From contig CAWCKH010000004.1 in assembly GCA_963796055.1 (NCBI GenBank), forward strand, positions 1,728,001-1,792,000: 64,000 bases of DNA, read 5' to 3'. A program made the translations under genes and the position numbers. This document shows, piece by piece, positions 1 through 64,000 of the stretch. The notes below the pieces were generated by a model. That model searched no databases, was not told the origin of the DNA, and worked only from the letters and a program-made list of their open reading frames with translations. How positions within the stretch are numbered: the first letter of the stretch is position 1; the number at the start of each line of letters is the position of its first letter. This DNA comes from an uncultured delta proteobacterium. Its GTDB lineage: Bacteria; Myxococcota; Myxococcia; Myxococcales; Myxococcaceae.

Positions 1-2779
1 CAGAGGCGAGGGCCATCAACAGATGGCGGGTCTGAAAGTCGGCAGCGCGGATCGTGTCCACCATTGCGAGCCCGCGCGCAACAGCCCAGCAGAGATCGAT
101 GCGGAAAAGCTCTGACTCTTCGACGTCCTTCACGTCGACCTCGCGAAAATGAAGACCGCGAAGGCGCAGCAGCGCCCGCTTCCGGAGCATCGACAACAGC
201 GCTCGCCACGGGCTGGGTGCCATGGACATGCCCACCAGCTCGAGGAGCTCCCCCGTTACCCGGAGTCCGGAGTCGATGTGACCACTGACCAGGAACTGCT
301 CGGCCGCGCGGCGCTTGAACTCCGAGCGCTGCCCGGGGTCCTGCGCAGCAGCTCGCATATACGCCTCGGCTGCCTCGGCGCACCGCCCTGCGTTCGCGAG
401 CGCATCTCCCAGTCTTCCAGAGAGGGATGAGACCGTGCCCGTGGAGGCGCCGAGGCGTATCGCGCGCTGATAGAACTTTGCCGCACTTTCGAAGGCGAGA
501 GTCCGCTCCGCGGATTCGGCCGCCTGCAGGGCCAGCCGCGATGCTTCTTCCAACTCACCCGCAGCCTCCAGATGCTCCACCAAGCGTTCCGGGTCGATGT
601 TGCCAGCAGCGCGCAGGGCCTCGGCAACCGCGCGATGGCGGCTCCGCAGCAGCGCGGGCGACAGGCGCCTCACGGCTACCTCGCGGATTCGGTCGTGAAA
701 GGTCTCGAGCAGATCTTCCGCGGTTCCCAACACGCGCAACAGGTTCTCCGAGCGCAGGAGGGTGAGCAGAGTGTGATCCTCCACCGCCACCCCGGCGGCT
801 TGCCTGGCCAGCGCCGTGGGAAGCGGCCGGCCCGCCACAGCCACCACCTCGAGAAGTTCGAGGGCGCCCGGAGGAAGCTCCTCCAGACGCCGACTCAGGA
901 CTTCATCGAGTGAACCTCGGGCGCGGGACCCGGCCAGCACGTCCCGATGCCGGGCCAGCTCATAAATGAAGAACGGATTTCCGCCCGACTCGCGGGCGAT
1001 GAGCTGCGCCACCTCCTGCTGGTGGGGAGGTACCAGTGCCCGGGCGAGCGTGGTCGCTTCTTCCAGGGGCAGGGGGGTGACCTCGACGATGCCGACCGGC
1101 CCTCCGTCCGCGGGCTCGGGGAGCAAGCCCCGGTAGCCCTCCAGGCGCTTTCCATCGCTTCGGAACGTGATGACCAACAGCAGGGCTGGTGAATCCGGCG
1201 GCCGCGCGATCTCGCCGATCAGCGCGGCGCTGTCACGGTCCCCCCACTGAAAGTCGTCGATGTGGAGGACCAGCGGATGTCGGTCCGCCAGCCTCCCCAA
1301 GAGCTCCCGCAAGGCGGCGAAGCCCCGCCGCCGCAACTCCTGGACGTCAGGAACCTCGGCAGTACGGTGGGGAGCCCGAGCGATCCCCCTGACCCTCTCC
1401 AACACTGGAAAGACCCGGACCAAGGCAGCGTGGTGACGCGGCAGGAGGGCCTCGACCTCCTCGTCGCCGAGGGTGGCGAGATAGCGGCTCAACGCATCGA
1501 CGAGGTCATCGAGCCCTTTGTACGGGACTGACTCACGCTCGTAACAATGGCCTTCCAGCACCACACCACCGGCCTCCTCGACCTGGTCGAGAAAATGGCG
1601 AACCAGCGCCGACTTCCCCATTCCCGAGGCGCCCTGGACGTAAAGGGTGTTTGTCCGTCCTGCGGTCGCGGCGGCAAGCGCGTCTCGGAGAAGGCCGAGT
1701 TGCTCAGCCCGGCCGACGAGAAGCGGTCGGCTGGAGCGCGGTGACCCGGTTGGTGCGGCACGGCTGCCGAGGCAGCTCAGCACCATCGGGCCGGAGGGAC
1801 GCTGCTCCGGCCGGGGTTGGAGGAGCGCCACCGCCAGCGCGGAAAGTTCAGGCAGAGAGCGTCGCAGTTCCGCCGGGACCTGAACGGGAACGGTAAGCCG
1901 TGCCTTGATGAGTCCGGGCAGGTCGGAGCGGTCTGTGCGATGCGGAAATTGGCCGGTCAGTGCCTGGTAGAGCAGTACTCCGACGCTGTACCAGTCGCTC
2001 GCTTCGGAGAGACGGCCACCCTGAAGGTGCTCTGGGGACATGTACTCCGGCGTGCCGACGAGTTCCAATCCGCCCACGTCGCGGGGCCGGGGCGTCAGGC
2101 TGGTCACCAGGTCGAAGTCAAGCAGCACCACCCGGCCACCCTGGTCGACGAGCACGTTGGAACTCTTGATGTCACGGTGGAGCTTACCGAAGCCGTGCAG
2201 GGCGCTCAGAGCCTCGGCCAGCTGGCGGAGGGCATCATGCAGCCGCACGGCGTCGGGAGGGGAGGGTGCGACCGCCGGGGCGCCGCTGTCATCAAGCGGT
2301 GACGACACCGCGTGGCTTGGTCCGGCGAGGTCATGATCTGCGGGCAACGGCCCAACGACGCTCTCCAGCGCGGCTGTTTCGAGCTCGGGTAGATGGTAGC
2401 TCAACGTCGACGGCTCGCCGGTGCTGACCGTGCGCGGCGGAACCGTGCCGGTCAGCCTGCCCCGCGGGCGGACCCACTCGACGAAGTCGACGCCCGGAAC
2501 GTACTCCATGGTGAAGAACCACTGAGAACCCTCGGACAGCAGCTCGTGCAGGCTGACGACATTTGGATGGGCGAAGTTGGTCAACGACCGGAACTCTTGC
2601 TTCAAGCGGTACAGCGCGCCTGCGCCGAGCTCACGCATCGTCTTGAGGGCCACCACCTCGCGACGCTGCGCATCGAAGACCTCGTAGACCACACCGGTCC
2701 CCCCCTCGCCGATGCGACGCAGCACGCGGAAGCGGTCGCCACCCGGTACATTGAGCGGGCCCTGCTCAGATGGTTCCAC
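1..2779 (-). CDS. Ser/Thr protein kinase fused to AAA/STAND ATPase domain (3' end runs off the window)
   Basis: Hand translation from GTG 2779: IGEGGTGVVY, VALK, HRDIKSSNVLV, DFDLV, later Walker A GASGMGKS; same frame is open at 1621 and at base 1, which explains its absence from the ORF track. Confidence 0.88.
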   Translation of the reverse strand, partial: MEPSEQGPLNVPGGDRFRVLRRIGEGGTGVVYEVFDAQRREVVALKTMRELGAGALYRLKQEFRSLTNFAHPNVVSLHELLSEGSQWFFTMEYVPGVDFVEWVRPRGRLTGTVPPRTVSTGEPSTLSYHLPELETAALESVVGPLPADHDLAGPSHAVSSPLDDSGAPAVAPSPPDAVRLHDALRQLAEALSALHGFGKLHRDIKSSNVLVDQGGRVVLLDFDLVTSLTPRPRDVGGLELVGTPEYMSPEHLQGGRLSEASDWYSVGVLLYQALTGQFPHRTDRSDLPGLIKARLTVPVQVPAELRRSLPELSALAVALLQPRPEQRPSGPMVLSCLGSRAAPTGSPRSSRPLLVGRAEQLGLLRDALAAATAGRTNTLYVQGASGMGKSALVRHFLDQVEEAGGVVLEGHCYERESVPYKGLDDLVDALSRYLATLGDEEVEALLPRHHAALVRVFPVLERVRGIARAPHRTAEVPDVQELRRRGFAALRELLGRLADRHPLVLHIDDFQWGDRDSAALIGEIARPPDSPALLLVITFRSDGKRLEGYRGLLPEPADGGPVGIVEVTPLPLEEATTLARALVPPHQQEVAQLIARESGGNPFFIYELARHRDVLAGSRARGSLDEVLSRRLEELPPGALELLEVVAVAGRPLPTALARQAAGVAVEDHTLLTLLRSENLLRVLGTAEDLLETFHDRIREVAVRRLSPALLRSRHRAVAEALRAAGNIDPERLVEHLEAAGELEEASRLALQAAESAERTLAFESAAKFYQRAIRLGASTGTVSSLSGRLGDALANAGRCAEAAEAYMRAAAQDPGQRSEFKRRAAEQFLVSGHIDSGLRVTGELLELVGMSMAPSPWRALLSMLRKRALLRLRGLHFREVDVKDVEESELFRIDLCWAVARGLAMVDTIRAADFQTRHLLMALAS

Positions 2780-3125
2780 CGGGGCCGTCCCCCATTCGAT
2801 TCGACCGAGCTGCTTTCGGCGCCTTGGGGCGCTCGAGCTTATTGCCTCCACTCGCCGATAGCCAATTGAGCGTGCCCGTTCCGGGTAGCTCGAGCGCGGA
2901 GTGCTGCCAGATTCAGGAGAACGACGTCCTGGGCCTCGAGCGGATCTTCCACGCAAGTGGCTGGAGAGCCGATTCGATTCCCGGGAGGTGCCCACGCCGC
3001 GGCGTGTGCGCCCTTTCTCGGTGGGTGACCGCCAGTCCCAGGTTCGCGACGAGAGCCGGCTGTTCTCGCCCCCGGAGTCGCTAGCTGTATCGAGACTTCG
3101 CCAAACGACGATGTATCTTGGGTGC

Positions 3126-4064
3126 ATGAGCTTCGACTCCCGGCCGCGGATTGTCGCCACCGAGGCGGCCATCCGGCCTCAGATCCGGCGCACCCCGGTG
3201 GTGGAGATCTCCGGCGGGGAGCTCGGAGTGGACGGCCAGATGGTCACCCTCAAGCTGGAGCTGCTCCAGCATTCTGGCTCCTTCAAGGCCCGGGGCGCCT
3301 TTGCCAACCTCGCCCTGCGCAAGGTCCCTCCGGTGGGAGTGGTGGCTGCCTCGGGCGGCAACCACGGGGTGGCGGTGGCCTTCGCCGCGAGGAGCCGAGG
3401 GGTGCCGGCGAAGATCTTTGTCCCCGCCATCTGCTCCCCGGCGAAGATCGACCGCATCCGCGCCTACGGCGCCGAGCTGGTGGTCGGCGGCGAGTCGTAC
3501 GCCGAGGCGCTGGCCGCGAGCGAGGCCTGGGTGGAGAGGAGCGAGGCGATGCCGATCCACGCCTTCGACCAGGAAGAGACCATCCTCGGACAGGGCACCC
3601 TCGGCCTCGAGCTCGAGGCCCAGGCGCCCGGACTGGACACCGTGCTGGTGGGAGTCGGCGGAGGCGGTCTCCTCTCCGGGGTCGCATCCTGGTACGGACG
3701 GCGCGTCCGGCTGATCGGAGTCGAGCCCGAGGGCGCCCCCACGCTCACCCGCGCACTGGAGGCGGGCCGGCCGGTGGATGCCCCGGTGGGGAGCATCGCC
3801 GTCGACTCCCTCGCCCCGCGCCGCGTCGGCGAGCGGAACCTCCCGATCCTCCGTGACACCGTGACCGAGGTGGTGCTGGTGAGCGACGCGGAGATCCGCG
3901 CGGCGCAGCGGAAGCTCTGGGAGCTGCTCCGCATCGTCGCCGAGCCGGGCGGCGCGGCGGCCTTCTCCGCGCTCCTCTCGGGCAAGGTGCGGGCCCGACC
4001 CGGCGAGCGGATCGGCGTCGTGGTCAGCGGCGGGAACACCACCGCGGTCGATTTCGAACGGTGA
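3126..4064 (+). CDS. PLP-dependent threonine/serine dehydratase family protein
   Basis: KLELLQHSGSFKARGA PLP-lysine motif, ASGGNHG, GVGGGGL, VVSGGN. Confidence 0.9.
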   Translation: MSFDSRPRIVATEAAIRPQIRRTPVVEISGGELGVDGQMVTLKLELLQHSGSFKARGAFANLALRKVPPVGVVAASGGNHGVAVAFAARSRGVPAKIFVPAICSPAKIDRIRAYGAELVVGGESYAEALAASEAWVERSEAMPIHAFDQEETILGQGTLGLELEAQAPGLDTVLVGVGGGGLLSGVASWYGRRVRLIGVEPEGAPTLTRALEAGRPVDAPVGSIAVDSLAPRRVGERNLPILRDTVTEVVLVSDAEIRAAQRKLWELLRIVAEPGGAAAFSALLSGKVRARPGERIGVVVSGGNTTAVDFER

Positions 4065-4080
4065 GCGAGGAGACTCGACG

Positions 4081-4461
4081 ATGCGAGAGGCGATTCACGC
4101 GGACCGGCCCACGGGCCTGCCGTTCTCCGCAGGGGTGCGCGGCCCAGGAGTCCTCTATCTCAGCGGCCAGGTGGGGCTGGATCCGGCCACCGGTCGCCTC
4201 ATCTCGGGGGACGTGGCTGCGCAGACCGCCAGGACGCTGGACAACATCCGTGCCCTCCTCGAATCCGTCGGCTCCTCGCTCGACGAGGTGCTCCGCGTCG
4301 GCGTGTACCTCACCAGCATGGAGTCGTTCGCGGCGATGAACGAGGTCTACGCCCGGTACTTCCGGCAGCCCTTCCCGGCACGCACCACCGTCGCCGTCCG
4401 CGAGCTGCCCATGGGCGCGGCGGTGGAGATCGAGATGACGGTGGCGGATCGCCGGGCGTGA
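4081..4461 (+). CDS. RidA/YjgF family enamine/imine deaminase
   Basis: LYLSGQVG, MNEVYARYF, PARTTVAV, VEIE motifs. Confidence 0.92.
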   Translation: MREAIHADRPTGLPFSAGVRGPGVLYLSGQVGLDPATGRLISGDVAAQTARTLDNIRALLESVGSSLDEVLRVGVYLTSMESFAAMNEVYARYFRQPFPARTTVAVRELPMGAAVEIEMTVADRRA

Positions 4462-4808
4462 GGGTGCCGGCGCGGCGAAGGGTGGCGAAGACGGTCGAGG
4501 ACCTCGGTTCCGGGCTTCTCGATGCCCTCCGGGCACTGGACAACGATCGCCGCCTGCAGATCCTCCGCTGGCTCCGGGAACCGACGCGGCACTTCCGGCC
4601 ACAGGTTGACGGCGACCTGGAGGAGGACGGCGTCTGCGGCCTCCTCATCGCGGAGAAGCTGGGCCTGGGTCAGCCGACCGTCAGCGAGCACATGCGCCTG
4701 CTGGTCCGAGCCGGGCTGGTCCGGGCGAAGCGGATCAAGCAATGGACCTTCTATCGCCGGGACGACCGGCGACTGGAGGAGGTCCTGCGCGCACTGCGCG
4801 CGCTGTGA
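4458..4808 (+). CDS. ArsR/SmtB family transcriptional regulator
   Basis: RRLQILRWL...LGQPTVSEHMRLLVRAGLV...WTFY winged HTH; overlaps ridA stop. Confidence 0.85.
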   Translation: MRVPARRRVAKTVEDLGSGLLDALRALDNDRRLQILRWLREPTRHFRPQVDGDLEEDGVCGLLIAEKLGLGQPTVSEHMRLLVRAGLVRAKRIKQWTFYRRDDRRLEEVLRALRAL

Positions 4809-4985
4809 GGCGCTGAAGTCATCGCAACGTCTCGAGTTTCCCGCGCCGGCCCCGGGGGTGTCCGGAACAGGCGCGCCCGGACGTCTCTCCGGGCACCATG
4901 AGAGCCGAGGTGCAAGCAGCCCGACCAGGCGCCCGGCCGACCGCGCTTCCGGCGCGGACACCACTCGTGGCAAGGAGCCAGAGAG

Positions 4986-5507
4986 ATGCGACAGCTTGCT
5001 GACCCACTGCCCGCCGCCCCACGCGCGACCATCGACTCGGCGACCGGCACCGTGACCGCCACCGTGGAGGTCGCCTGCCCGCCGGAGCGGGTGTACCGGA
5101 TGCTGGTCACCGCCGAGGCCGAACGCTGGTGGGGCGCGCCCGAGGTCTACCGGATGGAGGAGTGGAGCGCGGATCTCCGCGTCGGCGGCACCTGGCGGGT
5201 GATGGTCTGCATGGCCGGGGGCCCACGGTTTCCCGCCAGCGGGGAGTTCCTCGAGTTCGACCCGCCCGGACGCATCGTCCAGACCCGGCGGTACCACTCT
5301 GACCATCCCACGCTGGGGCGCCGGGACACGGTCGTCACCTACGCGCTCGCCCCACGAGGGACCGGAACGCACCTGACGGTCGTGCACCAGGGTTTCCGCA
5401 GGCTGGACCAGGCTGCGTCCGAGCACGCCGCCGGCTGGGAGCGGATGCTCGGCTGGCTCCAGGCGTACAGCCAGCTGGTCCGCGACGAGGAGGGGGGCTG
5501 GCGATGA
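4986..5507 (+). CDS. SRPBCC/AHSA1 family protein
   Basis: PPERVY, DLRVGGTWR, GEFLEFDPPGRIV, GWERML. Confidence 0.85.
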   Translation: MRQLADPLPAAPRATIDSATGTVTATVEVACPPERVYRMLVTAEAERWWGAPEVYRMEEWSADLRVGGTWRVMVCMAGGPRFPASGEFLEFDPPGRIVQTRRYHSDHPTLGRRDTVVTYALAPRGTGTHLTVVHQGFRRLDQAASEHAAGWERMLGWLQAYSQLVRDEEGGWR

Positions 5508-5851
5508 GCGACTTTCTCTTGCTGTACCGCCTGCCTTCCGATTCGCCGGACATGCCCGGCTCGCCCCAGCGGATGCAGGAGCGCATGGAGCGGTGGAGAG
5601 CCTGGTTCGGCGAGCTCGAGGCGAAGGGGCAACTCAAGACCCTGGGTCACCCCCTGGAGATGGGCGGCGCGGTGGTGAAGGACGGCGGCGGCACGGTGTA
5701 CGACGGCCCGTACGCGGAGTCGAAGGACATCCTGGTCGGCTACAGCGTCGTGCAGACCTTGGATCTGGCCGAGGCGCGCGCCGTCGCCTCCAGGTGTCCG
5801 GTCCTCGCCTATGGAGGGATGGTCGAGGTACGGCCCATCCGGCAGATGTGA
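5504..5851 (+). CDS. YciI/DGPF family protein
   Basis: DGPYAESKDILVGY, VEVRPI. Confidence 0.9.
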   Translation: MSDFLLLYRLPSDSPDMPGSPQRMQERMERWRAWFGELEAKGQLKTLGHPLEMGGAVVKDGGGTVYDGPYAESKDILVGYSVVQTLDLAEARAVASRCPVLAYGGMVEVRPIRQM

Positions 5852-7179
5852 GCGCCGCGCCGCCCGACGAGCATTTCTTCCGCCGCGAGTCGGGCCGGCT
5901 CGTGGCGACGCTGACCCGCGTGGTCGGCGTCCAGCACCTCGCCCTGGTCGAGGACGCGGTGCAGGAGACGCTCGCCTCGGCGGTGGAGGTCTGGGCCTTC
6001 CGGGGCCTGCCGGACAACGCCTCCGCCTGGCTGATGACCGCGGCCCGGAACCGCGCGATCAGCCTGCTCCGCCGGGAGCGCACCGCACGGCGGTTCGCCC
6101 CGGAGATTGGCCGTCTCGCGGACGAGGAGGTGTCCTCTCCCGAGCCGCAGGGACGTCTTCCCGCGGCGCTGGCCGACGACGAGCTGCGGATGATGTTTTC
6201 ATGCTGTCACCCCGACATCTCCGAGGACGCGCAGATCGCGCTGGTGCTCTCGCTGCTCTGCGGCTTCTCGGCGGGGGAGGTCGCCGGGGCGTTCCTGGTC
6301 TCGCGGGCCGCGATGGAGAAGCGGCTGACCCGGGCGAAGAAGGTGCTGGCGGGCTCCTCGGGCCTCTTCGAGCTCGGGGCGCGCGACTTCGATGCGCGGC
6401 TCGCCGCCGTTCTCCGGGCGCTCTATCTGCTGTTCAGCGAGGGCTACCACGGTGCCTGTCCGGACGCGGTGGTGCGTCTCGACCTCTGCCGGGAGGCGAT
6501 GCGGCTCGTCGCCCTGCTGGTGGACCATACCCCCGCGGCGACGCCGGCGACGCATGCGCTCGCGGCGCTGATGTGCCTGCACGCGGCGCGGCTCCCCGCC
6601 CGGGTGGACGACGCCGGCCTCCTCACCGAGCTCGCCCGGCAGGACCGGAGCCGGTGGGATGCACGTCTGATCGCCCGTGGCCTCGAGCTGCTCGAGGACT
6701 CCGCGCGAGGAGAGGTGGTCTCCGAGTACCACCTGGAGGCGGCCATCGCCGCGACCCACGCCCTGGCCCCCAGCGCAGAGAAGACGGCGTGGAAGGACAT
6801 CGTCGACCTCTACGACGCGCTGTTGCGGATCCGGCCCTCTCCGGTGGTCGCGCTCAACCGGGCGGTGGCGCTTGCCGAGGCCGAGGGTCCGGAGCGGGGC
6901 CTGGAGGCCTTGCGGGCGATCCAGGGAGTGGAGCGACTGGCGGAGTACCCGTTCTATCCCGCCGCGCTCGGCACGCTCGAGCTCCGCCGTGGAGACTCCG
7001 CTGCTGCCATCCGGCACTTCCGCGCGGCACTGCGCAGCGCCCGGAACGAGGGTGAGCGGAGGTTCCTCGAGCGGCGTCTGCGGGACTGTGGCGCGGAGGC
7101 TAGCCCTCGGACGGCAGAGGCGGCTTCCGGGCGTTCGCCGCGCCGGCGCGGGGTCCGCCGCCCCACCGCTGCGAAGTGA
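5848..7179 (+). CDS. ECF sigma factor with C-terminal TPR-like extension (ECF42-like)
   Basis: EDAVQE, AWLMTAARNRAI, LRMMFSCCHP, LYLLFSEGY, QDRSRWD, SPVVALNRAVA; GTG overlaps yciI stop. Confidence 0.88.
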   Translation: MSAAPPDEHFFRRESGRLVATLTRVVGVQHLALVEDAVQETLASAVEVWAFRGLPDNASAWLMTAARNRAISLLRRERTARRFAPEIGRLADEEVSSPEPQGRLPAALADDELRMMFSCCHPDISEDAQIALVLSLLCGFSAGEVAGAFLVSRAAMEKRLTRAKKVLAGSSGLFELGARDFDARLAAVLRALYLLFSEGYHGACPDAVVRLDLCREAMRLVALLVDHTPAATPATHALAALMCLHAARLPARVDDAGLLTELARQDRSRWDARLIARGLELLEDSARGEVVSEYHLEAAIAATHALAPSAEKTAWKDIVDLYDALLRIRPSPVVALNRAVALAEAEGPERGLEALRAIQGVERLAEYPFYPAALGTLELRRGDSAAAIRHFRAALRSARNEGERRFLERRLRDCGAEASPRTAEAASGRSPRRRGVRRPTAAK

Positions 7180-7906
7180 GTAGCACGCAGGCCACCATGA
7201 AGGCGGCCAGGACCGCCGAGGAGGAGAAGCGCCCCAGCCCCAGCCCTCCCGTCGACGGGGGCTTGGTGAGGAAGTCCCCCAGCGTCGCGCCCAGGGGCCG
7301 GGTGAGGACGAAGGCCGCCCAGAAGAGGAGGCTGCGCGAGACGGTGGTGAACCGGTACAGGAGCGCCACCACCACCAGAGCAGCGGCGAAGACCAGCGCC
7401 CCTCCGCGATAGCCGAGGCCGGAGCTGTCGGCGAGGAAGTCTCCCAGCGCGGTGCCCAGCGTGTTCGAGACCAGGATGGTGGCCCAGTAGAAGATCTCGA
7501 CCCTTGGGCTCTGGATGGAGTCGACCGACACGTCGCCCTCGGTGCGCCACCAGGCCAGCAGCACCAGGACCACCAGGGCGAAGAGCAACAGTGACCCTCC
7601 CACGTAGCCGATGCCCAGCGAGCGGTCGGCGAAGTCGGCCATCGTCGTCCCCGCGGTGGTGGTGGCGACGATCACTGTCCAGTAGAGGAAGGGGTGGAAG
7701 CGGCGGGCGCGGACCTGCGCCCAGACCGCGACCGCGAAGAGCCCGAGGAAGAGCGCGGTACTGACCGCGTACCCGAGGCGCAAGGTCATCGACAGCGCAT
7801 CGCCGGCGGTCTCGCCGAGCGTCGTCGCGGCGATCTTCACCACCCAGAAGCTGAGGGTGACGTGGGGGACCTTGCTTCCGTGCGCCGGTCCACGTTCGGA
7901 GCGCAT
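7100..7906 (-). CDS. COG4705 family membrane protein
   Basis: KVPHVTLSFWVVKIAATTLGETAGD, FWAAFVLTRPLGATLGD. Confidence 0.85.
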   Translation of the reverse strand: MRSERGPAHGSKVPHVTLSFWVVKIAATTLGETAGDALSMTLRLGYAVSTALFLGLFAVAVWAQVRARRFHPFLYWTVIVATTTAGTTMADFADRSLGIGYVGGSLLLFALVVLVLLAWWRTEGDVSVDSIQSPRVEIFYWATILVSNTLGTALGDFLADSSGLGYRGGALVFAAALVVVALLYRFTTVSRSLLFWAAFVLTRPLGATLGDFLTKPPSTGGLGLGRFSSSAVLAAFMVACVLLTSQRWGGGPRAGAANARKPPLPSEG

Positions 7907-8150
7907 CCGGGCCAGTTAGCGCGAAGAAGGCCACCGTTCCGGCCCGGTCACTGCCCGCCGGGAAGCTCTGTTGAGGGATCAACGACCGGGCGGCCATCCG
8001 CCGAGCGCATGTCACGCGACCTTCTTCGTCTCCGCACTCGCCGCTGCGGACGACCAGCCGGCTCGCGGCCTTCGGTGCCACCGGGCTTGGTGCGCCTCGC
8101 ACAGGCCTCTCCGCGTCGGCCGCCGCCCGTGCTACACCGCCTCGGGCGCC

Positions 8151-9104
8151 ATGGCCGCCGTCGTCCACGACCCCGCGGTCGCCGAGCGGGAGAAGAACCT
8201 GGTCGCGCTCAGCTCGGTCGGCGCGGCGGTGCTCCTCACCACCATGAAGATCGTGGTGGGCCTGGCCACCGGCTCCATCGGCATCCTCTCCGAGGCGGCG
8301 CACTCGGGCATCGACCTGGTCGCCGCGCTGATGACCTTCTGGGCGGTGCGAGCCTCCTCCAAGCCGCCCGACAGCGACCACCTCTACGGCCACGGAAAGA
8401 TCGAGAACTTCTCCGCGCTCTTCGAGACCGGCCTCCTGCTGGCCACCTGCGTGTGGATCTCCTACGAGGCCGGCAAGCGCCTCGTCTTCGGTGGGGGCCA
8501 TGTCGAGGCCACGGTGTGGTCCTTCGTCATCATGGGGGTGTCGATCCTCATCGACGTGTCGCGCTCCCGCGCGCTTGCCGCCACGGCGAAGAAGCATCGC
8601 AGCCAGGCGCTGGAAGCGGACGCGCTGCACTTCTCGACCGACGTCTGGTCCTCGGCGGTGGTGATCGTCGGCCTCGCCGGGGTGTGGCTCTCACACCGGA
8701 GTGGCCTCGAGTGGCTGGCCAAGGCCGACTCGTTCGCCGCCCTCGGGGTCGCCTTCATCGCCGCCCTGGTCAGTGTCCGGCTGGGCCGGAAGTCGGTGGA
8801 CGATCTGCTCGACGCGGCGCCCACCGGGCTGCTGGAGCAGATCGCTCGGGCCGCCGCTGGCGTGGACGAGGTGATGGCCGTCACGCAGGTACGGGTCCGC
8901 CGCTCAGGCCCCAGGACCTTCGCCGACGTCATCCTCCAGGTGGCCCGTGGCCTACCGGTCGAGCGGGCCCACGAGATCGCCCATGCCGCCGAGGACGCCA
9001 TCTGCGGCGCGGTGGCCGACGTGGACGTGATGGTCCACACCGAGCCTGCCGACGGCGACATCTCCGCCGCGGGTGGAGGGAGGCCGGCCCCTGCCCGGGC
9101 GTGA
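8151..9104 (+). CDS. Cation diffusion facilitator (FieF-like) transporter
   Basis: SEAAHSGID, DHLYGHGKIE, ADALHFSTD, VHTEP. Confidence 0.9.
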   Translation: MAAVVHDPAVAEREKNLVALSSVGAAVLLTTMKIVVGLATGSIGILSEAAHSGIDLVAALMTFWAVRASSKPPDSDHLYGHGKIENFSALFETGLLLATCVWISYEAGKRLVFGGGHVEATVWSFVIMGVSILIDVSRSRALAATAKKHRSQALEADALHFSTDVWSSAVVIVGLAGVWLSHRSGLEWLAKADSFAALGVAFIAALVSVRLGRKSVDDLLDAAPTGLLEQIARAAAGVDEVMAVTQVRVRRSGPRTFADVILQVARGLPVERAHEIAHAAEDAICGAVADVDVMVHTEPADGDISAAGGGRPAPARA

Positions 9105-9121
9105 CCCGACGCGCTCGGCTA

Positions 9122-10015
9122 TCAGGTGCTGGGGTTCAGCACCGAGGTGAGACTCAGGTCCAGCTTCGGTCCGAGCTGCTCCAGCAGGCTGTCCAGCTCG
9201 GGGGCTGGGAGATCGAGCGCCCGCGCCAGCTGCCCCCGGGTGCGCTCGAGCAGCATCTCCCGAGCCTTCGCCATTCGCCGGCTGATGGTGGACTTGTTCA
9301 CTCCGTACATCGCGGCGATCTGATTGAGGCTCATGGCCTCCAGGAAGTGCATCCGGAGCACGTTCCGCTCGCCCGCCTCGAGCGAGCCGAACGCCTCGCG
9401 GAGCGCCCGCCCGAACTCGGCGGCGTACTTGCCCCGGAGGAGCTCCAGGGTGCGCTCGGCGGTGGGCGCGGCGGGCTCCCAGAGCGATGCCTCGGGCAGA
9501 GGCTCTGGCCCGCGCCTCGCGTCGCGCCGCGCATTGAGCGCCAGACGGAGCGCCCCCGCCCGGAGCCAGTTCTCCAGCGAGCCACGCCCGGCGTAGTCGA
9601 GGATGCGCGCCGGCCGTCCTTCCTCGGGGACCAGCACCCGTGTTCGGAGCCGCTGGAGGATCTCGTCGACGAACGCAGGCGCGCCGTCGACGCTCCGCAC
9701 CGCTCCGGCCACCGAGGAGAGCAGCGTCCCGAACGCCCGCAGCGCGCCGGGGGCTCCCTCGGCGCAGGCGAAGGCGAGGTAGAGGTCCGAGAGATGGAGC
9801 TGGTCGATGGCGGTCCCCACGTCGCCGGACCGGCCGAGCTGTGCGGCCCAGTGCGCTACGAACCGCCGGCGATCCACCGAGACGCCCGGCCAGCGCTCCT
9901 GGGCGGTGGCGAGCTGCCCGGCGAGGCGCGTCTCCAGCTGGTCACGGTTTGCCGCACCGCGGTGGGCCCCCGGCAGGACATCCCAGAACACGTCGGCGTG
10001 GGAGAAGGCAGTCAC
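9122..10015 (-). CDS. Myxococcales-type ECF sigma-70 factor
   Basis: DLYLAFACAEG, YAGRGSLENWLRA, region 4 ERNVLRMHFLEAMSLNQIAAMYGVNKSTISRRM; GTG start overlaps the kinase stop (start estimated). Confidence 0.82.
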   Translation of the reverse strand: MTAFSHADVFWDVLPGAHRGAANRDQLETRLAGQLATAQERWPGVSVDRRRFVAHWAAQLGRSGDVGTAIDQLHLSDLYLAFACAEGAPGALRAFGTLLSSVAGAVRSVDGAPAFVDEILQRLRTRVLVPEEGRPARILDYAGRGSLENWLRAGALRLALNARRDARRGPEPLPEASLWEPAAPTAERTLELLRGKYAAEFGRALREAFGSLEAGERNVLRMHFLEAMSLNQIAAMYGVNKSTISRRMAKAREMLLERTRGQLARALDLPAPELDSLLEQLGPKLDLSLTSVLNPST

Positions 10016-11955
10016 GAGGTGGAACCTCTGGTCGGAGCGCGAAGGAACCAGCCCGAGCTGCGGATGAGCCACCCCAGCCAGGCCAGAACCGCCAGGGAGG
10101 TAACCAGGAGCGCCCACCGTAGCCACCCGGACCCGAGGCCTCCGATCTCACTGGGAGTGAGCACCCGGACGACATAGGCCTCCCCTGCGGGAACGCGCGT
10201 CCCCGCGCCTCCGAGCCGGAGGCCCAGGACGCGAATCGTCGTTCCGCCGACCTGAAATTGCACCACCCGCCCAAGTGGGGGCTTCAACGGCCACCGGGCC
10301 CCGGCCCAGCCGCCATCCGGTGCATGGAGGACGACCCCGGCGCCCGCGGCCCGGCCGACCTCCTCGAGCAGGCTCCCGTCGACCCAGCGCCCGGTCAGCA
10401 CCAGGCCGACGATGGACCGTCCCCGGACCACCGGCCGTCCCGAGACCAGCAACAGATCTTCCTGCCGCGGCTCGGTGACCAGCGGAAGGCCGAGCCTGTC
10501 CAGCGTGGCCGACGACCAGAGCGCTTCGGTGTGCGCGCCCTCCATGGTCTCCATCAGCATCGGCACCGCAGGCGCCGGCGCGCCGAACGAGTCCGGAGCG
10601 GCGAGGTTCAGCACCACCCTGCCCCAGGCGTTGGCCACCAGGAGCGCGTCCCGGGTCTTCAGGCCGGGGAGATCCGCGGAGCGGAGGATCTCGTGCGCCT
10701 CGGCGAGCTGGTGCTCGCGGCTCTCGTCCTCCGCCAGGCCCAGCGCCGCGTCCATGTTGCTCGCCTGCCCCAGGGCCCCCAGCACTCCCTCGGCGCGGAG
10801 CCCGGCCTGCACCAGAAGGTCGATGCGCTCGCTCTGGGCCCGCAGCAGTTCGGGGAGGCGCGCCGTGGCGGCGAAGAGCTCGTGGTCCACCCGCCGCTCC
10901 CAGACCGCGTGCTGCACCCACGCCGACGCCGTGGCGAGCAGCAGGACCCCGGCCAGCAGCGCCGTGCTGCGGCGGAAGGGGAGCCGCGCCTCGCGGAGCG
11001 CGGCCAGCAGCACGTCCATCGACGGCCAGCGCTGGGCAGGGTCGGTGGACAGCCCGCGGGCCAGCACCCGCGACAGCCGGGCCGGCAGCGTCCGGCGGCG
11101 CAGCGACACCGGCTCGGGAGGCTGCGAAGGCGACGCTTCCTCCACCTCCTCGGGCCGCTTTCCCTCCACCGCCTCGAGCAGGGCGAGGCAGAAGCTGTAC
11201 TGGTCGCTCCGCACGTCAGACGGGACACCGCGCCAGTGCTCGGGCGCCATGTACGCCGGGGTGCCGGCGAAGCGGGGCGCGTGCTCGTGGACCGCACGGG
11301 CCAGCCCGAAGTCGGTCACCCGGACCCGGCCGTCCTCGCCCACCAGCACGTTCTCGGGCTTGAAGTCGCCGTGCACGATGCCCGCCCGGTGGGCGGCGGC
11401 GAGCCCCTCGCCCGCGGCGGCGTAGAGCAGCAGGGTGTGCCGCAGTCCGACCAGCCCGGGCTGCTGGGCCCGGCGGAGCGTCTCGCCCTTCACGTACTCC
11501 ATGGCGAAGAACACCTCGCCGTCGAAGGTGCCCACGTCGTGCACGGTGACGATGTTGGGGTGCGAGAGCCGGGCGATGGCCTGCGCCTCGGCGAGCAGCT
11601 GGGGCTTGGCCGCGGCGGGGTTCGCCCCGCGGCCCGGGCGGAGGAACTTGATCGCCACCTTGCGGTCCAGCTCGGGGTCGAAGGCGCTGTACACCACGCC
11701 CATCCCGCCCCGCCCCACCGGGTCCAGCAGCACGTAGCGGCCGAGGTTCGTGCCGCGGGCCAGCAGCCGCCACGAGGGTCGGTCCTCCTCCGGCGTGACC
11801 AGCGTGCGCACCATCGCCGTGACCAGCTCGCGGCAGTGGTCGCAGGCGTCGATGTGCTCCGCCACCCGGGCCCGCTCCGCCTCGGTGCCCTCGCCCCCGA
11901 CGTGCCGCGCGAGCGCGTTCTCGTCGAGGTGGCCATCCTCGACCGAGACGGTCAT
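10012..11955 (-). CDS. Membrane Ser/Thr kinase with N-terminal anti-sigma zinc finger and a periplasmic domain
   Basis: HIDACDHC, VGRGGMGVVY, VAIK, HGDFKPEN, DFGLA, GTPAYMAPE; two TM segments flank the C-terminal domain. Confidence 0.9.
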   Translation of the reverse strand: MTVSVEDGHLDENALARHVGGEGTEAERARVAEHIDACDHCRELVTAMVRTLVTPEEDRPSWRLLARGTNLGRYVLLDPVGRGGMGVVYSAFDPELDRKVAIKFLRPGRGANPAAAKPQLLAEAQAIARLSHPNIVTVHDVGTFDGEVFFAMEYVKGETLRRAQQPGLVGLRHTLLLYAAAGEGLAAAHRAGIVHGDFKPENVLVGEDGRVRVTDFGLARAVHEHAPRFAGTPAYMAPEHWRGVPSDVRSDQYSFCLALLEAVEGKRPEEVEEASPSQPPEPVSLRRRTLPARLSRVLARGLSTDPAQRWPSMDVLLAALREARLPFRRSTALLAGVLLLATASAWVQHAVWERRVDHELFAATARLPELLRAQSERIDLLVQAGLRAEGVLGALGQASNMDAALGLAEDESREHQLAEAHEILRSADLPGLKTRDALLVANAWGRVVLNLAAPDSFGAPAPAVPMLMETMEGAHTEALWSSATLDRLGLPLVTEPRQEDLLLVSGRPVVRGRSIVGLVLTGRWVDGSLLEEVGRAAGAGVVLHAPDGGWAGARWPLKPPLGRVVQFQVGGTTIRVLGLRLGGAGTRVPAGEAYVVRVLTPSEIGGLGSGWLRWALLVTSLAVLAWLGWLIRSSGWFLRAPTRGSTS

Positions 11956-12590
11956 GGCGCGTAACCGGGCCGCTTCTTGTAGGCCCGTCCGAACTTGTCG
12001 AGGTGCGCAGGGTTGAAGAGCCGTGGCCGGAGGACCAGCGCGACCTGGGTGGGCTGGCCCTCGGCCACCACCACCTCCATCTCGAACGGCTCGATCTGCC
12101 GACCCCAGGCGTGGAGCGGGTGACGCCCGGGAGGGACGTCCTTGATGATGAAGCTGCCGTCCGGTGCGACGCGGGTGAAGGCCCGGTTCGGCAGCACCAG
12201 CAGGCTGGCGTACATCTGCTCGTGGATGTTGCAGAACACGTCGACCAGCCCCGGGGTGGGGAAGCTCACCGTGCGCGTCTCGTGGGGCCCGGGCTGGCCG
12301 AGGTCGAAGGGCCGGGCGGCCGAGGTGGAGAAGACGTTGTGCACCCACGGATCGTCGTTGGTGAACTGGACCGACTGCCCGGCCACGATCACCCGGATGT
12401 CGGGGACGAAGGTCTTGTCCTTCTGGCTGATGACCGGCTCGTCGCCGAGCGGCGGCTGCCGGAAGCCGGTGAGGTAGATGACGATGGGCTGGGCGAGGCT
12501 GGCCTCGACACCGCCGTCGGGCGCGGAGAGGGTCACCGTGCCGCGGATCTCGCCCCCGGCGGCCGTGGCCGCGAGGAGCAGCACCACCAT
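11952..12590 (-). CDS. Secreted cupredoxin-like protein with carboxypeptidase-regulatory-like C-terminal domain
   Basis: Signal peptide; FTNDDPWVHNVFS ... VFCNIHEQM (H/C/H/M type-1 copper ligand pattern). Confidence 0.75.
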   Translation of the reverse strand: MVVLLLAATAAGGEIRGTVTLSAPDGGVEASLAQPIVIYLTGFRQPPLGDEPVISQKDKTFVPDIRVIVAGQSVQFTNDDPWVHNVFSTSAARPFDLGQPGPHETRTVSFPTPGLVDVFCNIHEQMYASLLVLPNRAFTRVAPDGSFIIKDVPPGRHPLHAWGRQIEPFEMEVVVAEGQPTQVALVLRPRLFNPAHLDKFGRAYKKRPGYAP

Positions 12591-12595
12591 CCTGG

Positions 12596-13354
12596 TCAGA
12601 GCGCGATGCCCCACAGCACCCGCGGATAGTACCGGGAGGAATCGTTGGTGAGGCCGAACAGCGACCCGAAGGTGATCCAGAACGGACCGCGGGTCCAGGC
12701 GACCGAGGGGCCGAGGTACATTTGCCCCTTGCTCGGCCGGGTCTCGCCGTGGATGGGGAGCTGGCCGAAGAACTCGGCGCCGAATCGCCACTCCTTGCCC
12801 AGCGGGAAGGAGACGCCCACGCCCCCCCGGCCCAGCACCGAGAAGTTTCCGGGGGTCGTTTCCTGGAGGAAGGGGAGCCCCAGCAGCACCCCGGCGTTGA
12901 GGGTGGTGCGGATCCCCTGGAGGCTGCCGATGGTGAGGACGAAGCCGATCTCGGCAGAGGGCGGGCCGGCGGCCGGGTCCAGCGGGTGGTAGTAGCCGAC
13001 GCGGATCAGCGGTTGCCATCCGTCGTCCTGCTCCCGGGGGAAGATGCGGTAGCGGGCGACGAGGCCCAGCGAGTGCAGGTAGGTGTCGTCGGGAACGGCG
13101 ACGATCTGCAGTGGCAGCTCGAACTCGAGGTGGTTCGAGACCGAGATCGCCGGGCCCCACCAGAGCCAGATCGACGCTGGCCGGTCGATGCGGTTTGGGA
13201 TGCGTCCGTAGGCCCAGACCCACTGCTCGAGCTCGATGCCGCCTTCGGGCACGAGCTGAGACTCGTCGAGGAACAGATGGTTCGTCCTGGCGGCGCGCGC
13301 CGGCGACGCCAGGAGGAGGACGAGGGGAGCCAACCACCGTGCCAGCCGTGCCAT
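12596..13354 (-). CDS. Putative outer-membrane beta-barrel protein
   Basis: Signal peptide ending ARA; amphipathic beta strands; ends RVLWGIAL. Confidence 0.6.
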   Translation of the reverse strand: MARLARWLAPLVLLLASPARAARTNHLFLDESQLVPEGGIELEQWVWAYGRIPNRIDRPASIWLWWGPAISVSNHLEFELPLQIVAVPDDTYLHSLGLVARYRIFPREQDDGWQPLIRVGYYHPLDPAAGPPSAEIGFVLTIGSLQGIRTTLNAGVLLGLPFLQETTPGNFSVLGRGGVGVSFPLGKEWRFGAEFFGQLPIHGETRPSKGQMYLGPSVAWTRGPFWITFGSLFGLTNDSSRYYPRVLWGIAL

Positions 13355-13434
13355 GCCGACCACGGCGGGCAGTGTACCGGAACCGGGTCGCCCGGCACCT
13401 CCCCGGACCAGGGCTCCAGGACCGTCCGCGTGCC

Positions 13435-14655
13435 TCACATGGAGAAATGCAGTTGCCCGAGCACGCTGAAGCTGGGCTCGTGGCCACCGCCGGGGAGCCC
13501 GAACTCGGTGAAGGTCGTGTCTATCCGAGCCTCGCAGTAGGTGAAGAAGAACCAGGAGACGCTGAACCAGCCTCCGTAGCTGTTGACCGCGTTCTGACGC
13601 AGCCCCTCTCCGGTGAAGATGAGGTGCAGGCCCTGCAGCAGCTCGTAGTCGGCCTGGAGGAACGCTGCCCCGCCCCAGTCCTGGGGAAGGCCCGAGGCAC
13701 TCTGCACCAGGAGGTCCGCCTCGGCGAGGAGCACCCAGGGGCCGCCCACGTGCCAGCGCGAGAAGAGCCCGTGCGACTGCCGCCACACGTCCTGCGCATT
13801 GAAGAACGGGTCGCGCAGGTAGGGGTTGGCGATGGAGCTGAGCCCGCGGTCGGCGTGGGTGACCAGGCTGCTCAGACCGAGGGTGAAGGCATTGCTGAAC
13901 GCGCCCTCGACGTACCCGCTGTAGCCCTGCTCGCGGTAGGCGGCATCGTCGATCAGGAAGTTCCCGGCGATGCCCATCACCGCCGCCCGGATGCCCGGAG
14001 CGTCCCAGACGACCTGCCCCCCATATTGCTGGGCGGAGTCGGTGTCGGTGCGCGTCGCGCTGCGCACGAAGGCGGTGTGCTCCACGTTGCGCAGCCCGAA
14101 GGGCAGGTTCATCCGCCCGCCGAGGAGGTAGAGCTTCTGGTCGGCGAGCCGGAGGCCCAGCCAGTGCTCGCGGGAGACGAGGTTGTCCCGCTGCGAATTG
14201 GTCAGCGCCGCCAGGGTCGCGCCGGTGGGCACGTAGCCGATGCTCGCCGAGGCGAGAAACGGCCCGGCGGTCACGCCGGCCCGGAGGTCGGCGATCATCA
14301 GGATGTCGCGCCACTTCGTCTCGACCGAGTTGGTGGTGCTGAGGACCGCGCCCCGCAGCGAGAGGCCCACGTTCAGCCAGCTGGGAAGCGGCACGGCGCC
14401 GTAGACGATGCCGGTCGTCGGCTCGACATCCTCCGGGGACTTTCCCCACAGCGTGGGAAGGACGATCTGCGCCTGCGCGCGTCCGTACTCGGTCAGCAGC
14501 CCGAACCCGGACGGGTCCACGTGGCAGGCGCTGCAGTTGGTGTACCCGTGGCGGATCATCCACGGGTAGGCGTGGGCCGGGGCCGCGGGTAGCGCGAGCA
14601 CGAGCAGCAGCGCAAGCCGCAGGAGACTGGTCCAGCGACGCCCGTCCAGGCTCAA
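13435..14655 (-). CDS. Secreted protein with N-terminal CxxCH heme motif and probable beta-barrel
   Basis: Signal peptide AHA/YPWMIRHGYTNCSACHVDPSGFGLLTEYGR; beta-rich body ending QLHFSM. Confidence 0.72.
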   Translation of the reverse strand: MSLDGRRWTSLLRLALLLVLALPAAPAHAYPWMIRHGYTNCSACHVDPSGFGLLTEYGRAQAQIVLPTLWGKSPEDVEPTTGIVYGAVPLPSWLNVGLSLRGAVLSTTNSVETKWRDILMIADLRAGVTAGPFLASASIGYVPTGATLAALTNSQRDNLVSREHWLGLRLADQKLYLLGGRMNLPFGLRNVEHTAFVRSATRTDTDSAQQYGGQVVWDAPGIRAAVMGIAGNFLIDDAAYREQGYSGYVEGAFSNAFTLGLSSLVTHADRGLSSIANPYLRDPFFNAQDVWRQSHGLFSRWHVGGPWVLLAEADLLVQSASGLPQDWGGAAFLQADYELLQGLHLIFTGEGLRQNAVNSYGGWFSVSWFFFTYCEARIDTTFTEFGLPGGGHEPSFSVLGQLHFSM

Positions 14656-15188
14656 GCCCGCTCCGCGGTGAAGGAGGCCCTGGCCTCCACGTCCGGCTGC
14701 ACGGTGACCCCGAAGTAGCTCGGAACGTCGATGCCGTAATCCGTGATGTTGAGCGGCACGGTCCCGGTCACCTGGTAGCGGTTCCCGCTCCGGGTAGCGC
14801 GGTACTTCACCTGAACGTCATGGCTCTTCCCGTGGAGAGTCATCTTTCCCGGGGCCGTGGCGTCGATCGTCCCTCCGTCCTCCGGGAGCTTCACCGCGGA
14901 CCAAGGGAGCTCGAGCACCGCGTCCGGGTACTGCTCCACCTGGAGGTACTTCTCACGCATGTGCCGGTCGCGGAGCGAGATGCCGGTCTGGAGCCCGGCC
15001 AGCGGGACGACGATCTTGAGGGTCGTCCCGTCGTCCTCGATCCGGAGCTGGTGTGTCTTGCCCTCCAGGCTGAACCCGCCCGGGCCCCGGCCCTGGAACG
15101 CCGCGGTGGGCTCGCCGGTGACGCGCGTGGTGGCGGCGAGCAGCGGCAGCGCGAGCAGCACCGTGAGGAGGGAAGCGCGTCGAGGCAT
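14652..15188 (-). CDS. YceI family (polyisoprenoid-binding) periplasmic protein
   Basis: LQTGISLRDRHMRE.YL...YP, GKMTLHG, TDYGIDVP. Confidence 0.88.
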   Translation of the reverse strand: MPRRASLLTVLLALPLLAATTRVTGEPTAAFQGRGPGGFSLEGKTHQLRIEDDGTTLKIVVPLAGLQTGISLRDRHMREKYLQVEQYPDAVLELPWSAVKLPEDGGTIDATAPGKMTLHGKSHDVQVKYRATRSGNRYQVTGTVPLNITDYGIDVPSYFGVTVQPDVEARASFTAERA

Positions 15189-15204
15189 GGGTCCCTCCCG
15201 GCTG

Positions 15205-15933
15205 CTAGGCCCCGAGGGCCGCGGGCTCGAGCAGCGTGCGCTGCCGGTCGACCCAGAGGCGGAGCGGGCCGGTGTCCACGCCGTGCTCCTCCATTCCGGG
15301 GACCACCACCGAGTCGAGCGTCTCGAGGTAGATGCGCTGCCGCTCCGAGTGCGGCACCACGCCCCAGTGGAGCAGCGCGGGCTCGTCGGTGCCCGGCGGG
15401 GCAGACCGGAAGAGGTCAGCACCCGCGCTGCCGGCGGCCATGCCGGGCAGGAGCGGGGCGAGAAAGGCGAGGTCCATCCGTGGACGCGCCCAGGCGAGGT
15501 AGCCCCACCCCAGGCGAGCGTGCTGCACCTCGTCCCGCGCGAGCTCGTGGATGATGGCCTTCAGCGTCTCGTCCCGCGCGGCGTCCAGCAGCGTGACCAG
15601 GGTGGCCATGCTCTCGGTCTCGGAGACACAGGACTGGGCCACCACCTCGTACGTCAGGCGCTGCTCGGGGGTGAGCTCCCGCGGGGCGTACTCCAGCAGC
15701 CGGGTCTCCGGAGGAGGCACCGGCGCCCGCCGCATGCGGAGGACGTCCTCACAGCGGCTGGCGTGGCGCGTCTCATCCCGGGACGCCCGCGCCGCCAGCT
15801 CGACCAGGGCCTCGGGCGCACCCGCCTCCCACATCCGGCGGGAAAGCGACCCGAAGCGGAGCGCTGCGCCGGTCTCGACCCCGTGCCGCGCTGCCCAGAC
15901 CCGGTCGGCGTGCTGGCGGGCGGGGTCTACCAA
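15205..15933 (-). CDS. Ferritin-like diiron-carboxylate protein
   Basis: E...RDETRH...CVSET...RDEVQH ligand pattern; TTG start overlaps upstream peptide stop. Confidence 0.8.
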   Translation of the reverse strand: MVDPARQHADRVWAARHGVETGAALRFGSLSRRMWEAGAPEALVELAARASRDETRHASRCEDVLRMRRAPVPPPETRLLEYAPRELTPEQRLTYEVVAQSCVSETESMATLVTLLDAARDETLKAIIHELARDEVQHARLGWGYLAWARPRMDLAFLAPLLPGMAAGSAGADLFRSAPPGTDEPALLHWGVVPHSERQRIYLETLDSVVVPGMEEHGVDTGPLRLWVDRQRTLLEPAALGA

Positions 15934-16097
15934 CCCGGGGGCCCTCCGCCGCCGCCGCCACCGCCGGTTCCGCCGTCGGGCAGGGTCTGCTGCTGACCGC
16001 CGTTGTTGTTTCCGCTGTCACCGCCACACGCGGCAATTCCCAGCCCGAGCGTGGTTCCGCCGAGCACCAGTACCTGGAATAACTTCTTGATCTTCAT
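15927..16097 (-). CDS. 56-aa Gly-rich lipoprotein/peptide ending GPPGW
   Basis: GGAG RBS before ATG; MKIKK + hydrophobic stretch + lipobox IAAC (Cys24); low-complexity linker. Confidence 0.75.
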   Translation of the reverse strand: MKIKKLFQVLVLGGTTLGLGIAACGGDSGNNNGGQQQTLPDGGTGGGGGGGGPPGW

Positions 16098-16215
16098 TGG
16101 ATCTCCATTTGGCGCGCCGGAGAGTGGCGGCCCGTGCCCGGAAGACACGGACGTTGCTGGGCCGTTGCGGGGAGAGGTCGATGCGGGTTGTCACAAACCC
16201 GGCTTGGTACTCCTT

Positions 16216-17757
16216 TCAGTGGCTTCGACTGCTGGGCATGACGAACTCGGCCCCTCCGGGAGCCTCCGGCCACCGGGAGGTCACCGTCTTCAGCCGGGTA
16301 TAGAAGCGCACGCCTTCCGGGCCGTGCACCGCGTGGTCTCCGAAGAGCGACCGCTTCCAGCCGCCGAAGCTGTGGAAGGCCATCGGCACGGGAATGGGGA
16401 CGTTGACCCCCACCATGCCGCACTGGACGCGGGTGGCGAACTCGCGTGCGGCCGCACCCGAGCGGGTGAAGATGGCGGTCCCGTTCCCGTAGGGGTGGGT
16501 GTCCACCAGGGCCAGGGCCTCGTCGAGCGTCCGGACCCGGACCACCGCGAGCACCGGGCCGAAGATCTCCTCCCGGTAGATGCGCATCTCGGGGCGGACG
16601 GCGTCGAAGAGGCAGCCGCCGAGGAAGAAGCCATCTCCCCGGCCGGACGGCCGGAGGCTGCGGCCGTCCACCACCAGGGAGGCGCCCTCGCCGACCCCCA
16701 CGTCGAGGTAGGAGCGCACGCGGTCGAGGTGCTCCCGGGTGACGAGCGGGCCCATCTCCACCGAGGCGTCAGTCCCCGGCCCGATGCGCAGCGCGCGGAC
16801 CCTGGGCGCCAGGCGCTCGACCAGCGGATCCGCCACCTCGCCCACCGCCACTGCCACCGAGATGGCCATGCACCGCTCGCCGGCCGAGCCGTAGGCCGAG
16901 CCGATCAGCGCCTCGGTGGCCAGCTCGAGATCGGCGTCGGGCATCACCACCAGGTGGTTCTTCGCACCGCCCAGCGCCTGAACCCGCTTTCCGGTCGCGG
17001 TGGCGGTCCGGTGGACCGACTCGGCCACGGGCGTCGAGCCGACGAAGCTCACCGCCGAGACCTCCGGGTGACGGAGCAGCGCGTCCACCGCCTCCCGGTC
17101 GCCATTCACCACGTTGAACACCCCGTCCGGGCAGCCCGCCTCTGCGAGGAGCCGCGCCACCTCCAGGCTGGGCGACGGGTCCCGCTCCGACGGCTTGAGG
17201 ACGAAGGTGTTTCCGCAGGCGATCGCCACCGGCCACATCCACATCGGCACCATCACCGGGAAGTTGAACGGCGTGATGCCGGCCACGACGCCGAGCGGCT
17301 GCCGGACCGACCAGGCGTCGATGCCGCGCCCCACCTGCTCGGTCATCTCGCCCTTGAGCAGCTGGGGGATGCCGCAGGCGAACTCCACCACCTCCATGCC
17401 CCGGGCCAGCTCGCCCCGGGCATCGGAGAGAATCTTCCCGTGCTCGGAGGTGACGAGGCGGACCAGCGCGTCGGCGCGGGCCTCGGCCAGCTCCCGGAAA
17501 CGGAACAGCACCCGGGCGCGCACCACCGCCGGGGTGCGGGACCAGGCGGGGAACGCCGCGGCCGCGGCACGGACGGCCGCGTCCACCTCGGCCGCCGTCC
17601 CCAGGGGGACCTGCCGGGTGCAGGCGCCGGTGGAGGGGTCGAACACCTCGCCGAGCCGGTTGCCCTCGCCGGGGACCGCACGTCCACCGATCCAGTGCCA
17701 GAGCCGCGCGGGCGCATCGCCGGGGCGAACGGGGACGACCGAGGGCTCAGCGCGCAT
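16216..17757 (-). CDS. mmsA: CoA-acylating (methyl)malonate-semialdehyde dehydrogenase
   Basis: [50 protein letters not shown]. Confidence 0.92.
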
Positions 17758-17968
17758 GGCCCGGTTCCCCCCTGGATGTCGGGGTCCAGTCCGGGAGCGG
17801 TTTGCCGGCCTTCAGGTGGTGGTAGCCCGGCGTCTCGCGGATGAGGACGTAGATGTATTCGATGGGGGCGTCGATGGTCTCGTGCACCACGCGGGTGATG
17901 GCCTCGGCCAGGGCCCGCTTCTGCTCGGGCGTGCGTCCCTCGCGGATGTCGCACTGGATGATGGGCAT
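17747..17968 (-). CDS. 4-oxalocrotonate tautomerase family protein
   Basis: N-terminal catalytic Pro (MPII), [16 protein letters not shown]. Confidence 0.88.
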
Positions 17969-18063
17969 CGGGAATGCCTCCTCTCGTTGGCTCGGGCAGC
18001 GTACCGGGGCGCCACGGCCGGCTCCAGGGTGCCGCGTCCCGCCTCGACGCGGCGCGCCGCCGC

Positions 18064-18456
18064 TCAGTCGGCCGCGCGGCTACAGACCTCGACCCAGCGG
18101 AGGAGCTCCTCGAGCTCGAAGGGCTTGGGGAGCACCGCGACCACGTGAGGAAAGTCGAGCTCGCCCGGCTGCACGTTGGCGCTCATCACCACCACCGGGG
18201 TCCGACCCGTCCGTCCACGCCGCGACAGCTCGGAGAGCACCTCGAGCCCGTTCATCCGGGGCATGGCCAGGTCGAGCAGCACCACGCAGCGATCCGCGAG
18301 ACGGTCGAGGTGCCGCAGGGCCTCCTGTCCGTCGCCGGCCTCGATGACCCGGTACCCCTCGGAGGAAAGGGCCTCGTTGAGGCTCTCGCGGATGCCAGGG
18401 TCGTCGTCGACGACCAGGACCATCCGTGAGGCCGGGGTGGGGGCGGAGCGATCCAT
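18064..18456 (-). CDS. Single-domain response regulator
   Basis: VLVVDDD, LLDLAMPRMNG, VMSA, KPF. Confidence 0.9.
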   Translation of the reverse strand: MDRSAPTPASRMVLVVDDDPGIRESLNEALSSEGYRVIEAGDGQEALRHLDRLADRCVVLLDLAMPRMNGLEVLSELSRRGRTGRTPVVVMSANVQPGELDFPHVVAVLPKPFELEELLRWVEVCSRAAD

Positions 18457-18551
18457 CGACGAGCCCGGACCATACGCCCAGCGAGCCACGGACGAGGGGT
18501 CGCGGGGGGCCCTGGCGATGGCAGGGCACGTAGGCGGCCGGTGGGCAAGCG

Positions 18552-19667
18552 TTACTCGGGCGCAGGGCGCGTCCGCTTCTCGACAGCCGGGAGGGACGGA
18601 GGTGTGTCGCGGAGCGGCGACCCGCGCGGCGGTATGCGCGCCCGGAGCACGCCGTACGGGGGCCGGCTCTCTTCCTCGCCGCGGTTCAGCGCGGGGTGGA
18701 GGTTGAGCTGGTTCACCGTCACGTAGATCCAGTCCTCCGGCCCCCGTGCCAGCCCGTCCGGCCACTGGAGCCGTGGGTCCTGGACGAGGAGCGCCTGTCC
18801 CGACGGCCCGGTGACCCGAAGGCCGTGGCCCTCCACGTCGGTGACCACCACCCGGCCGTCGTCCCCGGCGACCAGAGCGGTGCCGGGTGGGCGCTCGGCG
18901 TGGGACGCGACGCGGGTCGCGAGCTCCTCGGGCTCGAGCCCGGTGTCCAGGAGGTCGGCGGTGCGCACCCGCCACACCGTTCCGCCGTTCAGCGCCGCGA
19001 GGTAGAGCCAGGTGCCGCTGGGGTCGAGCGAGAGCTGGCTCACCCCGAGCCGCAGCCGCTCCACCGTCCCATCGAGCTCGCGGTGGGCGACGGGGCGCCG
19101 ATCCACGGTGATCGGCACCGCGTCCGGCTCGAGCGCCGGATGGTCCTCGAGGAGGCGCCGCGTCTCGCCCCCCTGCAGCGAGACGACCAGCAGCGCCGGG
19201 TGCGAATCCCCCGTCCAGTCGGCGCGGGACCGATCGGCGATGTAAGCGTGGGTGCGATCCACCGCCAGCGCACAGAGCCAGGAGTTGGTCCTCACCGCGG
19301 TGGCCGGGATGCGGAGCGCGCGGAGTCGGCGCTCGTCGGTGGTGTTCCACCCGGTGAGGCGCGGAGGCTTCCCCTCGCCACCGGCATCGAGGATCCACAG
19401 CCCGCCCGCACCATCCTCGGCCAGCGCGGTGACCGCGGTGAAGCCCCGGCTCAGCACCCCGCTGGGGTAGGGCTGCCGGCGGCCTCCCGGGAACACCTCG
19501 AGCAGCTTCGCCACGGGGTTGCCCAGCGGATGCAGGGCCACGAAGAGGCGAGGCCCGACGACGGCGATCGCTCCCGGACGCTCGGGCAGCTCGGCCACGC
19601 TCTCCAGCGGGGAAGCGGGTGGGGACGCGGCCAGCAGGGACAGCAGTGCGAAGATCGTCAGCGACAC
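18552..19667 (-). CDS. Major royal jelly/yellow (L-dopachrome tautomerase-related) beta-propeller protein
   Basis: Signal peptide; LWILDAG, AYIAD, DPRLQWPDGL, IYVTVNQL. Confidence 0.78.
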   Translation of the reverse strand: MSLTIFALLSLLAASPPASPLESVAELPERPGAIAVVGPRLFVALHPLGNPVAKLLEVFPGGRRQPYPSGVLSRGFTAVTALAEDGAGGLWILDAGGEGKPPRLTGWNTTDERRLRALRIPATAVRTNSWLCALAVDRTHAYIADRSRADWTGDSHPALLVVSLQGGETRRLLEDHPALEPDAVPITVDRRPVAHRELDGTVERLRLGVSQLSLDPSGTWLYLAALNGGTVWRVRTADLLDTGLEPEELATRVASHAERPPGTALVAGDDGRVVVTDVEGHGLRVTGPSGQALLVQDPRLQWPDGLARGPEDWIYVTVNQLNLHPALNRGEEESRPPYGVLRARIPPRGSPLRDTPPSLPAVEKRTRPAPE

Positions 19668-19747
19668 GCGTCCGGGAAGCTCCGGTCTCTACCTCGGCCG
19701 GGCTGGTAGGCGCCACCGGAGGCAGCCATCTTTCCTTCCATGCCGCG

Positions 19748-19913
19748 ACGGTGCAGCTCGGCGGCGACGGCCGTTCACGCTGTCCGGCTTCCTCCACCGA
19801 TCAGGACGCGGCCACGCTCGCCCGCTGGTTCGGGGTGGCGCCAGGGGACCTCGCCTCCGTCCTGCCGAATGTCGGGCGTTTCGCTTCCGACGACCTCGGC
19901 CTTCCTCGGCTGA
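19748..19913 (+). pseudogene. Remnant resembling the C-terminus of a DUF1501 protein
   Basis: SSTDQDAATLARWFGVAPGDLASVLPNVGRFASDDLG, then FLG-stop after a 1-nt shift; no N-terminal part. Confidence 0.55.
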
Positions 19914-19986
19914 GCGGCCTGGCCCCCCGGGGTGCGCTTGCGATGCATGCAACGAGCGCGCATCCTGTGTGTCAGGAGTGGCGGGT

Positions 19987-20202
19987 ATGCGGTGGAGCGA
20001 GCTCGGAGGGATGCAGTACCTGGGGCGGACCGAGCTGTGCGGACAGCCGGTGGAGACGTTCCGCGCGCCCGACGGGACGGTGTACCAGGTGCGCCCAGAC
20101 GTGGGCGTCTTCCGCGAGATTCGCGCCGGCGAGCGACTGGGTGACTTCGAGCGCTGGGACCTGCTGATGCCGGACCCCTTCGGCGCCAGCACCGCCAGCT
20201 GA
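19987..20202 (+). CDS. Small hypothetical protein
   Basis: 71-aa ORF MRWSELGGMQYLG... with coding-like codon usage. Confidence 0.5.
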   Translation: MRWSELGGMQYLGRTELCGQPVETFRAPDGTVYQVRPDVGVFREIRAGERLGDFERWDLLMPDPFGASTAS

Positions 20203-20208
20203 CCGCGC

Positions 20209-21474
20209 TCAGCTCCGCGGCACGAGGTCCCGGTACCAGCCCGTCCGATCGATCATCGGCGGCTCGGCGGAGTCCCGCTTGCGGAGGAGCACCTGGGCCA
20301 CGGTGACGCGCCCGGCGCGGAAGGTGACCACGGAGGAAGCGAGGTAGAGCCGCCAGGCCCGCGCCCTGCGCTTTCCGGCGAGCTGCACCGCCTCCGGAAA
20401 CCGTCGCTCCAGCCGCCCGAGCCATTCCAGCAGCGTGCGCGCGTAGTGCGGGCGGAACGTCTCCACGTCGAGCACCTCGAAGCCGGCCCGCTGCGCGGCG
20501 GCGAGCACCAGCTCCAGCGGCGGCAGGTCACTGTCGGGGAAGATCTCCTGCTGGATGAAGCCGCCGTGGGTGCGCTGCAGCCAGGGGATGGTGCGCCGCC
20601 CGTCCCCGTTGTCGGCGATGGCGTGGTTCAGGAGCAGCCCGCCCGGCACCAGGTGGTGCGCGAGCGCGCCGAAGTAGCGGTCCAGTTTGTCCCGCCCGAC
20701 GTGCTCCATCATCCCCACCGAGGCCACCGCGTCCCACCGCTCGTCGGGAGGAAGCTGCCGATAGTCCTGGTGCCGCACGTCGGGGATGGCCTCCGGCGGG
20801 AGCACCGACCGCATCCGCTCGCGCGCGATCCCCAGCTGTGCGTCGCTGAGGCTGATGCCGGTGGCGCGCACCCCGTGGCCGCCGGCCGCGTGGGCGATGA
20901 GCGCGCCCCAGCCGCAGCCGACGTCCAGAAAGCGCTGCCCCGGGTTCAGCCCCAGCTTGCGGCAGATGAGCTCGAGCTTGGCCACCTGCGCCAGCTCCAG
21001 CCGGTCGGCGCCCGCCGTCCAGTAGGCACAGGAGTAGACCAGCTGCTCGTCGAGGAAGAGCCGGTAGAAGTCGTTCCCCACGTCGTAGTGGTGCTTGATG
21101 GCCCCTTCGTCGCGCGAGAGGGTGTGCCGGGCGGCGGAGCGAAGGAGCTCACCCGCGCGCGCGCCGACCTCGGCGACCAGCCCCGCGGCGAGCGCCGTCG
21201 CCGGGAGTGCCTCCGGGCCGGACCAGGTGGAGGCCCGCTGGAGGAAGTCGACCAGGTCCCCCTCCACCTCGAGGTCACCGGCGAGGAAGGCCTCGGCGAG
21301 TCGCTCCTCGGTCGGGGGAATGCCGAAGGCGCCGGCGCCGCGCTCGTGGCACACCACCAGCACTGGCGTGCCGGCGGCGGGCTGGGGCGGGACGAGCGAG
21401 CCGTCCCAGAGCCGGACCCCGAACGGCCGGTCCTTGCCGGACATGACGGCTTCCACCAGCGCGCGGGCATCCAT
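20209..21474 (-). CDS. cfa: Cyclopropane-fatty-acyl-phospholipid synthase family methyltransferase
   Basis: IKHHYDVGNDFY, YSCAYW, LDVGCGWG, SVGMMEHVG, HYARTL. Confidence 0.92.
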   Translation of the reverse strand: MDARALVEAVMSGKDRPFGVRLWDGSLVPPQPAAGTPVLVVCHERGAGAFGIPPTEERLAEAFLAGDLEVEGDLVDFLQRASTWSGPEALPATALAAGLVAEVGARAGELLRSAARHTLSRDEGAIKHHYDVGNDFYRLFLDEQLVYSCAYWTAGADRLELAQVAKLELICRKLGLNPGQRFLDVGCGWGALIAHAAGGHGVRATGISLSDAQLGIARERMRSVLPPEAIPDVRHQDYRQLPPDERWDAVASVGMMEHVGRDKLDRYFGALAHHLVPGGLLLNHAIADNGDGRRTIPWLQRTHGGFIQQEIFPDSDLPPLELVLAAAQRAGFEVLDVETFRPHYARTLLEWLGRLERRFPEAVQLAGKRRARAWRLYLASSVVTFRAGRVTVAQVLLRKRDSAEPPMIDRTGWYRDLVPRS

Positions 21475-21603
21475 GCCTGGCCCTCCGGGGAGAATGGCTT
21501 GCAGTGTGCCCCGGCGTCCGTCAAGTGCAAGTGGAGCGTATCCGGTGCCCCCGCCTTCTGGAGGATGAATCGGCACCGGGGGACGTCCGTCGGGATGCAT
21601 GCC

Positions 21604-22014
21604 ATGCGCGTCGTCCCGCTCTGCTTCTCGGTCTTGCTCTTCTCATCCGGCTGCGTGGTTCATGAAACGCGGCCCCTGCCTCCGCCCATGTCCGAGGCCG
21701 AGGCGGTGCAGCGCGGCGAGTCGTGGTGCTCGTCCCACGGATACGAGTGCCGGACGCGCCGGGTGGCTCGACGCGCCGACGTGGTGGAGGTGGTCTTCGA
21801 CGCCGAGGGCCACGGCGCGCAGGGCCCGCTCCGGCTGGAATTCGGAAGCTGGGACCGGCGCCTGTTGCGGGTCGAGGTGCCCGCGGCTCTCCCCCACGGG
21901 CCGCGCCCGGCAGCGGAGAGCGAGGTGGTGGGCGGGCTGCGTGGCGAGGTCGGCCTGCCGTACGAGGCGTTCAGCCGCGTCCTGCCCGGCCTCCGGGAGA
22001 ACGTGCAGGGCTGA
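21604..22014 (+). CDS. Hypothetical lipoprotein
   Basis: Lipobox SSGC after hydrophobic stretch. Confidence 0.6.
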   Translation: MRVVPLCFSVLLFSSGCVVHETRPLPPPMSEAEAVQRGESWCSSHGYECRTRRVARRADVVEVVFDAEGHGAQGPLRLEFGSWDRRLLRVEVPAALPHGPRPAAESEVVGGLRGEVGLPYEAFSRVLPGLRENVQG

Positions 22015-22075
22015 TTTCGTTGCGCCGGTCCTCGCCGGGCCGCTACGCAGGCCGGGCCGGGGAGGGACGCGCGCC

Positions 22076-22771
22076 GTGATCGAGCTCTACTACTGGACGA
22101 CTCCGAACGGGCACAAGATCACCATCGCCCTCGAGGAGCTCGGCCTGCCGTACCGGATCTACCCGGTGAACATCAACAAGGGCGAGCAGTTCGATCCGGC
22201 GTTCCTCCGCATCTCGCCCAACAACCGCATCCCGGCGATCGTGGACGACGCGCCGGCGGACCGGGCCGGGCCGCTCTCCATCTTCGAGTCGGGGGCGATC
22301 CTCACTTACCTCGCCGAGAAGACCGGACGGCTCCTTCCCCCGGACCCGCGGGGGAAGGCCGAGGTGATGCAGTGGCTCTTCTGGCAGGTGGGTGGCCTGG
22401 GGCCGATGGCCGGACAGAACCACCACTTCGTCCAGTACGCGCCGGAGAAGATTCCCTACGCGATCGAGCGCTACGTGAAGGAGACGGCGAGGCTGTACCG
22501 GGTGATGAACACCCGGCTCGCCGATCGCCCGTACCTGGCGGGTGACTACTCGATCGCCGACATCGCCGCCTACCCCTGGGTGGTGCCCCACGAGAAGCAG
22601 CAGATGAACCTCGACGACTTCCCCAATCTCAAGCGGTGGTTCGCCACCATCGCCCAGCGCCCGGCGGTGGAGCGGGCCTATGCCGTCGCAAAGCAGGTGC
22701 AGAGCCACCCGATGGACGACGCGGCGAAGAAGATCCTCTTCGGCCACGGCGGCGACGCTCAGAAGCGGTAG
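22076..22771 (+). CDS. Glutathione S-transferase, YfcG/YghU-like
   Basis: YYWTTPNGHKI, ISPNNRIPAI, FESGAIL, WLFWQVGGLGPMAGQ, YSIADIA. Confidence 0.92.
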   Translation: MIELYYWTTPNGHKITIALEELGLPYRIYPVNINKGEQFDPAFLRISPNNRIPAIVDDAPADRAGPLSIFESGAILTYLAEKTGRLLPPDPRGKAEVMQWLFWQVGGLGPMAGQNHHFVQYAPEKIPYAIERYVKETARLYRVMNTRLADRPYLAGDYSIADIAAYPWVVPHEKQQMNLDDFPNLKRWFATIAQRPAVERAYAVAKQVQSHPMDDAAKKILFGHGGDAQKR

Positions 22772-23397
22772 GCGAACCCGAGCAGGAAGTAGAGGGTGAA
22801 GAAGGAGCTCCGGGTGCGGTTCCCCGTTGCGATGGTGGGACCCATCTTGATCCGGGCGGTGAGCGCCAGGTCCCGCTCCAGCAGGTACTCCACCCCGCCG
22901 CCGAAGAGGATGGGGATGAAGCCCTCGACCGGTGAAGGATTGAAGGTCACCCAGAACGGCAGGTCGAAGCTGCCGTTGGCGCGCAGCACCGGGGTGATGG
23001 GGAAGCCGAACTCCAGGCCCACCGGGAAGGTCATCCCCACCACGGTGGTATTGCTCGGGAAGTAGAGCAGCAGGCCGGGGTCGAACCTCAGCGCGAGGTC
23101 GAACTTCGGTTTGCGGACCAGCTGCGCCCGGAGCGTGAACTGGAACTTCAGGCCCAGCACGCCGGTGTCGGTGATGCCCTCCTCGCCATAGTTGAAGGTG
23201 AAGCGTCCGCCCAGGTCGAGGGTCGGGCTCGTCCCATAGGCGAGGTCGGCCGAGATGCCCGGCCAACCGAACTGGCCCCAGATCATCGCCGCGCCGTTGC
23301 CCAGCGTCTGTCCCGACATCGCGGACCAGCCCTGCGCCTGCGCTTCGCCCGCGACCAGCCCCACGACCAGCGCCATCCCGACGACGAATCTCCGCAC
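22759..23397 (-). CDS. Putative outer-membrane beta-barrel protein
   Basis: Signal peptide AQA; beta strands; terminal GFAYRF. Confidence 0.68.
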   Translation of the reverse strand: MRRFVVGMALVVGLVAGEAQAQGWSAMSGQTLGNGAAMIWGQFGWPGISADLAYGTSPTLDLGGRFTFNYGEEGITDTGVLGLKFQFTLRAQLVRKPKFDLALRFDPGLLLYFPSNTTVVGMTFPVGLEFGFPITPVLRANGSFDLPFWVTFNPSPVEGFIPILFGGGVEYLLERDLALTARIKMGPTIATGNRTRSSFFTLYFLLGFAYRF

Positions 23398-23590
23398 GCC
23401 TGCCTCCTCGGATGCTTTCGGCCTCCCCTCCTTTCCCGCGCCGGGCGATGTGGGTTCCAGAGGAAACGGGTGGGCACGACGCGCCACGACAGAGGTCACG
23501 GAATGTTCCAGCGGTTCAGGTGGCGCCCGGGGTGGACGCTCTGTACAGTCCATCACACACCCTCCAGGACTCCGGTCGGGAGCCGCCCAG

Positions 23591-24436
23591 ATGACTGTCT
23601 CGCCTCGCGCCGTGCTGGCTTGCTTCCTCTTCCTCGCGGCTCCCGGGCGGGCGGCTGACGCTCCCCTGAGGGTGAGCATGATCCCCACCACGGACCCGTC
23701 GAGGATGCTCCGGGACGCGGGGCCGCTGGTGGCCCGCCTGGAGAAGGCGACCGGGCGGAAGGTCATCCTCACCATCCCCCAGAACTACGCGGCGGTGGTG
23801 GAGGCGATGGTGCAGGGGCAGCTGGACCTGGCGCACTTCGGTGGCTTCACCTTCGTGCAGGCGAACCGGCGCGCCGGGGCCATCCCCCTGGTGCAGCGCG
23901 AGCGCGACCGCGAGTTCCACTCCAAGTTCATCACCGCGCGCGACGACGTGCGTGGCCTGGCGGACCTCCGTGGGAAGCGCTTCGCCTTCGGCGACGTGAA
24001 CTCGACCTCCGGGCACCTGATGCCCGCCTACTTCATGAGGAAGGAGGGCGTGGACCCGGCGGTGATCGACCAGGCCATCTACACCGGCGGGCACGACGCG
24101 ACGGCACTGGCGGTGGCCGAGCGCCGCGTCGACGCCGGCGCGCTGGACGAGGCGGTCTGGGAGCAGCTGACCCAGCAGGGGAAGATCGACCCCACGAAGG
24201 TCCGCGTCTTCTGGACCACGCCGCCGTTCCTCGATTACGTCTGGGCTGTCCGCAAGGATCTGGACCCGTCGGTGGCACGGAAGATCGCCCAGGCCTTCCT
24301 GGCGCTTGACCCCGCGAGGCCGGAGGACCGGCCCATCCTCGAACTCCTCTCGGCGAAGGGTCGCTACGTGGCCGTGGACGCCGCAGCGTACGCGCCGCTC
24401 CGGGACGCCGCGCTGCGCGAGGGCCTGCTGAGGTGA
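23591..24436 (+). CDS. PhnD-like ABC substrate-binding protein (putative selenate/phosphonate family)
   Basis: YAAVVEAM, LAHFGGFTFVQA, FAFGDVNSTSGHLMP, GGHDATA, TPPFLDYVW. Confidence 0.85.
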   Translation: MTVSPRAVLACFLFLAAPGRAADAPLRVSMIPTTDPSRMLRDAGPLVARLEKATGRKVILTIPQNYAAVVEAMVQGQLDLAHFGGFTFVQANRRAGAIPLVQRERDREFHSKFITARDDVRGLADLRGKRFAFGDVNSTSGHLMPAYFMRKEGVDPAVIDQAIYTGGHDATALAVAERRVDAGALDEAVWEQLTQQGKIDPTKVRVFWTTPPFLDYVWAVRKDLDPSVARKIAQAFLALDPARPEDRPILELLSAKGRYVAVDAAAYAPLRDAALREGLLR

Positions 24437-25248
24437 CGTTCGCGCTCCATGGCGTCGTTCGTCGGTTCGATGGTCGGGCAGGCCGGGTGACAGCGCTGGA
24501 CGGCGTGTCCCTGGAGGTGGCGCCGGGCGAACGGCTGGTGGTGCTTGGTCCGTCGGGCGCAGGGAAGACCACCCTCTTCGGGGTGCTCAACACCACGCTC
24601 CGGCCCACCGAGGGTTCGGTCCGCTTCGAGGGGCAGGAGGTGCTGGGGCTGTCGCTCGGCGCGCTGCGCGCGGTGCGCCGCCGCATCGGGACGGTGTTCC
24701 AGCAGCCTCGACTCGTGCCGTCGTTGACGGTGCGCCAGAACGCGTTGCTCGGGCGGGTGGGCCACTGGTCCCTCGCCGACGCGGTGCGCTCCTGGGTGCG
24801 GCCCTCGCGAAGAGATCTGGAGCTCGCGGACGCGGCCCTCGGGGCGGTGGGGTTGGAGCATCGGGCCGCGGCGCGCGGCGACGAGGTGTCGGGTGGAGAG
24901 CAGCAACGGGTGGCGATCGCCCGGGTGCTGGTCCAGGAGCCGACGGCGGTGCTCGCCGACGAGCCGTTCTCCTCGCTCGATCCGGCCCTTCGGGAGAGCA
25001 TGGGCGAGCTGCTCCTGGACGTCGCGGCGCGCGGCCGGACGCTGGTGGCGGTGATGCACGACGTGGACTTCGCGCTCCGGCACTTCCCGCGGGTGGTCGG
25101 GCTCGGGGCGGGTCGGGTGCTGTTCGATCTCCCGGCGGCGCGGGTCACGCCCTCGCTGCTGGAGCAGCTCTACCCCCGAACGGTGGCGGAGCCCAGCGTC
25201 GTCGTCCCGAGAAGGGAGCCGGGCGATGTCGTCGCCTGCGCGCGCTGA
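24433..25248 (+). CDS. PhnC-like ABC ATP-binding protein
   Basis: GPSGAGKT, SGGEQQRVAIAR, LADEP. Confidence 0.9.
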   Translation: MTFALHGVVRRFDGRAGRVTALDGVSLEVAPGERLVVLGPSGAGKTTLFGVLNTTLRPTEGSVRFEGQEVLGLSLGALRAVRRRIGTVFQQPRLVPSLTVRQNALLGRVGHWSLADAVRSWVRPSRRDLELADAALGAVGLEHRAAARGDEVSGGEQQRVAIARVLVQEPTAVLADEPFSSLDPALRESMGELLLDVAARGRTLVAVMHDVDFALRHFPRVVGLGAGRVLFDLPAARVTPSLLEQLYPRTVAEPSVVVPRREPGDVVACAR

Positions 25249-27004
25249 CTCCCGACGGGTGCAGCTGCTGCTGGTCGCGGCGTTCGGGGTGTGGAGCGTG
25301 GTGGAGGCGCAGGTCTCGCCGGGCGCGCTGGTGTCGGCCACGGCGCTGGAAGGCCTGGGCCGGCTGCTCCGGGGGCTGTTCCCGCCGGACCTCTCGCCCG
25401 GCTTCCTGGGCGTGGTCGCGATGGCGGTGGCCCGGACGCTGGCCATCGGCATCGTGGGCACGATGCTGGCCCTCGTCCTTGCGGTCCCGCTGGGTCTCCT
25501 CGCCACCCCCACGCTGTTCCGGGCCGGCGCCCTGGCCGCGGGCGACGGGCCGTGGGCCGGGACGCTGCTCGTCCTGCACCTCGCCGCGCGTGCCACCCTG
25601 CGCGTCTTCCGGGCGGTGCCGGAGCTGCTCTGGGCGCTGCTCTTCGTGGTGGCGGTGGGCCTCGGGCCACGGGCCGGTGCACTCGCGCTCGGGGTCTCGT
25701 ACGCGGGCGTGCTGGGGCGGGTGTACGCCGATCTCCTCGAGGACGTGGACCCCTCACCGGGGGAGGTGCTCGTGGCATCGGGGGGGCGCCGCACGTCGCT
25801 GGTCCTCTTCGCGCTCGTTCCGCAGGCGTTGCCGGGGCTGGTGAGCTACAGCCTGTACTCGCTGGAGTGCGCCATCCGCTCGGCGTCGGTGCTGGGCTTC
25901 GTGGGCGCCGGGGGGATCGGCCAGGAGATCCAGCTCTCGATGCGGCTGTTCGAGTACCGCCAGGTCTCGACCTTGCTGCTGGCACTGCTCGGGCTGATGC
26001 TGGTGGGCGAGGCGGCGAGCCGGCTGCTGCGAAGGGGGTTTCGCAGCGCTCGGGTGGCCGGACGAAAGCCGCTCACCGGTCGACGCCGCACGCTCCTGGG
26101 GCTCGGGATGCTCGCCGCCGTGGGCCTCTCGCTCCATGGCTCGGAGCTCCTCGGTGCTGCGGATGACGGGCTGTTCGGCCGCATGGGACGGTTCGCTGCC
26201 CAGCTGTTCCCGCCCGAGACCTCGCTCGCCTTCCTGTCCTCGCTGCGCGCTCCGTTGCTCCAGACGCTTGCCGTGGCAGGGGCAGGAACGCTCCTCGGGG
26301 TGACGGTGGCAGCCTTGCTCGCTCCACTCGCGAGCACGGGACTGATGCTCCGCGTTCCCGGCGCCCCCGGTCGCCCGGGCCCCTGGGGTCTGCTCGCCCC
26401 GGCGGTGCACGTGCTCGTGCGCTGGGTGCTGGCAGTGCTCCGGGGCATTCCCGAGCTGCTCTGGGTGCTCCTCTGCATCGTCGCCGTGGGCTTCGGACCC
26501 TTCGCGGGGGTGCTTGCGCTCGGGCTGCACACCGGCGGCGTGCTGGGAAAGCTCTGGGCCGAGGCGCTGGACGAGGTGCCGCCCGGGCCGCTCGAGGTGC
26601 TCGAGGCCACGGGAGCGACCGGCGCGGTCCGGACGCTCTGGGGCGCGTGGCCGCAGGCCCGGGCGCTGGTGGCGAGCTACGGGCTGCTGCGCTGGGAGTT
26701 CAACCTTCGTGCCTCGGCGCTGGTGGGCTTCCTCGGGGGCGGCGGTCTCGGGCTGAAGCTCTACAACGCCATCCAGCTGGGCTTTTACGAGCAGGTCAGC
26801 ACGATGGTCTTGCTGATCTTCGGGCTGGTGGTGCTGAGCGATGCACTGTCCGACCGGCTCCGGCGGATCTGGCTGGCCCCGGCGGCGCTCCGGCGCGAGT
26901 CGGGAGGCCCGGTGGAAGCACGGGGTGCCAGACAGCTCGTGACCGGGGGCGCGCGATTGACACCGAGCCCCGGGCTCGTTGCGCGAAGCCCCGGAATGGA
27001 TTGA
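25226..27004 (+). CDS. PhnE-like ABC permease with two fused permease domains
   Basis: Repeated RAVPELLWAL / RGIPELLWVL and LGFVGAGGIG / VGFLGGGGLG. Confidence 0.88.
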   Translation: MSSPARADSRRVQLLLVAAFGVWSVVEAQVSPGALVSATALEGLGRLLRGLFPPDLSPGFLGVVAMAVARTLAIGIVGTMLALVLAVPLGLLATPTLFRAGALAAGDGPWAGTLLVLHLAARATLRVFRAVPELLWALLFVVAVGLGPRAGALALGVSYAGVLGRVYADLLEDVDPSPGEVLVASGGRRTSLVLFALVPQALPGLVSYSLYSLECAIRSASVLGFVGAGGIGQEIQLSMRLFEYRQVSTLLLALLGLMLVGEAASRLLRRGFRSARVAGRKPLTGRRRTLLGLGMLAAVGLSLHGSELLGAADDGLFGRMGRFAAQLFPPETSLAFLSSLRAPLLQTLAVAGAGTLLGVTVAALLAPLASTGLMLRVPGAPGRPGPWGLLAPAVHVLVRWVLAVLRGIPELLWVLLCIVAVGFGPFAGVLALGLHTGGVLGKLWAEALDEVPPGPLEVLEATGATGAVRTLWGAWPQARALVASYGLLRWEFNLRASALVGFLGGGGLGLKLYNAIQLGFYEQVSTMVLLIFGLVVLSDALSDRLRRIWLAPAALRRESGGPVEARGARQLVTGGARLTPSPGLVARSPGMD

Positions 27005-27053
27005 CGCGACGCGTGGGCACATGATGATGCCGTGCGTTAGCGCGCGGTCGTTC

Positions 27054-27082
27054 TTGACACTCGACTGCGCGGCGTTCAGGTT
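27054..27082 (+). promoter_or_regulatory. Possible sigma70 promoter for fdnG
   Basis: TTGACA (27054-59), 17 nt, CAGGTT (weak -10); GGAGG RBS before ATG 27121. Confidence 0.3.
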
Positions 27083-27120
27083 CGCCTTGGTCGCGGGTTC
27101 AATTTTGCGGGAGGGGTTCC

Positions 27121-30100
27121 ATGCACGTGGACCGCCGCACGTTTCTCAAGGGGACTGCCGCCGTCGGTGGAGCGGTGGGGCTGGGGTTCTTCGATCTGTC
27201 CGAAGCCCGCGCCGAGATGCGGGAGCTGAAGATCTCCCGCACCACCGAGACCCGGAGCACCTGTCCCTACTGCTCCGTGTCATGCGGGGTGATCATCCAC
27301 ACCCTCGGGGACAAGGCGAAGAACGTCTCCGGCTCGGTGGTGTACGTCGAGGGAGACCCTGACCATCCGATCAACCGCGGGACGCTCTGCCCCAAGGGCG
27401 CCACCCTCAAGAACGACATTCACCACCCCGGCCGGCTGACCGTCCCCAAGGTGCGGCGCCCCGGTTCCGACCGGTGGGAAGAGATCTCTTGGGACGCGGC
27501 CATCGCCGGCATCGCCAAGCACATCAAGGACACCCGGGACCGGACCTTCGTCGCCAAGAACGCTGCCGGGGCGGTGGTGAACCGCACCCCGGGCATCGGG
27601 CTCATCGGCGGCTGCACCGACACCAACGAGTTCAATCTCTTGCAGTGGAAGTTCGGCGCCGGCCTCGGCATCACGTACCGAGACACACAAGCTCGAGTAT
27701 GACACGGTCCAACGGTGGCCAGTTTGGCCGCCACGTTCGGTCGCGGTGCGATGACCAACGGCTGGGTGGACATCAAGAACGCGGACGTCGTGTTCGTGAT
27801 GGGCGGTAACCCGGCCGAGAACCATCCCTGCGGATTCAAGTGGGCGATCGAGGCGAAGAAGACGCGCGGGGCGAAGATCGTCTCCGTGGATCCGCGGTTC
27901 CAGCGGACCGCGGCGGTGGCCGATCTCTACGCCCCACTTCGCGCAGGGACGGACATCGCCTTCCTCCACGGCATCATCCGCTACGCCCTGGAGACGAAGC
28001 GCTACCACGCCGACTACGTGAAGCTGCACACCAACGCCTCGTACATCGTCGGTGAGAAGTACGGCTTCCAGGACGGCCTGTTCAGCGGCTTCGACGAGAA
28101 GAAGGGCGAGTACGACAAGACAGCCTGGGGTTACGAGCCGGACGCACAGAGCAAGGCCTACGGCGTCGACCGGACGCTGGAAAACCCCCGCTGCGTCCTC
28201 CAGCTCTTGAAGAAGCACGTGGACCGCTACACGCCGGAGATGGTGGAGAAGATCTGCGGCACGCCCAAGGCGCAGTTCCTGAAGGTCGCCGAGATGGTGA
28301 CCTCCACCGGGAACGCGGAGAAGGTTGGCACCATCCTGTACGCGCTGGGCTGGACCCAGCACTCGGTGGGAGTTCAGATCATTCGCACCGCGGCGATGCT
28401 CCAGCTGCTCCTGGGCAACGTCGGCCGGCCGGGCGGCGGGGTCAACGCGCTCCGTGGGCACTCGAACATCCAGGGCGCCACCGACATGGGCGGGACGTTC
28501 GACATCCTCCCCGGCTACCTCAAGACGCCGAGCTCGAACCTGCCCGACCTCGCCACCTATCTGGAGAAGAGCACGCCCTGGACGCTGAACAAGATGGCCT
28601 GGGCGTCCATGAACTACTGGACCAACTACCCCAAGTTCATGGTCTCGCTGCTCAAGACGCTCTGGGGCAAGGCGGCCACCAAGGAGAACGACTTCGGCTA
28701 CGCCTGGCTACCGAAGGTCGACGGGAACTACTCCTGGGTCTACATGTTCGACGACATGTACCGCGGCAGCAGCAAGCGCGCGGGCGGCGACGAACCCGGA
28801 CCCGAGGGCCTGATCTCCTTCGGCATGAACCCGGTAGGGACCGGTCCCAACTCGCCGAAGATGGTCGCGGCGCTCTCCAAGCTGAAGTGGCTGGTGATGG
28901 TGGAGAACCAGGAGAACGAGACCGCGGCGTTCTGGAAAGCGCCGAAGGATCTCGGGACACCGGACGCCGCGCAGATCAAGACCGAAGTCTACCTGCTCCC
29001 CGCCACCAATTTCGCGGAGAAGGACGGCACATTCACCAACTCCGGTCGCTGGGCGCAGTGGAAGTGGAAGGCGGTGGACGGCCCGGGCCAGTCCAAGAGC
29101 GACCAGGAGATCATCAGCCGCATGCTCCTCGCGCTGAAGGACCTGTACAAGAAGGAGCCGGGCGCGCTGCCCGAAGCGGTGTTCAACATCTCCTGGCCGT
29201 ACACCAACCCGGCCAACCCCGACCTGTCCGAGGTGCTGAAGGAAATCAACGGCAAGGCGATCACCGACCTGGTCGAGCCGCCGAAGGATCCGAAGTCCAA
29301 GGAGCCGCCGAAGGTTCTCAAGACCGCCGGGCAGCAGCTGGACGGCTTCGCCCAGCTCCGGGACGACGGCAGCACCTCCTGCGGCAACTGGCTCTACGGC
29401 GGCGTGTTCACCGAGGCCGGGAACATGTCGCAGCGGCGGAACAATGCCGACCCCCTGGGACTCGGAATGTTCCACCAGTGGGCCTTCAGCTGGCCCGCCA
29501 ACCGGCGCGTCATGTACAACCGCGCCTCGGCCGACGCGGAGGGAAAGCCGTGGGATCCGAAGCGCGCCGGCATCCAGTGGAACGGCACGAAGTGGGTGGG
29601 TGACGTCCCGGACATGAAACCGGACGCGCCGCCCGGGCAATTCGGCGCGTTCATCATGCTCCCCGAGGGCGTGGGCCGGCTCTTCTCGCCGGTGCTGAAC
29701 GACGGGCCCTTCCCCGAGCACTACGAGGCGGTGGAAGCACCGGTGGACAACCCGCTCCACCCCAAGGTGTCGGCCAGCCCGGTGCTGAAGCGCTTCAACA
29801 GCGACAAGGACAAGTGGGGCAAGGCGGACGAGTTCCCGATCGTCTGCACCACCTACCGCCTCACCGAGCACTTCCACTACTGGACCAAGCACCAGGCCGG
29901 CGGACGGCTCAACGAGGTGCAACCCGGCATCTTCTTCGAGATCCCCGAGGAGCTGGCGAAGGAGAAGGGCATCCAGAACGGAGAGATGGTGAGGGTCTCC
30001 TCGGCGAGGGGATCGATCGAGGGCCCGGCGATGGTCACCAAGCGGATGCCGGGCTTCATGATCAACGGCAAGCGCGTCTGGCAGATCGGCTTCCCCATTC

Positions 30101-30237
30101 ACTGGGGATATAGCGGTGACCCCAAGCACCCCGGCCCGCTGGCGAACCTCCTGACCAGCTCGGCCATCGACCCGAACACCTGGACGCCGGAGTTCAAGAC
30201 CTTCCTGGTGAAGCTCGAGAAGGTGGGGAGGGCCTGA
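27121..30237 (+). CDS. fdnG: Formate dehydrogenase-N alpha subunit, selenocysteine-containing (UGA 27700-27702)
   Basis: Tat motif DRRTFLK, CPYCSVSCG..CPKG, QARV-U-HGPTVASLA; two in-frame ORFs joined by TGA; ALRGHSNIQG. Confidence 0.95.
27714..27732 (+). promoter_or_regulatory. SECIS element of fdnG
   Basis: GGTGGCCA-GTT-TGGCCGCC hairpin downstream of the in-frame UGA. Confidence 0.85.
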
Positions 30238-30239
30238 CC

Positions 30240-31121
30240 ATGGCGATTCCCGGTCTCGAGGTCATCCAGTCGTCCGCGTCGCTCCGGGGCACCGGCTCCG
30301 GGCTGCGGACCATGCCCAACGTCGCCAAGCTCATCGACACCTCGACCTGCATCGGCTGCAAGGCCTGCGAGGTGGCCTGCCAGGAGTGGAACGACCTGCC
30401 GAACGCGAAGACGGTGCAGGACGGCAGCTACCAGACCCTCCCCGGCCTGCAGGCCGACTTCTGGAACCTCATCAAGTTCCACGAGGTGGAGGTGGACGGC
30501 AGCTTCGCCTGGCTGATGCGCAAGGATCAGTGCATGCACTGCGGGGATCCGGGCTGCCTCAAGGCGTGCCCCGCGCCGGGTGCCATCGTCCAGTACTCCA
30601 ACGGCATCGTCGACGTGAACCCCGATCAGTGCATCGGGTGCCGCCTCTGCGAGACCGGCTGTCCGTTCGACGTCCCGCGCTTCTCGGAGAAGACCGGGAA
30701 GATGTCCAAGTGCACGCTCTGCGTGGACCGGACCACGGTCGGCCTCGAGCCGGCCTGCGTGAAGGCCTGCCCCACGGGGTGCCTGCACTTCGGAACGAAG
30801 GCGGACATGCTCTCGCTGGGCAACGAGCGGGTGAAGCAGCTCAAGACCGACGGCTACGCCAGCGCCGGGCTGTACGATCCCCCCGGGGTCGGTGGGACCG
30901 GAGTCCTCACCGTGCTGAAGCACGCCGACAAGCCCGAGATCTACGGGCTGCCGCGCGACCCGACCGTGCCCAAGTCGGTCCGGTTCGTGAAGAGCTACCT
31001 GCGGCCGCTCGGACTGCTGGGCCTCGGTGCGGTGGTGGTGGGCCTCGTCGGTCACTACCTCAAGTTCGGACCCCGGGAGCCACCCAAGGGCCCGCCGTCA
31101 ACCCCTCCCCCCACGGCCTGA
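30240..31121 (+). CDS. fdnH: Formate dehydrogenase Fe-S beta subunit
   Basis: CIGCKACEVAC, CMHCGDPGC, CIGCRLC, KCTLC; C-terminal TM. Confidence 0.93.
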   Translation: MAIPGLEVIQSSASLRGTGSGLRTMPNVAKLIDTSTCIGCKACEVACQEWNDLPNAKTVQDGSYQTLPGLQADFWNLIKFHEVEVDGSFAWLMRKDQCMHCGDPGCLKACPAPGAIVQYSNGIVDVNPDQCIGCRLCETGCPFDVPRFSEKTGKMSKCTLCVDRTTVGLEPACVKACPTGCLHFGTKADMLSLGNERVKQLKTDGYASAGLYDPPGVGGTGVLTVLKHADKPEIYGLPRDPTVPKSVRFVKSYLRPLGLLGLGAVVVGLVGHYLKFGPREPPKGPPSTPPPTA

Positions 31122-31140
31122 AAGAGCGAGGAGACACGTC

Positions 31141-31839
31141 ATGTCCGAGCCTCTCCGCGCCGTCCCTGCCCGCTCCAGCGCCGATCCAGGCATCCTCCTC
31201 GCCCAGGCCCAGGAGGACCTGGTCGTCGGCGACGAGCTGGTCCGCTTCCGCTACTACACCCGGGCCGTGCACTGGGGCGTGGCGCTGACCTTCTTCGTCT
31301 GCCTCTTCACCGGGCTGCCCATCTGGACGCCAATCTTCGGCTGGCTCGCGCCGCTGTTCGGCGGGCTGCAAGTCTGCCGCTGGCTGCACCCCTGGACCGG
31401 CATCGCCTTCGCCGTCTTCGCCCTGCTCCAGTTCGTCCACTGGGCGGGTGCGATGCGGATGACCCCCGCCGACAAGCGTTTCACCTCGAACATCCTTGCC
31501 TACCTGCGCTGGGAAACGCACGATGAGGAGACCGGCAAGTTCAACGGCGGGCAGAAGCTGCTGTTCTGGCTGAGCAGCCTGGCCGCGCTCGCGCTCCTCG
31601 CCACCGGGGTGGTGCTCTGGTGGCCGGAGTACTTCGGCAGCACGATGCGCGAGGCATCGTGGGTGCTGCACGACGTGACCTTCATTGCCTTCACGCTCTT
31701 GATCATCGGCCACATCTACCTGGCCATCGCCGAGCCGGGGACCTTCTCCGCCATGGTGAAGGGGACGGTGACCAAGGCCTGGGCACGCCTGCACCACCCG
31801 GCGTGGTACCGCGAAGTGACCGGTGACAAGCGGCGCTGA
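31141..31839 (+). CDS. fdnI: Formate dehydrogenase cytochrome b gamma subunit
   Basis: RAVHW, LHPWTG, GKFNGGQK, LHD..GHIY, WARLHHPAW. Confidence 0.92.
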   Translation: MSEPLRAVPARSSADPGILLAQAQEDLVVGDELVRFRYYTRAVHWGVALTFFVCLFTGLPIWTPIFGWLAPLFGGLQVCRWLHPWTGIAFAVFALLQFVHWAGAMRMTPADKRFTSNILAYLRWETHDEETGKFNGGQKLLFWLSSLAALALLATGVVLWWPEYFGSTMREASWVLHDVTFIAFTLLIIGHIYLAIAEPGTFSAMVKGTVTKAWARLHHPAWYREVTGDKRR

Positions 31840-32635
31840 GCGGTTGACTGCGCGGTTCGAGCAGCGGGCCGGGCGCGCCGAGGCGCTGGCGGAGGCGCCG
31901 TCGTCCGGGCGCGAGCCGCTGCGCTTCGCCGCCGGGTTGTTCCGGGCGCAGGGACGGGCCGCGGCAGGGGTCCTCGAGGTGCACGCTCGCACGCCGCTGA
32001 GCGGCACGCTGGAACAGGACCTGCCTCGGGTGGAGGCCCCGCTGCGCTCGGTGCTCCGGTTCCTCGCCGAGTCGGGGCCGGTCGCGGTCCGGGAGTCGGC
32101 GTCGGCCCGGGCGGCCGAGCCGATCGACCTGTTCTCCGCCAGGCTCCGCACCGCCTGGACCGGCGGCCCCGAGGAGCGACAGGACTTCCTCTCCCATGCC
32201 GTGCTCCGGGGCTACGCCGAGGGACTGGTCCACACCGGGGTGACCCTGGATCGCCCGCGCGAGCCGGGCAGCGGTCGGTGTCCGGCGTGCGGCGCGCTTC
32301 CCAGCATCTCCTTCCGGCGGGAGATGCCCGGCTCGGATGGCGCGGCCCGCTTCCTCGGCTGCGGGCTCTGCGGGACCGAGTGGCAGACCAACCGCATCCG
32401 GTGCCCGAGCTGCGGGGAGACGGACCCCGAGCGGCTTCCCGGCTGGCAGAGCGAGACCCACCCCGCGGCGCGGGTGGAGGCCTGCGAGACCTGTCACCGG
32501 TACGTGAAGTCGGTGGACCTCAGCGTCGACGCGCGCGCCATCCCGGAGGTGGACGAGCTCCGCTCGCTCTCGCTGGACCTGTGGGCCATCGAGCGCGGCT
32601 ACGTGCGGCTCGAGCCGGGTCTCGCAGGGGTGTAG
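31823..32635 (+). CDS. fdhE: Formate dehydrogenase accessory protein
   Basis: CPACG, CGLCGTEW, CPSCG, CETCHRYVK, DEL.SL.LD. Confidence 0.9.
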   Translation: MTSGAERLTARFEQRAGRAEALAEAPSSGREPLRFAAGLFRAQGRAAAGVLEVHARTPLSGTLEQDLPRVEAPLRSVLRFLAESGPVAVRESASARAAEPIDLFSARLRTAWTGGPEERQDFLSHAVLRGYAEGLVHTGVTLDRPREPGSGRCPACGALPSISFRREMPGSDGAARFLGCGLCGTEWQTNRIRCPSCGETDPERLPGWQSETHPAARVEACETCHRYVKSVDLSVDARAIPEVDELRSLSLDLWAIERGYVRLEPGLAGV

Positions 32636-32654
32636 GCGAGGCTGGAGCTCCGGC

Positions 32655-32957
32655 TCAGCCCAGCTGCGGCAGCTCCGGGGTGTCCGCCTCGGGCGGCGGG
32701 AGCAGCTCGGTCCACGCCCCGGACATCGCCTCCTGGGTCCAGCCCAGGAACCAGCCTTCGCCGCGGAAGAGCGTCCCGCCCGACGTCTCCACCCGGACCA
32801 GCGTCCCGGCGCCCTCGGGGGCGGAGACGGCCATGCGCCAGGCCGAGAGCGTGACCGAGCTCTCGCGGAGGCGGATGGCCACGCGCTCCAGCGGCCGCAC
32901 CGTGGGCTGGGTGAGTCCGGCGGTGGGCTGCGGGGGCGTCGCGGTCACGTCGGGCAA
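32655..32957 (-). CDS. Hypothetical protein
   Basis: 100-aa ORF filling the gap, coding-like composition. Confidence 0.55.
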   Translation of the reverse strand: MPDVTATPPQPTAGLTQPTVRPLERVAIRLRESSVTLSAWRMAVSAPEGAGTLVRVETSGGTLFRGEGWFLGWTQEAMSGAWTELLPPPEADTPELPQLG

Positions 32958-33050
32958 GGTAGCACCCCTGAGCCTGCCGGCAACCCGTGGCTAGGTCGGT
33001 TGCGGTGCGAGCCGGGCGCACGTTCCACCCTCGCGCCCCGGGGTGACAGC

Positions 33051-34079
33051 ATGCCGGGCGCCGTGGACGCGCGCCGACACGCAGGGGCACTGGCCCTGAT
33101 CGCCCTGGCCTGCGGGACGGGAACCATCACTGCTCCTGGCGGCACGGGGGGGCCTCCTCCGGGCCCCGCCAACCACCCGCCGGAGATCTCGGTGGCCCCC
33201 GCCCCCACCATCACCCCCATCGTCGAGGGCGGCACGACCTTGCTCTCGGTCACCGCGGACGATCCGGACGGCGACTCGCTGGGCTACGCCTGGACCCAGA
33301 CCTCACCCACCACACCGGCGGGGACCTTCAGCGTGCGGACGGTGCGCAACCCCACCTGGACTGCGCCGGCGGTCGCCGCGGACACGGTGTTCACCTTCGA
33401 GGTCACCATCACCGACGGCCAGGGCGGCTCGGTCACCCAGTCGTGCCAGATCACGGTGACCCACACCACCGTGAACCGGCCGCCGTCGGTCTCTGCGACC
33501 ATCGCCGTCTCGCCCGCGATGCCAGTGGCCGGGGAGGTGGTGACCCTCTCCATCACCGCCAGTGACCCGGATGCGGATCCGCTCACCATCACCTGGGTCC
33601 AGCTCTCGCCCGCGCAGCAGGGCACGTTCGGCAGCCCCACTCAGCCCTCCACCACCTGGGTCTCCCCGGCGCTCGGGGTGGACTCGCTGGGCTTCAGCCT
33701 CCAGGTGACCGTGGCCGACGGGCACAATCCGCCCGAGCAGCGTCAGGTCACCCTCACCGTGAGCACGCCCTCGTACGCCGGCGACGTCCAGCCGATCTGG
33801 ACCGCGCAATGCGTGAGCTGCCACGACGCCACCCAGCCCGACGGGCAGCTGCCCCTGGTGTCCGGAGCGAGCCGCGCGGCGCTGGTCGACCAGCCGATGG
33901 ACGGAGCCTGCATCGACGCCACCCGCGTCGTTCCGGGCGACCCTGCCGGTTCGGGGCTCATGGATCGGCTCACGGGGACGAGCTGCGGCACCCGGATGCC
34001 CGAGGGGGGCAACCCTCTGTCGGCAGGCGAGCTGGTGATGATCCAGTCGTGGATCCTCCGGGGCGCCCTCGACAACTGA
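33051..34079 (+). CDS. Lipoprotein with two Ig/PKD-like repeats and C-terminal c-type cytochrome
   Basis: Lipobox ALAC; NHPP..ADDPDGD and NRPP..ASDPDAD repeats; CVSCH...RMP...IQSWI. Confidence 0.78.
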   Translation: MPGAVDARRHAGALALIALACGTGTITAPGGTGGPPPGPANHPPEISVAPAPTITPIVEGGTTLLSVTADDPDGDSLGYAWTQTSPTTPAGTFSVRTVRNPTWTAPAVAADTVFTFEVTITDGQGGSVTQSCQITVTHTTVNRPPSVSATIAVSPAMPVAGEVVTLSITASDPDADPLTITWVQLSPAQQGTFGSPTQPSTTWVSPALGVDSLGFSLQVTVADGHNPPEQRQVTLTVSTPSYAGDVQPIWTAQCVSCHDATQPDGQLPLVSGASRAALVDQPMDGACIDATRVVPGDPAGSGLMDRLTGTSCGTRMPEGGNPLSAGELVMIQSWILRGALDN

Positions 34080-34484
34080 TCAGGCCGGGCGCACCACCTC
34101 CCCAGCGGTGAAGAGTGCGCGGGCGAGCGCCTCCGCCTCCTCGGGGTGACGCGGCCGCCGGACGGCGCCCACCACGAACGGGGCACGCCGAACCGCCTCG
34201 GGAATGGGCTGTCCCGAGGTCATCACCACCACCCGGACGCCGGGCGGTGGCGGATTGCGTCGCAAAGTGAGCACCAGCTTCAGCCCGTGGCTCACCGCCC
34301 CGGAGAGGTCCACCAGCACCAGCACCTCGCCGAGGATGGCGGGGAGGATGCTCAGCGCGGCCTCGGCGTTGCCGGCGAGGAAGGGCTCCCAGCCGTGCTC
34401 CAGCGCGGCGACGGCGAGGGCGTTGCCCAGGTCGAAGCTCGCCTCGACCACCAGGAGCGTCCGCCTCTCCTCCGTCGCCTCCAT
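34080..34484 (-). CDS. Atypical receiver-domain protein
   Basis: LLVVE..VLVDL..HGL..VVVMTS..RRP receiver-like pattern. Confidence 0.6.
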   Translation of the reverse strand: MEATEERRTLLVVEASFDLGNALAVAALEHGWEPFLAGNAEAALSILPAILGEVLVLVDLSGAVSHGLKLVLTLRRNPPPPGVRVVVMTSGQPIPEAVRRAPFVVGAVRRPRHPEEAEALARALFTAGEVVRPA

Positions 34485-34589
34485 GGCAGCGAGCTTAGGC
34501 TGTGATTGGATTTCTGTGACAAGAGTGAACGTGCGTCACGGGGCGGCGTCGCCCCAGGGCGTTTCAGACGCACCTCGGAGTCATCTCTC

Positions 34590-35528
34590 TCACCTCTCGC
34601 CGGTCTGGGTCTTCGGTTCGGGAAAGGCGCCGAGCGTCTTCACCAGCCAGTCGCGGACGAGCACCACCCGCTTCGGGACGTGCTTCGAGGCCGGCCAGAC
34701 GATGTGCAAGGGCGCCGAGGGACCGGTGTAGGCCGAGAGGAGACGTACCAGCCGCCCCTGGGAGACGTCCTGCTCGCAGTTCAGCGCGGGCAGAAGGCCG
34801 ATGCCCGCTCCCGCCAGCACCGCCTCGTGGAGGAAGGTGAAATCGTCCGCGGCCACCGGTCCGTGCACCGCGACCCGCTTGTTGCCGTCGGGGCCGACGA
34901 GCGTCCACTCGGCCTGTCCCCGGCGCGGGCGGAAGAGCGCGCAGTCGTGCGCGGCGAGCTGCTCGATGCTGGTGGGGGTCCCACGCGCGTCGAGGTAGCC
35001 GGGGCTAGCGAACAGCCACGCCTCGAGCCCCTTCACCTTGCGGGAGATGAGCGAGCTGTCGCGGAGTGGTCCAGCCCGCACCGCCAGGTCCACGCCCTCG
35101 TCCACCAGGTTCACCATCCGCCCGGTGAGGAGGAACTCGAGGGTGATGCCCGGCGTCCGGCGGACGAAGTGGGCGGCGAGGGGGGCGAGCACCTGGGCCC
35201 CGAGGTCCACCGGGGCGGTGATGCGCACCGGTCCCTGCAGCCGCGCGTCGAGCTGGGAGAGGGTCTCGTGTGCCTGCTCCAGCGCCGAGAGAGCCCGCGA
35301 GGCCTCCTCGAAGTACACCCGCCCGGCATCGGTGAGCTGCACCGCCCGCGTCGTGCGCTGCAGCAGCTGCACACCGAAAGACTCCTCGAGCCGCGCCACG
35401 CTCCGGCTCACGCTCGACTTGGGGAGGCCCAGCGCCTCGGCCGCGGCGGTGAAGCTCTGGAGCTCCACCACCCGGAGGAACACCGCGACCCGGTTGAGAT
35501 CGACGTCGGAGGAAGGCGTCCTGGTCAC
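34590..35528 (-). CDS. LysR family transcriptional regulator
   Basis: SFTAAAEALGLPKSSVSRSVARLE, LLQRTTR, EGVDLAVR. Confidence 0.93.
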   Translation of the reverse strand: MTRTPSSDVDLNRVAVFLRVVELQSFTAAAEALGLPKSSVSRSVARLEESFGVQLLQRTTRAVQLTDAGRVYFEEASRALSALEQAHETLSQLDARLQGPVRITAPVDLGAQVLAPLAAHFVRRTPGITLEFLLTGRMVNLVDEGVDLAVRAGPLRDSSLISRKVKGLEAWLFASPGYLDARGTPTSIEQLAAHDCALFRPRRGQAEWTLVGPDGNKRVAVHGPVAADDFTFLHEAVLAGAGIGLLPALNCEQDVSQGRLVRLLSAYTGPSAPLHIVWPASKHVPKRVVLVRDWLVKTLGAFPEPKTQTGER

Positions 35529-35593
35529 ATGGCTCCGGGGCGAGGGCCAGCTTGTTCCCGGGCGGCGACTTCGCGCAAGGTTCGGGAGCAACC

Positions 35594-36262
35594 ATGGCGC
35601 GCACCTTCCTTCCCGAGCCCCTGGAGCAGTATCTCTTCGACGTGCTCTCGCCGCGGACCGACGTGCAGGAGCGGCTCCGTCAGCAGACGCAGGCGCACCC
35701 ACGGGCCTCGATGCAGATCGGCCCCGACCAGGGGCTGCTGCTCGGGCTGCTGGTCCGCCTCCTCGACGCACGGCGGGTGGTGGAGGTCGGCACCTTCACC
35801 GGCTACAGCGCGCTCGCCATGGCCCTGGCCCTGTCTCCGGGGGGGCGCATCGTCTGCTGCGACATCAGCGAGGAGTACACCTCCATCGCCCGGAGGTACT
35901 GGAAGGAGGCCGGGGTGCAGGACCGCATCGACCTCCGGCTCGGCCCGGCGGTGGAGACCCTGGCCGGGCTGCTCGCGGCCGAGGGGCCCGGGAGCCAGGA
36001 CCTGGCCTTCATCGACGCCGACAAGCCTCGGTACGACGCCTACTACGAGGCGTGCCTCCAGCTGGTCCGCCCCGGCGGGCTCATCGCCATCGACAACGTG
36101 CTCTGGTCGGGGAGGGTGGCGGACCCCGCGGTCATCGACGCCGATACCACCGCCATCCGGGCGCTGAACCTCAAGATCCGCGACGACGCACGGGTGGACG
36201 CGGTGGTCCTCTCGGTGGGGGACGGGCTCACCCTCGCGCGCCGGAAGCGGTCTCCGCACTGA
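35594..36262 (+). CDS. SAM-dependent O-methyltransferase (caffeoyl-CoA OMT-like)
   Basis: EVGTFTGYSAL, FIDADK, DNVLWSG, GDGLTL. Confidence 0.92.
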   Translation: MARTFLPEPLEQYLFDVLSPRTDVQERLRQQTQAHPRASMQIGPDQGLLLGLLVRLLDARRVVEVGTFTGYSALAMALALSPGGRIVCCDISEEYTSIARRYWKEAGVQDRIDLRLGPAVETLAGLLAAEGPGSQDLAFIDADKPRYDAYYEACLQLVRPGGLIAIDNVLWSGRVADPAVIDADTTAIRALNLKIRDDARVDAVVLSVGDGLTLARRKRSPH

Positions 36263-36293
36263 GCAGTGGCGACCGTGCGCCCGTCGCGGCGCT

Positions 36294-36436
36294 GGGGCCG
36301 TGCTGCTGGTGGCGGACCTGGCGCGGGAGTACGGCTTCACCGACGTGGACGGTCGGATCCGGGTTGGTCGAAGGATCGCGCCGCAATGGCGGCAGAGATC
36401 AAGGAGCGCCGGAGGGAGCTTGGCTCGGGTCAAGTG
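36294..36436 (+). pseudogene. Remnant resembling the C-terminus of an SDR oxidoreductase (DHRS1-like)
   Basis: GAVLLVADLAREYGFTDVDGR; no start or N-terminal Rossmann fold. Confidence 0.55.
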
Positions 36437-36508
36437 ACCGGAGGCGCGACGCTGAGGTCGGCCGCCAGGGCAAGCGAGGAACGATCAACCCCGGATGGTT
36501 TCGGCTAT

Positions 36509-36790
36509 TCAGGCCCGCGGCCGCTGGACCCAGCGGTGCACCAGCTGCTCCAGCAGCTCGGCCCGGCTCAGTCCCGCGCGCCGCAGCTTGCGGTCCATGG
36601 CCGAGATGAGGTCGGCCGGGAGCCGGACCGCGAGCACCGGCTTCTCGCCATTGCCCCGGGGGCGGATGGGCCGGGTAGGCGTCCGGCCCCGGAGCAGCTG
36701 GCGGTAGTGGCTGGCGCAAAATCCGCGGCTGTGGACCGGACGCCCGCACTGGGGGACCTGACATCTGCTTCGCTGTCCTGAACTGGGCAT
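36509..36790 (-). CDS. Small protein with Cys/His zinc-finger-like motif and ribbon-helix-helix domain
   Basis: CQVPQC..RGFCASHY, then LAVRLPADL....GLSRAELLEQLV. Confidence 0.7.
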   Translation of the reverse strand: MPSSGQRSRCQVPQCGRPVHSRGFCASHYRQLLRGRTPTRPIRPRGNGEKPVLAVRLPADLISAMDRKLRRAGLSRAELLEQLVHRWVQRPRA

Positions 36791-36942
36791 CGCGCAGAAC
36801 TGTGTTTGCAGATGTCACGCCAGTGGCGGAACCACCGGAATCCGGGCCTTTCTCCTCTGGCCCGGATGGGTCGCCGCCGACCTTCCGCCGATGCTGCGTG
36901 CACGGCGACCCACTCACCCGTGCGCACAGCCGTCAACACTTG

Positions 36943-37611
36943 TCACAGCAGGAACGCAAAACGGAGCCCGACGTCGATCCAGACGTGCACCGACTTGCTC
37001 AGGATGTCGCTGGCTCCGCTGACGTCGGTCCCCTGCGAGTTGATGAGCCCCAGGCTCCCGCTGTCGTACTGCGCCACCCGGCTCTGCACGAAGGGGCCCA
37101 GCCGGAAGCTCTTGCCGAGCAGGAAGTCGATGCCCAGCTGGAGATTGACCCACTCGAACCCGCGGGCGCTGCCGTAGAGCGTTCCCCCGGTCCCGCTGAT
37201 GCTGAGGTTGAGCCACTCGTAACCCACGCCCAGGCCCAGCCACGGGTCCACCGCCCGGTCCGGGCCGAGGTGCCAGAGCACCTCGAAGCCCACCCGGACG
37301 TTGCTGGCCGATCGTCCGGTGCCGCCCTCGAGCGCGCTACCGGTCTTGGCGAAGGCGTAGGAGGCGTAGCCGCCCACGAACGCCGGACCGATGCGTGCCC
37401 CCAGCTCGAGCTGCAGCGGGACGGACCAGGAGACGAGATCTGCCAGGCTGAGCCCCGACGGTGAGCGCGTCGTCTCGCCCACCGCGTTTCCGATGGGAAT
37501 CCCCACCCCGGCGCGCACCGCGGCCTCGAAGCGGGTGGGGAGCTCCTCCGCGCCCGCCGGGGCGGCAAGCCACGGCAAGAGTAGGAGCGCCCCGGCAAGG
37601 CCGTTCCTCAT
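36943..37611 (-). CDS. Outer-membrane beta-barrel protein
   Basis: Signal peptide AGA; DPWLGLGVGYEW; terminal GLRFAFLL. Confidence 0.75.
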   Translation of the reverse strand: MRNGLAGALLLLPWLAAPAGAEELPTRFEAAVRAGVGIPIGNAVGETTRSPSGLSLADLVSWSVPLQLELGARIGPAFVGGYASYAFAKTGSALEGGTGRSASNVRVGFEVLWHLGPDRAVDPWLGLGVGYEWLNLSISGTGGTLYGSARGFEWVNLQLGIDFLLGKSFRLGPFVQSRVAQYDSGSLGLINSQGTDVSGASDILSKSVHVWIDVGLRFAFLL

Positions 37612-37718
37612 CGAAATGCTCATCCCCTCCGGCCAGGGGGCGACAGCCGGACCTGTCGCCCCTCGGGTCTCCTGGCCTCCGCCGACGACTCTAGCCGGAG
37701 TCGGTCCGGCGGCGAGGG

Positions 37719-38092
37719 TCAGAGCGAGGCGCCCTCGCTGCTCTTCCCGTACTTGACACTGCAGCCGTACGGCTCGCTGGTGCTCGGCGACACCGACTGC
37801 CCGGCGAGCAGCGCGCTCACCGCCTTCTCCACGAAGTTGGTGCGGTGCTCCGGCCGCGCGGGTCGTCGTCGATGCCGCCGGCGTAGCGGAGCACGCCCTT
37901 CTCGTCGATGACGAACATGTGCGGGGTGGTCTTCGCCCCGTAGGCCCGGCCCACATCGCCGCCCGGGGCGTGCGAGGTCCCGACCTCGTCCCGGAGGGTG
38001 AAGGGGGGCGCCGGCTGTCCCACGTCTGCTCCCAGAGCGGGGATGGCGAGCGACAGGGAGGCACAGACCAGCAGCGGACGGACGAGCGACAT
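37719..38092 (-). pseudogene. Redoxin/AhpC-TSA thioredoxin-family gene with internal deletion and frameshift
   Basis: VGQPAPPFTL joined directly to VGRAYGAKTTPHMFVID; tail NFVEKAVSALLAG..PYGCSVKY lies in another frame. Confidence 0.7.
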
Positions 38093-38100
38093 GGGGGTGT

Positions 38101-40236
38101 TCACCTCGGAGACGCGGAGAGACCCAGCGAGCCCGGCCCGGCGGCGGCCCGCTCCAGCGCGGTCACCACCGTGTCGGCGGTGAGCAGCTCGGGCAGCACC
38201 TCGGGCTGGTCCGGATGCGCCGGGGAGTAGACCAGGTACATCGGCACGCCGGCGCGCCCGTGGGCGGCCAGCCTGCGCGCGATGCCCGCGTCGCGCCGCG
38301 TCCAGTCCGCCACCAGGACCTGCGTCCGGGTGCGCGCCAGCACCGACTGCACCGGCTCCGAGGCGAGCACGGTGCGCTCGTTGAACTTGCAGCTCAGGCA
38401 CCACTCGGCGGTGAAGTCGACGAGCACCGGTCGGCCCTGGGCGAGGCTGCGCGACACCGCCTCGTCGCTCCAGGCATCCCGTCCCGCCACCGGCGTCGGA
38501 CCCGGGCCGAAGCGCAGCGCGACCCAGCCAGTCGCCAGCAGAACCAGGACGCCGCCCAGGAGGACCGGCTGGCGGCGCCACGTGCCCCACGCCCAGGCCA
38601 CGAGGGCGAGCACCACCAGGAAGGCGAGCAACCGCACCACAGCGTCCACCCCCGCGAGCGAGCCGAGGATGCCGGTGAGCCACACCCCGGTTCCGAGCAA
38701 TGCGAACCCGAGCAGCTGCTTCGCCCGCTCCATCCACACGCCGGGCCGGGGCAGCCGGCGGCGAAGACCGGGAACCAGCACCAGGACCGAGAATGGCGCG
38801 GCCAGGCCGAGCCCCACCGAGGTGAAGACGGCGAGCACCACCGGTGCGCTCGCGGCGAAGGCGAATCCCACCGCCGTTCCCAGCAGCGGTGCGGAGCAGG
38901 GAGTGGCAAGCACCACCGCCAGGACGCCCTCCCCGACGCTCCGCAGCGGGCCGTGGGCATGGTCCACCGCGGCGACCAGCGTCCCGGTTCCGTGGCTGGG
39001 GACGGTGAGCTCGAAGACCCCGAGCAGGTTGAGCGCGAAGAGCAGCACCACTCCCGACAGCACCGCCACGAAGAGCGGCTCCTGGAACTGGAAGCCCCAG
39101 CCCACGGCGTGCCCGGCGGCCCGGAGCCCCAGCACCGCCAGGGACAGGACGAGCAACGAGGCGAGGATGCCCCCGGTGTACGCCAGCGCGTGCATCCGCA
39201 CCGACCCGTGGTCGGCGTGGACCGTCCGGGCGAAGCCGTAGGCCTTGAGCGCCAGCACCGGGAACACGCAGGGCATGGCGTTGAGCAGCACGCCGCCGAG
39301 GAACGCGAGGAGCAGCATCCAGGCCAGGCCCGGGGTGCGCGCGGGGACCGGGGGGCTCGAGGCGGCGGTGTGCGGCACCAGCCCGGGCGGCAGCGCGAAG
39401 GGAGCGCTCACCTCCAGCGTGCCCCCGCTGGCCAGCGCGACCACCCCGGCGATGCGGGGCGGGGTGGAGGCGGGGTCGGGCGACGCCTTCCCCCAGAGCC
39501 GGAGCTTCCCGGGCGCCTCGGCAATGCCCTGGACGACGAGGATGCCGGCGAGCCGTTCCGGGACGAAGGCGTCGGCCGGGGCGAGCGCCTCGGGGCTTCC
39601 GTCGGCGCGCTCCACCGTCAGCTCGCCCTCGAACGGCTGGCCGGGGACGAAGGGGGTGGTTCGCCGGATGCTGACCCGGAGACCGGCGCTGGAGGGTTCC
39701 CGGGGTACCCGTGCCGCGGCCGCATCGAGGAGCGAGGCACCGGCCGCATCCGCCCGCCGGGGACCGACCCCCAGCACCCGGGTGAGCTCGAACCGCGCCG
39801 GGATGCACTGGACCTCGCAGACCAGCACCTCGACGGTGGCGACGATGGTCAACGGAGGGTGCACGTCCGGCTGCGCCCGGGCCGCGGTGAAGAGCACCAC
39901 CTCGCCGCCGTAGCCGTAGCTGGTGATGGAGCCGTCCGGGCTCCGGTGCACTTCCGGGGCGGGCCAGCCGAGCGGGCCGGTCGAGACGCGCGGCGCATCC
40001 CATACCACCTCGCTCGCCAGCCCCGCCTCGCCCGGATTCTTCCAGTAGATGTGCCACCCGCGCGCCATCTGGAACTGCACTCCCAGCCGGAAGGCATCGC
40101 CGGGCTCCACCTGGGTCAGGTCGGAGACGAGGGTCGCCTGGACCCTGGGCTTGCCCTCGTAAATTCCCCCACTGGCAGTGGAGGCGGGCGCCGGGGCGGC
40201 AGCCACGAGCATCGGAAGGAACCAAGCGGCAAGCAC
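38101..40236 (-). CDS. dsbD: DsbD-like thiol:disulfide interchange protein
   Basis: GWHIYWKNPG, VCEVQC, LNAMPCVFPVL, LATPCSAP, DFTAEWCLSC; start estimated. Confidence 0.88.
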   Translation of the reverse strand: MLAAWFLPMLVAAAPAPASTASGGIYEGKPRVQATLVSDLTQVEPGDAFRLGVQFQMARGWHIYWKNPGEAGLASEVVWDAPRVSTGPLGWPAPEVHRSPDGSITSYGYGGEVVLFTAARAQPDVHPPLTIVATVEVLVCEVQCIPARFELTRVLGVGPRRADAAGASLLDAAAARVPREPSSAGLRVSIRRTTPFVPGQPFEGELTVERADGSPEALAPADAFVPERLAGILVVQGIAEAPGKLRLWGKASPDPASTPPRIAGVVALASGGTLEVSAPFALPPGLVPHTAASSPPVPARTPGLAWMLLLAFLGGVLLNAMPCVFPVLALKAYGFARTVHADHGSVRMHALAYTGGILASLLVLSLAVLGLRAAGHAVGWGFQFQEPLFVAVLSGVVLLFALNLLGVFELTVPSHGTGTLVAAVDHAHGPLRSVGEGVLAVVLATPCSAPLLGTAVGFAFAASAPVVLAVFTSVGLGLAAPFSVLVLVPGLRRRLPRPGVWMERAKQLLGFALLGTGVWLTGILGSLAGVDAVVRLLAFLVVLALVAWAWGTWRRQPVLLGGVLVLLATGWVALRFGPGPTPVAGRDAWSDEAVSRSLAQGRPVLVDFTAEWCLSCKFNERTVLASEPVQSVLARTRTQVLVADWTRRDAGIARRLAAHGRAGVPMYLVYSPAHPDQPEVLPELLTADTVVTALERAAAGPGSLGLSASPR

Positions 40237-40324
40237 GGTTGGCAGCCCTAACAGGTCGGAGCGGCAACTGCTTCCCTGCTCCTCACCGCGAACGGATCCT
40301 CCCTTGCAATGGTCCCGGGGTGCC

Positions 40325-40552
40325 ATGTCGGCCTACGTGGACCCGGACGAGCTGATGCTGTTCAGCGTGGGAATGGTGCTGGGCGTCGATTCCCTCGACT
40401 ACATGGTCGACGTCGTGCTCGACCGGCGCCTGACCCGAGCCGACCACCGGAAGCTCTCGCTCGCGCTGGAGCGCAAGGGCGGGAAGCTGCCGGTCCGCGT
40501 CGACGAGGTGGTGCATCTCGTCGCCCAGCCCCGGTCGGCCCGCCCCAACTAG
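40325..40552 (+). CDS. Small hypothetical protein
   Basis: 75-aa ORF MSAYVDPDELMLF..., divergent from dsbD, coding-like codon usage. Confidence 0.6.
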   Translation: MSAYVDPDELMLFSVGMVLGVDSLDYMVDVVLDRRLTRADHRKLSLALERKGGKLPVRVDEVVHLVAQPRSARPN

Positions 40553-40571
40553 AAGCCTGTAGGACATCGCC

Positions 40572-40590
40572 GACTGCGGCCGCCCTGACC
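40572..40590. repeat. 19-bp direct repeat, copy 1
   Basis: GACTGCGGCCGCCCTGACC, identical to 41685-41703. Confidence 0.9.
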
Positions 40591-40707
40591 TGACCTACGG
40601 GCACCGGACCGCCAGCAAACGGCCTCCTCCCGGACACGGTGGCGGTGGACGCCCCCTGCCGCTAGAGGACCGTTGCTCCGGCATGCCAGCCCTTAGGTGC
40701 ACTCCAC

Positions 40708-41682
40708 GTGAACGCCAGCATCGAGTTCCTCCGGACGTACGGCCCCATCCTGGTCTTCACCAGCGTGCTCCTGGAGCAGTCGGGGGTGCCCATCCCCTGC
40801 ACACCATGGCTCATCGCCTCCGGGGCGCTGGCCCGGCTGGGGCACGGGACGGTCGCGCTCCCCGTCGCGCTGGCCACCATGGCCGCCTCGATGGGCCACT
40901 CCCTCTGGTTCCTCGCCGGGCGAAGGTGGGGCAGCCGCGTGCTGCGCCTGGTCTGCCGGGTCTCCATCGAGCCGGACAGCTGCGTGCAGCGGACCGAGAA
41001 CGCCTTCACCCGCTACGGGGCGCGGGCGCTGATCGTCGCCCCCTTCATCCCCGGCCTCACCACGCTCGCACCGCCGCTGGCCGGAATGTCCGGGATGCGG
41101 TTCCGGCGATTCCTGGCGCTCGACGGCATGGGAGACCTGCTCTGGGTCACCACCTTTGTGGGCCTGGGCTGGCTCGCGGGCGAGCCGTTCTTCCGGGCGC
41201 TCGAGGCGGGGATGGCCTACGCCGGCTCCGCGGTGGGCTTCCTGGCCGCCGGCCTCGCCGCGTACCTCGCGTTCCGGTTCCTCCAGCGGGCGCGGTTCCG
41301 CTCCCAGCTGCGCGTCCGGAGGGTGTCGGCCGGAGAGCTCAAGCGACGGATCGACGAAGGCGAGGACCTGGTGCTGGTGGACCTCCGGCACCGCCGCGAG
41401 CTCGAGGAGTCGGGCACCACGCTCCCCGGCGCGCTGCACATCTCCCCGGACGAGCTGGACCGACGGCACCCGGAGATCGCCCGCGGGCGCGACGTGGTGC
41501 TCTTCTGTAGTTGACCCGACGAATGGACGAGCGCCCGGGTGGCGCTCCGGCTGAAGCGAAGAGGCATCTCCCGGGTCCGGCCGCTCGAGGGCGGGTACGC
41601 CGGGTGGGTGGCCGAGGGCTACCCGCTGGAGCGGTGGGCGCCCGCCGAGACCGCCAGCACCTCGCTCGCCTTCGGCGCCTAG
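40708..41682 (+). CDS. DedA/VTT-rhodanese fusion, predicted selenoprotein (UGA 41512-41514)
   Basis: DedA domain (EQSGVPIP, FIPGL); rhodanese LVDLR..LPGALH..VVLFCS-U-PDEWTSARVALRLKRRGISRVRPLEGGYAGW; TAG at 41680-41682. Confidence 0.88.
41529..41547 (+). promoter_or_regulatory. SECIS-like hairpin
   Basis: Perfect 7-bp stem GAGCGCC-CGGGT-GGCGCTC; loop starts 21 nt after UGA. Confidence 0.78.
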
Positions 41683-41684
41683 CT

Positions 41685-41703
41685 GACTGCGGCCGCCCTG
41701 ACC
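41685..41703. repeat. 19-bp direct repeat, copy 2
   Basis: Identical to 40572-40590. Confidence 0.9.
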
Positions 41704-41713
41704 GAGCTCGTCG

Positions 41714-42199
41714 TCATCCCAGCGGCGCGGCCTCGTCCGTCTCCGAGGGGATCGCCTCGCGGGGCTCGGACTGCTGGAGCTCCTCGAACATCCGCTCCAT
41801 CTGCTCGCCGAGCGCCTCCAGCTCCTCGCGGGCGAAGTTCTGCTGGACGAGGGGGAAGAGGTCCGTCTCCTCCTCCTCGACGTGGTGATCGATCAGCTCC
41901 TGGAGGACCTTCATCTTGGCGTCGAACTGCTCGTCCGATGCTTCCATCTCCAGGAGATCGGCGACGACCCGCTTGGCGGCGAGGTGCTCCTCGACTGCCT
42001 CGTTCAGCTTCTCCCGGAGCGGCCCCACGTACACCGCGGGGTAGAAGATCTTCTCCTCGATCTCCCCGTGCGCGGCGAAGGCGTCGGCGATCTGCTCGAA
42101 GAGCCCCTGCTTCTCGCCCTCGTCCTCGGCCGCCTTGTACTGCTCGAAGAGCCCCTTCACCTCCTGGTGCTGGTGCTTCAACAGCTTCGTCGCGTCCAC
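41714..42199 (-). CDS. Hemerythrin/HHE domain protein
   Basis: QHQEV, HGEIEEKIFYP, EEH, HHVEEEE. Confidence 0.9.
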   Translation of the reverse strand: MDATKLLKHQHQEVKGLFEQYKAAEDEGEKQGLFEQIADAFAAHGEIEEKIFYPAVYVGPLREKLNEAVEEHLAAKRVVADLLEMEASDEQFDAKMKVLQELIDHHVEEEETDLFPLVQQNFAREELEALGEQMERMFEELQQSEPREAIPSETDEAAPLG

Positions 42200-42372
42200 G
42201 GCATGCCCCTGTCGTCGGCGGTCCATCCGGGGCGGCCCGACATGGGCAACCCGGGTGCCGTCGAAGCTGGACACGGCGAGGAGGTCCGTCCACCCCCGGT
42301 CGACCCTCCTGCGCGAAGCCGCCAGCCCGGCCGGTTGCCCGTCCGGTGCAGGGATCTGCTGCAATGGGGGCC

Positions 42373-43626
42373 ATGGCCGGCCGTCAGGAGCTGTGGGTGC
42401 GCGCGGTGACCGACAATTTCCGCCTGGCGTTCTCCACCTTCTGGGGGCACCGGCTCCGTTCCATGCTCACCCTGCTGGGCATCGTCATCGGAGCGGCCAC
42501 CGTCGTGTCGATGATGGCCCTGCTGGAGGGGCTCCGGAACAAGGTGGACGAGGACCTGACGGGGCTCGGCTCCAACGGCTTTCAGATCCAGAAGTTTCCC
42601 AACGGTTTCGGCAACTTCGACTTCGACCGTCTGTCCAAGCGCCCCAACCTCACCATCGAGGACCGGGACGACATCGAGCGCCGGCTCCCGGACATCATCG
42701 CCGCCACCGGCGAGGCCTGGGACTTCGGGGTGAAGATCTCCACCGACCGCTACGAGACCCGGCCCAACATCCAGGTGGCGGGCGGGACGGCGGACTTCTT
42801 CCTGACCAACGCCATGGACATCGCGTCCGGGCGCGCCTTCAACGTGCAGGAGGTCGCGGACGGAGAGCGGCTGGCGGTGCTCGGCTCGAACGTGGCGGAC
42901 GTCCTGTTCCCCGGCGTGGACCCGATCGGCCACGAGGTACGGATCCGCACCCGGCCGTTCCGGGTGATCGGGTTGATCAAGCGCAAGGGGGCGTTCGTCG
43001 GCGGCTTCCAGCAGGACGACGTGGTGGTGATCCCGATCAACGCCTTCTTCCCGCTCTGGGGGAAGAACCGCTCCTTGAACATCAGCATGCAGGCGGCCAC
43101 CCCGGAGATCCTCCCCCGGGCCATGGAGGAGGTGCGCCAGCTCGTGCGGCGCCGCCACAACCTCAAGCCCCAGCAGGAGGACGATTTCTTCATCTTCTCC
43201 AACGAGTCCGCCACCCAGGCGTTCAACCAGATCTCCTCGGTGGTGACCGCGGCCAGCTTCGGGGTGTGCCTGCTGTCGCTCATCGTCGGCGGCATCGGCA
43301 TCCTCAACATCATGCTGGTCTCGGTCACCGAGCGGACCCAGGAGATCGGCGTCCGCAAGGCGCTGGGGGCACGCCGCCGCCGCATCCTCGGGCAGTTCGC
43401 GACCGAGGCGATCATGCTCTCGCTGGTGGGAGGGATCCTCGGCGTGCTCGGAGGGGCGCTGGTGGCCTTCCTCGCCCGCTGGGCCTTCAACTTCCCCACC
43501 TCGGTGCCCACCTGGGCGGTGGCGCTGGCGCTGGCGATGAGCTCCGGTGTGGGGCTCATCTTCGGCATCTACCCTGCCGCCCGCGCGGCCCGGCTCGACC
43601 CGGTCGAGGCGATGCGCACCGAGTGA
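42373..43626 (+). CDS. MacB/FtsX-family ABC permease
   Basis: LRSMLTLLGIVIG, GGIGILNIMLVSVTERTQEIGVRKALGA, YPAARAARLDPVEA. Confidence 0.92.
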   Translation: MAGRQELWVRAVTDNFRLAFSTFWGHRLRSMLTLLGIVIGAATVVSMMALLEGLRNKVDEDLTGLGSNGFQIQKFPNGFGNFDFDRLSKRPNLTIEDRDDIERRLPDIIAATGEAWDFGVKISTDRYETRPNIQVAGGTADFFLTNAMDIASGRAFNVQEVADGERLAVLGSNVADVLFPGVDPIGHEVRIRTRPFRVIGLIKRKGAFVGGFQQDDVVVIPINAFFPLWGKNRSLNISMQAATPEILPRAMEEVRQLVRRRHNLKPQQEDDFFIFSNESATQAFNQISSVVTAASFGVCLLSLIVGGIGILNIMLVSVTERTQEIGVRKALGARRRRILGQFATEAIMLSLVGGILGVLGGALVAFLARWAFNFPTSVPTWAVALALAMSSGVGLIFGIYPAARAARLDPVEAMRTE

Positions 43627-43647
43627 GCCCCGGCGGGAGGCTCCTGG

Positions 43648-44397
43648 CTAGACCCCGCCCGGGGCCTGCGCGGGGCGTCCGAGCCTCGCGAGCTGCCGCA
43701 GCGAGAGGATGTGCAGGAGGATGGTGAGGGGGACGATGAACGCCGGCAGGTAGATGAACGGGAACACCGCCGGCACCAGGTTGGGAGGGGTCTCGAAGAT
43801 GCGCTGCTGTGGTCCGGGCGCCGAGAGCAGGCCGCGGACGAGCGTGTGGGCCATGTCCACCAGCCCGAAGACGTTCCAGAGCTGGGCGGCGGTCCGGGAC
43901 CAGGCGAGCCCCGTCCCGAGCAGTGCGGCCACCGCCGCGGCGCCGAGGCCCACCAGGATGTCTCCCGCGCCGGCGGTGGCCGCCCAGCCCCAGGGCGCAA
44001 GTCCGGAGGCCCAGGCGGCGAAGAGCGTCAGTCCGCCCCCGATGCGCAACGTCTGGAGCCAGGGGATGGCCGCCGGCGAGAGCGCCTGGACCGCGGCCTG
44101 CAGCCAGCCGGCGCGCCAGACGACCAGCGACAGCATCAGCGCCGGGATGAGGTACCCGAGCGGGCGGGGCACTCCGGGATCGAGCCATGCCCCGGCCACC
44201 GCCGCCGCGGTGACCGCCACGAACCAGGCGCCGAGCAGCGCCCCGATGCGTACCAGCAGGCTCCGGCGGATCGGCGCCACGCACCCCGACCGGCGGAGCC
44301 CGATGTCCAGTCCCCGCAGGGTCAGCCAGGCGACCAGCAGCACGTAGGCGCAGACGGCGACGGTGATGCGGAGCGGTACCTCGGGGACGGGGTTCAT
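43648..44397 (-). CDS. Hypothetical integral membrane protein
   Basis: Several TM segments; AGAGDILVG, WNVFGLVD, FPFIYLPAFIVP. Confidence 0.7.
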   Translation of the reverse strand: MNPVPEVPLRITVAVCAYVLLVAWLTLRGLDIGLRRSGCVAPIRRSLLVRIGALLGAWFVAVTAAAVAGAWLDPGVPRPLGYLIPALMLSLVVWRAGWLQAAVQALSPAAIPWLQTLRIGGGLTLFAAWASGLAPWGWAATAGAGDILVGLGAAAVAALLGTGLAWSRTAAQLWNVFGLVDMAHTLVRGLLSAPGPQQRIFETPPNLVPAVFPFIYLPAFIVPLTILLHILSLRQLARLGRPAQAPGGV

Positions 44398-47300
44398 GGG
44401 CCGGAGGCGAGGGCGAGCGGAGCCACGCCCGCGGCGGAGACCCGCGGCCGGGCAGCCCGCTGCGGCTGCGTGGTCTTCGGGGGTCCCCGGACCAGCACCT
44501 TGCGCGAGAAGGCCTGGTCCACCTGGGCCACGAAGGCGCGGAAGGCCGGGTACTCGCTGGCGGAGATGCGGTCGCGGGTGAACACCAGCTCGCCGCGGCA
44601 GACCAGCACCCCCTGCTCCACCGAGTAGGCGAGGTGAATCCGTCCGAATCCGGTGTCGGTCGTCACGTCGGGGGGGAGCGCGTCCACGCTCCATCCCGGC
44701 GGCAGCCGGTAGCGGAAGGTGAAGCGGCTCACGCTCGGACCGTCGAGCACCAGGTCGCCCCGGCGCTCCGCGAGCCCAGCGTACGTCTCCACGTAACCAC
44801 GCCGGCTCCCGAAGGGCAGGAAGCGCAGCGTGTCCCCGCCCACCTCGGCGTAGCGCGGGATGCTCAGCTGGTAGTCGAGCGCCACGTCCTGGTCGAGCCG
44901 GCTCGGGTCGCTGATCGACACCTTGTCCACGCTGAGGCCGGGGAACGTCTGCGCCCACCCCTGCTCGAAGGTGGTCCGGCGGGTGGCCGCCGACTGGTAG
45001 CTGCGGCGGTACTCGGGCGCGGCACTGCCGCGCACCCGGCTCTCTCCCTTCACCTCGGCGCCACCGCCCGGCCGCAGGGCGAGATCCAGCTGCACGTCGG
45101 TCACGTTGTCCTCGGGCCGTGCCTCCGGGGTGACGGTGAACCGGCTCTTCCCGTCCGGCTCGACGACCAGGATGCTCGCCCGGCGGTCGGGGACGGGCAG
45201 CTCGGTCGCGCCGTGGAACTCGGCGGTGCCGTCCAGGTACCAGTCCAGCCCCGGCACGTAGACGATGGCGTGGTTGAAGACCGCGAGCGAGGCCGGCTCG
45301 GCGGGCACGGCCCCGAGCTGGCGCATCCGGAGCAGCACGATGCGGCTGTCCACGCCGGAGACCTCGAGCAGCGCGTGCAGGAGCGACGCCTTGTCCTTGC
45401 AGTCCCCGAAGCGGCGCGCGAGCACCCGGTCGACCCGGTACGGCTTGTACCCGTGGATGCCGAACTCCAGCGCCACGTAGCGGGTGTTCTTCACCACGTA
45501 CTCGTAGAGGGCGCGCACCACTGCCCGGGTGTCCTTGCGGTCGACGCCCTTCAGCGCCCCATCCGCTGCGCGGCGGATGCTCTCGTCGGGTACCAGCTGG
45601 TCGCGGATCAGGCTCCAGTAGTAGCGGCCCACCTCCTCCCAGGTCCGGTAGGTCGAGACGTGCAGGGTCGCCGCCACCTCGGACCAGCCCGGCATCCCCG
45701 GCTCGGGCGTCACCCGGGAGACGCGCCTGGCCTCGAACCGGTAGAGTACCCGGCCATCGGGCGAGGGCTCGCGGCGCGCGCGCACCCCCGCGCCGAGGGT
45801 CTTCTCATTCCAGTACAGCGTCCGCCCCGCCGGCATGTCGACCAGGTACTCCCAGCGCAGCTTGGGGGTGACCCCCTGCACGTAGGTGAGGTCACCCCAG
45901 TAGTCGGAGAGGAGGTTGTCGCTCGCCGTGTCCTCCACCCGGTACTGCAGCTCGAGCACGTCACCGGGGGCGAGCCCGGGGAAGCTGAGCACCTTGGCCT
46001 GGGCGTCGTAGTACATGCCGGCCCAGGGCTCGTTCAGGCTGCGGTTGGTGTCGCCGAAACTCTCCACCAGCGAGCCGTCGGGCTTGGTGATGCGGGCGCG
46101 GAGGATGCGCACCTCCTCGCGGCTCGGGCTGTAGGTGATGGGGAAGCTCCGGAAGGCGTCCGCGCCGCGGCGGGTGTAGACCTTCACCGCGAGCTGGTGG
46201 AAGCGGCTGGAGAGCCCGCTCTGTTGCACCCGCACCCGGGTGACGTCGGCCAGCGTCACCGCATCCTCGGCGTAGCTGTCCGCCTCGGCGAGAAGAGGCC
46301 GCACGTCGATGGCGTCGGCGGTGGCCGCCGACGTCTCGGCGCCCCGCAGTGCGCGGACGGCGTCGCGCAGCGCCGGGTTCTGCGGGCGCAGCACGAGCGA
46401 GCGGTCCAGGGCGGCGAGCGCCTTGTCCTTCTGCCCGGCGTACAGGAGGGCCCGTCCCTTCCGCTCGAAGACCTCTGGCTCGTCAGGGCAGAGCGCCTCG
46501 GCCTCGGAGAAGAGGACCAGCCCCTCCTCCAGGCGGCCGTTGGAGGCCAGGAGCTCGGCCAGCCGGAGGCGGACGTCGTTGCTGGTGGGAGACAGCCGCA
46601 GCGCCTTGCGGAACGCGTCCACGGCCCCGTTCACGTCCCCGCCATCGGCCAGCATCTCGGCGAGGAGCGACAGGCTTGCCCCGTCGCCGGGCCGCGCCGC
46701 GAGCACGCCGCGCAGCCGCTCCCGCGCTTCGTCCGACCGGTCCAGCCGGCGCGCGCTCCGCACGCGCTCGCGACCAGCCTCCGGGACACGCCAGGTGGAG
46801 GCCGGAAGGCCCTCGATGCGCTGGGTCGCCGACACCGAGTCGCCGAGGTCGTCCTCGGCACGGGCCAGCAGCACCTGGGCGGGGACGAAGGCCTTCCACC
46901 GTTGCACCAGCGGTTGCATCAGCGGGAGCACCCGCTCGGGGTGACCCTGGGAGAGCTCGGCCCGGGCGAGCAGCAGGCGCGCCTCGACGAGCTCCGGAGC
47001 CACGGCGAGCGCGCTCTCCAGATGCCGGCGGCCCAGGTTCTCGTCCTGCTGGAGCCGTGCGGCGAGCAGCTCGATGCGGGCGTCGGGGCGGCCGGCACGC
47101 GTGGCGTCGGCGGCGGCCCGCTCGGCATTCACCGCGTCGGCGTGCTCCCGGACGTCGAACGCCTGGGTTGCCTCGAGCACCTGGGCGAGCTCGGCGCGGA
47201 GCCGCGCGTCGTCCGGCCGGCGCGCCACCTGCGCCTCGAGCGCGGTCTTCAGGGTGGGCAGCCCCCGGGCGGCAGGGGCCGGGCCCGACGGGATCGCCGG

Positions 47301-48125
47301 AAGCCGCTCGGGGGTCACCGGGTGGGCGCGCGCCGATTCGTCCCGGAGGTACGCCCCGAGCACCCCGGAGTCCTCGTGGCACACCTTGAGGAGCACCCGG
47401 TTGACGCCGGCCCGCAGCTGGACCGAGACACGCTCCTGATCGGGTCGCGCAGGATGGTAGGCGTCGCTGCTCGACACCTTCACCCCGTTGACCCACAGCC
47501 GGAAGCCACCGGACGTGCCCAGGGCGAGGACGGTGCGGCGCGGCGCCGGCTCGTCGAGCAGCGCGAGCACGTAGGCCACCACCCCCCGGGAGGGACGAAG
47601 CATCGCGCCGAGGTCGACCCCTCCGTCGAGCGAGCGGGCCGGCGCCTTCCGCCAGCGGGTGAGGTGGCCCTTGGCCTGGAGCGACGGCTTCAAGTCAAGG
47701 CTCTGCTCGGGGCCGAAGTCGGTGTCGCAGCCCGTCTTCCCCTCGTTGTCGAACCCGCCGAGCACGTACACGTCCTGCACGTAGCCGAGAGCCCGGAGCC
47801 GGCGCTCGGCCGCGTCCACCCGGCCCTGCGCCACGTCGATGTCCACCAGCAGCTGCCGGGCGAGGGTGCGGGTGAAGGGCTCGGCGCGGGCATCGGTGGC
47901 GATGCGGCCGAAGGTGGCGTCCACCGGGCGCGGGTCGGCGAGGTCGTCGCGGAGGCCGCGGAGGCGGATCAGCGCCGCGGCGCCCCGCAGAGAGTGGGAA
48001 TCGGCGAGCGCTTCCTTCGCGCGGGCCTGCGCCTCGGCGGGGAGTGGATCGTCGACGGGAGCCGCAGGAGACCCTGCGGCGAGGAGGGCCGAGAGAAGGA
48101 GGCTGGAGACCACGGTGTCCTGCAC
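44394..48125 (-). CDS. TPR + DUF3857 + transglutaminase-like secreted protein
   Basis: TPR repeats, RYVALEFG, FGDCKDKA, FNHAIVY, LDGT. Confidence 0.88.
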   Translation of the reverse strand: MQDTVVSSLLLSALLAAGSPAAPVDDPLPAEAQARAKEALADSHSLRGAAALIRLRGLRDDLADPRPVDATFGRIATDARAEPFTRTLARQLLVDIDVAQGRVDAAERRLRALGYVQDVYVLGGFDNEGKTGCDTDFGPEQSLDLKPSLQAKGHLTRWRKAPARSLDGGVDLGAMLRPSRGVVAYVLALLDEPAPRRTVLALGTSGGFRLWVNGVKVSSSDAYHPARPDQERVSVQLRAGVNRVLLKVCHEDSGVLGAYLRDESARAHPVTPERLPAIPSGPAPAARGLPTLKTALEAQVARRPDDARLRAELAQVLEATQAFDVREHADAVNAERAAADATRAGRPDARIELLAARLQQDENLGRRHLESALAVAPELVEARLLLARAELSQGHPERVLPLMQPLVQRWKAFVPAQVLLARAEDDLGDSVSATQRIEGLPASTWRVPEAGRERVRSARRLDRSDEARERLRGVLAARPGDGASLSLLAEMLADGGDVNGAVDAFRKALRLSPTSNDVRLRLAELLASNGRLEEGLVLFSEAEALCPDEPEVFERKGRALLYAGQKDKALAALDRSLVLRPQNPALRDAVRALRGAETSAATADAIDVRPLLAEADSYAEDAVTLADVTRVRVQQSGLSSRFHQLAVKVYTRRGADAFRSFPITYSPSREEVRILRARITKPDGSLVESFGDTNRSLNEPWAGMYYDAQAKVLSFPGLAPGDVLELQYRVEDTASDNLLSDYWGDLTYVQGVTPKLRWEYLVDMPAGRTLYWNEKTLGAGVRARREPSPDGRVLYRFEARRVSRVTPEPGMPGWSEVAATLHVSTYRTWEEVGRYYWSLIRDQLVPDESIRRAADGALKGVDRKDTRAVVRALYEYVVKNTRYVALEFGIHGYKPYRVDRVLARRFGDCKDKASLLHALLEVSGVDSRIVLLRMRQLGAVPAEPASLAVFNHAIVYVPGLDWYLDGTAEFHGATELPVPDRRASILVVEPDGKSRFTVTPEARPEDNVTDVQLDLALRPGGGAEVKGESRVRGSAAPEYRRSYQSAATRRTTFEQGWAQTFPGLSVDKVSISDPSRLDQDVALDYQLSIPRYAEVGGDTLRFLPFGSRRGYVETYAGLAERRGDLVLDGPSVSRFTFRYRLPPGWSVDALPPDVTTDTGFGRIHLAYSVEQGVLVCRGELVFTRDRISASEYPAFRAFVAQVDQAFSRKVLVRGPPKTTQPQRAARPRVSAAGVAPLALASGP

Positions 48126-48126
48126 C

Positions 48127-48855
48127 TCATAACCCGAAGCGACCGGGGTGTGCTTCCCCGACTGCCCTGGCCAGGGTGAGGACGTACACCCCCCCGGCCC
48201 CGGACGCGCGGAGGGCAGCGCTCGCGGCCCGCGCGGTGGCCCCGGTGGTGAGCACGTCGTCCACCAGCACCACGGGTCCCCGGGGAACCAGGCCGCTCAC
48301 GGCGAACGCCCCGTGCACGTTCTCCGTGCGCTCGGCCTCGCTGAGCCCCACCTGCCGCCGGGTGGCGCGGACGCGGCGGAGGAGGGTGGCCCGCAGCGGA
48401 AGGCTGGTCGCGCGCGCCAGCGCCTGGGTGAGGAGGGCCGCCTGGTCGTACCCTCGACGGAGCAGCCGTCCCCGGTGGAGCGGGATGGGGACGAGCGTCG
48501 CGTCCGGGCCGAGCCGTCCGAGCCAGCCGGCGGATGCGTCGGCAAGCGCCCTCCCCAGCGGCAACCCCAGCGCGCTGTGGCCCTCGTACTTGAACCGGTG
48601 AATGGCGCGGGCGAGTGGCCCCGTGTGCACGAACGCCGCATGGGCCGAGGCGAACGCCGGCGGCGCACGTCGGCACCGCGCGCACGAGCCGGGCTGCTCG
48701 ACCGGCTCCCCACACCGACGGCAGCCTGGATGTGGCACGGGCTCCGTCGCCAGGGTGCAGAGCCCGCAGAAGGGGACGTCGGTCTCGAGGAGCGTTCCGC
48801 ACGCTGCGCACGCGGGAGGGAACACCAGCGCCAGCAGCTCGGATGCGAGGGACAT
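48127..48855 (-). CDS. comF: ComF family phosphoribosyltransferase-like protein
   Basis: CAAC/CGLC/CRRC/CARC zinc ribbons, PIPLH..RGYDQA, LVDDVLTTGAT. Confidence 0.9.
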   Translation of the reverse strand: MSLASELLALVFPPACAACGTLLETDVPFCGLCTLATEPVPHPGCRRCGEPVEQPGSCARCRRAPPAFASAHAAFVHTGPLARAIHRFKYEGHSALGLPLGRALADASAGWLGRLGPDATLVPIPLHRGRLLRRGYDQAALLTQALARATSLPLRATLLRRVRATRRQVGLSEAERTENVHGAFAVSGLVPRGPVVLVDDVLTTGATARAASAALRASGAGGVYVLTLARAVGEAHPGRFGL

Positions 48856-48890
48856 CCGGACTCGCCACAGCAAGCCCCAGGCCGCGGGGT

Positions 48891-49024
48891 ACCGACAGAG
48901 GTGTTTGACACTTCCTGCCGGGCCAGCGACATCGGAGTGGCGTCGGCATCGAGGACCGCGAAGACGTCGAGGGCGTTTGACGCCGCGTGCGGTAACGAGG
49001 TGTCTGGCACCTCGAAAAGCACAG
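48891..49024. repeat. Bipartite palindromic REP/REPIN-like element, copy 1
   Basis: ACCGACAGAGGTGTTTGACACTTCC ... CGTGCGGTAACGAGGTGTCTGGCACCTCGAA; ends match 62195-62348. Confidence 0.75.
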
Positions 49025-49311
49025 GAGAACCGGCAGCTTGGAGGAGCGGTGCTCGTTCGCTGCCGCCTGGCTGCTCGGTCTCGGTCAGCCTACTCGGCGG
49101 CACGCCGGAGCCTGTCCTCGCTCTCGCGAAGCCCGCGCGCTCTGCCCGATGCCGAGCAGCGTCACGACGCCCACCAGGCTTCCGGTCCCCGGAAGGCAGG
49201 TCCGGAGGAGCCAGCCGCCGAGACCCACCGGTCCGCCCAGCAGGATGCCCATGAACACCTCGGCGGACGAGATGACCAGCTGGTTGAACTCGCCCGCCGC
49301 CAGCACCGCCT

Positions 49312-50853
49312 TCAGACGAGCAGGTTGTTCCGGTCCATCTCCCTCGGCTGGGGCAGGCCCATGACGTTGAGGAGCGTGGGCGCGACGTCGGCGAGGATGC
49401 CGCCGCTCCGCAGCTTCGCCCCGGCGAAGTCCGGGTGCACGAGGTGAAAGGGTACCGGGTTGGTGGTGTGTGCGGTGTGCGGCTGGCCGGTCACGGGGTC
49501 TCGCATCAGCTCGCAGTTCCCGTGGTCGGCGGTGATGACCAGCACCACGTTCGCCCGGGCGCAGGCCTGCGCCAGCTGGCCGAGGCAGCCGTCGACCACC
49601 TGGACCGCCTTGATCGCCGCCTCGAGGTTCCCGGTGTGGCCCACCATGTCCGGGTTGGCGTAGTTCACCAGCAGGAAGTCGTACTTCCCCGAGTCGATGG
49701 CCTGCACCAGCCGCGCGGTCACCTCGGGCGCGGCCATCTCCGGCTTCTGGTCGTAGGTCTTGACCTCGCGGGGGCTGGGGATGAGCACCCGCTCCTCGCC
49801 CGGGAACACCACCTCGCGGCCCCCGTTGAAGAAGAAGGTGACGTGCGCGTACTTCTCGGTCTCCGCGGTACGGAACTGGGTGAGCCCATGCTCGGCCAGG
49901 ACCTCGGCGAAGATCTCCCGCGGCTGCTCAGGCGGGAACGCCACCGGCAAGTCGAAGGTCTGGTCGTACTGGGTCAGGCAGACGAACATGCCCAGCCGGA
50001 GCCCGCCGCGGTCGAACTCGCGGAATCCAGGGTCGGTGAGGGCGCGGGTGAGCTCGCGGGCGCGGTCCGCGCGGAAGTTGAAGAAGATGGCCGCGTCGCC
50101 GTCGCGCACCGTTCCCACCGGCGTGTCCCCCTCGACGATGACCGTGGGCGGGACGAACTCGTCCCCCACCTTCTCCGCGTACGAGCCGCGCACTGCCTCG
50201 AGCGCACCGGGTGCTCGCCGGCCCACGCCGCGGACCATGGCGTCGTAGGCCTGCTGCACCCGGTCCCAGCGCTTGTCGCGGTCCATGGCGTAGAAGCGCC
50301 CGATGACGGTGGCGATGCGCCCGCTCCTGGTCTCGCGGAGGAAGGCCTCCAGCTCCTCGAGGTAGCCCAGCGCGCTCATCGGCGGAGTGTCGCGGCCGTC
50401 GAGAAAGGCATGCACGAAGACCCGTGGCACGCCGCGGGCCTGGGCGGCCTTCAGCAACCCCAGGAGGTGCTCCTGGGAGGCGTGCACGCGGCCCGGGCCG
50501 ATCAGGCCCATCAGGTGCAGCGCCTTGCCGTTCGCCCGCGCGGTGTCCATCGCCGCCACCAGCACCGGGTTGTGGGCCAGCTCCCCCCGCTCGATCGCGC
50601 GGTTGATGCGCACCAGGTCCTGGTAGACGATCCGTCCGGCGCCGATGTTGGTGTGCCCCACCTCCGAGTTGCCCATCTGGCCCTCGGGAAGCCCCACCGC
50701 GAGCCCGGAGCTCAGCAGCTCGGTGCGCGGCATCTTCCCGGCGAAGCGGTCGAGGTTCGGCGTGCCGGCGAGGAGGATGGCGTTGTCCTCGCGCTCGGAG
50801 CGGACGCCCCAGCCGTCCAGGATGGCGAGGAGGACGCGGTGCTTGGGAGGCAT
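49312..50853 (-). CDS. gpmI: 2,3-bisphosphoglycerate-independent phosphoglycerate mutase
   Basis: ILDGWG, GQMGNSEVGH, AMDRDKRW, NFRADR, AETEKYAHVT, NPDMVGHTG, TADHGN. Confidence 0.97.
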   Translation of the reverse strand: MPPKHRVLLAILDGWGVRSEREDNAILLAGTPNLDRFAGKMPRTELLSSGLAVGLPEGQMGNSEVGHTNIGAGRIVYQDLVRINRAIERGELAHNPVLVAAMDTARANGKALHLMGLIGPGRVHASQEHLLGLLKAAQARGVPRVFVHAFLDGRDTPPMSALGYLEELEAFLRETRSGRIATVIGRFYAMDRDKRWDRVQQAYDAMVRGVGRRAPGALEAVRGSYAEKVGDEFVPPTVIVEGDTPVGTVRDGDAAIFFNFRADRARELTRALTDPGFREFDRGGLRLGMFVCLTQYDQTFDLPVAFPPEQPREIFAEVLAEHGLTQFRTAETEKYAHVTFFFNGGREVVFPGEERVLIPSPREVKTYDQKPEMAAPEVTARLVQAIDSGKYDFLLVNYANPDMVGHTGNLEAAIKAVQVVDGCLGQLAQACARANVVLVITADHGNCELMRDPVTGQPHTAHTTNPVPFHLVHPDFAGAKLRSGGILADVAPTLLNVMGLPQPREMDRNNLLV

Positions 50854-50924
50854 GGGGCGAAGGTAGCCAGGGCGCCGTCGTCCGTCGACGATTCTCGGTG
50901 GGGGCGGGGTGGTACAAGGGGCCT

Positions 50925-52028
50925 GTGCCCAGCCCGTCTCCGGCCTCCGCCCCGGCGCGCGTCCGGGCCTTCGACTGGCTTCGTGGCCTCGCGGTGCTGG
51001 TGATGGTCGAGACGCACGCGATGGTGCTCCTCCGCAAGGAGCTGCTCGCCACCCGCGCCGCCGGCATCCTCGACTACCTGAACGGGCTGGTGGCCCCCTC
51101 GTTCATCTTCGCTGCCGGCTTCTCGCTGGCGCTGGTGCAGGTACGCGCCGCGTCGGCCGGCGGTGCACGCGCTCCGAGAGTCCTGCGGACCTTGCGACGC
51201 ATCGGCGAGGTCCTCGCGGTCGGCACGCTGATCAACTGGGTCTGGTTCCCCGTCTCGGTGGAGCCGGGCTGGCTGCTCCGGATCGACATCCTCCAGTGCA
51301 TCGGGCTCACCCTGCTGGCCGCGCTGCCGCTGAACGTGGCGCTGGCCCCGAGGCCGCGCACGCTGGCGGTGGTCTCGCTGCTGGTGGCGGTCGCACTCTT
51401 CCTCGTCGCCCCGTTCGCCGACGGGGTCACCGGACCGCTTCAGGACCTGTTCAACAAGAGCGGCCCACGGCACTCTGTCTTCCCCCTGCTGCCCTGGGCA
51501 GGCTGGGCGTTCCTCGGCGGCGCTGCGGGCGCCACCGCCGCGCGGGGAACCGCGGTCGACGTCCGTCGTCTGGCTCTGGGCATCGGGCTCGGCTCGGCCG
51601 CGGCCTGGCTGCTGAAGCCGTTCTGGCTGGCCATCTATCCGCCGCACGCGTTCTGGGTGACCGATCCGGCGAACACCGGGGCGCGGGGGATCTCGGTGAT
51701 GGCGCTGCTCCTGCTCCTGCTCGCCATCGAGGCCCGGGTCCCCGCCGGGGCGAGGCGCTCACCGGCGGTGTGGCTGCTGGAGCTGTTCGGCACCTCGTCG
51801 CTCGCCGCGTACTTCTTCCACGAGATGCTCATCTACTACGAGGTGCGCAGCGTCTCGCTGGTCCGCATCGCCGGGGGCCGCTGCGGATGGGCAGGGTTCG
51901 CCGGGCTGGTGGTGGTGCTGGTGGCCGCCACCGCGCTCCTCGCCTGGGTCACCGACCGCATCTACCGACGGCTCGACCGGCGCAGCGCTCCGCGCCCGGT
52001 GCCCGCGGTCGGTCCGGTCAGCGCTTGA
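50925..52028 (+). CDS. Membrane acyltransferase-like protein (HGSNAT/DUF1624-like)
   Basis: FDWLRGLAVLVMVETH, APSFIFAAG, DILQCIG, FPLLPW. Confidence 0.75.
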   Translation: MPSPSPASAPARVRAFDWLRGLAVLVMVETHAMVLLRKELLATRAAGILDYLNGLVAPSFIFAAGFSLALVQVRAASAGGARAPRVLRTLRRIGEVLAVGTLINWVWFPVSVEPGWLLRIDILQCIGLTLLAALPLNVALAPRPRTLAVVSLLVAVALFLVAPFADGVTGPLQDLFNKSGPRHSVFPLLPWAGWAFLGGAAGATAARGTAVDVRRLALGIGLGSAAAWLLKPFWLAIYPPHAFWVTDPANTGARGISVMALLLLLLAIEARVPAGARRSPAVWLLELFGTSSLAAYFFHEMLIYYEVRSVSLVRIAGGRCGWAGFAGLVVVLVAATALLAWVTDRIYRRLDRRSAPRPVPAVGPVSA

Positions 52029-52242
52029 GCGCCGTGCCCACCGCCTTCACCACCTCCTGCTCAGAGGGGAAGCCGGTCAGGCCCTTCTTCGCCACCACCT
52101 TCCCGTCGACGGCGACCTCGAAGATGCCGCCGCTCCCGGCAACCAGCTCCGCCTCGACACCCAGCGCCTTCTTCAGCTCGGCCGCCGCACGGGTGGCCCG
52201 GGGGAGGTACCCTCAGACGTTGCAGTAGGTGATGGTGATCAT
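52018..52242 (-). CDS. Rdx (SelW/SelT/SelH) family selenoprotein, 74 aa, CxxU (UGA 52213-52215)
   Basis: MITITYCNV-U-GYLPRA...GSGGIFEVAVDGKVVAKK...FPSEQEVV; absent from the ORF track. Confidence 0.9.
52180..52198 (-). promoter_or_regulatory. SECIS-like hairpin of the Rdx gene
   Basis: GGCC-A-CC-[CGTGC]-GG-C-GGCC; loop 21 nt after UGA, G at loop position 2. Confidence 0.6.
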
Positions 52243-52284
52243 CCGGCACGGATGGATAATCCCTCCCCCGCCAGAGCGCAGCGG

Positions 52285-52746
52285 CTACTTGTGGTACGGC
52301 TCGCCACGCAGCAGGGAGAAGGCCCGGTAGAGCTGTTCCATGAGCACCAGGCGGGCGAGCCGGTGGGGGAGAGTCATCCGCGACAGCGCGACCACCTTCC
52401 ACGCCCGATCGCGCACGGCGGGGTCCAGTCCCTCGTCCCCGCCGATGCAGAACACCAGCTCGCGGCCGGCGTCGCGTGCGGTGGCAACCACCCGCGAGAG
52501 CTCCACCGAGCCGAGCAGGGTGCCACGCTCGTCGAGCGCCACCAGCCATGCGTCCGGCTTGATCCTGGCGAGCAGCGCCTCACCCTCGCGCCGGCGCGCG
52601 TCCGCCGGTGGGAGCGCGCCCTTCGCCGCGGGTAGCTCCAGAAGCTCGAGCTCGGCGTGGCGCCGGACCCGCTCCGCATACTCCTGGACCCCGGGCTCGA
52701 ACCAACCCGATCGATCGCGCCCCACCGAGAGGACGCGGAGCTTCAG
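52285..52746 (-). CDS. rlmH: 23S rRNA (pseudouridine1915-N3)-methyltransferase
   Basis: [42 protein letters not shown]; start probably CTG overlapping the rsfS stop. Confidence 0.92.
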
Positions 52747-53207
52747 GCCACCTTCTCCTTGGGCGCGTCCGCCCAGAGGCCATCGAGGTCGTAGAACGCG
52801 CGGACCTCGGTGAAGAAGACGTGGACCACCACCTCGCCGAAGTCGAGCAGCACCCAGTGGCCGGTATCGAACCCCTCGGTGCCGATGGTGCGGTGGCCGG
52901 CGGTCTTGAGCGTCTCGCGGACGTGCTCGGCGGTGGCGATGACCCCCCGCTCGGAGTCCCCCGAGGCGATCACGAAGTAGTCCGCATAGCTGCTCATCCC
53001 CCGCACGTCGAGCAGCACCACGTCGGTGGCCTTGCGATCCACCAGGAGAGTGGCCGCGCGTCGGGCCAGGGCGAGCGCCTCGGCATTCTCGGGTCGGGGC
53101 TGGGTGGCCGGTGCGGCCGCGGGGCGGCGCGCAGGCCGTTTCCGCGGGCCGGCGCGGGGGGCGGCCGGGTGGCGGGGGCGCTTGGGCTTGCTCTTGGCGG
53201 GACTCAA
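52743..53207 (-). CDS. rsfS: Ribosome silencing factor with basic N-terminal extension
   Basis: [40 protein letters not shown]; start estimated. Confidence 0.92.
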
Positions 53208-53266
53208 CGGCGGCGCACCATAAGACAGAGCGCTTGCGGCCGGCGAGTGGTACGAGGGCGATCTCG

Positions 53267-53578
53267 ATGGGCAGCGAACGCGAGGCGCAGTTCCGGCAGC
53301 TGGCGGCGGACCATCCCAGCTCGCCGATGGTGCACTTCTCGCTCGGCAAGCTCCTGCTCGACGAGCGCCGGTACTCCGAGGCGGTGGAGAGCCTGAGGAG
53401 GGCGGTGTCGCTGCAGCCCGACTACGCCGCGGCCCTGGTCGCGCTGGGGGATGCGCTGGTGGGGGCCGGCCAGCAAGACGAGGCCCGGCGGGTGCTCGAG
53501 GAGGCCCGGGAAACGGCGCTGGGGCAGAACCATCCCTCGCTCGCCGAGGAGATCGACGAGCGCCTCGCCGATCTCTGA
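53267..53578 (+). CDS. Small TPR protein
   Basis: [25 protein letters not shown]. Confidence 0.8.
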
Positions 53579-53847
53579 GCCGGACCGACTTCGCCCAGCG
53601 CCGGGCACGGCGGCGGCAGCGTCGCCCCGGAGCGCAGCGGGGCGTCACCAGGTCCCGGGTCGGGTGGCTCGCCCTGCTCCCCTGCGGACCGGTAGATCCG
53701 TTCCAGGAGCGGCTCGGGCGATGCGGGGTAGAGGAAGCCGTGGATCTGCCGCGCTCGGAGGATCTGGACGGGCAGCTCGGCGAGGAGTGGCTCACCGGGG
53801 TCGACGTCGGCACCCGCAGGCAACCAGGAGAACCGCGCAGACCCTGC

Positions 53848-54924
53848 TCATCGGCTGGCGACCGGCACCGCCGTGCGCACCAGCTCCCGGACACGCTGCT
53901 CCACCGGCCACACCTCGGACACCTTCCCGCGGACCACCAGGACGCCCACCAGCCGGCGCTCGGTGTCCACCCACCCGGTGAAGCCGAAGACGCCCTGGGC
54001 CACCACCTCGAGCGGCCGCCCGTCGCTCGCCATCCGGTCCCGGTAGACGCCGAGTCCGGCCCGTAGCGACTCGCGCCCCGGCGCCAGACCGAAGGCTGAC
54101 TGCACCAGGGGCACACCACCGCTCTGGTCGGCGAGCACCGCGGCGCGGAGCTCGGGTCCCACGAGGTCCGGGCTGGGCCCGGGGAGCAGCTGCCGCAGCG
54201 CCCGGGCGTACTCGGCGGCATTCGCCTGCGCACCACCGGCGATGCGCGGGTTGTCGGTGCGGCCGAAGCCGGTGCTCCTGAAGCCGAGCGGGTCCATGAG
54301 CCGGGTCTGGATCAGGAGCGCCCAGGGCTTGCCCGAGGCGAGCTCCGCCATCCGCCCGGCCACCTGGAACCCGGCCCCCCCGTCGACGAAGGCCGCACCC
54401 GGAGCTGCCCGGAGCGGCGTCCGGGCGATCTCCTGCGTGCAGGCGGCGAGCGTCGCGGAGCGCGTCTCGAGGCAGGGAGAACGCGCCGGCAGACCGGAGG
54501 TCTGCGCCAGGAGCATGCGCAGGGTGATCGCCGCCTTGTCCTTCGGCCAGTCCGGCAGGACCGAGCTGGCCGGCGAGTCGAGCCGGAGCGTCCCGTCCTT
54601 CACCAGAGAGAGGATGACCAGGGTGCTCAGCAGCTTGGTCGCCGAGGCGATGGGGACCGCGTCGGCGACGCCGTATCCCCCGTAGGCCTTCTCGAAGATG
54701 ACTGCGTCGTCCTGCTCCACGTGCAGGACCCCACCGCCCCAGGCGGGCAGGGAACGGGCCAGCAGCGCGTCCACCTCGCCGAAGTCGGCGGGAGTCCCAG
54801 GGCCCGACCTCGACGCGGGCTGGCCAGCAGCGGGTCCGGGGTGCGCCTCCGAATCGGGCGCGCGCTCCGGGGCCGTTGCGCACCCGAGCGCCAGGCAGAC
54901 GAGGACTGTGCCGGGTCCCCTCAC
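53848..54924 (-). CDS. Serine hydrolase (beta-lactamase-like) lipoprotein
   Basis: Lipobox ALGC, IASATK (SxxK), ITLRMLLAQTSGL. Confidence 0.82.
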   Translation of the reverse strand: MRGPGTVLVCLALGCATAPERAPDSEAHPGPAAGQPASRSGPGTPADFGEVDALLARSLPAWGGGVLHVEQDDAVIFEKAYGGYGVADAVPIASATKLLSTLVILSLVKDGTLRLDSPASSVLPDWPKDKAAITLRMLLAQTSGLPARSPCLETRSATLAACTQEIARTPLRAAPGAAFVDGGAGFQVAGRMAELASGKPWALLIQTRLMDPLGFRSTGFGRTDNPRIAGGAQANAAEYARALRQLLPGPSPDLVGPELRAAVLADQSGGVPLVQSAFGLAPGRESLRAGLGVYRDRMASDGRPLEVVAQGVFGFTGWVDTERRLVGVLVVRGKVSEVWPVEQRVRELVRTAVPVASR

Positions 54925-54936
54925 CGGCCATGGAGC

Positions 54937-55737
54937 CTAGCGCACCCCGCGATCGGCGAACGTCCGAAGCTGTTCTCGGTCGGTGAATGACAGTCCACGA
55001 GCGAAGCGGGCGGCGAGCGCCCCGGCGACCGCGGCCACCGCCACCAGCTGGTACATGATGACCAGCTGGTAGCGGACCGCCTCGTTGGGCGCGGTCCCGC
55101 TGACGATCTGCCCGGTCATCATCCCCGGGAGGGCCACCAGCCCCACCGTGAGCAGGCCGTTGATGGTGGGCCGGAGGGCCGCGTTCATCGCCGCACGGAC
55201 GTGGCGGTCCACGGCCTGCTTCGGCGAGGCACCGAGCGACAGCAGCTGCTCCACCGCCGGGGCGTCGTCGTGGATGGAGGCGAACACCCGCTCGAAGACC
55301 AGCGCCACGCCGTTCATCGCGTTGCTGAGGATCATCCCGGAGATGGGAATCAGCAGCCGGGCCTCGTACCAGCGCGGAGGACGGATGACGAAGGTGAAGA
55401 CCGGAACCAGCACCACGACTCCGGAGACGAGCACCGCCAAGGTGGCGTAACGGAACAGCACTCCGGGCCCGGGTCCATGGGCGATGCGCCGGGCGGCGGT
55501 CCACCCGGCGACCAGGACCATCACCCCGATGAGGCCGAAGACGCTGGCCGGGCGCTCGTTCTGAAAGACGATGGTCAGGAGCAGCCCGACAGCGAACAGC
55601 TGGACCGCGGACCGGACGGTCCCGACGAGCAGGTCCTTCTCCAGCCCCAGGTGGTTCCGGGACGAGATGGCGATCGCCAGCGCCATCAGGCCCAGCGAGA
55701 GCACCAGCTGCGGGAAGGAGACGCTCACGTAGCTCAT
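54937..55737 (-). CDS. fetB: FetB/UPF0014 ABC permease
   Basis: RSAVQL, IPISGMILSNAM, GLVALPGMMTGQI, AVRYQ. Confidence 0.88.
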   Translation of the reverse strand: MSYVSVSFPQLVLSLGLMALAIAISSRNHLGLEKDLLVGTVRSAVQLFAVGLLLTIVFQNERPASVFGLIGVMVLVAGWTAARRIAHGPGPGVLFRYATLAVLVSGVVVLVPVFTFVIRPPRWYEARLLIPISGMILSNAMNGVALVFERVFASIHDDAPAVEQLLSLGASPKQAVDRHVRAAMNAALRPTINGLLTVGLVALPGMMTGQIVSGTAPNEAVRYQLVIMYQLVAVAAVAGALAARFARGLSFTDREQLRTFADRGVR

Positions 55738-55789
55738 GCCGTCACCACCGCGGAGAGGGGCCGGCGCCGGTGGAGGGCTTGCCAGGACC

Positions 55790-56446
55790 TCATGCCGCGA
55801 CCTCCTCCGTCAGGCGACCGGTGACGAGCTGGAGGTGGCGCCCGCCGAGCCGCTCCAGTGCCCGGGCGTCGTGGGTGACGATGAGCACGGGTGCCCCTGC
55901 CGATGCGAGGTCCCGGAGCAGGGCGACGATCAGATCCACCCGCTCCGTGTCGAGCGCCGCCGTGGGCTCGTCGAGGAGCCACACCTCGGGGCGGAGCGCC
56001 ATCGCCCGGGCGACGGCGACCCGGAGTTTCTCACCACCGGACAGCTCCCGGGCGTTCTGGCCCAGGAATTCTGAGTCGAGACCGGCCCGGACGATGAGCG
56101 CCCGTGCGGCCGCCTCGGGCAGCTCCTGCCCTGCCAGCCGGGGCCCGGTGCGCACGTTGTCCAGCACCGTCCCCTCGAACATGGCGGGGGATTGCGCCAC
56201 CAGCGCCACCCGGCGGCGGACGTCGCGCGGGGAGAGCGTGCGCACGTCCGTGCCGTCGAGCAGCAGCTGTCCCGCGTCCGGGGCGGAGAGGAGCCCGAGG
56301 ATCCGGAGCAGGGTGGTCTTCCCGCCGCCCGAGGGTCCGCTCAGGGTGGTGATGCTGCCGGCCTCGAGGCGGAGTTCGATCCCATCGAGCAGCACCCGCC
56401 CCTCGTAGCTCTTTCGGAGATGGCGGGCTTCCAGGGGGCCGGGCAT
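55790..56446 (-). CDS. FetA-like ABC ATP-binding protein
   Basis: GPSGGGKT, LSGGE, LLDEPTAALD. Confidence 0.88.
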   Translation of the reverse strand: MPGPLEARHLRKSYEGRVLLDGIELRLEAGSITTLSGPSGGGKTTLLRILGLLSAPDAGQLLLDGTDVRTLSPRDVRRRVALVAQSPAMFEGTVLDNVRTGPRLAGQELPEAAARALIVRAGLDSEFLGQNARELSGGEKLRVAVARAMALRPEVWLLDEPTAALDTERVDLIVALLRDLASAGAPVLIVTHDARALERLGGRHLQLVTGRLTEEVAA

Positions 56447-56532
56447 GGGGCGAACCGGGGAGGTAGGACACCCGGTGAGAGAACGCCAGGGCTCGTGGGT
56501 GGGAGGCGAAGCGTGGGAGCATCCCGGGGCCC

Positions 56533-57081
56533 ATGGAACGCCTGGACGCGCTGCTCGCCGCCGTCGTGCCCGCCGACGACAAGGAGCGGGCGGACCTCGC
56601 CCTGATGCGAGCCCAGCGCGCGCTCCTCCCCGAACCGCTCTCGCGCAGCCAGCCGGGCGCGCACTTCACCGGCAGCGCGGTGGTGACCGACGGGACCCGG
56701 GTGGCGCTCGTCCACCACCGCAAGCTCGGGCGATGGCTGCAGCCAGGGGGCCACGTCGAGGCGGCGGACGGAGAGGACCTCCTTGCCACCGCACTGCGAG
56801 AGGCGGAAGAGGAGACCGGGTGTCCGGTGCTTCCGCATCCGATCGCACCACGCCCCCTCGACGTCGACGTTCACCCGATTCCCAGCCGGGGAACGGAGCC
56901 GGCGCACCTGCACCTGGACGTTCGTTTCCTGGTGCTGACCGACCGGCCCGAGGCGCTGCGGGTAGAGACGGAGGAGAGCAGCCGGATCCGCTGGTTCGAG
57001 CTCGACGAGGCGATTCATCGGGCGGCCACGCCGGAGATGAAGCGACTGCTGTCGAAGGCCCGGGTAGTCCTCGGAGTCTGA
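56533..57081 (+). CDS. NUDIX hydrolase
   Basis: HFTGS, WLQPGGHVE...ALREAEEETG, HLDVRF. Confidence 0.9.
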   Translation: MERLDALLAAVVPADDKERADLALMRAQRALLPEPLSRSQPGAHFTGSAVVTDGTRVALVHHRKLGRWLQPGGHVEAADGEDLLATALREAEEETGCPVLPHPIAPRPLDVDVHPIPSRGTEPAHLHLDVRFLVLTDRPEALRVETEESSRIRWFELDEAIHRAATPEMKRLLSKARVVLGV

Positions 57082-57088
57082 CCGGCGC

Positions 57089-57880
57089 TCAGGCGCGGGG
57101 AGTGAACGCGAAGGTGCGCATCGACAGCGTTGCGTGCCGGAATCCGACGTAGACGTCCTGGTACGCGTCCTGGTCCGTCGAGGCCCCGAGAGCCACGAAC
57201 GCCGGCGCCAGGTGCTCTGGGGTGGGGGCGGCCATGCGCATCCCGGGGTCCTCTGTCGCGAGGCGGGCCGCGCCGGCGATGTCCCGCGCGCGTACCCGCT
57301 CCACGAAGCGTGCCTCGGCCTCCGCGGCCCAGGGCGCCACCGGGGCGTACGGGTCGTTCCACGCCAGCTGCCGGAAGTTGTGCACCAGCCCGCCGCTGGC
57401 GATGACCCAGACCCCATCGGAACGGAGGGGGCGAAGATTCGCGCCGAGCTGGGCGAGCCCCTTCCAGCCCTCCTCGGCGGGCAGCGAGAGCTCCACCACC
57501 GGGACGTCCGCCTCGGGAAACAGGAACCGCAGGGGGATCCACACCCCGTGGTCGAGCCCTCGGGTGGGATCGAGGACCGCCTCGCGGCCGCTGTCACGGA
57601 CGACGCGCGCGACCCGCGCAGCGAGCTCGGGGCTGCCGGGAGCGGGGTAGCGGAGCCGGTAGAGCGCCGGGTCGAAGCCGCCGAAGTCGTGCACCGTCTC
57701 GGGGTGCTCGGCGGACGTCACCGCCGCCCGAGCGTCCGTCTGGAAGTGCGCGGAGACCACCAGCACCGCGCGTGGCCTCGGCGCCTGTCCAGCCCAGGCG
57801 TGGAGGGCCGGGCCGAAGTCGCCCGGGTCGAGGGCGATCGCCGGGGAGCCGTGGGAGATGAACAGCGCCGGTGCCTCCAT
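57089..57880 (-). CDS. DODA-type extradiol ring-cleavage dioxygenase (LigB family)
   Basis: FISHGSP, VSAH, HDFGGF, RGLDHG, SGGLVHN, PTPEH. Confidence 0.9.
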   Translation of the reverse strand: MEAPALFISHGSPAIALDPGDFGPALHAWAGQAPRPRAVLVVSAHFQTDARAAVTSAEHPETVHDFGGFDPALYRLRYPAPGSPELAARVARVVRDSGREAVLDPTRGLDHGVWIPLRFLFPEADVPVVELSLPAEEGWKGLAQLGANLRPLRSDGVWVIASGGLVHNFRQLAWNDPYAPVAPWAAEAEARFVERVRARDIAGAARLATEDPGMRMAAPTPEHLAPAFVALGASTDQDAYQDVYVGFRHATLSMRTFAFTPRA

Positions 57881-57944
57881 GACCCGGCACACATAACGCC
57901 GGTTGCCCTTGCGGTGCGTTGCCGGGTGACGAACGCTCTGGTGC

Positions 57945-58694
57945 ATGGGCGAGAGCCGGACGCTGCTCCGACCGATGGCGGTGCTGCTGGTCGTGTGTGT
58001 CGCGGGGTTCCTCTTTGTGAAGCTCGCCGACGAGGTCCGGGAGGGGGAAACGCAGCGGATGGACGAGTGGGTGCTCCGTTCGCTCCGGACGCCGGGCGAC
58101 CCGGCGGTGCCGATCGGCCCGCGCTGGCTGCCGGAGGCGGCCCGGAACCTCACCGCGCTGGGGAGCGTTTCGGTGTTGCTCCTGGTGGTGCTGGCGGTCG
58201 CCGGGTTCCTCGCCCTGGCCCGTCTGTGGCTGAACCTGGCGCTGGTGCTCGGGTCGTCCCTCGGTGGGCTTCTGTGGATGGTGGTGCTGAAGCGGGCGTT
58301 CGACCGCCCTCGACCCACGGTGGTGCCGCCGCTCACCTTCGAGACGACGGCCAGCTTCCCGAGCGGCCACGCGATGATGTCCGCGGTGGTCTACCTGACG
58401 CTGGGGATGCTGCTCGCCCAGCTCTGTCCTCGATGGTGGGAGCGGGTCTATGTGATGAGCGTCGCCGGCATCGTGACGGTCATCGTCGGGCTGACGCGGC
58501 TCTACCTCGGCGTGCACTACCCGACGGACGTGCTGGGCGGCTGGTCGGTGGGCCTCGGCTGGGCGCTGGTGAGCGGCATGGGCGCCCGGGCGCTCCGGGT
58601 CCGCAGCCCGCAGCTCCGCGCCGAGGTCCCGGGGGCGGAGGGGGCGGAGAGCCAGGCGTCGCAGCAGGCTGGAGCGTCGGCGAGAAACCCGTGA
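57945..58694 (+). CDS. PAP2 family phosphatase
   Basis: K...RPRP, SFPSGH, RLYLGVHYPTDV. Confidence 0.92.
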   Translation: MGESRTLLRPMAVLLVVCVAGFLFVKLADEVREGETQRMDEWVLRSLRTPGDPAVPIGPRWLPEAARNLTALGSVSVLLLVVLAVAGFLALARLWLNLALVLGSSLGGLLWMVVLKRAFDRPRPTVVPPLTFETTASFPSGHAMMSAVVYLTLGMLLAQLCPRWWERVYVMSVAGIVTVIVGLTRLYLGVHYPTDVLGGWSVGLGWALVSGMGARALRVRSPQLRAEVPGAEGAESQASQQAGASARNP

Positions 58695-58764
58695 CCTCGA
58701 CCGGCATCGCTCCCGTTGACCCGTTGCCGGGATGGGCCACGGACCTCCTGGTACACTCCGCTCC

Positions 58765-59127
58765 GTGTCACGCCGCGACCGAGAGGACCGGGCCGAGGAC
58801 GCTTCCGAGCGCGAGGCGAACGACCCGCTCGTCCAGCTCGAGCGGAGGCTCCGCGATGGCAAGTCGGTCGACGTCCAGGACGTCCGCAGGGCCTGGCGCA
58901 CCACGCGCTATCCGCGGGCGATGATCCAGGTCCTGGCGCAGCGACGTCGATCCGACCTCGCCCTCCGCGCCGCCTCCCTGGTCGGCATCGACGTCGATTC
59001 CTCCACGCCCACCTGGCGGGAGGACCTCGAGACCCACCTCTTCGAGCGCTTCTTCGGGATGCCGTTCAGCGAGACCGACGCCCTGGCCGACGCCATCCGC
59101 CGCGCCATCCCCGACCCGTCGGTCTAG
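58765..59127 (+). CDS. Hypothetical protein
   Basis: ORF of about 120 aa with coding-like codon usage; TGGTACACT extended -10-like site just upstream. Confidence 0.55.
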   Translation: MSRRDREDRAEDASEREANDPLVQLERRLRDGKSVDVQDVRRAWRTTRYPRAMIQVLAQRRRSDLALRAASLVGIDVDSSTPTWREDLETHLFERFFGMPFSETDALADAIRRAIPDPSV

Positions 59128-60488
59128 CCGCGGGGGAAGAGCACCTCGAGCGCCTCGCCCAGCGTCTCCACCGGGAGCAGCTTCACCCCCCGCGACTCGA
59201 CTCGACGCGCGCTCCCCTTCGGCAGCACGGCGCGGACGAAGCCCATCTTCCCCGCCTCGGCCAGCCTGGGCTCGATCTGGGCCACCGCCCGCACCTCGCC
59301 GGCGAGTCCCACCTCCCCCAGGACCAGCACGTCCTGGGGCACGGCCAGGTTCCGGAGCGACGAGACCAGCGCGGCGCACACCGCCAGGTCCGCCGCCGGC
59401 TCTGACAGGGTCATCCCCCCGGCGACGTTGACGAAGGTGTCGCAGCCGGTGAGCTGGACGTCCTCCTTCTTCTCCAGCACCGCGGCGAGGAGCGCCACCC
59501 GGTTGCCGTCCACCCCGATCGCCGTGCGCCGCGCGGTGCCGTACCCGGTGGAGGCGACCAGGGCCTGCACCTCGACCAGCAGGGGCCGGGTGCCGGAGAG
59601 CGTCGCGGTCACCGCCGAGCCCGGCTTGCCGGCGGGCCGCTCGGCGAGGAACAGCGCCGAGGGGTCCGCCACCTCCTCGAGCCCGGACCCCTTCATCTCG
59701 AACACCCCGATCTCGTTGGTCGACCCGAAGCGGTTCTTGTGCGCCCGGAGGATGCGGAAGGGGTGCCCGCGCTCGCCCTCGAAGTAGAGCACCGTGTCCA
59801 CCATGTGCTCGAGCACGCGAGGGCCGGCGATGCTCCCGTCCTTGGTGACGTGGCCCACGAGGAAGGTCGGTACTCCCGACCGCTTGGCGTGCGCCATCAG
59901 CCGCCCCGCCACCTCACGGACCTGGCTGAGCGTGCCGGGCGCGCTCCCCAGCTCGGCGAGGAACATGGTCTGGACGGAGTCCACCACCAGCGCCACCGGA
60001 CGGAGGGACTCGGCGGCAGCCAGCACCTTCTCCGCGTCCGTCTCGGCGAAGAGGTGCACCGCCCCGGAGCGGACCCCGAGCCGGTCGGCCCGCATCTTGG
60101 TCTGGCGCAGCGACTCCTCTCCCGAGACGTAGAGCACCGGACCGGCCGCGGCGAGCCGCTCGACCGCCGAGAGCAGGAGCGTCGACTTGCCGATGCCCGG
60201 ATCTCCGCCGAGCAGCACCAGCGAGCCGGGCACGACGCCGCCTCCCAGCACCCGGTCCAGCTCGCCGATGCCGGTGTGCCGGCGCTCCTCGGCCTCGCCC
60301 TCGACGTCCACCAGCTTCACCGGGCGGGCCGAGCCGCCCGAGGCGCCCCAGGCCGGCCGGCGATCCTCGACCGGTGAAGCCTCCTCGACCAGCGTGTTCC
60401 ATCCACTGCAGTCCGGGCAACGGCCGAGCCACTTGGCGGACTGGAACCCGCAGGACTGACAGGTGAAGTGCGTGCGCGGCTTGGCCAT
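59124..60488 (-). CDS. radA: DNA repair protein RadA/Sms
   Basis: CQSCG..CPDC, GDPGIGKST, KNRFG, GEVGLAGE. Confidence 0.97.
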   Translation of the reverse strand: MAKPRTHFTCQSCGFQSAKWLGRCPDCSGWNTLVEEASPVEDRRPAWGASGGSARPVKLVDVEGEAEERRHTGIGELDRVLGGGVVPGSLVLLGGDPGIGKSTLLLSAVERLAAAGPVLYVSGEESLRQTKMRADRLGVRSGAVHLFAETDAEKVLAAAESLRPVALVVDSVQTMFLAELGSAPGTLSQVREVAGRLMAHAKRSGVPTFLVGHVTKDGSIAGPRVLEHMVDTVLYFEGERGHPFRILRAHKNRFGSTNEIGVFEMKGSGLEEVADPSALFLAERPAGKPGSAVTATLSGTRPLLVEVQALVASTGYGTARRTAIGVDGNRVALLAAVLEKKEDVQLTGCDTFVNVAGGMTLSEPAADLAVCAALVSSLRNLAVPQDVLVLGEVGLAGEVRAVAQIEPRLAEAGKMGFVRAVLPKGSARRVESRGVKLLPVETLGEALEVLFPRG

Positions 60489-60502
60489 GAGCGTCCCCCA
60501 CA

Positions 60503-61624
60503 ATGCCCGGCGCTGCTGACAGCGGGCCTTGCCGGACACGAGCAAGGGGCGGGCCGAGCACGAGTTGCGTGCTCTCGAGAGTGCTCGCGCGCCCTCCGGG
60601 CCTCCGAGCACCGTCCCCCCTCCGGCGCGGGAGCTTCCTCCCCCGGGAACCGGTTCCTACGTTGTCGCCAGGAGGGCGGCACTTGGCGGGCGCGCTGGGA
60701 GAGGTAACCACGCTGCTCAAGGAGACGGTGATGCGCTGGACCGAGGACAAGGCCAGCACGCTCGCCGCCGCGCTCGCGTACTACTCCCTCTTCTCGCTCG
60801 CTCCGCTGGTGCTCATCGCGGTCGCGGTCGCGGGCCTGGTCTTCGGCCAGCAGGCGGCGGCAGGACAGCTGTACGCCCAGCTGGCGGGTCTGATCAGCGA
60901 CGCCGGCGCGAAGACGGTGCAGGACCTCGTCGCCAACCTGCACCAGGAGCGAGGGGGAGGAGTCGTCGCCACCATCGTTGGCCTGGCGACCCTGTTCTTC
61001 GGCGCGACCGGGGTGTTCGCCCAGCTCCAGGACTCGATGAACACCATCTGGAAGGCGAAGCCGCCGACGACCAGCGGCATCCTCGACTTCCTCCGGGTGC
61101 GCCTGGTGTCCTTCAGCATGGTGCTGGGGGTCGGCTTTCTGCTGCTGGTGTCGCTGGTCCTTTCGGCGATCCTCGCTGCGGTGGGGGACTACCTCGGAGG
61201 TTTCTTGCCAGGCGGCGCCGCGGTGACCCAGGCGCTCAACGCGACGGTGAGCCTGGTGGTGGTCACCCTGCTCTTCGCGATGATCTACAAGATTCTGCCC
61301 GACACCTATGTCGCCTGGCGGGACGTGTGGCTCGGAGCGCTGGTCACCTCGCTGCTCTTCACCGTCGGCAAGTCCGCGATCGGCTTCTACCTGGGGAAGG
61401 CGAGCGTCGCCTCGAGCTACGGGGCCGCGGGTTCGGTGGTCATCCTGCTGCTCTGGGTCTACTGCTCGGCGATGATCCTGTACTTCGGCGCCGAGTTCAC
61501 GCACGTGTACTCGATGCGCCACGGCAGCCGGAGGGAGGCGACCCACACCCCGGTCCCCGATCGACGCGACGGGCGGAACCTCGAACGACTCATCCCGCCC
61601 GGCGGCGCGGCCGCGAAGTCGTGA
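60503..61624 (+). CDS. YihY/BrkB family membrane protein (true start probably downstream)
   Basis: AAALAYYSLFSLAP, MNTIW, YGAAGSVVILLLWVY, FGAEF. Confidence 0.9.
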   Translation: MPGAADSGPCRTRARGGPSTSCVLSRVLARPPGLRAPSPLRRGSFLPREPVPTLSPGGRHLAGALGEVTTLLKETVMRWTEDKASTLAAALAYYSLFSLAPLVLIAVAVAGLVFGQQAAAGQLYAQLAGLISDAGAKTVQDLVANLHQERGGGVVATIVGLATLFFGATGVFAQLQDSMNTIWKAKPPTTSGILDFLRVRLVSFSMVLGVGFLLLVSLVLSAILAAVGDYLGGFLPGGAAVTQALNATVSLVVVTLLFAMIYKILPDTYVAWRDVWLGALVTSLLFTVGKSAIGFYLGKASVASSYGAAGSVVILLLWVYCSAMILYFGAEFTHVYSMRHGSRREATHTPVPDRRDGRNLERLIPPGGAAAKS

Positions 61625-61666
61625 CCGCTTGACCCGCCCGGCGCAGGACTGCCAGACCGTCGGGCC

Positions 61667-62158
61667 GTGCGCCGTTCCGTCCTCGCTGCTGCCGCTGCCA
61701 CGCTCGTGCTTGCCGCCTGTCAGAGGGGCCCGCAGTACTGCATCTTCGACGGGACGCTGATCGGTGCCGCGCCGGTCCCCTTCGTGGCGATGAACCCGGA
61801 CGGTACGGTGGACGAGACGCCGAACCGGTTCAGCTGGCGCGAGTTCGTCTGGCCCACCGATCCGGCGTGGACCCACGTCCGTCCGGACCGCGGGGCGTGG
61901 CTCTTCGAGGGCACCACGGGCGGCACCCCGTGGACGTTCCGCGGGACGTTCTCGCCCGACGCGGGTGGGGCGTTCGTCCGGCTCGAGCAGACCGGTTTGC
62001 CCCCGCCGGTGCAGGTCATCGGGAGCAACGGCAAGCCCTCGCTGCTGATCTACCGGCTCCGGCCGTGCCGCGAGTTCGAGGGCAGCCGAACGGGCGTCCG
62101 GACATGCACCAAGTGGGGTACCGAGGTGAACGCTCGCACGAAGCTCACCTGCGACTGA
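61667..62158 (+). CDS. Hypothetical lipoprotein
   Basis: Lipobox LAAC. Confidence 0.65.
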   Translation: MRRSVLAAAAATLVLAACQRGPQYCIFDGTLIGAAPVPFVAMNPDGTVDETPNRFSWREFVWPTDPAWTHVRPDRGAWLFEGTTGGTPWTFRGTFSPDAGGAFVRLEQTGLPPPVQVIGSNGKPSLLIYRLRPCREFEGSRTGVRTCTKWGTEVNARTKLTCD

Positions 62159-62194
62159 CCGTCGCCCCGCGCGGACGGGGAGTCCGCCTCGAGA

Positions 62195-62348
62195 ACCGTC
62201 AGAGGTGTTTGACACCTCCCCGGGGTTACCCCGCTCGAACCGGGCTCCTGCACTTCCCTGGAAACAGGTCGGTTTTCCCCCGCGCTGCGGCCGACGCGAC
62301 GGCCCTTCCTCGTGCGTAACGAGGTGTCTGGCACCTCGAAGAGTCCAG
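62195..62348. repeat. Bipartite palindromic REP/REPIN-like element, copy 2
   Basis: ACCGTCAGAGGTGTTTGACACCTCC ... CGTGCGTAACGAGGTGTCTGGCACCTCGAA. Confidence 0.75.
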
Positions 62349-62396
62349 CGGTCGAGACTCGAGCCTCGGCCGCCCGGTCGCCGCCGCTGCCACGCC

Positions 62397-63909
62397 TCAG
62401 CGCCGGGTCGCGGCGGACGCCTCGAGTGGCTGCTCGATTCGGGGGCCCGTGGCGAGATCGCCCAGCGTCTCGGCGAGCACGTGCATCCCGCGCTCGAGGG
62501 AGCGGATCGGCATCTTCTCGTCCGAGTTGTGCCCGGGATAGACGCCGTCCTCGCGGAACCACATCCCGAAGGCGATGGCGTTGGTCATCCGCCGCGCGTA
62601 CGTCCCTCCGGCGCTCACCACCGGTTTGGCCGGCTGCCCGGTCGCTCGCCCGTACGCGGCCAGCAGCCGCTGCACGAGGGGCGCGTTCGACGGGACCACG
62701 AACGGCTCGTAGCCGAACTGGCCGCCGAGCTCGAAGCGACCACCGCGCGCCGCGGCGAACGCCTTCGCGTGGGCATCCACCCGGGCTTTCAGCGCCTCGC
62801 CCCAGAGCGCAGGCCCGGACCGCAGGTTCACCTGCAGCTCGAGCCGGCCGCTCACACCCCGCTTCACCAGCCCGAAGTTCGTGTCCACCGCTCCCCAGAG
62901 CGGATCGTCCATGGTCAGGCCGAGCCCCCGTCCGCGGGTGTCCGCGCCTGCCACGCGGGTGTACTCGAGAAGATCTGCGGCAGCGCTCGGGGGCAGCCGT
63001 CCGTGCACCGCCACCGCCAGCGCCACCAGCGCGTTCCGCCCCCGCACCAGCCCGACTCCCGCGTGCGCCGCCCGCCCCTTCGCGGTGAGGACGCGCTCCG
63101 GGCCCCGGCCCGAGATCTCCAGCGACGTGTCCGGGGGCAGGCGCGCCGCGCGCACCGGCGCGAGCCACCGGTCCCAGTCCGGCGCTCCCGAGCGCCAGCG
63201 CAGGGTCAGCGTCGCCCGGTCCGGGACGATGCTCACCGACGTGCCCGCCGCGAGGTCCACCACCTCCACCGGGCCCGTGGGAGGAGCGGAGTGCTCGTCC
63301 GCGGTGACGATCCACTCCGCCCACGCCTTCTCCCCGGTGACCACCGGGAAGTCGCTGTCGATCACCAGGCTCAGGTCGGGGAGCCGGTTCGCCTTCTTGT
63401 AGGTCTCGAGGTCGGATGCGCCGCCTTCCTCGTCGGTGCCGACCAGCAGCCGCACGGTGTGCGTCCGCGGCAGGCCCGAGGTCCGCAGCGCCGCCATCGC
63501 AAGCAACGCCTGCACCAGCGGCCCCTTGTCATCCGCCGAGCCACGACCCCAGATCGCGCCGTCCTTCACCGTGGCGGCGAACGGCGGGCACTGTCCATTC
63601 GGCGGCGTTCACCGGCTGCAGGTCCCCGTGCACCACCAGCCCGAGCACCGGCGCGCCCTCGGGGCCGGGGAGGTCGACCTCGGTCATCGTCTCCCGGTCG
63701 TGCACCACGAACCCCAGCTCGGGTCCGACGCGGGCGAGCCACTTCCGCTGGGCCGCGAGCGCCTGCTGGTTCCCGTGCACGGTGGGAAAGGCCATCACCT
63801 CGGAAAGGAGCGGCTCCATCCGGGGACGCCAGCGCGACTGCAGCTCGCTCCACACCGACTCTCCGGGAGTCGCGACCAGCGACAGGGCAAGGACGGCGGT
63901 GAGCATCAT
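62397..63909 (-). pseudogene. M20 family dipeptidase/amidohydrolase with a frameshift near 63588
   Basis: HGDLQP..W.VP in one frame; PFAATVKDGAIWGRGSADDKGP, GTDEE, GGTYAR, HNSDE in another. Confidence 0.8.
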
Positions 63910-64000
63910 GGGGCCTCCGGAACGGCGTAGGCGACGCGGACCCGGGTCCGCGAGGTGACCAGCACGCACCCCACCACGAACAGCGCGGCGAATGCCGTGG
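63906..64000 (-). CDS. 3' end of a membrane protein (partial)
   Basis: ...TAFAALFVVGCVLVTSRTRVRVAYAVPEAP-stop; TGA overlaps the M20 gene ATG. Confidence 0.45.
   Translation of the reverse strand, partial: TAFAALFVVGCVLVTSRTRVRVAYAVPEAP

Follow-up and report, generated by a model that had tools for sequence, protein, structure and literature searches.

The window analysed here is a stretch of 64,000 nucleotides from an uncultured member of the Myxococcaceae (GCA_963796055.1, contig CAWCKH010000004.1, positions 1,728,001 to 1,792,000). At 40708..41682 on the forward strand, it carries a gene for a DedA(VTT)-rhodanese fusion of 324 codons plus a TAG stop, provided that an in-frame TGA at codon 269 is read through. 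The GTG start of this gene agrees with the 268-residue forms held in databases, and the frame runs for 268 residues up to the TGA at 41512-41514 (VVLFCS-TGA-PDEWTSARVA), beyond which 55 open codons lead to the TAG (41515..41682), completing the rhodanese fold and including the motif VRPLEGGYAGW. The translation thus bears out the first-pass annotation, which had placed the TGA within the rhodanese loop and followed the frame through 55 codons to that motif. The fusion that it had proposed is likewise recovered, as both Pfam domains score above their cut-offs in the 324-residue read-through product: the DedA/VTT membrane domain (PF09335; 40792..41172, residues 29-155) reaches 59.2 bits against a gathering cut-off of 33.9, and is followed by the rhodanese domain (PF00581; 41326..41613, residues 207-302). 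The DedA domain contains a C83-x8-C92 pair in an arginine-rich, probably cytoplasmic loop (40954..40983). In the rhodanese domain, C267 (41506..41508), at the end of a beta strand, aligns to the canonical active-site cysteine, and the TGA would supply selenocysteine 269 in the context C-S-U-P. A putative bacterial SECIS hairpin follows at 41529..41547, on the same strand as the rest of the gene. A predicted model of the 324-residue product has a mean pLDDT of 84 and a pTM of 0.74, with low pLDDT (65-67) at residues 81-100, around C83 and C92.

The gene is preceded by a small ORF and lies near a divergent DsbD-like gene (38101-40326, reverse strand) with DsbD_N, DsbD_TM and thioredoxin domains. 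After the latter, at about 37820-38060 on the same strand, there is a short stretch that, judged by eye, resembles a redoxin gene with an internal deletion, and the long ORF containing this redoxin-like stretch gave no Pfam match. On the other side, a hemerythrin-domain gene is encoded convergently at 41714-42364 (reverse strand), and a hemerythrin gene is seen in 7 of the 10 long-flank relative loci plus the window. A scan for promoters and terminators found none, and Rfam gave no match within 40200-42500.

The TGA codon and its downstream hairpin

Codon 269 was compared in 130 homologous loci from two phyla and from metagenomes, the window's own locus counted and some of the metagenome loci being near-copies, and reads TGA in 97 of them, TGC in 21, TGT in 12, and TAA or TAG in none. 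The pairing of TGA with cysteine claimed in the first-pass annotation is therefore found, with 97 TGA against 33 cysteine codons and nothing else. Of the three outcomes that it had named as fatal, a non-cysteine residue in homologues is contradicted by the cysteine found at the site, a misread TGC or TGT by the conservation of TGA across 97 loci, which excludes a sequencing error, and a lack of selenocysteine machinery by the complete set of genes described below. The homologous motif that it had given was also correct, both C267 and C269 being invariant among 36 aligned full-length database homologues. Within the family, 20 of 151 genomes (the window's own included) have a full-length match, always with a single TGA at codon 269, while five genomes of another family contribute four TGA and one TGC. 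In the second phylum, sampled around a genome with Thermodesulfobacteriota in its title, 22 of 401 genomes have a match; of the 24 copies spanning the codon, 19 carry TGA and five cysteine, and one further fragment lies outside the site. Metagenomes gave at least 594 matches, the best 80 of which add 53 TGA and 27 cysteine forms. Close relatives of the window's gene are titled Myxococcaceae or Myxococcota MAGs, and one genome (G499) has a cysteine and a selenocysteine paralogue of the fusion (L165 and L185) together on a single contig. Past the TGA, residues are kept even though their synonymous codons vary, with G286 in 76/76, L293 in 75/75 and R291 in 74/75 rows, each using four codons. As for sequencing data, a soil contig that may come from the source site covers 41453-41657 with one differing letter, and two RNA runs, seemingly from one data set, hold only relatives less than 90% alike; among the matches listed, none differs at 41512-41514, and these data were not used as evidence.

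The hairpin has a perfect stem (41529-41535 paired with 41541-41547) and the loop CGGGU, which lies 21 nt past the TGA, and folds by itself at -12.1 kcal/mol. The bSECIS constraints, as set out in PMC13188914, comprise a loop of 3-9 nt, a stem of 4-16 bp, a G at loop position 1 or 2, a spacing of 16-37 nt and an MFE of -7.5 or lower. With a loop of 5 nt, a stem of 7 bp, a G at loop position 2, a spacing of 21 nt and -12.1 kcal/mol, the hairpin lies within all of these ranges, which upholds the geometry of the 7-bp hairpin at SECIS distance described earlier. Taken by itself, the hairpin is only modestly unusual: in this DNA of 70% GC its folding energy shows no excess over shuffled sequence (z from -0.05 to +0.73), and a comparable stem follows 49 of 2547 long TGA-ending ORFs genome-wide, 25 of them having G as the first or second loop nucleotide; the corresponding figures for TAG-ending ORFs are 16 of 1229 and eight.

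It is by being conserved among homologues that the hairpin stands out from chance. The loop G followed by G or U is kept in all 97 TGA loci and in 9 of the 33 cysteine loci. Codon choice within the stem and loop is nearly fixed in the first 78 TGA loci (S275 as AGC in 78/78, A276 as GCC in 78/78, V278 as GTG in 68/68 and A279 as GCG in 76/78), and with shares of 1.0, 1.0, 1.0 and 0.97 these four lead all synonymous sites in the gene, the next-most-fixed site having a share of 0.81 and the gene-wide median top-codon share being 0.51. In 28 cysteine loci, the shares at the same four sites are only 0.35-0.63. The hairpin core is kept in 78/78 TGA loci as against 2/28 cysteine loci, a contrast for which Fisher p-values ignore relatedness, and in just one of the nine cysteine loci with an identical peptide. 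Of 67 distinct rows, 32 close the stem with C-G and 24 with G-C, while 11 have no pair there, a pattern reached by 0 of 500 shuffles (a control that also ignores relatedness), and the closing pair switches eight times on the tree, a change which is, from its pattern, compensatory. RNAalifold recovers the identical helix, and in seven loci the loop codon changes from Arg to Ser with the G-U still kept. A quick tree was built from the first 106 loci less five partial rows (101 in all), with codon 269 and the hairpin codons excluded; on it, the selenocysteine/cysteine label switches seven times in a direction-free count, five of these switches being forced. In five independent selenocysteine/cysteine pairs, hairpin and TGA agree 4.3-4.9 times and disagree 0.0 times on average, and the sign test gives a median p of 0.0625-0.125, as with only five independent pairs on supported branches it is unable to reach 0.05. 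On this comparative evidence, the hairpin is under selection in the TGA forms only.

A genuine stop at the TGA, leaving a truncated or pseudogenised rhodanese, or else a non-specific read-through as Trp or Cys, would agree with the 268-residue protein given by databases and with TGA being the commonest stop codon in the genome. Both are nevertheless extremely improbable, since no other stop occurs and the TGA never lies anywhere but at the cysteine codon, the protein sequence encoded by the 55 codons past it is conserved, and the hairpin follows the TGA over the seven inferred switches; tryptophan, moreover, is not among the residues at the codon-269 column of 150 representatives. The TGA almost certainly encodes selenocysteine, so that the gene would produce a full-length DedA-rhodanese selenoprotein of 324 residues.

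Selenocysteine machinery and database records

The genome, which is 98.5% complete, has selA, selB and selD above their cut-offs as well as a tRNA-Sec, so that all four genes whose presence the first-pass annotation had wished to see confirmed (selC being the tRNA-Sec) are present. SelD (C4:58620-59549 of this genome, G000, reverse strand; L010) itself has an in-frame TGA, within C-A-G-U-A-A-K, followed by a hairpin unlike the DedA-rhodanese pattern. Co-occurrence is a weak test within the family: selA is found in 20/20 genomes with the TGA form, but also in 135 of 151 family genomes overall, a tally that takes in the unpublished genome G049 and on which no conclusion depends by itself. Each of the 18 second-phylum genomes with a TGA form has at least one of selA and selB, although selA was not found in G723, nor selB in G468 and G625. 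The same is true of all 22 second-phylum genomes with the fusion gene, cysteine forms included, and selA/selB genomes with cysteine forms are G344, G499, G562, G592 and G621. In G344, no tRNA-Sec was found among the 150 of 650 candidates scored, though selA/selB are present.

Two further candidates were noticed in the window's genome. The first is a second rhodanese gene (C3:316130, reverse strand; loci L054 and L157) with an in-frame TGA in VFYCSNRH-U-TAS, which is followed by 38 open codons; its hairpin has 6 bp and a G-rich loop of 5 nt and lies at the same distance as in the DedA-rhodanese gene; it resembles form 1 of the rhodanese selenoproteins. The second is a thioredoxin/TlpA-like ORF (C1:75100, forward strand; fold assigned by eye), which has a TGA in WMPG-U-GVC (UxxC), 103 open codons beyond that TGA and a hairpin whose loop has GG, and is a probable selenoprotein. 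A genome-wide scan for selenocysteine codons by hairpin and motif proved too noisy, missing the DedA-rhodanese gene and yielding two leads only.

That standard annotation would truncate the protein, as had been predicted, is seen in its own database record of 268 residues and in 82 of 120 homologues among the matches listed, which end at C-x right before codon 269; of the remainder, 36 have CxCP and two have neither. At the protein level, among the 150 best clusters (50% identity), 38 end likewise before the selenocysteine codon, and the proteins that do so are mostly without a rhodanese annotation. No U occurs in the 320 proteins examined, from a source that may not show U-bearing records.

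Domain anatomy and known relatives

Sulfurtransferase-type rhodaneses have an active-site loop of six residues. In the alignment, C267 at the strand's end takes the place of the canonical catalytic cysteine of solved rhodaneses, and the loop counted from there is two residues longer than in those structures, coming back into register from U269. Because of this extra length, U269 may be a second loop nucleophile or, counting back from the helix, the catalytic one. Both the fold expected of a rhodanese and a cysteine at the first loop position (C267) are present, with a fold match to 3gk5 (Z 16.6, rmsd 1.5, 100 aligned), and a sulfur/selenium transferase activity of the fusion may be inferred. 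GlpE and PspE sulfurtransferases share the fold (GlpE 1gn0: Z 14.3, rmsd 2.2, 105 aligned) and the cysteine at the canonical position, but here the loop exceeds theirs by about two residues, has a second Cys/Sec and belongs to a membrane-fused domain.

The other cysteine site, in the DedA domain, has C83 in 138 and C92 in 137 of 150 distant representatives and both together in 106/106 loci; the pair is absent from YghB. Arginine-rich segments precede both cysteine regions (8 K+R in residues 71-106 and 7 in 190-210) which, following the positive-inside rule, suggests that both sites face the cytoplasm. Several two-domain rhodaneses align to model residues 83-88 through about 310, a weak hint from the predicted model that the rhodanese domain might dock on C83/C92. 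Comparison of the model matched no solved DedA structure and was uninformative on the fold of the DedA domain.

The relationship to the undecaprenyl phosphate (UndP) flippases of COG0586 (YghB/YqjA, UptA, PA4029) raises the question of whether the selenoprotein is still a flippase of UndP or another lipid, with the rhodanese in an accessory or regulatory role. Homology to E. coli YghB is clear (hhalign probability 98.8), the DedA core with its two proline-kinked re-entrant segments is shared, and so is the first Glu, YghB E39 matching E23 just before the DedA domain. PMC10127716 also assigns rhodanese fusions to COG0586 as putative UndP flippases, with the remark that the "connection to UndP is unclear". 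However, YghB D51, R130 and R136, essential according to the same source, align to T32, P112 and T118 in the window's protein, which in addition has the extra cysteine pair and the rhodanese domain. At position 112, 141 of the 150 representatives have K or R, in favour of a retained function, but R is not among the seven commonest residues at position 118. Scores against the UptA models, 36/300 and 34/250, are far under cut-off, and deletion of P. aeruginosa PA1209, a DedA-rhodanese by its description, left fosmidomycin susceptibility unchanged (PMC12893004). Retention of the flippase function is unlikely. In 25 TGA loci, the window's included, codon 112 (41041-41043) encodes Pro where the second re-entrant segment otherwise keeps Lys or Arg, a replacement which suggests that transport chemistry is altered or lost in this group.

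Among known families, the best NCBIfam match of the fusion is NF041203 (rhodanese_LYCAU, form 3, CxU; E 1.3e-22), with which it shares the loop: LYCAUP[SN]EATSA...GGW as published (PMC12013277) and LFCSUPDEWTSA...GGY here. Members of NF041203 are standalone proteins of about 130 residues (about 126 model positions) with a hydrophobic N-terminus, unlike the DedA-fused and probably cytoplasmic domain described here, which stays below the 115-bit cut-off both as a whole protein (79.8) and alone (81.6); no model of NCBIfam 20 is above cut-off for the fusion. Standalone C-x-U rhodaneses with a similar hairpin also occur at L065 (4968-5381, forward strand) and L051, and genes of the L065 type are missed by NF041203 as well, since L065 scores 98.3 against 115. 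Cysteine-form fusions ("DedA family protein/thiosulfate sulfurtransferase GlpE"; PA1209; COG0586 with PF00581) have the same architecture and both the C-x8-C and CxC motifs; the window's protein shares 41-50% identity with the nearest full-length forms among the matches listed, and its gene differs from the cysteine-form fusions by the UGA and SECIS at the second cysteine. The TsoB rhodanese/DsbD fusion-like family (NF045694; Table 1 of PMC13188914) likewise joins a membrane domain to a rhodanese selenoprotein, but its membrane domain and motif (UxxxxU) differ, and the fusion has no NF045694 match.

The CxU rhodanese domain type is thus already known as a predicted selenoprotein (NF041203), a point absent from the first-pass annotation, and the cysteine-form fusion is known too; what appears to be new is the selenocysteine form fused behind a DedA domain, as a variant of the CxU type. 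The surprise is moderate, CxU rhodaneses having been a predicted selenoprotein type for years. In the available portions of the literature, rhodanese form 3 CxU is present in Table 1 of PMC13188914 (2026, 119 families), where DedA, VTT and SNARE are absent; DedA is absent from PMC9312934, PMC5029168 and PMC1976440; and PMC12013277, in its text and four supplements, has no DedA/VTT, its CxU examples being standalone. The reading also covered passages of PMC8679861, PMC2744661, PMC10470534 and PMC2864759, the text of PMC13745706 and the BSepDB paper (PMC13326102). The literature searches listed no paper on a selenocysteine-containing DedA-rhodanese, although BSepDB itself could hold such genes.

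Genomic context and possible function

Among 105 loci and the window, recurrent neighbours of the fusion gene encode nitroreductases (30), YceI (22), MarR (21), WrbA-like proteins (5), pirin (5), DoxX (3) and response-regulator/oxidoreductase proteins (3). The typical order is MarR-YceI-(WrbA)-nitroreductase-fusion gene on one strand, largely in one clade, and the pirin, DoxX and response-regulator/oxidoreductase neighbours belong to other lineages; a Xanthomonas cysteine form likewise adjoins a pirin and an SDR gene. We take neighbours of the MarR/YceI/pirin/nitroreductase/DoxX type to belong to quinone and electrophile stress responses, and a literature search found no paper on such a cluster.

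The reading favoured here, over a selenite/thiosulfate importer and over an UndP flippase, is that the selenoprotein would work at the cytoplasmic face of the inner membrane as a thiol/sulfur redox relay, under electrophile or sulfane-sulfur stress. The C267/U269 loop would react with its substrate, either sulfane sulfur or an electrophile or quinone, yielding a persulfide or a selenenylsulfide that C83 and C92, facing the same compartment, would take over or resolve. The DedA domain, with its UndP-binding residues gone, would anchor the enzyme or present a lipid-phase partner, and selenocysteine would be a more reactive, interchangeable version of the second cysteine. This proposal draws on the four conserved Cys/Sec positions, on the arginine-rich segments before both cysteine regions and on the redox neighbour genes; against it, the redox operon is largely that of one clade and does not surround the window's gene. 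A strict relay is further weakened by the fact that the two motifs are not lost together, as 8 of the 150 representatives have CxC without C-x8-C, seven the reverse, and one neither. Taken as a whole, mechanism included, the relay has slightly better than an even chance of being right.

By analogy with pairs of a thiosulfate transporter and a sulfur carrier, the selenoprotein could instead import chalcogen oxyanions (selenite, thiosulfate or polysulfide), the DedA domain transporting and the rhodanese receiving the sulfur or selenium atom. Work by Ledgham in 2005 is said to have linked a dedA gene of C. metallidurans to selenite uptake, and the megaplasmid of strain CH34 carries a 324-residue cysteine-form fusion with both cysteine motifs (NC_007974.2; L162:4986-5960). 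The first re-entrant-helix Glu is kept as well. The CH34 fusion is, however, only a candidate for that selenite-linked dedA, selenium or sulfur uptake genes are absent among the recurrent neighbour clusters annotated, and every conserved cysteine is assigned to a single inferred face, leaving none along a membrane path, so that an importer is rather unlikely.

An extension of the redox relay would be that the DedA scaffold has turned from flipping phosphate lipids into a four-Cys/Sec oxidoreductase, linking the C-x-U chemistry via C83/C92 to a neutral polyprenyl lipid, for example the quinone pool, in the former UndP site. This is unlikely, but if true, the fusion would be a widespread and overlooked membrane selenoenzyme of soil bacteria, and the DedA superfamily would gain an enzymatic role. 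Selenocysteine marks redox-active sites, and its presence therefore hints at the chemistry of DedA-rhodanese fusions. The near-invariant SECIS, together with matched cysteine controls in several lineages, offers a good natural data set for the rules of bacterial SECIS elements, and the bacterial selenoproteome would gain a membrane-bound architecture that is seemingly common yet systematically mis-called.
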